Source: Macrostomum hystrix (lineage: Eukaryota > Animalia > Platyhelminthes). From it: a stretch of DNA of 64,000 nt. The notes under the pieces were generated by a model. It had not been told where the DNA came from. It did no database searches and saw only the letters and a list, made by a program, of their open reading frames with translations. Positions within the stretch are counted from its first letter, which is position 1. Each line of letters opens with the position of its first letter. Shown piece by piece: positions 1-64,000 of this stretch. Both the position numbers and the translations under genes were made by a program. The DNA lies in assembly GCA_950097015.1 (NCBI GenBank), contig CATNEN010000025.1, positions 7,564,001 to 7,628,000 of the forward strand, in the 5' to 3' direction.

Positions 1-680
1 AGTCATTTAATTGGCCCCCGTGAAACTCCCCCTATCCTGACTTACACTCGTAACCTGTCTTAGACCTTCTCTTGGTACGTTTTAACTAGAAAACTTTGGG
101 GGAAACCTGATAGAAATTACTTCCAATTTAACACCTGAAGGCTGCTAGCTGTTCAGCTCATCCAACGGAATATCTTTCCCGATAAGTCCGAGCAGTTCTG
201 CTCAGCCCTTTGCGTTGTTCAAACACCCAGATTTAATGACTTTAAAGCTGATTTTTTAGCTAGCTTTGTCATCAAGCTCAAACTCATGAATTCGTTCCCC
301 AGTGACATTGTTTGGCTCACTTCTCCCTCAAATCGATTTCGATTGCTTCCTAACAAATTTCTGAACCTGTCAGTCAATAGTCACTTTCATTCTGTGTACA
401 GTTGTTGGAGCATGTGACGTCACAGTCAGCCGCATCATGCACAAGTGTGTACCTTACGAGTATGAGATTGATTGTATCAGTCCATCTAGCTGCTTCGTGT
501 TTCATGTAATTAAATGACAAATATATACGGGAACGCTTGGCCAAAGTGAAATGGCCATTGTATAGTGAAATCAATAAGCTTTTATTTATTTGTTTAAAAA
601 TACACGAAATATCAATTAGCTTGTCATTTTTACGCATGAAAGGTGTTATATGACACTGATAATAAAAGATGATAAATAAT

Positions 681-1163
681 CTGTTATGAGCGATAAGTAA
701 ACTATTATGAGCGATGAGTAGTCTGTTATGAGCGATGAGTAGTCTGTTATGAGCGATGAGTAGTCTGTTATGAGCGATGAGTAGTCTGTTATGAGCGATG
801 AGTAGTCTGTTATGAGCGATGAGTAGTCTGTTATGAGCGATGAGTAGTCTGTTATGAGCGATGAGTAGTCTGTTATGAGCGACGAGTAGTCTGTTATGAG
901 CGATGAGTAGTCTGTTATGAACGATGAGTAGTCTGTTATGAACGACGAGTAGTCTGTTATGAGCGATGAGTAAACTACTATGAGCGATGAGTAGTCTGTT
1001 ATGATCGATGAGTAGTCTGTTATGAGCGATGAGTAGTCTGTTATGAGCGATGAGTAAACTACTATGAGCGATGAGTAGTCTGTTATGAGCGATGAGTAAA
1101 CTACTATGAGCGATGAGTAAACTACTATGAGCGATGAGTAAACTAGAGTGAGTGATGAGTAAC
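681..1163. repeat. 21-bp minisatellite (GTCTGTTATGAGCGATGAGTA)
   Basis: Direct tandem copies. Confidence 0.95.
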
Positions 1164-2188
1164 TATTTTGAGAGTTTAATTATGATCGCACTATTTTAAG
1201 CGACAATCTATAGTTCCTACCTAAGCTCGTAGGATGATGAATCAGTAGAATACCGTGGAAGCTAGAAATGTAAGATTTGTTCTATTTCAGTGAACTGAAT
1301 AATATTTTATCCCCTAGCGAGATAGTTGATGGCGATTATTCTGACAGACGGACGTGAGCCGAACGAACAAACAGCAGTCTAATTTTCCGGTGTTTTCTCC
1401 GTTCAACTCGCGCGTCGTCTTTTGTCAGGTAAAACAGGACTCAAGAAAATCCATAACAATAATTAAAGCAAATTGCAAGACTCACCTCAGCGTTGTTAAA
1501 CTGTGATATGCTCGAGCGGATTAGAACTAATCCAGTAGGGGCGCGCTCATTAAATCCCATTTTCTGGTGGGGGTGTTGAGGTGGAGCTGGAATGAACCTG
1601 TCTCATGAATGGCCGGTGAGCTTGCTTGACTAGAGATTGTCAGTGTCCATTGATAAGACCCAGAGGGGAAGGACTGCTTTATCGCCGCTTATCGATAGAA
1701 AATCCTACTCCCATTCGATGCCCAAAATGGTTGCTCTCGTTTTGGAAGTTGAGCTTAGAGCTTCAACAAGGGTTTTCCAAGTCGCTCTCGGCCTGCGTGT
1801 GAATCTAACCGCTGTTGAATAATTTCTTGTAGGGCCTGTGCGGTTGGCTGCTACAGAAACTCAACTCGGCAGTCAAGGGAGGCTATTGCGCTTCTCATGG
1901 CCTGTCTAGGATAGAGGTGAATCACACAACGGAACGCCTCCGAGGAAGATAACGACGCAAAGGCAGAGCGGCGGCTCGCGACGGACTCAAAGGGTCGCAT
2001 TGGCACGCCCGTTGAATCGAAATATAGAATTCGTCTTGAAAAAATCACTGCCCCGAAAATTAAGCAATCGATCTGATAAATTTAGAATAGTTTTTTTCAC
2101 TTGTTGAAAACACACCAGCCAGATTCTTCATGAAAAATTCATGATCTCAAAGATTCAAGAAACTCTTACTAGACACTGCCATCTCTGC

Positions 2189-4049
2189 GGACATCTGACA
2201 GCCTCTCCTGACAAATCTTGCAATTTCTGAGGACATCTGACAGCATTTCCTGACAGATCTCAATATCTCGGGACATCTGACAGCCTCACCTGACAAATCT
2301 TGCAATTTCTGGGGACAACTGACAGCATTTCCTGACAGATCTCAATATCTCGGGACATCTGACAGCCTCTCCTGACAAATCTTGCAATTTCTGGGGACAT
2401 CTGACAGCATTTCCTGACAGATCTCAATATCTCGGGACATCTGACAGCCTCACCTGACAAATCTTGCAATTTCTGGGGACATCTGACAGCATTTCCTGAC
2501 AGATCTCAATATCTCGGGACATCTGACAGCCTCTCCTGACAAATCTTGCAATTTCTGGGGACATCTGACAGCATTTCCTGACAGATCTCAATATCTCGGG
2601 ACATCTGACAGCCTCACCTGACAAATCTTGCAATTTCTGGGGACATCTGACAGCATTTCCTGACAGATCTCAATATCTCGGGACATCTGACAGCCTCTCC
2701 TGACAAATCTTGCAATTTCTGGGGACATCTGACAGCATTTCCTGACAGATCTCAATATCTCGGGACATCTGACAGCCTCACCTGACAAATCTTGCAATTT
2801 CTGGGGACATCTGACAGCATTTCCTGACAGATCTCAATATCTCGGGACATCTGACAGCATTTCCTGACAGATCTCAATATCTCGGGACATCTGACAGCAT
2901 TTCCTGACAGATCTCAATATCTCGGGACATCTGACAGCATTTCCTGACAGATCTCAATATCTCGGGACATCTGACAGCCTCTCCTGACAGATCTCGATCT
3001 CTCAGGACATCTGACAGCCTCTCCTGACAGATCTTGAAATCTCTGGGGACATCTGACAGCCTCTCCTGACAGATCTCGATCACTCAGGACATCTGACAGC
3101 CTCTCCTGACAGATCTTGTAATCTCTCAGGACATCTGACAGCCTCACCTGACAGATCTTGCAATTTCTGGGGACATCTGACAGCCTCACCTGACAGATCT
3201 TGCAATTTCTGGGGACATGTGACAGCCTCTCCTGACAGATCTCGATCTCTCAGGACATCTGACAGCCTCTCCTGACAGATCTTGCAATCTCTCAGGACAT
3301 CTGACAGCCTCACCTGACAGATCTCGATCTCTCAGGACATCTGACAGCCTCTCCTGACAGATCTTGCAATCTCTCAGGACATCTGACAGCCTCACCTGAC
3401 AGATCTTACAATTTCTGGGGACATCTGACAGCCTCTCCTGACAGATCTCAATATCTCAGGACATCTGACAGCCTCTCCTGACAGATCTTGCAATCTCTGA
3501 GGACATCTGACAGCCTCTCCTGACAGATCACGATCTCTCAGGACATCTGACAGCCTCTCCTGACAGATCTCAATCTCTCGGGACATCTGAAAGCCTCTCC
3601 TGACAGATCTCGATCTCTCAGGACATCTGACAGCCTCTCCTGACAGATCTAAATCTCTCGGGACATCTGACAGCCTCTCCTGACAGATCTCGGAATCTCT
3701 GGGGACATCTGACAGCCTCTCCTGACAGATCTCAATATCTCGGGACATCTGACAACCTCTCCTGACAGATCTCAATATCTCAGGACATCTGACAGCCTCT
3801 CCTGACAGATCTCAATATCTCGGGACATCTGACAGCCTCTCCTGACAGATCTCAATATCTCGGGACATCTGACAACCTCTCCTGACAGATCTCGATCTCT
3901 CAGGACATCTGACAACCTCTCCTGACAGATCTTGCAATCTCTCAGGACATCTGACAGCCTCTCCTGACAGATCTCAATATCTCAGGACATCTGACAGCCT
4001 CTCCTGACAGATCTCAATATCTCGGGACATCTGACAGCCTCTCGTGACA
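2189..4049. repeat. 40/42-bp minisatellite (GGACATCTGACAGCCTCTCCTGACAGATCTC...) with an 82/164-bp higher-order period in the left part
   Basis: Tandem copies; near-identical ORF translations offset by 164 bp (2260, 2424, 2588). Confidence 0.95.
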
Positions 4050-4573
4050 CTCTGAGCTGTCTCTTTCTCTCTTAAAGCCTTTCAAAATAAATTTACAGTA
4101 ATAATAGCCAAACTAATAACGAGATCAGGAATCAAATCAACTTAGTGATACAGTAGATGAGTTTTTAGTACTGTAAAAAATTACTTATTTCTAACGAGAA
4201 TTACTGTTTTATTTTTCACATTTTTGCAGATGCGGAGAGAAAGCAAACGGTTGCGTCACTGCTCGTGGCAGTCCTTAAAATCAGGCTTGAAAGCAAGCTA
4301 AGACGATAACTCATTGACTAAAATTCAAATTTAGTGCAGTAGAATTAAAAGGTTATAACATAAAAGACGGTGTATAACATAGAACAATACAGAAAAAAAC
4401 TATAAAATTATCAGAATTCGAAAAGGCTGGGCAATGTTCCATCTGGCTTGCATCGCAAGTTCAGTCAGATTTCCAACAGTAATACGCAATGATAGCATAA
4501 ATTAACGTAGTTTATAAGCAAAGCAACTTCATAAAATCTATTTGGTACGCCAGTGGAAGTGGTTGTGACCGTG

Positions 4574-5568
4574 TTACAACATGTTGAGTTTCTGCTTTGT
4601 GAAGATGTGCGATATGTTGCTTGTGCAGGCGTACCGGTAGCTTTTTGTATCCATCAGCATCGGGTAGCTGGCGAATTTCATAATCCCCGGCAGGACTGTC
4701 TCCAACTCAGCCAGGGCTGACAGGATTCGCTCCCAATTAAGCGCTTTGACAACCACAACGCGTCTAGGCAAGGATTTGTACAGCTCGATGTGTTTCAGCA
4801 CTATTCGAACCTGGAGAGAGTTTACAGGGCGGAGTACAAAACTTGTAGCCGGATGAAAAAAATAGGAGCAGCGTGAGAGACGGACTCCTACTTACAGCTA
4901 CCTGGTCTCACCTGATTTCGCCTCATGAGGCCTAATAGACGCTTGTCAATGGACGAGCGATTTTGTGGCGCTAACAACGGCTTCAGTAAGCGGTCTACAT
5001 CAGAGCTGTGCACGAACACATAGAACCAATAGTGCACCGGTAGATTGTCGTCAAGAGGAACTTCCGAATTAATGTCCTTGTCCAGCCGCGTTCTCATTGC
5101 AGAATAGTAGCCCTTGTAACCGAACGGACAGGAATTTAGCGAGATCTTTTTTTCCTCATCATTATCTTTTTGTTTCAGCAGGCTTCGTCGAAAACTTCTG
5201 TTTCTGACAACTGAATTCTCGTTGCCCTGATTGAAATCACCGATATTGTCATCGCTCTGATAGCAACCATCGAAATTTTGATTGCTCAGATCGCAACTAT
5301 CTAAATCCCCATTGCTAAGATTGTTAGCATCAAAATTCTCATCGTTCTGACTGCTAAAATTGTTCTCTAAATTCGCTGTGAAGCCCAGCTGCGTACCGTC
5401 GCCCATTTGCACCTTTGGTCGGCGCCACCACATCTTGGTATGTCGCTTTCTGGCGCGAGTTGCAGCAGTTAAGGAGAGCTGGTGCACATTTGGAACTGTC
5501 AATGTGAAGCTGGGTTCCGATGATCGGAGCTGCTTGACTACCTTTGTTCTCTTACCCTCGCACAGCAT
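4574..5568 (-). CDS. Uncharacterised 2-exon protein with an Asn/Asp pentapeptide-like repeat and a possible divergent KH-like C-terminal domain
   Basis: ORF 5568-4912 ends at a donor (AAT CAG|gtgaga). A 101-nt intron (4911-4811) ends ctctctccag| and joins in phase 0 to exon 4810-4574 (VRIVLKHIELYK...KLNML*). The start could be ATG 5568 or ATG 5433. Confidence 0.65.
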
Positions 5569-8529
5569 TGTCGCAGTTTCAGACGAACGATGGAATCGTA
5601 TTTGAGCTAGCTTATTTGAGTTGTATTAGAAACCAACCTAGCCAAATGTAACGAGTATAACCAAAAAAGGCATGATTTTTGACACCCTTCAACTCGACAA
5701 AGTTCGCCTTTTACCATAAACGTCCAGCAGAAAATTGTTTTGCTATTTTTGTCCTACGTCTTTGGTCACACAGAGTTTAAAAATCTATACCAAATTAACG
5801 GAAGCATATAAGTAAAACAGATAATGTTTAGAATAGATGCTGTTGCAATTCTGTGTATTCTGTGGCTAGGTACTAATTGTCTACGCACCGAGGTCGGTGT
5901 CCTACCAATCAGTTCAATAGTAGCAGCTGTGATGGATGCTGATGATGAGTTGAGGAGTTTATGCAGACGCTCACGAAAATCTTTCAGAGAAAATAAACAA
6001 CGGTCTAGAACACAAATACCGGTATATTTAATTTGGAGAGCAGATGATTCTTCTGCTCAATTTACCTTCACTTTTACTAGACTTATACTCAAATGATTCA
6101 AAACACGGTAACACGAGACTGACACAGATGAATAATTTGCTCAGAATTGATTGACAGATTAGTACGTAGTTAATTAGCGAGGCTCAGAATAGTAAAAAAT
6201 GAGAAACTATAGTTTTACTCGTACTTGACTGGCCTAACCCACGCCCTACTCTGCGGACGAGGCCCTGCTATCTCCGCTTTCGGCGCTGCTCCGACAGATC
6301 ACATCGGTTAGCACTCCTTCTGCCAGACGGCGGAGTCTCCGAAGAGAGCACTTACTGTCTTTGACAACAGGCACCTATCTAGACCACTCTTGAACAGCGG
6401 CGCACTCTCAAGACGCGGAACGCCGAGAGCTACTTAACTGACAAGCAGCTTGTGGTCGGGAATGGGATGGAACAATTTAAGCTGGGCCATCATGTACGCT
6501 TACTGACTTCTTGCAGTAGTACGTATACGCATCGAGCTTCATAACTTGCTCACTTGCGGAATTGAATCGTTAATAAACTCTAATATCTGGTTGGCGAAAT
6601 CAATCTTAATTTTATGCCGGGCAAGCATGTCAATGCCGATTATTTAATGAAGTCAACAAACATTCGGCAACGTAGAACCTATATTCTACTTCTAGTGGTC
6701 CTTGGGCTAGAGACTCGAGTAATATAAAACTGTGCTTTAGCATTGAATTTTATGCATAATAGTGTCAAACTTGTCAAAGAAAATAAACCCTTAAAGCTTC
6801 AATGAGTGAAACCACAGAATATCACAAGTATAATCTTATGGTTAAGAAACATGCAAAACAAAAAATGACGTATAAGCCGCTGCAAAACGTATTAAAACAA
6901 AACAAAATTGCAAACACACTTCTCACTAAAGGATCATAAGAAATTTGTGTAGAATTCTTAAGCTTTTATAAAAATAATACATGATAAGTGATTAAGGGAA
7001 TTTAAAGAGAACTGCAAAACGAACGAAAAAGTACATTTATTGTTTCAAAACACACAAATTTAAATGACTTACGAAGAATTAGACTTTCTATGAATTTGGT
7101 GCCTGGATTTTAAGACTTTTCTACGTGCACACATCGGTATAAAACTATTACATCAGATAATGTACTTATTCCCAATATATACTATTTGACATAAATTATG
7201 CTAGAATTAAAACTGTGTATTCTTTAAAATTATAATGGTTTTCTAAAACGATTTCTAAATGGATTTCTACTTCTAATTATTGTTATAAAAATGATGTTAT
7301 TTTTTACTATAAAATGTGCACTCAATAAAGCTCATTAAAGCCATAAGGCCGAGTTTAATCAGGGCTGCATTAGGAGTAGCCCTATTGAGAAATACACTTA
7401 ACACATAAATACCTCATTAAGTATGCAACTTTTTTTCATCATGAGAGATAAGACCAGTCATTTAAAAGCCGGGTTAAATGTAAACAAATCTGCATTTTTA
7501 CTTTCTGATTTAAGCTCAGGTCGGAAGTAGCAATTAAATCAGATTGTGCACTGAAAGAAACTAAATTAAAAACAGCAGAGCACACTTCAGTAAATATAAT
7601 ATTAATGCAACTTATAAAATATTGTGTGTTTAATTGTGTATTCTGTTATTTATTTATTTTATTAGCACTAATTCAATTTATTTAATTTTATTTAATAATT
7701 TTATTTTTATGTTTTACCACCATTCCACCATTGTTTGGTGTCATTTTGTCATCACTAATTTAAATGTGAAGTCTATCTATTAGACTTTTTGGAAGTTCTA
7801 GATTTAATATTGATTGCTCTATCTAATATTAAATAATTATTAAAAATCCAACAATTCTAGCAAAAAAGCAAATTTTGTAAAATTTATTTTTAAAAAGTCA
7901 TACAATATTTTAAGGAATTGACCTATAACTTTGAAGAAATGTAATATTATTTAATTAAACAAAGATATGTTGTAAAATACCCATTAATATGATTTGTAGA
8001 TCAAATTATTTGATTGTATTTTAGCAGACAATAAAGTGGTAGACAAAAACAGACAGAAGATAAAATAACTGTCAACCTTTTTAAAAGCCATATTTTGCAT
8101 AATAATCTGGCTAAGATGTCATTGAAATCAATTCTTTAAATTCATATTTTAAACTGCTAATAGTTAGGCTGATAACTTCAGTGAGCTAGAGTTTAGTGAG
8201 CAGTGTTTGGCATGGTATTATTATTTTGTGACAGACAATACATAGCTAGCAAGGAGACAATCCTGCAATTCTTATATGTATATATATATAAATACTCTAC
8301 ACAGAACATCTAGTGTATATGTCAGTCTTGACTTGGATTGTTAGGCATAGTAGGCAACAGTTTTAGACTGCTCTGTCAATGACAATCCTCCACATAAATT
8401 TAATATAATAGTGAATATTCATCGAATTTTAGTACCACAAGTGTGCAACACTGACCTATCTGCTTGCCTATACCATATCCAAAAGATGTAATTTCCAATA
8501 ATTTATGCACTAAATACTAAAGTACACAA

Positions 8530-9002
8530 TTGCAACTTGTAAATTTGTAAACAATTTGTAAACAAGGTATCGCATGAGCTGGTTGAAATTTTCGGGTTTT
8601 CACTCTTCCCGGATGGATGTGTTCTGCCCGAGATTAGTAAGTCTGTACCGCGTAAAGGAAGAACAGATGCTGACGAAGTGTTTAGCGGTCTCGTCACCTG
8701 AGTTACAGAAGTGACAGGTGGCGTTGGCAGCATTGACCTGTAGAAATTGGCGCCTGGTGAAGCACCAGTGTCCTGACAGCCAGGTCATGGTGGCCACACG
8801 GATGTCCCTTCGCGAGAGCCGCAGTAGGAGGTTCCGGAGTTGGCGAGATGGCTGACGAAAACAGAGCGAGTGATGCTGAGTTTTAACCCGCGCTTTAATT
8901 CGCGAGTTAATAACGCAGTTAAGAATTGGAACATGGGGCTCGGGTCCCCAGACAGATCCAGAGGCGCCAAGACATCAGCCAGTTCGTTAGTTCGTTGCCC
9001 TG
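8530..9002 (-). mobile_element. Degenerate 3' fragment of a non-LTR retrotransposon (LOA/R1/I-type ORF2: RNase H end plus C-terminal zinc knuckle)
   Basis: Minus-strand peptides GNE-LADVLA (interrupted by an 8-bp duplication agttcgtt at 8981-8996; resembles the RNase H motif GNExAD) and LSGHWCF...CHFCNSGDETAKHFVSIC (TGH + CxxC..ET..H...C). Frameshifted; short TTTACAAA repeats at the 3' end. Confidence 0.7.
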
Positions 9003-9471
9003 GATAGAGTCCGACTTTACTCGTTACTAGTCTAAAACCCTAAGTGTACATCTGACTTAAAAAGAAACGATAAACAATGCACATTTTCTTTCTTCACCCT
9101 CTATGTTCTTCAATAATAGAACCACATCAAGATTGAAATGGACAGACAATCCATTTTCATTTCATTTTCAGCTTTAGTACTTTTATTATATTCGAACTAT
9201 TTCTATTGTGTAGCGTGTACAATGTTTTGAGTACAATAAAAATACACGCACTTAAACGACAGACGAGAGGAGATGAAAAGGTCTTCTGTTCTTTGCTAAG
9301 CTAATAATAGACACTGAGTAAATTATGATATCATGCTTCAGCTTATAAGCCGCAGTGCAATGCTATGCAATAACTATTTTCAGCCTAAAGCAATTACGTC
9401 TTGAAGACATGATTGTCTGATATAGAATAGAATTTAATACTATTGAGCATCAAACAAAGCAAAATACAATT

Positions 9472-26322
<16,851 letters not shown>

Positions 26323-26721
26323 GTTAACAGTGAAATGCTGTGACTAAGAAAGAAGTTCTTATACTTCGACTTGAAAATGGAAGCATTTTATTTTGGTTAT
26401 AATCAGTCCTATAAGCTTTCTAATTAACTAAACAGCTCCCTACACTGTTACAATTAGGTAATAAGCATTGCTAATAATGATTTTAATTTAACTTCTAGTT
26501 CGTGCTATACTGCCTCTCGTTGCGAATTTGTCTATCTTCTGTAAAAATGCTTTTAATCCTGTTCGTCACTGTTCTCGTAGATACGAGCTATCGTGCCGCA
26601 CTTTGTTTTTACTAAATAAGCTGATGAATTGAATCAACAATTCTATTTCTTCATTTCGTTATTTTTTGTTATCATCAAAACTCCTCAACATTTCATTGCC
26701 ATCTTGAATACACCAGCCAAA

Positions 26722-27044
26722 AGGGATCATGGGCTGGAGGCAAATTGACAGCTAAAGAGGATCATGAGGAGTAATTGACAGCCAGAAAGGATCATGAGGG
26801 GTAATTGACAGCCAGAAAGGATCATGAGTGGTAATTGACAGCCAGAATGGATCATGAGGGGTAATTGACAGCCAGAAAGGATCATGAGGGGTAATTGACA
26901 GCCAGAAAGGACCATGAGGGTAATTGACAGCCAGAAAGGATCATGAGGGGTAATTGACAGCCAGAAAGGATCATGAGGGTAATTGACAGCCAGAAAGGAT
27001 CATGAGGGGTAATTGACAGCCAGAAAGGACCATGAGGGGTAATT
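26722..27044. repeat. 29-30-bp minisatellite (AGGATCATGAGGGGTAATTGACAGCCAGAA)
   Basis: Tandem copies downstream of MCT. Confidence 0.93.
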
Positions 27045-27333
27045 CATTTGAAGTTTGTTTGATATTTCAACCATTTGCTTGTACTTTCTATTTGCGCATG
27101 CTAGAAAAATTCATTTCTTTTGTCTGTATTTGTCTGTATTTGTCTGTATTTGTCTGTATTTGTCTGTATTTTTTCAGTTTCTCTTTCACTTTCACCCTTG
27201 TGAACCTTCTGATAGCAATGAAATGTTATTTTGGCATACCGAAAGCTGACGTATTTTTCTGCAGTCATTTTTGTTATTTTAAATACCTTTCTCTCTTGTC
27301 TTTGTTTTCTCAAATTATCAATGGACCTCTTAA

Positions 27334-27939
27334 CAGTAGAACTACCAAGGGGGGTGGAAATTCCCCCCCTGACAATGTTTTTTGCTGCACCCGAACGGAA
27401 CAATGCAAGCACACGAAACTCAAGAACAGGGGCCAACTTTTTGTTGCGTATTTTCTGAAACAAGAATCAAGTCGCCAGCTCTTCAGACCGTCGAGATATT
27501 CAATGTTTCTGGCCGAAGGTCCGATTTTTCCCATAAGAGCTAGTGTATTTCATACACCCCTATACACGAATTTGCACTGCGCCTCAGTGGGGCCTTTCCA
27601 GGCCTTCAAAACTTATCAGCATGTCACCCGAATGTGCCTGCATCATCTCCGTCTTCGGTGGTCACCTACCTTTATCTAGACGGACTGCTGGACCTTCAAG
27701 GGCTACAACAGGTGGAACTAAGCTACTATGGACACCCTGACGCGAATTTCTCAAATTTCAATGCTCAAGCCAAAATATTAGGCGCAGCTCAATCACAGGA
27801 CACCATCGCCTAGCCTGCCAACCAATCAGTCCCCACCCAACGCTGTAAGCTTTCGAGCGCTGCCAAAAAATTTGTCAGGGGGGGAATCCCCTCCCCTTGG
27901 TATGAAAACGGGCGGCAAAATGGCTTGGTGGTCCTACTG
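27334..27939. mobile_element. TTAA-flanked MITE, 606 bp, superfamily uncertain
   Basis: TTAA|CAGTAGAACTACCA ... TGGTGGTCCTACTG|TTAA. A second inverted block: TACCAAGGGGGGTGGAAATTCCCCCCCTGACAA (~27342-27374) vs TTGTCAGGGGGGGAATCCCCTCCCCTTGGTA (~27872-27902). Confidence 0.75.
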
Positions 27940-28689
27940 TTAATATAGCACCTGATTGTATTTTTCCAAATATGATTCGCTCCCTAAGTGCAACTGGGTG
28001 TTATTTCTAGAGATCCATTTGCTGTACTGCCTTTCCGGCTAGCATAATTGTTTATTAATGATCGGTTAGCCAGCAAATAGCAGTCAGCTTAAGCGCTACC
28101 TCCTTAATCTTCTGCAAACGGATTTCTTCTCGAAGACAGTTTTAACTTTTTATAGTCTATAAATTTTTATTTCCTATGCCGCTGTCCTTTTCTGCAACTG
28201 TTAAATTAGACCTGGAGTTAAAAGTACATTTGCTACTTTCTATTTTTTCTTGTCTATAATAACTTTACTCGTCTTTTTATTCAATCGATGAGATCACGTG
28301 GACCACTGTAGTTTTTCTATGTCGGGTCTTTTCTCTGCTTTAGTATTATGTATAATTTGCAGTGCGTTAGATACAGCAGTAGCCTGAACTGCCTGGCCTA
28401 TTTATGTTTTTGTCCTTTTGTGTGTGTCTATATCAGTTGCTATCTGATTTAAACGTTTCACTTTAACGCAATTCAACAGACACATTTTTCTTCCTTTGTG
28501 TTTGTTGGTCAATTTTAACATTTCGAACATTATTTTGCTGGTTTTCTATCACATTTCTTATCACATTTTTACATCTTGATCATTCTTCGATTGCTTTCCT
28601 ATTTTAGTTGTATAATGACTAATTATATTTAGGAATTCCGAATCTGTTTTTCGATTCCTCTCTCTGCCTTGGGGTTTCGCTGCAAATTC

Positions 28690-29200
28690 CGGATTTACCT
28701 ATCCGCTTAAGTTTTCCCTATCCGTTCTGGAATTTCCTTACCTTTATTGGGGTTTCCTTATCCGTTTGGGATTTACTTGCACGTATTGGGATTTCCTTAT
28801 CAGTTTCATGATTCCCTTATCCATTTCGGGATTTCCCTATCCATTTTGGGGTTTTCCTATCCGTTTTTAGGATTTCCTTACCTGCATTAGGATTTCCTTA
28901 CCTGCATTAGGATTTCCTTACCTGCATTAGGATTTCCTTACCTGCATTAGGATCTCCTGAATTGTTTGGGATTCCCTTATCCGTTTAGGGATTTCCCTAT
29001 ACGTTTTGGGTTTTCCTTAACGTATTTGTATTTCCTTACCCATATTGGGACTTCCTTACCTGCATTAGGATTTCCTTAACATTTTGGGATTCCCTTATCT
29101 GTTTAGTGATTTCCCTACCTGTTTAGGGATTTTCTCTATCCGTTTTGGGTTTTCCATAACGCATTTGTATTTCCTTACCCTCGTATCAGTGTTGGAATTT
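28690..29200. repeat. Degenerate ~21-bp minisatellite (GGATTTCCTTACCTGCATTAG-like)
   Basis: Diverged tandem copies. Confidence 0.75.
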
Positions 29201-29948
29201 CCCTATCCCTATCAGCTTTAGTTCCCCCACTTGCTGTTGAAGTCATTCTCTCTAATCAGGGATTTGTCATATTTTTCTTATAAAAGTCATTTTTAGAATC
29301 GCATGTCATCGAACTTCATCGGCACTTTTGATTTTAAAGTCTGTTTTTGTAATTTTTACGCTATAAAGAATCTGCTGAAGTTTATTTTGTCATTTTAATG
29401 CGTCGTCGTTATCTCAATTCTGTCTCATTCTGATATCTCAATCACTGCACTACTTAAGTAGTGTATAGTTTGTTTCTGCCTAGTTCTGTAAAGTTCTTTC
29501 TTATCATTGTCAACTAAGACGGGCATTTGTTTTAGTTTTTTGAGCAGGAGCGAAGTGTTTTAAAGTTCACGCTCTTTCAGCTTTTATTGTCAAGGTGTCT
29601 TGTGAAACTAAAACGTGCGAGGCTACACTATTTGTACACATTTTTTGCAATTAGACTAAGGGGTTTCAACCATGGCTTGATTGTGTGGGTCAGAAGTTTT
29701 CATTATGAAATATTATTAATAAGTAAACTCATCATTTCGAAATAAAAATTCTCATAAGCGTTATAGAATATCAGCACAGTTTTAATATTCTTTTTTAGTT
29801 CAGAGATGCGTCACACGTTGTTTGATGTGCTGCCAACTTTGCACAACTGATAAAACTTGTTGAATTTGATTCTTTCCTAGAAACATGCATGCTTTTAAGC
29901 TTTGGGATTCACATTTAAGGTTGAGTTTAGCAAATTCACATCTCTAAA

Positions 29949-30888
29949 ATGCTAGTTTAGGAAGTCCACACTTTCACGATGCTATTTTAAGAAGTCCACA
30001 CTTTTAGGATGCTATTTTAAGAAGTCCACACTTTTAGGATGCTAGTTTAGGAAGTCCACACTTTCACGATGCTATTTTAAGAAGTCCACACTTTTAGGAT
30101 GCTAGTTTAGGAACTCCACACCTTTAGTATGCTAGTTTAGGAAGTCCACACCTTTAGTATGCTAGTTTAGGAAGTCCACACTTTTAGGATGCTAGTTTAA
30201 GAAGTCCACACTTTTAGGATGCTAGTTTAAGAAGTCCACACTTTTAGGATGCTAGTTTAGGAAGTCCACACTTTTAGGATGCTAGTTTAGGAAGTCCACA
30301 CTTTCACGATGCTATTTTAAGAAGTCCACACTTTTAGGATGCTAGTTTAGGAACTCCACACCTTTAGTATGCTAGTTTAGGAAGTCCACACCTTTAGTAT
30401 GCTAGTTTAGGAAGTCCACACTTTTAGGATGCTAGTTTAGGAAGTCCACACTTTTAGGATGCTAGTTTAAGAAGTCCACACTTTTAGGATGCTAGTTTAA
30501 GAAGTCCACACTTTTAGGATGCTAGTTTAAGAAGTCCACACTTTCACGATGCTAGTTGAAGAAGTCCACACTTTTAGGATGCTAGTTTAAGAAGTCCACA
30601 CTTTTAGGATGCTAGTTTAGGAAGTACACACTTTTAGGATGCTAGTTTAAGAAGTCCACACTTTTAGGATGCTAGTTTAAGAAGTCCACACTTTTAGGAT
30701 GCTAGTTTAAGAAGTCCACACTTTCACGATGCTAGTTGAAGAAGTCCACACTTTTAGGATGCTAGTTTAAGAAGTCCACACTTTTAGGATGCTAGTTTAG
30801 GAAGTCCACACTTTTAGGATGCTAGTTTAAGAAGTCCACACTTTTAGGATGCTAGTTTAGGAAGTCCACAGTTTTAGGATGCTAGTTT
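29949..30888. repeat. 30-bp minisatellite (GATGCTAGTTTAGGAAGTCCACACTTTTAG), copy A, upstream of PGAP2
   Basis: Tandem copies. Confidence 0.96.
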
Positions 30889-30999
30889 TGGAAATTCAAA
30901 TCTTTAGCATGCAATTTATTAAATGCTTTCAGTGATTTGGCTGACAATTAGCGTCGAAAAACCCGGACACCTGGGGGCTGCAGCGGCATACATGATACA

Positions 31000-31774
31000 A
31001 TGCTCTGTCAGCCAGTTGGCAACGGCAGCTGGATGCGGCAACTGGCGATTTTTGCCTCCGCCCTGCCGGCTGCGGCCCTGCTCACCTGCGTGACCATCGC
31101 GATCCACTGGCACCCAGACACTCTCTCCACGCACTGTCGGGTCGGTGGCTGCCGGATGACTGTGAATTCTAAAACAGTGGGATGTCAGAGTGAGACAGTG
31201 GGATGTCAGAGTGAGACAGTGGGATGTCAGAGTGAGACAGTGGAATGTCAGAGTGAGACAGTGGGATGTCAGAGTGAGACAGTGGGATGTCATAGTGAGA
31301 CAGTGGGATGTCAGCGTGAGACAGTGGGATGTCAGCGTGAGACACTGGGATGTCAGCGTGAGACAGTGGGATGTCAGCGTGAGACAGTGGGATGTTAAAC
31401 TGTGTAACAGGCAGTTCGGGGACAGTGCAGAGAAGGGGCACATGTTAGTTCCAATGGCTCCTCCTGCTGCAGAACATCAACCGGCTGCCTTCAATCAGTG
31501 CTGCTGTTGGCCAGCGCAGCCCCGAGAAGCGCATCTGGTCCGTAAGCATCGCTGTCAGCTGCGCCCTCCGCCTGCTCGTGGCGGCCGCCTATCGCCAGAA
31601 AATTTCCACCAGACTGCCGCTCGGCTCCTTCCGCTGTGCCGGCTGCGGCCTCCTGCCCGCCACTCACTTCGGCCTCGCCTGCCTGGAGCTGGCCTCGCTG
31701 CTGGGCCTCTCCGTTGTGGCTTCCACGGACAACTACGGTACTTTTGGGACTGGTCTGCCTGCCTGCCTGCCTGA

Positions 31775-31807
<33 letters not shown>

Positions 31808-31854
31808 TGCCTGCCTGCCTGCCTGTCTGCCTGCCTGCCTGCCTGTCTGCCTGT

Positions 31855-31923
<69 letters not shown>

Positions 31924-31942
31924 TGCCTGCCTGCCTGCCTGT

Positions 31943-32015
<73 letters not shown>

Positions 32016-34324
32016 TGTCTGTCTGTTTGTCTGTCTGCCTGTCTGTCTGTCTGTTTTGTGTTCTGTCTGTCTGTCTGTATGCCTGTCTGTCTGTTTTGTG
32101 TTCTGTCTGTCTGTCTGTATGCCTGTCTGTCTGTTTTGTGTTCTGTCTGTCTGTCTGTATGCCTGTCTGTCTGTTTTGTGTTCTGTCTGTCTGTCTGTAT
32201 GCCTGTCTGTCTGTTTTGTGTTCTGTCTGTCTGTCTGTATGCCTGTCTGCCTGTCTGTCAAACATAGTTGCAACCATTTGTTTAATCCGCAGCGTTCCAT
32301 CGCAACTGCTTTGTAACATTTCTGCTGTCCTCATTTGCCTATATGCTTCTGCACCTGTGGATTGTGGCCAATTCTCGATTGAAAAGTTATTCAAAAGCCT
32401 TGCAAGAAGATGCGCTGTTTACTACTAGGGTAAGTAAGGAACTTTTTCAGTAGTGTTGTTAGCGTGTTTTCTTGAAAATTGAATTTTATTTTGATACCGA
32501 TTTCAGTTAAATGAGAAACTTTTCAAACTTAGTACTAAATTACCCTTTTGGCACTACCTCCTGCAGATATGATTATGGTCATTGTTGTTGTGTCCTAAAT
32601 TGGCAGGTTAGTCCCTGGTTTGTATTAGATTAATGTCAGTCATAATTATTAAATCCGTAAGTTTTACTCTGAGTGTTTCAATGCCTGCGTTTTCACAACA
32701 TTTCACGCAACAACTTTGAAGTGCCGCTCTAAAAAGCTAAATACTCGTAGAGGAGAGATAAGACAGGGGAGAGATGAGACAGGGGAGAGTTGAGACAGGA
32801 GAGATAAGACAGCGGAGAGTTAAGACACAAAATAGATGAGACGGGGAGAGATGAGACAGAAGAGATGAGACGGGGAGAGATGAGACAGAAGAGATGAGAC
32901 AGAAGAGATGAGACGGGGAGAGATGAGACAGAAGAGATGAGACGGGGAGAGATGAGACAGAAGAGATGAGACGGGGAGAGATGAGACAGAAGAGATGAGA
33001 CGGGGAGAGATGAGACAGAAGAGATGAGACGGGGAGAGATGAGACAGAAGAGATGAGACACGGAAGATATTAGAAATGGAATAGATGAGACACGGAAGAG
33101 GTAAGACAGGGGAGAAATGAGACACGGAAGAGATGAGACACGAAAGAGATGAGACTGGGGAGAAATGAGACAGGGGAGAGATGAGACACGGAAGAGATTA
33201 GACGGAAAAACTGACAGGGGAAATATTAGACACGGGACAGTTAAAAGGTAAGTATTCAGAATTTTAGCTTGAATCTGAAGCACGATGGGACACACCAATT
33301 ACTATAAAGAAAAAAGACAATTCTTTAAAAGTAAGTAGAACGCTTTTTACGGAGAACTTAATAATTTCTAAGCCGGAGATTTTCGTTTAGAGTCGCTTAA
33401 AAAAATTAGTAAATATTGTCATTATTTCTTACATTCATTTAGCGGACGATACACAAATCAATAAATTTTAAAGCCTAACATTTTGTTAAATATACTCGTA
33501 TTTAACTGTGTTTCTCTTTTACGAATCTAATAAAAACTAACTATACTACTGTCGCACTTCTATCGATAAAACGAGATTTGCATTTTTAAGTTCCTACGTA
33601 CCTGTGAATAAAATTCAATCGCAGAATTGATTATAAATTTTTTCCAGTGCTTTGTCGCCAAACTAATCGCAACGGCCTGCTACTGCGCCAGCATCCTATT
33701 AGCTGCGTACTTTTACGCCAGGCATCAGGCCTTCTGCGAGGATATGAGTGAGTGCGCTGATCTGTTGATCTAGCCGTGACTTGTCTCCCTATCTACCTGT
33801 CTCCCTATCTACCTGTCTCCCTATCTACCTGTCTCCCTATCAACCTGTCTCCCTATCTACCTGTCTCCCTATCTACCTGTCTCCCTATCTACCTGTCTCC
33901 CTATCTACCTGTCTCCCTATCTACCTGTCTCCCTATCTACCTGTCTCCCTATTTACCTGTCTCCCTATCTACCTGTCTCCCTATCTACCTGTCTCCCTAT
34001 CTACCTGTCTCCCTATCTACCTGTCTCCCTATCAGCAGTCTATCTTCCTGTCCCTACGCCCACCTGTCTTATGTGAGCAGTGTTAACCGCCGAGTCCCCT
34101 ATTATCCAATGGCAGTGTACAGCTACTTCGCCGCAGCCGAGTACGCAGTTGTGTACGCCAATATTGCGTTCCATTTCACCGCCTACAGCGATCTTGGCAG
34201 AGTGCCAATTAGGCTGGTGATTGAGCGCGAATTGCAGCAGGACTACTGCAAGTCACGTGCCTTCAGGACTACCGGGTGGGTCTATTGCCTCCGTGCTGCC
34301 TGTGTTTTCTTGAAGTATCGATAG
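31000..34324 (+). CDS. PGAP2: Post-GPI attachment to proteins factor 2 (Frag1/DRAM/Sfk1 family), 5 exons, ~283 aa
   Basis: Exons 31000-31140, 31473-31737, 32293-32429, 33648-33747, 34116-34324 (852 nt, phases consistent). Motifs THCR-NINRLPSISAAVG, PEKRIW, TDNYAFHRNCF, YFYARHQAFCEDMMYSYFAAAEYAVVYANIAFHFTAYSDLG parallel the PGAP2 motifs THC..NYLPSVSSAIG / YFRHNMYCE..YTIFAILEY....NMAFH. The exact N- and C-termini are less certain. Confidence 0.88.
31172..31396. repeat. 21-bp minisatellite (GTGAGACAGTGGGATGTCAGA), PGAP2 intron 1
   Basis: Tandem copies. Confidence 0.93.
31754..32258. repeat. (CCTG)n then TCTG-based 40-bp repeat, PGAP2 intron 2
   Basis: Direct observation. Confidence 0.95.
32752..33240. 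repeat. GAGATGAGAC-based 14/15/29-bp repeat, PGAP2 intron 3
   Basis: Tandem copies. Confidence 0.9.
33782..34032. repeat. 16-bp minisatellite (CTGTCTCCCTATCTAC), PGAP2 intron 4
   Basis: Tandem copies. Confidence 0.95.
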
Positions 34325-34335
34325 TGAAGGCAGAT

Positions 34336-35060
34336 TAGACTGAGAGCAGAGCAACTGAGAACGGAAGGATTGAGAGGTAGAGTGACTGAGAAAGGAGTGA
34401 TTAAGAAGTAGAGTGACTGATATGGAGAGTGACTGAGAAGGTGGGTGACTGATAAGGAGAGTGACTGATAAGGAGAGTGACTGAGAAGGAGAGTGACTGA
34501 TAAGGAGAGTGACTGGGAAGGAGAGTAACTGAGAAGGAGAGTGACTGAGAAGATGGGTGACTGGGAAGGAGAGTGACTGAGAAGGTGGGTGACTGAGAAA
34601 GATAGTGACTGATAAGGAGAGTGACTGAGAAGGTGGGTGACTGATAAGGAGAGTGACTGGGAAGGAGAGTGACTGGGAAGGAGAGTAACTGAGAAGGTGG
34701 ATGACTGGGAAGGAGAGTGACTGAAAAGGTGGGTGACTGGGAAGGAGAGTGACTGGGAAGGTGGGTGACTGGGAAGGAGAGTGACTGGGAAGGAGAGTGA
34801 CTGAGAAGGTGGGTGACTGGGAAGGAGAGTGACTGAGAAGGTGGGTGACTGGGAAGGAGAGTGACTGGGAAGGAGAGTGACTGAGAAGGTGGGTGACTGA
34901 TAAGGAGAGTGACTGGGAAGGAGAGTGACTGAGAAGGTGGGTGACTGATAAGGAGAGTGACTGGGAAGGAGAGTAACTGAGAAGGAGAGTGACTGGGAAT
35001 GAGAGTGACTGAAGAGAGGGTGACTGATCAGGTGGGTGCCTGAGATAGGGATGACTGGGC
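34336..35060. repeat. 16-bp purine-rich minisatellite (GAGAGTGACTGAGAAG)
   Basis: Tandem copies with variants. Confidence 0.9.
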
Positions 35061-35595
35061 GAATTAAAAAACTAAGATGAATCTTGATTTCATGTTTCAG
35101 GAAAACTAACTAAAATAGACGAGCGTAAAAGCTTGGTAAATGAATCAATGCAATGCACTAGTTAACTAGTATATCTATTTTTTCTTTGGTGCAATTGCTT
35201 AACAAAGATTGGCTAAGGATTATTCTTGATGGGATATTATATTATACTGTTATTGAAATCCCAAATAAAAAAAACACGCAGCCACACAAACACCGCCATT
35301 TCAGCCGAAGTGACACGTATTCGATTTTGAATCTCGCCAGCTTCTCAACCTGGACACCGCTGCTTCTCATCTAGGTCTAAGCTGCCTTCTTCCAGTCAGA
35401 TTATTGATAATTCGCAAATATATAAACAAACCGCTGTGCCGTTTTAGATGGACGTTTGACGATTAGCTGACACAAATAACAGCAAAGTTGGTGTTAAATT
35501 CAAATAGATGTAGAGGAGAATGTCTATCAATGAACAGTAAATAAAAGAAAGAAAAATTTCATTTTATTAATGCACTGATCAAGAGAGATTATAAA

Positions 35596-37629
35596 AGTCC
35601 ACACTTTTAGTATGCTAGTTTAGGAAGTCCACACTTTTAGGATGCTAGTTTAGGAAGTCCACACTTTTAGGATGCTAGTTTAGGAAGTCCACACTTTCAC
35701 GATGCTAGTTGAAGAAGTCCACACTTTTAGGATGCTAGTTTAAGAAGTCCACACTTTTAGGATGCTAGTTTAGGAAGTCCACACTTTTAGGATGCTAGTT
35801 TAGAAAGTCCACACTTTTAGTATGCTAGTTTAAGAAGTCCACACTTTTAGTATGCTAGTTTAAGAAGTCCACACTTTTAGTATGCTAGTTTAGAAAGTCC
35901 ACACCTTTAGTATGCTAGTTTAGGAACTCCACACCTTTAGTATGCTAGTTTAGGAAGTCCACACCTTTAGTATGCTAGTTTAGGAACTCCACACCTTTAG
36001 TATGCTAGTTTAGGAACTCCACACCTTTAGTATGCTAGTTTAGGAACTCCACACCTTTAGTATGCTAGTTTAGGAACTCCATACCTTTAGTATGCTAGTT
36101 TAGGAACTCCACAGTTTTAGGATGCTAGTTTAGGAAGTCCACACTTTTAGGATGCTAGTTTAGGAATTCCACAGTTTTAGGATGCTAGTTTAGGAAGTCC
36201 ACAGTTTTAGGATGCTAGTTTAGGAAGTCCACACTTTTAGGATGCTAGTTTAAGAAGTCCACACTTTTAGGATGCTAGTTTAGGAATTCCACAGTTTTAG
36301 GATGCTAGTTTAGGAAGTCCACAGTTTTAGGATGCTAGTTTAGGAAGTCCACAGTTTTAGGATGCTAGTTTAAGAAGTCCACAGTTTTAGGATGCTAGTT
36401 TAGGAAGTCCACACTTTTAGGATGCTAGTTTAAGAAGTCCACACTTTTAGGATGCTAGTTTAGGAACTCCACAGTTTTAGGATGCTAGTTTAGGGAGTCC
36501 ACAGTTTTAGTATGCTAGTTTAGAAAGTTCACACTTTTAGGATGCTAGTTTAAGAAGTCCACAGTTTTAGTATGCTAGTTTAGAAAGTTCACACTTTTAG
36601 GATGCTAGTTTAAGAAGTCCACAGTTTTAGTATGCTAGTTTAGAAAGTTCACACTTTTAGGATGCTAGTTTAAGAAGTCCACACTTTTAGTATGCTAGTT
36701 TAGGAAGTCCACACTTTTAGGATGCTAGTTTAGAAAGTCCACACTTTTAGGATGCTCGTTTAGGAAGTCCACACTTTTAGGATGCTCGTTTAGGAAGTCC
36801 ACAGTTTTAGGATGCTAGTTTAAGAAGTCCACACTTTTAGGATGCTAGTTTAGGAAGTTTACAGTTTTAGGATGCTAGTTTAGGAAGTCCACACTTTTAG
36901 GATGCTAGTTTAGGAAGTCCACACTTTTAGGATGCTAGTTTAGGAAGTCCACACTTTCACGATGCTAGTTGAAGAAGTCCACACTTTTAGGATGCTAGTT
37001 TAAGAAGTCCACACTTTTAGGATGCTAGTTTAGGAAGTCCACACTTTTAGGATGCTAGTTTAGAAAGTCCACACTTTTAGGATGCTAGTTTAGGAAGTCC
37101 ACACTTTTAGGATGCTAGTTTAGGAAGTCCACACTTTTAGGATGCTAGTTTAGAAAGTCCACACTTTTAGGATGCTCGTTTAGAAAGTCCACAGTTTTAG
37201 GATGCTAGTTTAAGAAGTCCACACTTTTAGGATGCTAGTTTAGGAAGTTTACAGTTTTAGGATGCTAGTTTAGGAAGTCCACACTTTTAGGATGCTAGTT
37301 TAGGAAGTCCACACTTTTAGGATGCTAGTTTAGGAAGTCCACACTTTCACGATGCTAGTTGAAGAAGTCCACACTTTTAGGATGCTAGTTTAAGAAGTCC
37401 ACACTTTTAGGATGCTAGTTTAGGAAGTCCACACTTTTAGGATGCTAGTTTAGAAAGTCCACACTTTTAGGATGCTAGTTTAGGAAGTCCACACTTTTAG
37501 GATGCTAGTTTAGGAAGTCCACACTTTTAGGATGCTAGTTTAGAAAGTCCACACTTTTAGGATGCTCGTTTAGAAAGTCCACAGTTTTAGGATGCTAGTT
37601 TAAGAAGTCCACACTTTTAGGATGCTAGT
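35596..37629. repeat. 30-bp minisatellite, copy B (same unit as 29949-30888)
   Basis: Tandem copies, same orientation as copy A. Confidence 0.96.
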
Positions 37630-37976
37630 CAAGGAGATTCAAATCCTTAGCATGCAATTAAAAAATGCTTTCCTTGATTTGGCTGACAATATGCGGTGAC
37701 AACCGCGTTCATTTTAAAGTGCAAGGAACGATATCTGAACAGTGTTTGTTTTTTGCATGCCTACATGCGCCTCTTCCTTAATTAAATTGATCGCGTTCAA
37801 CTGGGATCAAAATAAAAAAGGTCAAAAGGCTATTTATTTTTAATGTCTCTGTACGTACTGCGAAGAATAAAACTTTTCTTTGTGATCTCTGTCTTCCTTC
37901 ATTTCTGTTTAAGTTAGAAGTTTGCTTAAAAAAGTTCTGAGAACAAAGCCATGAGAAATGGAAACAACCGTTTTGT

Positions 37977-38770
37977 GGCGTGAGAAGCAGCCATTTTATC
38001 ACGTGAGAAACAGCCATTCTATCACGTAAGAAACAGCCATTCTATCACGTGAGAAACAGCCATTCTATCACGTGAGAAACAGCCATTCTATCACGCGAGA
38101 AACTGCCATTCTATCACGCGAGAAACTGCCATTCTATCACTGAGAAACTGCCATTCTATCACGCGAGAAACTGCCATTCTATCACGCGAGAAACTGCCAT
38201 TCTCTGGCGTGAGAAACAGTCATTCTCTAGCATGAGAAACAGTCATTCTCTAGCATGAGAAACAGTCATTCTCTAGCGTGAGAAACAGTCATTCTCTAGC
38301 ATTAGAAACAGTCATTCTCTAGCGTGAGAAACAGTCATTCTCTAGCGTGAGAAACAGTCATTCTCTAGCATGAGAAACAGTCATTCTCTAGCATGAGAAA
38401 CAGTCATTCTCTAGCATGAGAAACAGTCATTCTCTAGCGTGAGAAACAGTCATTCTCTATCATGAGAAACAGTCATTCTCTAGCGTGAGAAACAGTCATT
38501 CTCTATCATGAGAAACAGTCATTCTCTAGCATGAGAAACAGTCATTCTCTATCATGAGAAACAGTCATTCTCTAGCATGAGAAACAGTCATTCTCTAGCA
38601 TGAGAAACAGTCATTCTCTATCATGAGAAACAGTCATTCTCTAGCATGAGAAACAGTCATTCTCTAGCATGAGAAACAGTCATTCTCTATCATGAGAAAC
38701 AGTCATTCTCTAGAATGAGAAACAGTCATTCTCTAGCGTGAGAAAAGTTCATTTTGTAGCGTGAGAAACA
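37977..38770. repeat. 23-bp minisatellite (GAGAAACAGTCATTCTCTAGCAT)
   Basis: Tandem copies. Confidence 0.95.
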
Positions 38771-39517
38771 GTTAAATTAGTCTGAACGCTACAGAATTCA
38801 CAGAATGATTGATGCGGGTGTCCTGAGCTGTTCTCAGACCCTGCTTTGGTTTGGGCGATTGTTATCCGATTATTCTTCGGCTTGCAGCAGAAACACGTTG
38901 GCCGCAATTGTGCCCACATTGTCTGGTTAACCTTGACTGTTATGCCCCCGCGGCCGCAGTATAACATGTACCGGTGTAGCGGCACTGCTCAGTGTTTGTG
39001 TGGGAGGCGTGGCATGTGGTCCATCATAGCCGTCGACTTCAGGAGCCCAGTTTCCTGATAACTACCTTCAGCCTGAGTTCTCGACTCATACAATGCGATA
39101 CAGTTCTTACTCAATTGTAATTTTGTGAGTCTTTGAATCCTTCAAAGTAAGCTTAAGTTATGAGCGCTCATTTTGCGTGGCCTCATTGTTGAGCTGATTG
39201 TAGGAACACCCTGAACTAGAGCCGATAGCCTCTAGTTGGGAGCAAGCTTAGCTGTACCTGCATGTATGTGCGGTGGGGGAGTTTGCGCATAAATAGTTCC
39301 CACTTCCCAATCCGCTCAATCTTCGCCCCCGCCGCACCAAGTGACGTTTTGGAAGCTTTTACTGACTGTTGCGTAACGACCGATCTTCTGATAACTGGGT
39401 GAGTGAATTCGGCGCAAAGAGAACTGCCAGATCTGACTCGCTGAAACTATTATTATCCCACCAACAATAACTGTTATTATCCCACTCACTAAATTTGTTA
39501 TTATCACTGGACGAGAA

Positions 39518-41035
39518 GATCAAACTCCCTAAACTTTAAAGATCTCACTCCTAAACTAAAAAGATCCCTAAACTATGATGATCCCACTCCCTAAACTATG
39601 AATATCCCACTCCCTAAACTATGAATATCCCACCCCACAAACAAGATCCATCTCCCTAAACTATAAAGATCCCACTCCCTAAACTATGAAGATCCCACTC
39701 CCTAAACTATGAAGATCCCACTCCCTAAACTATGAAGATCCCACCCCACAAACAAGATCCCTCTCCCTAAACTATAAAGATCCTACTACCTAAACTAAAA
39801 AGATCCCACTCCCTAAACTAAAAAGATCCCACTTCCTAAATTTTAAAGATCCCACTCCCTAAACTATAAAGATTCTACTCCCTAAACTATAAAGATCCCG
39901 CTCCCTAAACTATAAAGATCCCACTCCCTAAACTATAAAGATCCCACTCCCTAAACTATAAAGATCCCACTCCCTAAACTATGAAGATCCCACTCCCTAA
40001 ACTATAAAGATCCCACTCCCTAAACTAAAAGATCCCACTCCCTAACTAAAAAGATCCCACTCCCTAAACTATGAAGATCCCACTCCCTAAACTATAAAGA
40101 TCCCACTCCCTAAACTATAAAGATCCCACTCCCTAAACTAAAAGATCCCACTCCCTAACTAAAAAGATCCCACTCCCTAAACTATAAAGATCCCACTCCC
40201 TAAACTATAAAGATCCCACTCCCTAAACTATAAAGATCCCACTCCCTAACTAAAAAGATCCCACTCCCTAAACTATGAAGATCCCACTCCCTAAACTATG
40301 AAGATCCCACTCCCTAAACTATAAAGATCCCACTCCCTAAACTAAAAGATCCCACTCCCTAAACTAAAAAATCCCACTCCCTAACTAAAAAGATCCCACT
40401 CCCTAAACTATGAAGATCCCACTCCCTAAGCTATAAAGATCCCACTCCCTAAGCTATGAAGATCCCATTCCCTAAACTATGAAGATCCTACTACCTAAAC
40501 TAAAAAGATCCCACTCCCTAAACTAAAAAGATCCCACTTCCTAAACTAAAAAGATCCCACTCCCTAAAATTTAAAGATCCCACTCCTGAACTATGAAGAT
40601 CCCACTCCCTAAACTATAAAGATCCCACTCCCTAAACTAAAAAGATCCCACTCCCTAAACTATAAAGATCCCACTCCCTAAACTATAAAGATCCCACTCC
40701 CTAAACTAAAAGATCCCACTCCCTAAACTAAAAGATCCCACTCCCTAACTAAAAAGATCCCACTCCCTAAACTATGAAGATCCCACTCCCTAAACTATAA
40801 AGATCCCACTCCCTAAACTAAAAGATCCCACTCCCTAAACTAAAAGATCCCACTCCCTAACTAAAAAGATCCCACTCCCTAAACTATGAAGATCCCACTC
40901 CCTAAACTATAAAGATCCCACTCCCTAAACTAAAAGATCCCACTCCCTAAACTAAAAGATCCCACTCTCTAACTAAAAAGATCCCACTTCCTTAACTATG
41001 AAGATCCCACTCCCCAAACAATGAAAATCCCATTC
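39518..41035. repeat. 22-23-bp minisatellite (AAAGATCCCACTCCCTAAACTAT)
   Basis: Tandem copies. Confidence 0.95.
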
Positions 41036-41167
41036 GCTGACTCCTTAAAGACGACACTCATTGAAACATCCCAGTGACTAAATATATCTAGTTTTTTTCC
41101 TAGGTTTAAATCCCGAGAAGCCTCTTACAGACCTTGAGCTTGCTCAACTTAATCAACAGTCGTCGCG

Positions 41168-42053
41168 ATGAATTCGTTGGGCATCATCGCCGCCGTCTGC
41201 TCCGTGCTGGCCGTCGGCCTCCTGCTGTACAGCCGAAACCGGGGCCGCGTCTACGCCTTCCTAATGGAGCGCATCTGCCGGGCCTACAATGCCCTCTGCT
41301 GGGACCGCAAGCGGCGCCTCTTTGCCTGCCTCGGCGAGCGCTTCGCTGGTCGCCGGTTCATCCACGTCCTGGAGATCGGCGGCGGCTCCGGCGCCAATTT
41401 CGCCTTCATGCAGGCCGCTTTCAGTGGCCGAATCTTCCTGTCTGTGGTGGATCCGTGCCGCGAGGCCCGGCCCTACCTCATGTCCGAGGTCGCCCGCTGG
41501 CCAACCATTCGGCTGGAGCGCCACCTTGTCCGCTGCGCCGAGGATCTGGCCGGCGCGTTTCCTGACCAATTCTTCGACGCCGTTGTTGTGACCTTTGTGC
41601 TCTGCTCCGTGCGCGACGCGGACCGGGTTTTGGCCGAGGTTGTCCGCGTGCTGAAACCGGTGCGAACCGCTAATTTCTAATTGGCTGCTTTTTTGCTATG
41701 CTGTTGCTATGGCTAGCTTCGTTGCTATGTTGTTGCTAATGCTGCTACTCAATGCTGATTAGCATATTATTCGTAGTAGTATTAGTTGTCTAAATTTAAG
41801 CCGTCTCCATGGTCAGAACGGCGTCTTCATCTTCCTGGAGCACGTGGCCTCAAGCCGGCCCTGGGTTCGCTACGTGCAGCGCCTCTGCCAGCCGATTTGG
41901 TCCGTGATCTTCTGCGACTGCCGCCTGTTGAATGACCCGGAGGCCAGCCTGACTGGCGCTGGATTTCGTCAGCTGAACTATCGGCGAAACTGCGACCTGC
42001 CCGCGCACGCCCTGCTGGTCCAGGAGCAACTAGAGGGACACGCCGTCAAGTAG
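41168..42053 (+). CDS. METTL7: METTL7/TMT1-like SAM-dependent (thiol) methyltransferase, 2 exons, ~242 aa
   Basis: Exons 41168-41659 and 41817-42053 (729 nt). Hydrophobic N-terminal anchor; motif I VLEIGGGSGANF; VVDP; FDAVVVTFVLCSV; EVVRVLKP|NGVFIFLEHV; QRLCQPIWSVIFCDCRL. Confidence 0.9.
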
Positions 42054-42149
42054 CGCCTGTCGGATGACCATCCAAGAGAATCACCTGACAATTTGCACTT
42101 TAGCGTGTTCTAGTGACCACCTATTGATTACGGGGATGAAGCGGGTATC

Positions 42150-43177
42150 AGTGTGCGTTATTTACCAACGGATAATAAAGGGGTGCAGCAGGTGTCAGTG
42201 TGTGTTAATTACTTCACCTGATAATTAAGGAGTGCAGCAGGTGTCAGTGTGCGTTAATTACCACCTGATAATTCAGGAGTGCAGCAGGTGTCAGTGTGCG
42301 TTAATTACCAACGGATAATAAAGGGGTGCAGCAGGTGTCAGTGTGTGTTAATTACTTCACCTGATAATTAAGGAATGCAGCAGGTGTCAGTGTGTGTTAA
42401 TTACTTCACCTGATAATTAATTAGGGGTGCAGCAAGTGGCAGTGTGTGTTAATTACCACCTGATAATTAAGGAGTGCAGCAGGTGTCAGTGTGAGTTAAT
42501 TAAAACCTGATAATTAATTAGGGGTGCAGCAAGTGTCAGTGTGTGTTAATTACTTCACCTGATAATTAAGGAGTGCAGCAGGTGTCAGTGTGAGTTAATT
42601 AAAACCTGATAATTAATTAGGGGTGCAGCAAGTGTCAGTGTGTGTTAATTACTTCACCTGATAATTAAGGAGTGCAGCAGGTGTCAGTGTGTGTTAATTA
42701 CTTCACCTGATAATTCAGGAGTGCAGCAGGTGTCAGTGTGCGTTAATTACCAACGGATAATAAAGGGGTGCAGCAGGTGTCAGTGTGTGTTAATTACTTC
42801 ACCTGATAATTAAGGAATGCAGCAGGTGTCAGTGTGTGTTAATTACTTCACCTGATAATTAATTAAGGGTGCAGCAAGTGGCAGTGTGTGTTAATTACCA
42901 CCTGATAATTAAGGAGTGCAGCAGGTGTCAGTGTGTGTTAATTAAAACCTGATAATTAATTAGGGGTGCAGCAAGTGTCAGTGTGTGTTAATTACCAACG
43001 GATAATAAAGGGGTGCAGCAGGTGTCAGTGTGTGTTAATTACTTCACCTGATAATTAAGGAGTGCAGCAGGTGTCAGTGTGTGTTAATTACCACCTGATA
43101 ATTCAGGAGTGCAGCAGGTGTCAGTGTGCGTTAATTACCAACGGATAATAAAGGGGTGCAGTAGGTGTCAGTGTGTA
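42150..43177. repeat. ~47-53-bp minisatellite (GTGCAGCAGGTGTCAGTGTGTGTTAATTACTTCACCTGATAATTAAGGA)
   Basis: Tandem copies between METTL7 and FGF. Confidence 0.93.
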
Positions 43178-43816
43178 ATTAGTACAAAAATAAATTACCT
43201 TTCGAATGAATCTTTGTCCTAGAAATAAACACTTAACTAGTGATTATTAGATTTAAATCATATTTATGCAATAAAAATAGTATCTAACATTTTTTCGTTA
43301 ATCTCTCTAGACGTATTTATTAGAAATAATTATTTTTTGCAATTTTTCTCAAAAGAATGAAATTCATTCTTTTTTTCTGAAGTGTGCAGGCAGTATCTGC
43401 TGTTTTATAATAGGTATTTTCTCTCTATTCCAATCTTAGAAAAAGCAATAGTGATTCAATTTTGTATTCTTAAAATCTCGTACAGTTTTGTAGTTTACGA
43501 GTATCGTTACTCAAAGTTCAGTTTTTGCCGTGATACATACATTTTTTAACATTAACAATTACCATAATTTAAGATATCGAATTTTAAATATATTGAACAA
43601 TAAAATATTCATTTTGTATGTTGAAGCTTGCCGAGTGGCGAAGTTTGGCGTAAATAAAGATCAATATAGACGTATTAAGAAGAGCTATTAACCAATGTGG
43701 AAGAGATTCAGTTGTGTCAGAAGTTCAGAACACTCATCGTTGATAGTTCTTTAAAAATGGTGCCACATTTAATTTTTGCCCAACTGCTCACTGCACTACT
43801 GCTAGTAGCACTGCTG

Positions 43817-44378
43817 CGAGGGTTGTCATAAAATTCGCTGATATCTGCAAATATCAAAGAAGCAGAACAAAGAACAGCTTTGTTCTTCTTTGTCGCTTCT
43901 CAACATAGTCACACCCAAGCTGCACACATTTGTGCCATCTCTCTGGCAGCTTGCTGATGCCCTGGACGAATAATTCTGAAGGGGTCCCTCTCACCCACTG
44001 CTGATGGCCGTGCTGAGTGCAGGAAGGCTTCCATAGCGATGGCCACGAAGAGTCTCTTGATGGTTCTGCCTTCAGGTAGCCACTCGATCAGCAAGATGCC
44101 TTCTCTGTCCATTCACCTGCTGACTGCACCGCCTTGGCCTTGACCGGTGGGGTTTGGTGAGTAGGCTTCCAGACGCTGCTCTGCTGTTTGGTTTCCGGTT
44201 CGTAGAAGTGAAACTACGAGTACGGTTCATCACCGTCACCAGGCGGCCAAGAAAGTCGGGCTCGTTTTGATGGGCGCTGAGCAGGTGGCAGCACATCTGG
44301 ACCCCCTCTAGCAGCTGGACAGGAGAGAAGAAAGAGGCGCAATGAAAGTTTGTCAGCGTATTTTTGACACAACCCTCG
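43817..44378 (-). mobile_element. Internally deleted mariner transposon remnant
   Basis: Imperfect TIRs CGAGGGTTGT...AAAAT.CGCTGA at both ends, with TA at 44379-44380 (left flank reads TG). Frameshifted transposase pieces: FLGRLVTGDE, FHFYEPETKQQSSVWK, KAKAVQSAG, DREGILLIEWLPEGRTI, QGISKLPERWHKCVQLGCDYVEK. Confidence 0.88.
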
Positions 44379-44397
44379 TAGACTATTGAAACTGCGC

Positions 44398-44407
44398 AGC
44401 CAATCAG
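44398..44407 (+). promoter_or_regulatory. CCAAT (NF-Y) box upstream of the FGF gene
   Basis: AGCCAATCAG, full NF-Y consensus, ~125 bp upstream of ATG 44531, followed by a CpG-rich stretch. Confidence 0.5.
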
Positions 44408-44530
44408 GACGCGCGTCGCCCTGCTGCCCTTCTGCGAAGATAAAAAGCAAACGCGAGACGGCTTCACAACGTCGATCATCTGTCAAACGGAACTCTGATT
44501 CAGAACAGAAAACATTCAGAAAGACTAAAT

Positions 44531-47500
44531 ATGACACTTTATCTGCTTCTATTGCTGATTCTGCTGCTGCCCACACCTCCCTCTAGCGCCAAGTCGACGA
44601 TGCTGGCGCTGGACTTGACGCCGAGCTTAGGCGCCAAACTCATGCGGCGAAGCGCCGGGCCGTATCGAGTCGGCATCGACACCAAGCGGGCGGCCAAGGA
44701 GATCATCTGGCTGGGCAGTCGCGAGTCGCAGAAACCGCTGATTGTGGATTCTGAAGGCAACATCCGCGTGACGAAGCAGGACCGGCTCACTTCAGACGCC
44801 TGTGAGTGGCCAATTTTCCTTTGAAAGCAAGTCACCTGTTCGATAGTTTACCAACTTGTTAGGCAGTTTACCAACCTGCTAGGCAATATAGAAACCTGTT
44901 AGACAGCCTACAAACCTGTTAGACAGGATCTAACCTGTTAAATAGGATCTAACCTGTTAGACAGGATCTAACCTGTTAGACAGGATCTAACTCCTGTTAG
45001 ACAGTATCTAACCTGTTAAATAGGATCTAACCTGTTAGACAGTATTAAACATGTTAGACAGGATCTAACCTGTTAGACAGTATTAAACCTGTTAGACAGG
45101 ATCTAACCTGTTAGACAGTATCTAACCTGTTAGACAGGATCTAACCTGTTAGACAGTATCTAACCTGTTAAATAGGATCTAACCTGTTAGACAGGATCTA
45201 ACCTGTTAGACAGTATCTAACCTGTTAAATAGGATCTAACCTGTTAGACAGTATCTAACCTGTTAAATAGGATCTAACCTGTTAGACAGGATCTAACCTG
45301 TTAAATAGGATCTAACCTGTTAGACAGGATCTAACCTGTTAGACAGGATCTAACCTGTTAGACAGTATCTAACCTGTTAAATAGGATCTAATCTGTTAGA
45401 CAGTATCTAACCTGTTAAATAGGATCTAACCTGTTAGACAGGATCTAACCTGTTAGACAGGATCCATACTGTTAGACAGGATCTAACCTGTTAGACAGGA
45501 TCTAACCTGTTAGACAGGATCCATACTGTTAGACAGTATTAAACCTGTTAGACAGTATCTAACCTGTTAGACAGGATCTAACCTGTTAGACAGGATCCAT
45601 ACTGTTAGACAGTATTAAACCTGTTAGACAGGATCTAACCTGTTAGACAGTATTAAAACTGTTAGACAGGATCTAACTCCTGTTACACAGTATCTAGCCT
45701 GTTAAATAGGATCTAACCTGTTAGTCAGTATTTAACCTGTTAGACAGTATCTAACCTGATAGACAGGAGTAAAAGTGCTAGACATAACACCAACCAATGT
45801 GTTGGACTTTTACCATTGAAAAAAATGGAAGCTCTAGTTTTAGAATAAAGCTTTGATTTGAATTAACCAATTCACTTTAAAGTATTTTCTGCAAGTCTAA
45901 AGACAGAGCAGAAATGGGGCTGCACAGTGTGAAAGTCTTTAATTGACTATTACTTATTAAAAATTCAAAGTCCAATTAACTGTCTGGTTTTATTCTGAAT
46001 TTGTGTAAACGAAGCAGACAGTGACGCTTTTGCATTTCTGCTTTCGCTGCAATTCTGTCGCTTTTGTGTTACTTCGTGAACCTTTTTTTACTGCCTTCTA
46101 TGTTGATTTCTTTAATAGTAGTTCTGCTTTCAATCATTTGTTTGTTTATTAACGCCTAGTTAAATTTGAAAGAACAAATACTTTTCTAGTGCAAACAACT
46201 TAATATTTTGCGTATTAACAGTAGATAGACCACGCTATTTTTCCCTGGGGAAAGACGGTAATAATAATAATAATAATAATAATAATTGCAGGAGGGCTGC
46301 GGGCAGTGGCACATCATTTGGTGACACTAGACCCGCAGCCAGCGAGGAGGCAATTCTGCCCATTTCGCTGACTCCTGAGCACACACGCACACAGATACTG
46401 TACGCAGGCATACGCTCACACAGGTGTGTACATCTGCCCTGACTTTCTCATCGTCAGACAGTGTACACCTTCACTGTGCCTTGGAGGTTGGCCCTCAAAG
46501 GCGTAAATTGCACGACAAGCCCCCAAGCCTTCACTCCGCGGCTGCGCCCCAAATGAATGCGGCCTCGCCGTGGAATCGAACTTAGGGACCTTGGTGCGAG
46601 AGGCAAAAGCGTTAACCGTTCTGCCACCGACACCCTAAGGGAGAAAGACAATGGGGATATTTCAAATACTTCCTACTGCCTACTTAACGATAGCGATTTT
46701 CGTGAGAGTCCACCATATGGAGTTTTTCCGCCATTTACGATGAACTAAAACTTTCAAAACTAACTTTCAGCAAATATTGTCGTAGACCCTGTTTTCAAGG
46801 ACGAATCCGAATTAGTTTAAAAAATATAATAATTATCAAAACAATATGAACAAAAGCTGTAGCCGACATGTTTACATGCAGATAAAATTTTGTAAGCAGA
46901 AAAACTATGCCTGTTTGCTGATTTTTTGCCACCAGACCCCCGACGTTGAATATCTCGTCAATGCCGATGTTTTGTGATCTGGAAATTGTTTCGTTGGATA
47001 AAGCGGAAAATTTCGCACCTCTCGCACCAAGGTCCCTGAGCTCGATTCCGCGCGGCGAGGCCACATTCATTTGGGGCGCAGCCGCTAAGAGAAGGCTTGG
47101 GGGCTTGTCGTGCAATTTACGCCCATGAGGGCCAACCTCCAAGGCACAGTGAAAGTGTACACTGGCTGACGATGAGAAAGTCAGGGCAGATGTACACACC
47201 TGTGTGCGTGTGTGCTCAGAAGTCAGCGGAATGGGCAGAACTGCCTCCTCGAGTTCACCGAACAGTCAGCGCATGGTTTTCTGGCAGACTGCCAAGTTCC
47301 AAGTATTTTAAAAGACATTCACCGTTTAGGGAATAGATCCGCTTTCTATTGGATGAATTCACATGTGGAAATTTCACGGAAAAAAAGCTTGTCTGATTCA
47401 AGTTACCTAAGTGTGAGCACTCGTTTAGTGTGCTCAATGTGAATTTAGCCAAACAGTGCCTCCCTCCTCACCTACTACGCCCACGCATTCTTCCCCTAAT

Positions 47501-50500
47501 CCTCTTGCGTCTCCACCCAATGCGTACCTGGCCAATAAAGTCAGGTAGCGCAATTTCCCGCCTACGCATATTCCGTGGGTTTGGCCAAGTGCCAACCTTG
47601 GTGTAACAGAAAAATATGATTCATAGGTGATTTTTTTGTTTGAATTGCTTTCAGCCATTGATTTAGAAATAATTTACCTGTTCTGTAAACCAATTTATTA
47701 AAAATATTTTCAGTTTTTAACATTCAGATGGTGCTAAACTTCAGTACGGGACAGCCGCTGGTCCTTCCGGGTGAAAACTTGACAGAAACTGGCGAATTCA
47801 AATTTCTGATTCGAAGTCAAGTGGCTCACTTCTACATCTGCATGAGCGGTGATGGAAAAGTCTATACAATGGTAATAAAGATGGCTCATTATCCATGGAC
47901 CAGATTTAACTAAACTGCTATTTATCTGCCACTTCCATTAGCCTCAGATGATTTCCACTGATAGCAATCTGCCACTTCCATTAACCTCAGATGATTTCCA
48001 CTGATAGCAATCTGCCACTTCCATTAGCCTCAGATGATTTCCACTGCTATCAATCTGCCGCTTCCATTAGCCTCACATGATTTCCACTGCTATCAATCTG
48101 CCGCTTCCATTAGCCTCAGATGATTTCCACTGATAGCAATCTGCCACTTCCATTAACCTCAGATGATTTCCACTGATAGCAATCTGCCGCTTCCATTAGC
48201 CTCAGATGATTTCCACTGCTATCAATCTGCCGCTTCCATTAGCCTCAGATGATTTCCACTGCTACCAATCTGCCGCTTCCATTAGCCTCAGATGATTTCC
48301 ACTGCTACCACTGCCTCTTCCATTGATCATATTGATTAATAAAAAATGGAGAATTTAGACAATAATACTCTATAGAAAGTTTTGTTCTACACCTATAAGT
48401 GTTTAACAGAACTTTATTGCTGTTCACCAATAGAGTGAGGGGGAGAGGGGCCAGTGGGATGTGATGATGACATTGGCACATTGCCAAGAAAATTTAGTGC
48501 AGCAAATTGTAAAAATATTTCCTAAATTTTGGATTGGGATAAGACTTGAACGAAACACAGATTATTAAAAATGCTTAGCAGTTTGGAATCATAGTTAATT
48601 TTCTGAAGGATTATTTGGATAAAAAACTTATTTCTGTCGAGAAATTTGTGTTGACATTACACATTAAAATTAACTAAAAATTCTGTTTGCTAAAACGAAC
48701 AGGTAAATCCGGGAGAGGGATATCCTCGAAATAGGGAATCCTTGGAAGAGGGAAATCCCATGAAATAGGTGAACCCTGGAAATAGGGGGATTCCATGAAG
48801 AGGGGAATTCTGGCAGAGGGAAATCCCGGAATAGGGGAACTCCAGAAAACGGTAACATACCAGAAAGAGAGAAATCCCAGTTAAAGGGAATCTTGGAAAG
48901 AGGGAATCCCAGAAAGAGGGGAATCCCAGAAAGAGGGGAATCCCAGAAAGAGGGGAATCCCAGAAAGAGGGGAATCCCAGAAAGAGGGAAATCCCAGAAA
49001 GAGGGGAATCCCAGAAAGAGGGGAATCCCAGAAAGAGGGGAATCCCAGAAAGAGGGGAATCCCAGAAAGAGGAGAATCCCAGAAATAGGGGAATCCCAGA
49101 AAGAGGGGAATCCCAGAAAGAGGGGAATCCCAGAAAGAGGGGAATCCCAGAAAGAGGAGAATCCGAGAAAGAGGGGAATACCAGAAAGAGGGGAGTTCCA
49201 GAAAGAGGGGAATCCCAGATAGAGGAGAAGCTGCCGACAGAGAGAGATAGTTCAGAAGGACAAAAGTGAAATTGAGTTTGCTTGATTTTGGCAGACTTTG
49301 CAGAGAACTAGAACCTTCAACTCCGCAGAAAGTGCAAGCCAATCAACTGTCGGACGATTGTCTGTGGCGCGGCCGACTCCAATTCGATCCACTTGGCAGC
49401 GCTGGCAAGCAGCGCATGACCTCTCGGGTCACAATGGTGACCTTCAATAGCGCGTTGAATCCGTCCTCGACAGCGGCAGAAGAGGAGCTGGAAGGCGGGA
49501 ACAACGGAACGCAACGCAATCAGGCCAATATTCGCTGGTACCTATCCTTCGCGACGGACGGCGGAGCTCCGATAAACGCTCGCCATTCTCACCTGGGCGG
49601 CCAGATCAGAGTCATGGCCATTGAAGAGTTTGACACGAAGCCCCTAGCCGTGAATGCCAACCTGGATTTGGACAGCGTTGAAGTTGGCCAAGCAGGGGTG
49701 GTCCGGGTGGAAGCCCAGTCGTTGAATGCTGCCACCAGGCAGCGTCTGATTGAAAGCGAGGTCGGCGGCCGGAGCCGAGTTACTTACGTTTGTTCGGCCG
49801 CGGCGCAGGCCGCAGCTGAGCACTCGGAGTTGCGTTGGAATCAGAGTAGGCAGGTACTGTTCCAGCTGCAGCTGATGCGAAATCGCCTGAGACCTCTGGT
49901 TGGTCCGGCCGGGATTCGGCTAGTCAATCGCTTTTTGCTCAGGGACCTGGCGCTTGGCTTCCTTGACGACGAATCTGCCGGAGTTGTAAGGGCCGTCAGG
50001 CGTCAGGTAGTTCAACGGGGTAAGCGTCGACGTCGGAGTTTCAGACGACGTTTCCTGTGCAGGCGCGACCTGCTGACGCTGGCGTTTCAATCTTTCAGCG
50101 TGGCTCGGTGGCTGATTGAGCGCGACTGTCCGAGTATGGCTGCCGGCGGCGCCAAAGCTCGTCGCCAGCGCCAACGCCGGCGTGATCGGGTTCGACGCTC
50201 GTTGCTGCGACTTCTCCGACGGGCCGGAGGTGGCGGCGCCACCCGTGGAGGCAGTGTGTTGGCCGCTCTGCGAAATGCCTTGAACATGTCGCTGCCGTCG
50301 AAAGCTGAAATTCGCGAAGCTCTGCTCCGTCGCCGAGCTGAACGGAAGGAACGACTGCGGATCATGGCCGTCCGGCCCAAAGCTGGCGACCTGACTAAGC
50401 GGCTTCAACTACTGCGCTTGGAGGACTCCGTGATGTTCGCTCAGACTGTGCGACATTCGCAGCTAGACTTGCTACTGGACCGCCAGGCCGGTGCAAGCCG

Positions 50501-50678
50501 GAAACAGCGCACAAAGAGTGAGGCCGGGCAACGGAAGCAGCAGCAGCAGCTGAAGAAGAAGAAAAAAAAGAAAACGCGACTTCTGACAATGAAGCAGCTT
50601 GCCAAATTGCGTGAAAAGTGGCAAACCTTTCCAAAGTTCTATCAGAATATTTGTTCCGACTTTTATCCGAGCCATTAA
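44531..50678 (+). CDS. FGF: Secreted fibroblast growth factor ligand (FGF8/17/18-like core) with a long basic C-terminal extension, 3 exons, ~592 aa
   Basis: Exons 44531-44801 (T|gtgagt, phase 1), 47714-47871 (ATG|gtaata, phase 0), 49329-50678; total 1779 nt. Signal peptide MTLYLLLLLILLLPTPPSSA. Core motifs WLGSRESQKPLIV, FLIRSQVAHFYICMSGDGKVY, DDCLW, VTFNSA, WYLSFATDG..P align by eye with FGF8 [55 protein letters not shown]. The intron positions and phases match canonical FGF genes. Confidence 0.78.
44850..45770. repeat. 19-bp minisatellite (AACCTGTTAGACAGGATCT), FGF intron 1
   Basis: Tandem copies. Confidence 0.93.
46259..46630 (-). mobile_element. tRNA-derived SINE, apparently full-length copy
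   Basis: On the minus strand: A-box TGGCAGAACGG (46616-46626), B-box-like GTTCGATTCC (46572-46581), body, 3' stem-loop (GGCTGCGGG 46295-46303 / CCCGCAGCC 46332-46340) and an (ATT)9 tail (46259-46285). Confidence 0.82.
47018..47251 (+). mobile_element. Second copy of the same SINE, truncated at both ends
   Basis: Reverse-complement match to ~46345-46605 (cctctcgcaccaaggtccct..., ggcttgtcgtgcaatttacgcc, gagaaagtcagggcagatgtacacacctgtgtg). Confidence 0.85.
47925..48322. repeat. 43-bp minisatellite (CCTCAGATGATTTCCACTGATAGCAATCTGCCACTTCCATTAG), FGF intron 2
   Basis: Tandem copies. Confidence 0.93.
48710..49222. repeat. 17-bp minisatellite (GAATCCCAGAAAGAGGG), FGF intron 2
   Basis: Tandem copies, degenerate at the left edge. 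Confidence 0.92.
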
Positions 50679-50829
50679 ATTGCCGGCTTTTGATTGACGC
50701 ACTTGATGATGTTCGGTGATGTAAGTCATTGATGAAAGCGCGTCAATGACCGTCTTACGGCATTCGATCGAGAAAATTTTTTGCTACGAGCGTTGCTTCA
50801 TTGACTGAGCCATCCGTCATTTTTGTCAA

Positions 50830-50980
50830 GCCACGTGCATGTTTCACTCCCCAGTAAATAAAAACTCTTACCCCCTGACCCCTCTAGCCCCCTTTTAGCG
50901 CTGATTGGCTGGCGGACAATCAAGTCCAGTCACCCACCTCACTCCACCTGTTCGACTTCGCAGACTCACGCGCACGTGAC
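50830..50980 (+). promoter_or_regulatory. Candidate promoter (reverse CCAAT box plus E-boxes), possibly for the RIMBP-like gene
   Basis: CTGATTGGCT at 50901-50910; CACGTG at ~50832 and CACGTGAC at 50973-50980. Assignment to the downstream gene is inference. Confidence 0.4.
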
Positions 50981-53656
50981 TTGAAGTTTATTGTGAAAAA
51001 GCGCGTGTACCATAAGTTCCTCATTCCATTTCTACCAGTACAAGCTTAAGTTTTCGAATGCTAAAACAAAAAGCTAAAGCCTGCTCAAGTTCGTTAAGTT
51101 CAGTAATTGGGCCTTTTTAATCACAAATGCAAATCCTCAAATCATTTAATTGCTTATTACTCATTCTCAAATGTTTCTCATGCACACTGAACACTTGGCA
51201 GCTTGCTACAGCTCGAGTTTGAGTCAATATTCATTTGCTAGAATCACTTATTAACTATATTTGCAATAATTCAAATAGTTCCATTCTTTGCTATTTACAT
51301 TCTGTCCCATATCGCTAAGAAGTACATTGCGCGATTAATAAACAGAAGAAAGACAATGAGTAATACAAATATTACATAACTTTTTAAGACTGGATTCAAA
51401 GTTACACCTAAATACGACCGTAATACGATTTAAATATAAAATTGAATAATAAGATACTTGTTACAAGAACTTATATCTTTATATCAAATTAAGGGGGTTG
51501 TTTCACTAAGAAAAAATGTTTCGATGCTTTTTTCCACACCCAGAAGACTGGACCACCCAGCCGTCTGGAATAAGGGCGGCCCCAGGTTCTGGCACAGGCC
51601 ACAGGGGCAGCAGCTAAGCTGTGTGCTTGCTTAGGAGCCAACTCTGAAACTGCATGTTAGTTGATTTCAGTTTTAATGTTACTTTAGACTCCTGTTCCGT
51701 GCAAGCGATCTGGCCTTTGCATGGCTGCTGCTGCTGCTGCTGCTGCTGCTGCACCATGTCAAACTATTTATTCTTGCTGCCATTTTTCGCACTGTTGGCT
51801 TGAAGGACCCTAGTATAGAGGAATAGATTTTGAAGCTATTCAAATATACTCGCTCGTCGCTATTGATTGTTATTTGAGGATTCGATGATTAGAAGTCATT
51901 GCAGTAGTCAATTATGGTATTAATTGTCATTTGATCATTGGATCATTTTATAAATTAGATAAACCGTATAGTCATCTGTAAAGTGATTGGTTAATTTAAT
52001 GATCATTTTGTCATCGTCTAATGATCGATCTCAGCAATCCGGTCATTATCATAGTAGATTTACGACATTTATTATGCACGGAAAATAAAATTGAGCCATG
52101 ATGGATATGTATCAAATGTACAGTGTACAGTACGTAGTGTTCCCGGAATCAAATTGATGACATGTGCATTATTCATTTTCTCGCTGTTGTGATTTATAAA
52201 TGGCCACAAATTTTCGCAGTTACATGCGAATCAAAAATGCACAATATTTTAAATAAGATATAATTTTAGTTTGTCATCACTAACCAGCACGGGTGCAAAC
52301 TGCGACAAAATAGCAACTTTCTAAATAATCGAATTTCCTGATCATGCTTTCTGCTTATAAGCAAGTATACTTCTCTCTTATCTCTTCTGATTAATGAAAA
52401 ATAATATATATTTGCATGCTGCAGAAATAATATACATTTTGCAATTGTGTTTGTTACATATATAACTTAACAGAATTGCAACTAATCATAAAATTTTTTT
52501 GTTTAATCGCATGCAGTCCATCTGCTGACTGCTTTACCCAGTTACAAAGGACAACCTGATTTGGTCTAAGAAGTGCGTATAAGTGATATATTGCTTAGAT
52601 TATGAAATATATACGAACAAGCTACTTATAGTATATATCATATATGTGGATGAATCAATCGGTGTTTGTACAGGGAATTCGCCAATTTTTTTTCAGCACA
52701 ATAGGACGAAAATGTGATGACTGCTGATACGAGCGTTATTGTAATATAGACAAGAAATAAACAAAAACAGACATATTTTTATATGCTGCGTTTTGTGTAA
52801 TATAATCACACTGTTATTTTTATGACTATCTATCAGCTGATTGCACTCAGTGTTTTATTTACACAAAAGTGTTGTTCACCCACTGCCCGTTGATACTTAT
52901 TTAGCGGTGTTTTTTGTCACTTTGGTTATGGTTATAACAAGCATGCAGTCAATATTACATTTTGGATGAATATATTTATTATATAAATATACAAAACTTT
53001 TAAAAAATTATAAGTGACAAGATTTCAACTAGCAATTTGTTTTATAAATGCGTTCGAACGGCTTGGTGTCGACATTTGACTTTGTGATCATTTAAAAAAC
53101 GGATTTACATGTCGATCTATTCGATACCGGAGTCTAAAAATACGGATATGTTATATGCTTGAACCTGCTTATTTGAACCAGATATCAACCCGTCTAAAAG
53201 AATTTTAAGATTTTTTTCACGATTGGCTTAGCTAATAATAATAATATTAATCTTAATCTTAATTAATAAGATTGGCTTAGTTAATTTACAGTTTACAAAA
53301 TTTATGCCACCGTCAAACTTTTGCGCTTCTTTTCAGTTTTTGCCGTAGGAATTTATAAGTTAATACTGTGTTATGCTCTGTGTTTTGTAGTTAAGGAAAA
53401 ATAATTGCTTGTGTTAACTTCTGCTTGACAAATGCACGTTAGTTGAGAACAGAAATATGCAAATTGATTATTATCACAGTTTTGTTAATTATAATTTAAT
53501 TCCATTTTATTAATAAATAACATCAGTTTTTTCTAATAATCATAAATTTGTATTAACTGTTTTAAAGAAACGAACGAATTTAGATAATCATATTAAAAAA
53601 TGGACAAATTTAGTTAGAATCGATAGGGCATTTGGCATTTTTATAGCAAGCTAAGA

Positions 53657-54654
53657 ATGGTAACTGCACTTAATTACCAATTGTTCTTACAGCAGCAGCA
53701 GCAGCAGCAGCAGTCGTCGTCCGAGTCGGCCGAGTTAGCGCAGCTGCGCTCTGCTCTGTTGGCCCTAGAGGCCGAACTAGCCGCAGTTCGTTCTCGAGCC
53801 AAAAGCGACCGGGACGAAGCCGTGCGACAGGCGCTCGAGCTTCAGCGGCGCAGCATTCGAGCCCAGGGTGCGCCCGGCGCACAGCTGGCTGCCCGACTGC
53901 AGCGCGAACTGGCTTCGTTGCGCCAAGTCTGCCGCGAGCTGCAGGATCGGTTGGACAACACTGGCGGACAGGTGAGTCTATTTTGCCTGTTAGGTAATGA
54001 TGATACCTGTTCTAATGAACACCTGTTAGATAATGATGATACCTGTTCTAATGAACACCTGTTGGATAATGATGATACCTGTTCTACTGAACACCTGTTA
54101 GTTATGCCATTAAAATTTCATATTAGAAAGTAAAATACCCGTTCTCTAATTAGACTTGAAATTTATTAAAAACTGTAGAATCTTGTTTGTGTGCAAATAA
54201 AATTATGAAAACTATTTTGCAGCCTGACACAGTTTTATGGACTTCAATTGGTAAATGCACATGTATGGAAATGTAAGAATTCTTTTAAGTTTTGTATTGC
54301 TTTAAATCTCATTTTCTTCATTAGCATTAGCATTTTTACCTTTAGACACTGCGATCACACAATATATATTTTAGCCGTAAAGTGATATGAAAGTTTTTGC
54401 GCTCGAGTTAATATCTGCCACAGCCACAGCACTCTTGAGTGCAGCTATTTGGAAAATACGCTACTTTGAAACAATGTTCTCTTTATGATTTTCGTAGTTC
54501 CTACATTTTTTTATTCTGAATTCTATTTTACGCTTTTTGTCATTGCTCTAGTTATAGGCCTGGAGTTTCATATCAACTAGCAATAGAAATCTGTTTTTCT
54601 ATATAGTCTCCTCCAGGCGTGGACTCGGAAAATTCAGCAGTTGAAAGCGTTAGC

Positions 54655-54698
<44 letters not shown>

Positions 54699-57600
54699 GC
54701 AGCAGCAGCGGCAGCAGCTAGAGGAAGCACTGGAACGATTGAAACGCGAAAATCAACAGCTTGTAAGCAGCAGTAATAATATCGGTTCATTGGTACCCAA
54801 TTAGGCTAACAGGCAACTTCCAGTTGGCAAATTGACAACCCGACATTTTGCAAGCAACCTACCATTTGTACAGGCACAACCATCAGCTCACAGGCAACCT
54901 ACCAGCTGACAGGCAATCCAACCAGCTCACTGACAACACCACCAGCTCACTGACAACACCACCAGCTCACTGACAACACCACCAGCTCACTGACAACACC
55001 ACCAGTTCACTGACAACACCACCAGCTCACTGACAACACCAACAGCTCACTGACAACACCACCAGCTCACACGCAACCCACCAGCTCACAGGCAACCCAC
55101 CAGCTCACACGCAACCCACCAGCTCACACGCAACCCACCAGCTCACACGCAACCAGTCAAGCTGATCGCTTTTGTATTTATTTCAGTCCGAGCGCTGTCA
55201 GCAGGCGGCTGAAAATGACGAACGCGTGCGCGGCCTGAAGAAGCGAAACGCCGAATTGGCGGCGATAGCCCGCCGACTGGAGGAGAAAACCAAAGTGCAG
55301 CAGGAGAAAAGCGCCTACGAACTGGAGGCGGTGAGCCGAAATGTTTTATAATTCTACTGTCAGTAGCTAGCAAAGGAAATTCAATTCTAATTTTCGACAG
55401 AGCCAAGTCGCCATAGCCGATCTGCGGCGTCAGCTGGCGGATCGCGATCGCGAGCTGGAATCGTTGAGACTGCTCAACAGCGCCAGGGAAGCCCAGCTGC
55501 GGGTGAGTCGGGATAATTCAGACCAAGGGAAACGATCGCTTGTTTGCAGAGCACTCGCCTGACTCAAGTAGAAAGTATTCTTAAGTCGATTCGCATTGTT
55601 TATTTAGTCAACAGCCAATCTGGACTCCGAGACGCTTGAGAGCATGCTCAGAACTGCCGAACGAGACCGACTCGTTCTGGAGAGACAGCTGGCCTGGAGC
55701 CGGGTGAGGCGAATAAGGATTGGGACTGGGATTCAGACTGGGATCGGGATCGGGATCGGGATCGGGATTGGGATTGGGATTGTGATCGGATTGGGATTGA
55801 GATCGGGATTGGGATCGGGACTTGGACTGGGATTGGAATCGGGACTTGGAATGGGATCGGACTGGAATTCGGACTGGGATCGGGATCGGGATCGGGATTG
55901 GGATTGTGATCGGAATCGGGATCGGGATTGAGATCGGGATTGGGATTGAGATTGGGATGGGGTCCGGGATTGGGATCGGGACTTGGGCTGGGATCGGGAC
56001 TGGGATCAGGATTGAGATCGGGATTGGGATTAAGATTGGGATTGGGACTGGGATTGGCTGCGGGATTGGGATCGGGACTTGGACTGGGATCGGGATTGGG
56101 ATTGGGGCTGGGATTCGGACTGGGATCGGGATTAGGATTGTGATCGGGATCGGGATCGGGATTGAGATCGGGATTGGTATTGAGATTAGGATTGGGATTG
56201 GGTCTGGGATTAAGTCCGGGATTGGGATCGGGATTGGGATCGGGACTTGGACTGGGATCGGGACTTGGACTGGGATCGGGACTTGGACTGGGATCGGGAC
56301 TTGGACTGGGATCGGGACTTGGACTGGGATCGGGACTTGGACTGGGATCGTGACTGGGATCGGGACTGGGATCAGGATTGAGATCGGGATTGGGATTAAG
56401 ATTGGGATTGGGACTGGGATTGGCTGCGGGATTGGGATCGGGACTTGGACTGGGATCGGGATTGGGATTGGGGCTGGGATTCGGACTGGGATCGGGATTG
56501 GGATTGTGATCGGGATCGGGATCGGGATTGAGATCGGGATTGGTATTGAGATTAGGATTGGGATTGGGTCTGGGATTAAGTCCGGGATTGGGATCGGGAT
56601 TGGGATCGGGACTTGGACTGGGATCGGGACTTGGACTGGGATCGGGACTTGGACTGGGATCGGGACTTGGACTGGGATCGGGACTTGGACTGGGATCGTG
56701 ACTGGGATTGGGATTGGGATTTTGATTGGGACAGGGATCGGAACAGGGATTGGAATTGGGATCGGAACAGGGACTGGAATCGGGATTGGGATCGGGACTG
56801 GGATTGAGCAAAATTGGGATACAGGAACTGGTACTTACTACTGAGAGAGCAGAAACTAGGATTGTGACGCAGACAGAGCTTTGGGCACCGGACAGCAAGT
56901 TGGGCTGTCGCAGGAAGCTGCCGATGCACAAAAAGTTCCCCATTTTCAGTCCGTAGCAGTCAGTTGGATCAGACAGTTTTATCCTAAATTTTCGTTACAC
57001 TTTCTTTCCAAATCTGAAACCGAAGTTTCTGAATTCTCATTGACCAGAGCAGCTGTTTTCAACTCAGCGGCTGATAAAAAATCATCGGCGATGCAAAGCC
57101 AGCCCCTTGAGCAGAAATTTGAAACTGCCAGGGACACTGCTCGATCGAATCCCTTGAAAAGTGCACCCCGCAAAGCCGAGATGCAGGATGCAATGAGAGT
57201 ATGGGGATTCTGGTCTACAAGGGGATCAGAACAGAGCGAGTGCTCAGCGGCTCATGATTCGTTGATTTCGAGATTGGTCGGGAGAAAGAAAAGAGGCTAT
57301 TTTAGAACGCGCCTCTTGCCTGCACTGGGGTCCCCATGCAGTTCTATTTTACTTTTTCCCATTTCCACGCTCCCCTCTCCTGTCTCTCAGACTGTGGATT
57401 GTGGATTGAGATTTTGTTTAGCTGGGCCTGCTTAAGGGGAACAAGGAAATTGGCGAACAAATTGCCTGCACGAGTTGGGTTTGGAAATCTGCCAAGAGCC
57501 TGTACAAAGTCTATTTTGGTCTATCCGTTGCTTCTAGGAGCAGCAGCAGCAGCAGCAATCGGTAGTTGGCGCGACTTCAACCTGGGAGCCGGCGCAGAGG

Positions 57601-60600
57601 GAGCGACTAGCCCTGCTCACAGTCGAAGTCAGGCGGCTTGAGCAGATCCGGCGTGAGCAGGCTGCCGAGCTGGCCGCGGTGAAGCGACAGGCCGCTCGCG
57701 TGACGCAACTGGTGAGCGAAGGAAGTTTGGTAGCGGAAGAAGAAGGTAGACAAGCAGAGGAAGAAGGGTTGACAAGTAGACAGACGCAAAACTTAACGTA
57801 AAAGTTTTTTTTTAATTTGATTTATCAATTTTTCTACGATTGAAAGCCAATAAATCTTAACAAAAACGGTACAAAACACGCCAACCCCTAAACACGCCAA
57901 CCCCTAAACACGCCAACCCCTAAACACGTCTATATTTTTAGCGTCTAGCGTTTAGCTACAACCCCTACACACGCCAACCCCTAAACACACCAACCCCTAC
58001 AACCCTTACCCACGTTAACCCCTAAACACGCCAACCCCTACAACCCCTACACACGCTAACCCCTAAACACGCCAACCCCTAAACACGCCAACCCCTACAC
58101 ACACCAAACCCTAAACACGCCACCCCCTAAACACACCAACCCCTACACACGCCAACCCCCAACCCCTAAACACACCAAATCAATGACAGAATCACTCGAA
58201 AAAGCCCTAACTAGAGACAGCGAGATGCCAGCATGACAAGGTAGCAATTTTTAATCCGCAGGAAACCTCAGTGTCGGCTAAAAACAGCGAAGTTGAGCAG
58301 CTCCGTGCTCATCTTAAAGAGTACACGGCACAGAACGCTCTGCTAGTGAGTGTCTGATTGTGATTCTCTAAAACTGGATTCAACCAGGTTGCCAGAATTT
58401 TCTTGTGAGTAATCTGTCTAAAAATGATCTTTTTAACTTACTTTAACTTACAATTTTTCCAGGAGCAGCAATTGAACGGACTGCATGAGGACAACACTTC
58501 ACTGTCTATTAAGTTCTCGGATCTGCAAACCCAACTGCAACATGCTGATGAGGTTAGCTGCCATATTATCTCCCCTAACTTGGGCGTAAATTGCACGACA
58601 AGCCCCCGAGCCTTCTCTCCGTGGCGCGCCCGAAAATAAATGAGACCTCGCCGCGGAATCGAGCTCAGGGACCCTTGCAGGAGTAGCTTTGACTGCAACT
58701 CCTCGTCATGTAATTAGTGCAGCGGATTCATCACAGAAGCAGAAATAATAGAACTGTATTCGAAGTGTCGCGGCTAGATAAAAGTGCAGACTCAAGAGGC
58801 GGCAAGACCTCGCTCCAGGGCCGTGCAGCTCTGAAATGAGTCTACAACAATCCTTCTCTGCCACCCAGGTCTCAAAGAAGTCAGCGAGTATAATAGAGTT
58901 GCTTTGCCCAATGCGCACTGCGGCTCCTATTGACACAGCGAGTCAAGGCGGGAGTGATCTTGAGAGGAGTGAAAACTAAATTAGGCCTCGCTGGGGTGGG
59001 AGTAGTAACTCCGATGAAAGGCGGTGCAATCGGGTACTAGCTGAGCTCTAGCACAAAAGCTGGCGCGAAAGATTCAGTAGAATAGCGAATGCAAATAAAC
59101 ACACACTGGTATTAATAATGTAAAGCAAAGGACAAACAGAGAGACGGACTGGAGGATTAAGGCCTCCCCGCGATTTCAGTAGCCGTTGGGATATTTCGTC
59201 TCTATGGGATGTTTATGAAGTGTCGGTTTTCGGGAAATTGATTGAGCTTTCTTTTATGCTCCTTGGTTTTCTACATTTTTATTTAGGCCACATAATATCT
59301 GAACTTTTACTAAACCACTCAGGTAATGCAATCAACCAGACGATTAGAAGAGGCCTTAATTAATTCGGATCGCGACCTGCAACAGAGCCGAAGAGACATG
59401 GAACTAATGAGGTGCCAGATGGCCTCCAACGAGCTCATTATGAAGGTAATTAGGAAAAGGAACAGAATTGTGATTCTTAGACATTCGAAGGAAACCCCTT
59501 TGAGTTTAGCTTAAAGGCTATTCCTGTTCATCAAAGAAATCCCTGTTGCTCTATTTTTAGCTCATAGGCTATTCCTCTCCAGTGAGTCATTCCCATTAGA
59601 TCTATTTTTAGCAAAACGACCTTGAACCCATTTCTATTTTTAGCACATGAGGGAATCACTAGAGAAAAAGCGCGAATTGGAGACCGAACAGGCCAGGCTA
59701 AGGCGGCTTATAGAAGAAAAATCGAGCGAAAGTTCCTTTGACAAAACGGTAAGAAACAAACTTTCTGTCATCTCCCTTAAAAAATGATTTAATTCCCAGA
59801 AGGTTTCCTTCTTCGAAAAGTCCCGCGTTCAGCTAGATCTGGAGATATGCTTAGGAAAAATAGGGAGATTAGGCTGGAAAATCTAAGCAGAAGTCTGTTT
59901 CCAACACACACGCGCTGTCCTAATCCCTGTATGCACGTGCATCTTCCTTCTTTTCAAACTAATTTACTCCACTGCTCCTCTGTTCCTAATTTAAAATTCG
60001 TAACCCCTGCGTCCGGTCTCCTCTGAGACTGGCTGCTGGCCACTCGACCCTGCAGTGACTGAGCTGAGCTTCCCTGCCTGTCTGTTAGAGAATTCAATCT
60101 TTCATCTGCTCGGCTGTCCCAAACGCTGTTTGACTGTTCTAGCCTGCCTGTCTGGCCTGCTCTCAATGTCCTTGTTTTAAAAAAGTCTGCTTTTTTCTAC
60201 ACGCTCCCTCGCAAGATAGCTTCCTTTGCTAAATACGAATGGCAGACACAAAAACTTCTAGTGCTGCTGAATTATTCACTCATTATTCACTCTCTACATC
60301 TCCCCTTCCCTGACTTTCTTTCTCTCTCACTCTCTGACTCTCTCCCACTGACTCTCACTCTTTGACTCTCTCTCTCTGACTCTCTCTCCCTATCTGACTC
60401 TCTCCCTATCTGACTCTCTCCCTATCTGACTCTCTCCCTCTCTGACTCACCCTCCCTCCGTGACTCTCTCCCTCTCTGACTCCCCCTCCCTCCGTGACTC
60501 TCTCCCTCTCTGACTCTTTCCTCTCTGACTCTCTCCCTCTCTGACTCCCTCCCTCTCTGACTCCCTCCCTCTCTGACTCCCTCCCTCTCTGACTCTCTCC

Positions 60601-62768
60601 CTCCCTGACAGTCTCCCTCCCTCGCTAATTGTCTCCCTCTGTCCCGTCCAGGCTCTTGCTTCTCCGCCTCTCGCAGCACGCTTGGTTTCCCCCCGACCCA
60701 TCCTCCCTGTCCTCCTCCATCATTTTTGTCTGTCAGTCGGGCCAGCAGCATTAAATGGAAGTAAAAGTTAGCGCTAGTCGTACTGCAGGCTTCTAGTACA
60801 GCCAATTTCAGTTGATGAGCACTTCTCAATCCACTCATTCGTCTATCGTGTTCGGCGTGAAGCTCTGTTCGCACTCGCTGTCCTCCGGATTCCACCTTTT
60901 TGATAGCTTTTATTCTTAGTTTCCTTTCTCCCTGAAAGCTACGGGATCATCAATGACCAAAGCTTGTAGTCAAGCAGCTTTATAAGCAGCTCTGAGAAAG
61001 TTTCGCTACAGTACGTTGTAGACAAAGTTTTCTTCTAAAGTTCGCTTCTTCTTCTACGAGTTTTGAATTTCTCTTTGAATCCAACTTTTCAAATTAGTTT
61101 TCATCCATCTTTGTCTGTTCGGTTTCATCTTTCTTTATCTTGTCTGATTTAAATTGCTTCCCACCCTGCATCTCTTATCTGGCCCTGCATCTCTTATCTG
61201 GCCCTGCATCTCTTATCTGGCCCTGCATCTCTTATCCCACTCTGCATCTCTTTTCCCACCCTGCATCTCTTATCTGACCCTACATCTCTTTTCCCACCCT
61301 GCATCTCTTTTCTGACCCTGCATCTCTTTTCCCACCCTGCATCTCTTTTCCCACCCTGCATCTCTTATCCCACCCTGCATCTCTTATCCCACTCTGCATC
61401 TCTTTTCCCACCCTGCATCTCTTATCTGACCCTACATCTCTTTTCCCACCCTGCATCTCTTTTCTGACCCTGCATCTCTTTTCCCACCCTGCATCTCTTT
61501 TCCCACCCTGCATCTCTTATCCCACCCTGCATCTCTTATCCCACCCTGCATCTCTTTTCCCACCCTGCATCTCTTATCCCACCCTGCATCTCTTTTCCCA
61601 CTATACATCTCTTATCTGACCCTGCATCTCTTTTCCCACCCTACATCTCTTTTCCCACCCTACATCTCTTTTCCCACCCTGCATCTCTTTTCCCACCCTG
61701 CATATCTTATCCCACCCTGCATCTCTTATCCCACTCTGCATCTCTTATCCCACCCTGCATCTCTTATCCCACTCTGCATCTCTTTTCCCACCCTGCATCT
61801 CTTATCCCACCCTGCATCTCTTATCCCACTCTGCATCTCTTTTCCCACCCTGCATCTCTTTTCCCACCCTACATCTCTTTTCCCACTCTGCATCTCTTTT
61901 CCCACCCTGCATCTCTTATCCCACCCTGCATCTCTTTTCCCACTATACATCTCTTTTCCCACTCTGCATCTCTTTTCCCACTCTGCAACTCTTTTCCCAC
62001 TCTGCATCTCTTATCCCACCCTGCATCTCTTATCTGACCTCAAAAAAAGTTGTTCTTTATTCAATAAACTGTTACTCATCGATGTTGAGTAGTTCTGAAA
62101 ACACTGGCCAGTATTATTATAATAGCCACAGTCTCTATGCAAGTGTTGCTTCATATCTATTTCCCATTTCTTTGACTCTTATCTATCCATTATAAAAGTG
62201 GCGCAGGTACAGTTTGCTGAAGATCGGATGATCCGACCTCAATACACACAGCCACTGGCCCTGGCTTTAGCGGTTATTGATTAAGGCTGCCAAATGGGTC
62301 GGGGGGAGAATTTGAGGCGATAAAACTTCGACTCGCATAGATAGAGAAGAACGAGGAGAAGGGGAGTGAAAGAGAAGGGGAGATAAGAAGAAAGAGAGAG
62401 AGAGAGAGAGAGAGAGCGAACGGTACGAAGCAGATGCGCCTAGCCTACTTGGGCAAGAAACCTCTCTCTCTCTGGCATTGCTTTCAGGCAAAAATGGCCG
62501 GTTCAATGAATGGGAGTTTCTACTCAATTCTCATATACCATTTTTTAAGTTATGCGAATTTTATTTGTACTTTTGAGATTCTTTTTTTTCTCCCAGTTAT
62601 ATTTTTCCCAGGCTCTCACTTATTCAGCCAGCTCAATGTGTTTAACTTCAGTTATTCTAGAATATAACAGCGAAACTATTATTTAAAACCAATAATTTGA
62701 CAGCATTTTTATTGAATTCCTAGATTTCTCCGAGCACAACAGCGCAGGAGAATGTGGAATCAATTCGG
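53657..62768 (+). CDS. Coiled-coil N-terminal part of a probable RIMS-binding protein (RIMBP/TSPOAP1 family); gene continues beyond the window
   Basis: Exons 53657-53971, 54607-54762, 55187-55330, 55401-55502, 55608-55703, 57538-57711, 58262-58345, 58463-58552, 59323-59445, 59644-59748, 62724-62768, all GT-AG and phase 0. Peptides LKKRNAELAAIARRLEEK and IMKHMRESLEKKRELETEQARL resemble TSPOAP1/RIMBP segments recalled from memory (RKNAELAVIAKRLEE; LKHMREVAQRRQQLEVEH). The exon chain is well supported; the family call needs BLAST. Confidence 0.7.
53988..54100. repeat. 36-bp repeat, ~3 copies, RIMBP-like intron
   Basis: cctgttagataatgatgatacctgttctaatgaaca in tandem. Confidence 0.85.
54880..55155. 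repeat. 20-bp minisatellite (ACCAGCTCACTGACAACACC)
   Basis: Tandem copies. Confidence 0.9.
55717..56830. repeat. G-rich hexamer array (GGGATT/GGGATC/GGGACT)
   Basis: Direct observation; internal 366-bp duplication (56001 vs 56367). Confidence 0.95.
57885..58175. repeat. 16-bp minisatellite (AAACACGCCAACCCCT)
   Basis: Tandem copies. Confidence 0.88.
58583..58673 (-). mobile_element. Third, short copy of the same SINE
   Basis: ggcgtaaattgcacgacaagccccc...cctcgccgcggaatcgagctcagggacc matches ~46500-46590. Confidence 0.8.
60315..60610. repeat. CT-rich repeat (CTCTCTGACTC...)
   Basis: Low-complexity tandem. Confidence 0.85.
61160..62038. repeat. 20-bp minisatellite (CCCACCCTGCATCTCTTTT/AT)
   Basis: Tandem copies. 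Confidence 0.94.
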
Positions 62769-63204
62769 GTGAGTGAATGCTCTGTTGGTGAAGAAATTCA
62801 CTCAAAAAATATATTTGATTGATTAAAAGAAGTAAGGGACGATCAGATAAATTATTGATTGATAAAACTATTGAACGATTGACTGATTGACTGCTTATTT
62901 GATTGATTGGATGATTGGTTAATTATCTTTATGATTGGTTAAATTGCTAGTTGATAAATCTTCTGATGTTAAATTCCGTTAAATTCTCTTTTCTTTTATT
63001 TTTTTAAAGCATCAAATCTAAAAAATATACATAAAATAACAAATCTTAAACTACTTACAAATGCGAGGAGAAGTAGTTTATTCGAGTTTTTCGTTTCAGA
63101 AAGTATTTAATTATTAATATGATGAATGTTATCCATCTGAGTCTCTGAAACAAAGAAAAATTTTGCGTTAAAACAAAATAAATTAGAAAAATGTTTTGGA
63201 AAAT

Positions 63205-64000
63205 AGAATCGACCGAATGAAACTGGAATCGACCGAATGAAACTGGAATCGACCGAATGAAACTGGAATCGACCGAATGAAACTGGAATCGACCGTAGGG
63301 AACTAGAATCGACAGTAGGAAACTAGAATCGACCGAATGAAACTGGAATCGACCGAATGAAACTGGAATCGACCGAATGGAACTAGAATCGTCCGTAGGA
63401 AACTAGAATCGACCGTAGGGAACTAGAATCGACCGTGGGGAACTAGAATCGTCCGTAGGGAACTAGAATCCACAGTAAGGGAACTAGAATCGTCCGAAGG
63501 GAACTAGAATCGTCTGTTGAGAACTAGAATCGTCCGTAGGAAACTAGAATCGACCGTATGGAACTAGAATCGTCCGTATGAAACTAGAATCGACAGTAGG
63601 AAACTAGAATCGACCGTAGGGAACTAGAATCGACCGTAGGGAACTAGAATCGACCGTAGGGAACTGGAATCAACCGTAGGGAACTAGAATCGACCGTAGG
63701 GAACTAGAATCGACCGTAGGAAACTAGAATCGACCTTAGGGAACTAGAATCGACCGTAGGGAACTGGAATCGACCGTAGGGAACTAGAATCGATCGTAGG
63801 GAACTAGAATCGACCGTAGAGAACTAGAATCGACCGTATGGAACTAGAATCGACCTTAGGGAACTAGAATCGACCGTAGGGAACTGGAATCGACCGTAGG
63901 GAACTGGAATCGATCGTAGGGAACTAGAATCGACCGTAGAGAACTAGAATCAACCGTAGGGAACTAGAATCGACCGTAGGAAACTAGAATCGACCTTAGG
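63205..64000. repeat. 20-bp minisatellite (AACTAGAATCGACCGTAGGG), runs off the window end
   Basis: Tandem copies. Confidence 0.95.

Follow-up and report, generated by a model that had tools for sequence, protein, structure and literature searches.

A candidate three-exon gene for a divergent FGF8-like ligand with a long basic tail in the flatworm Macrostomum hystrix

The closest described relatives of the protein considered here are the vertebrate ligands FGF8, FGF17 and FGF18. In FGF18, Cys109 on strand beta6 and the family-wide Cys127, which lie 18 residues apart, form a disulfide that is conserved in the FGF8 subfamily, and the conservation of the second cysteine throughout the family has been stated in the same work (PMC3996155); the initial annotation of the present locus had drawn on this pairing, and its premise is sound. 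Beyond the core, the vertebrate proteins carry a tail of roughly 50 aa. Invertebrate FGFs can be much longer: the C-terminal part of C. elegans LET-756 is long, nuclear targeting signals have been reported for the protein, and it is not known to have a classical leader. In Drosophila, the FGF8-like proteins Pyramus and Thisbe (about 750 aa) and Branchless have their FGF domain at the N-terminus and, behind it, a C-terminal extension that is very long and has no recognised fold. As the initial annotation had also assumed, the extension of Pyramus and Thisbe is cleaved off intracellularly, and it is dispensable for receptor activation (PMC2923630); Branchless is cleaved by Furin1 (PMC6504889).

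In flatworms, genome projects were reported in 2019 to be without a canonical FGF ligand (PMC6426264), and the partners of the planarian FGFR-like patterning receptors are still unclear (bioRxiv 10.1101/2021.08.18.456902). [quoted passage not shown] 2020), which resembles the locus described below, as far as the accessible part of its description goes, in being an FGF ligand gene of a free-living flatworm. The initial annotation was fair in calling the FGF ligands of flatworms poorly characterised, although this one planarian gene had already been described.

Gene model

The locus lies in a window of 64,000 nt, by which we mean the whole stretch of DNA that was analysed. The initial annotation proposed that three open-frame fragments are joined, at phase 1 and then at phase 0, into a protein of 592 aa. 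The sequence confirms this: the predicted joined coding sequence has 1779 nt, both introns have GT-AG ends, and the exon coordinates are as follows.

44531..44801, + strand: exon 1, with the start codon, the putative leader and the beginning of the putative FGF core
44531-44590, + strand: signal-peptide-like leader, aa 1-20 (by eye), likely cut after SSA
44802..47713, + strand: intron 1, 2912 nt
44893-45768: minisatellite in intron 1, 46 copies of 19 bp
46343-46603 and 47018-47251: inverted repeat in intron 1
47714..47871, + strand: exon 2, 158 nt, phase 1 in and phase 0 out
47839-47841, + strand: codon of Cys133 (FYICM), 10 codons before the exon 2 donor
47872..49328, + strand: intron 2, 1457 nt
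47924-48324: array in intron 2, 9.4 copies of 43 bp
48734-49229: array in intron 2, 29 copies of 17 bp
49329..50678, + strand: exon 3, preceded by the acceptor ctccgcag
49359-49361, + strand: codon of Cys154 (DDC, in DDCLW), in exon 3
50676..50678, + strand: stop codon TAA
50857..50862, + strand: candidate polyadenylation signal AATAAA, 179 nt past the stop (by eye only)

The donor of exon 1 is GTGAGT and leaves one base of the split codon in that exon, and exon 2 is bounded by the acceptor atattttcag and the donor GTAATA. Three acceptors for exon 2 that lie further downstream (47745, 47755 and 47786) were rejected by eye, since each has the wrong phase or creates a stop. The predicted protein begins with MTLYLLLLLILLLPTPPSSA followed by KS. 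By eye, this start has the form of a secretory leader, with an 11-residue core of Leu and Ile (LYLLLLLILLL), small residues at -3 and -1, and a likely cleavage site between SSA and KS. The hydrophobic leader, the YICM and DDCLW cysteines and all the basic motifs that the initial annotation had listed can be read in the sequence, and the three pieces lie where it had placed them. An AG stands 11 nt ahead of the ATG, a candidate site for a spliced leader.

Likeness to FGF8-type ligands

Our best explanation of the locus, which we hold to be probable, is that it is an intact three-exon Macrostomum gene for a secreted ligand of FGF8/17/18 type that has diverged very strongly and is extended by an orphan basic tail. 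The identification as FGF8-like, already proposed by the initial annotation, stands as the best explanation; its support is weak, consisting of several faint clues that agree with each other and come mostly from exon 2. The parts of the protein on which it depends are:

within exon 2, + strand: the strongest FGF-like stretch, FKFLIRSQVAHFYICMSGDGKV, picked out by Pfam, BLASTP, the FGF8/17 profile, Atlas and the exon boundaries
49329..49631, + strand: core part of exon 3, with Cys154, an insertion of roughly 36-45 aa, NNGT...RWYLSFATDGG and IRVMAIE

Pfam searches were run on the separate exon pieces. The exon 2 piece matches PF00167 over profile positions 45-66 with 13 bits (E 0.1), against a cut-off of 24, and the pieces from exons 1 and 3 give no Pfam match. 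With BLASTP, exon 2 matches an FGF8 exon 2 fragment at E 7e-5, and exon 3 matches a catshark fragment, P0070, whose source name is merely 'Fibroblast growth factor', with 13/30 identities over EEELEGGNNGT..RWYLSFATDG (E 0.012). The Atlas cluster nearest to exon 2 carries PF00167 (score 0.78).

We also used our own profile, built from 78 fragments of vertebrate FGF8/17 and representing vertebrate FGF8/17 only. The fragments were fished with a 55-residue FGF8 peptide as bait, which is 100% identical to FGF8 fragments in the database. Some of the Logan-derived fragments are of mammalian type and could stem from human reads; only their protein sequences were used, and the contigs fetched for the intron comparison come from a bird (L001) and from a source of non-mammalian type (L002). 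With this profile, exon 2 ranks first among 871 six-frame segments, and the core part of exon 3 ranks ninth of the 871, a weak result when taken alone. The spliced core scores 10.8 bits, a value that none of 5000 shuffled sequences reaches (best shuffle 7.5), in two colinear stretches, one of which spans the junction of exons 2 and 3 and aligns both cysteines. In hhalign, the spliced core obtains a score of 30.0 (P 5e-4, probability 31%) over 142 colinear columns, compared with a mean of 12.4 and a standard deviation of 2.7 for 120 shuffles; of the 30.0 points, 24.6 are due to exon 2 alone and 5.4 to exon 3, and exon 1 contributes nothing. Across the two methods P ranges from about 1e-4 to 5e-4, and none of the FGF scores from Pfam, our profile or hhalign is at a curated threshold. 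The alignment to FGF8 requires three insertions.

The intron positions are a separate clue. Intron 2 has phase 0 and lies exactly 10 codons past the Cys codon of YICM, both here and in vertebrate FGF8 (L001 and L002), and GK-x4 is followed by an intron at the same codon. Intron 1 has phase 1 in both, before the equivalent of exon 2, although its exact position depends on where an insertion of 18 codons is placed. The boundaries of exon 2, phase 1 in and phase 0 out, match those of vertebrate FGF8 exon 2, and the canonical core intron positions claimed by the initial annotation are upheld for intron 2 in position and phase and for intron 1 in phase.

The cysteines agree with this picture. Cys133 aligns to the beta6-strand cysteine of the FGF8 subfamily (FGF18 Cys109), and both HMMER and hhalign align Cys154 to the family-wide cysteine (FGF18 Cys127), a placement that an alternative alignment leaves ambiguous. 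The spacing of the pair, 21 residues, is similar to that in FGF18, and we infer from the sequence that Cys133 and Cys154 are paired. In the last exon, NNGT...RWYLSFATDGG aligns with NNYT...GWY[MVL]xF of FGF8, which gives a shared NNxT...WY[LMV]xF motif, and IRVMAIE aligns with VHF[MI]K. The putative leader would make secretion a further likeness. The differences from FGF8, FGF17 and FGF18 are also considerable: identity does not exceed about 28% over the aligned columns, exon 2 has 18 codons more than in FGF8, the insertion of roughly 36-45 aa separates the second cysteine from the NNxT motif, the glycine-box or heparin-binding stretch is unrecognisable, and a tail of 340 aa takes the place of the short vertebrate one.

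The main rival explanation is that the gene is real but its secreted, lineage-specific product is something other than an FGF, and that YICM..GK and NNxT..WYLxF are resemblances due to chance, within a beta-rich domain whose fold is a different or a new one. Most of the similarity does lie within only about 35 residues, the Pfam E-value of 0.1 is under the cut-off, the pieces from exons 1 and 3 have no matches of their own, and the Atlas search gave no usable match for the core piece of exon 3. However, chance would have to produce jointly the motif, the distance and phase of the FGF8 intron, the colinear motif in the next exon, the cysteine pair and the leader. We roughly estimate that chance would bring about 0.6 pieces per genome to this Pfam score, and that the number also showing the other features would be far smaller. 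We regard this explanation as unlikely, and the FGF8-like reading as the probable one.

If that reading is right, the protein would consist of a leader, a core that spans aa 45-245, about 200 residues, and has lineage-specific insertions in three loops, and the orphan tail. The core would adopt a beta-trefoil fold, held by a disulfide between Cys133 and Cys154, and it may act on FGF receptors or FGFR-like proteins of the worm.

Coding capacity and searches for relatives

Exon 3 is clearly coding. In its frame, 476 codons hold 1 stop, whereas the other two frames hold 25 and 17. Not one of 3000 simulated 3 kb sequences under a Markov-1 model had 470 or more open codons. Most exon bins have a G+C content of 54-69%, against 26-47% in unique intron sequence, a contrast that is blurred by exon 2 (about 40%), by the 3' end of exon 3 and by the repeat-rich parts of intron 1. 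The exons are single-copy within the window.

Searches for homologues of exon 3 found none in a collection of 5.8 billion clusters, in a library of 1.84 billion representatives or in the JGI metagenomes. The sole match, P0001, is spurious: it is a bacterial repeat adhesin of the Calx-beta/LapA kind, eight repeats of which align with one stretch of 40 aa. In the PDB, phmmer gave no FGF match for any exon piece, and NCBIfam gave no match for the exon products and their sub-pieces. The gene is unannotated and absent from every protein collection searched. A look-up of public gene calls has no record of a neighbouring methyltransferase exon either.

It could be argued from this that the locus is not a working gene as modelled, being either silent or recently dead, or that exon 3 is part of a transcript with different exons upstream, in which case there would be no 592-aa product. 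No RNA run is listed for exon 3, the predicted proteins in the searched collections include no match, and exon 2 is short and only moderate in G+C. Against this, the open frame of 470 codons is far beyond chance, each of the four splice sites is canonical, the phases are compatible and no in-frame stop occurs, what looks like a proper leader follows the start codon, and weak or stage-limited expression is common for ligand genes. An intact gene remains our preferred reading, and we give this alternative little weight.

The basic tail and its possible roles

The part of exon 3 that follows the core is uninterrupted by introns.

49650..50675, + strand: tail, aa 251-592, 342 residues past the core
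50016-50051, 50160-50198, 50328-50354 and 50553-50573, + strand: basic clusters of the tail, aa 373-384, 421-433, 477-485 and 552-558

The tail has 17% Arg and 6% Lys (23% in sum), a net charge of +51 and 4 Cys, and it has no relative in Pfam, NCBIfam, the PDB or Atlas. An AlphaFold2 model of exon 3 alone is of low confidence (pLDDT 41), with strands in the first 128 residues and a helical tail. In a mechanism based on the FGF8-like reading, the charge of the tail would tether the protein to heparan sulfate or to the cell surface and so limit its range, and the tail may be cut off in the secretory pathway as in Pyramus, Thisbe and Branchless. The likeness to these fly proteins is one of architecture, and cleavage, which is described for the flies, is a speculation for the flatworm protein. 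The fly tails are not known to be similarly rich in Arg.

Furin-type sites were considered as evidence of processing and rejected, because they show no enrichment over composition: the tail has 4 R-x-[KR]-R sites against 2.3 expected (P 0.18), and all four, at aa 373-379 and 424-433, lie 130-190 residues past the core. The initial annotation's proposal of a ligand with a dual fate is unsupported. Its second half, that the whole tail or a piece of it has a nuclear or nucleolar role like the one reported for LET-756, is speculative and the least likely of the alternatives: although runs of four basic residues are clustered beyond composition (6 overlapping runs against 0.9 expected, P 0.003), NLS-like clusters are common to any stretch rich in Arg and Lys and arise here because the tail is 23% Arg and Lys, and the protein, which begins with a putative secretory leader, would enter the ER, so that the tail would be lumenal or extracellular.

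A more ambitious proposal, which we put forward as a long shot, is that the helical, strongly charged orphan tail is a functional module, either an anchor to the matrix or cell surface that sets the range of the ligand or a released fragment with a separate activity, and that this gene's product is what has long been sought, the endogenous ligand of FGFR or FGFR-like (nou-darake type) receptors in flatworms, here in a species in which transgenesis could test the idea directly.

If the FGF reading is wrong, the locus adds one further orphan secreted protein. If it is true, this Macrostomum candidate would offer the field a concrete gene for knock-down and tagging. It would also show the extent to which an FGF can diverge yet retain its intron positions and its pair of cysteines, and this retention suggests a route to hidden FGFs in parasitic flatworms.

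Gene model and surroundings

The window gene, a putative FGF8-type ligand with a basic tail, is predicted to consist of three exons, which are given below with the repeats in its introns.

Predicted exons of the window gene and repeats in its introns (window coordinates)
44531-44801, + strand: exon 1; last codon split after its first base, donor GTGAGT
44893-45768: 19 bp x 46 minisatellite in intron 1, starting about 90 nt past the exon 1 donor
46343-46603 and 47018-47251: inverted repeat within intron 1, about 260 bp long and 83% identical
47714-47871, + strand: exon 2; acceptor atattttcag, the two remaining bases of the split codon, donor GTAATA in phase 0
47924-48324: 43 bp x 9.4 minisatellite in intron 2
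48734-49229: 17 bp x 29 minisatellite in intron 2, stopping 100 nt short of the exon 3 acceptor
49329-50678, + strand: exon 3; acceptor ctccgcag, terminating in TAA

The initial annotation had spliced three fragments (phase 1, then phase 0) into a 592-aa protein, and the DNA agrees: the predicted joins are clean, the joined CDS is 1779 nt, and every motif quoted there is found (aa 133, 154, 373-384, 421-433, 477-485 and 552-558). Alternative acceptors for exon 2 were rejected as being out of phase or introducing a stop. Residues 1-20 look like a putative secretory leader, with a Leu/Ile core followed by SSA/KS. An AATAAA lies 179 nt downstream of the stop codon. An acceptor-like aaacattcag (44510-44533) ends 11 nt upstream of the start codon and may be a spliced-leader trans-splice site, which would suit a very short 5' UTR.

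The reading frame of exon 3 contains one stop in 476 codons, against 25 and 17 stops in the other two frames, and of 3000 simulated 3-kb Markov-1 sequences, not one reached 470 open codons. A look-up of sequencing runs for exon 3 listed none from RNA. The G+C content is 54-69% in most exon bins and 26-47% in unique intron sequence; the contrast is less clear for exon 2, at about 40%, and also for the 3' end of exon 3 and those parts of intron 1 that are rich in repeats. In the core part of exon 3, codon-position G+C is similar to that of the methyltransferase exon upstream. The exons are single copy within the window. Private minisatellites, two of them in intron 2, fill most of both introns. 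The inverted repeat looks like a MITE or transposon ends, and a third, partial copy lies about 11 kb downstream (58581-58673).

Other features of the window (window coordinates)
41168-41677, + strand: open piece that clearly encodes a class I SAM methyltransferase domain (Methyltransf_11, E 1e-10), 2.9 kb upstream of the window gene on the same strand; probably an exon of an adjoining gene; no record found for it as a whole product
25723-26319, + strand: weak match to the Major Facilitator Superfamily (E 5e-4, under cut-off); possibly a transporter gene exon
13595-16399, 19610-22027 and 55648-56943, both strands: very long open frames with extreme GC skew, matching only low-complexity Pfam families (PARP, PMG); most likely simple-repeat arrays, not genes

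Evidence for a probable FGF

Pfam and PDB (phmmer) were searched with the separate exon products rather than the joined protein. Exon 2 matched FGF (PF00167, profile positions 45-66) at 13 bits (E 0.1), below the cut-off of 24; exons 1 and 3 gave no Pfam match, and no FGF was among the PDB results. We also built a profile from 78 vertebrate FGF8/17 fragments of a protein collection, all containing PF00167. Against it, the predicted spliced core (about aa 45-245) scored 10.8 bits, compared with at most 7.5 in 5000 shuffles and -1.1 for the reversed sequence. HMMER aligned two colinear stretches: aa 119-156, which spans the junction of exons 2 and 3 and brings both cysteines into alignment, and aa 201-228, which places NNGT..RWYLSF against NNYT..GWYVAF. 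With hhalign, the core scored 30.0 (P 5e-4, probability 31%), and the alignment is colinear over 142 columns, starting at IIWLGSRESQK and ending at IRVMAIE; 120 shuffles averaged 12.4 (sd 2.7, maximum 24.2). When exon products were permuted, exon 2 alone accounted for 24.6, exon 3 added 5.4 and exon 1 nothing. BLASTP aligned exon 2 with an FGF8 exon 2 fragment (E 7e-5) and exon 3 with a catshark fragment named just 'Fibroblast growth factor' at source (P0070; E 0.012, 13/30 identities), and found no alignment for exon 1. An Atlas language-model search placed an FGF cluster nearest to exon 2, with a score (0.78) that is no more than a lead.

The gene structure is support independent of these scores. 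FGF8 exon 2 on a contig from a non-mammalian vertebrate (cag/CA AAG ... TGC ATG plus nine codons to AAG/gtgagg) is entered in phase 1 and left in phase 0, with its donor ten codons past the Cys codon, and bird FGF8 exon 3 starts in phase 0. In the window gene, exon 2 matches both phases, and ten codons likewise lie between TGC (47839-47841) and the donor. This exon differs in being 54 nt longer, through 18 extra codons that are inserted in frame close to the 5' end and include two N-x-S/T sequons. The cysteine pairing assumed for the FGF8 family is upheld by FGF18, in which Cys109 and Cys127 form a disulfide; both are kept across the subfamily, and Cys127 in all FGFs (PMC3996155). The pair is 21 residues apart in the window gene and 18 in FGF18.

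None of the FGF scores individually reaches genome-wide significance, and by our estimate roughly 0.6 chance FGF pieces per genome would score as exon 2 does in Pfam. The main rival is a secreted lineage-specific protein with a different fold. Chance becomes unlikely once the exact intron position and phase, the cysteine pair, a leader and a second motif that follows colinearly in exon 3 are required as well; we consider that the window gene probably encodes an FGF, and the rival improbable.

The basic tail and flatworm FGFs

The tail (aa 251-592) extends the protein by a long open stretch that is strongly basic, with 17% Arg, 6% Lys, four cysteines and a net charge of +51, compared with +3 for the core. 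It has no relatives in Pfam, NCBIfam, PDB or Atlas, and exon 3 has no predicted-protein relatives in a 5.8-billion-cluster collection, a 1.84-billion representative library or JGI metagenomes; its sole match, a bacterial repeat adhesin, was judged spurious. An AlphaFold2 single-sequence model of exon 3 alone gives strands up to residue 128 and helices beyond, which is only a hint because the pLDDT is 41. The 'furin-type' and 'NLS-like' motifs that had been noted are present, but weigh little. There are 4 R-x-[KR]-R sites where the composition predicts 2.3 (P 0.18), and runs of four basic residues are clustered (6 against 0.9, P 0.003).

The product would be secreted as an FGF8-type ligand, which the tail would tether to heparan sulfate or the cell surface, restricting its range. 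By analogy with Drosophila FGFs, the tail may be cleaved off in the secretory pathway, where Pyramus and Thisbe do lose a C-terminal part, as the initial annotation had stated (PMC2923630); Branchless is cut by Furin1 (PMC6504889). A nuclear role of the tail is less likely because the predicted protein has a putative leader.

In 2019, the genomes of free-living flatworms, trematodes and cestodes were stated to have yielded no canonical FGF ligand (PMC6426264). One planarian FGF gene, Djfgf, was described later, and our literature search turned up no FGF ligand from Macrostomum. The window gene product is therefore likely to be a very divergent, previously unreported FGF, new in this sense and yet sharing a known architecture, the long tail, with the FGF8-like ligands of flies.
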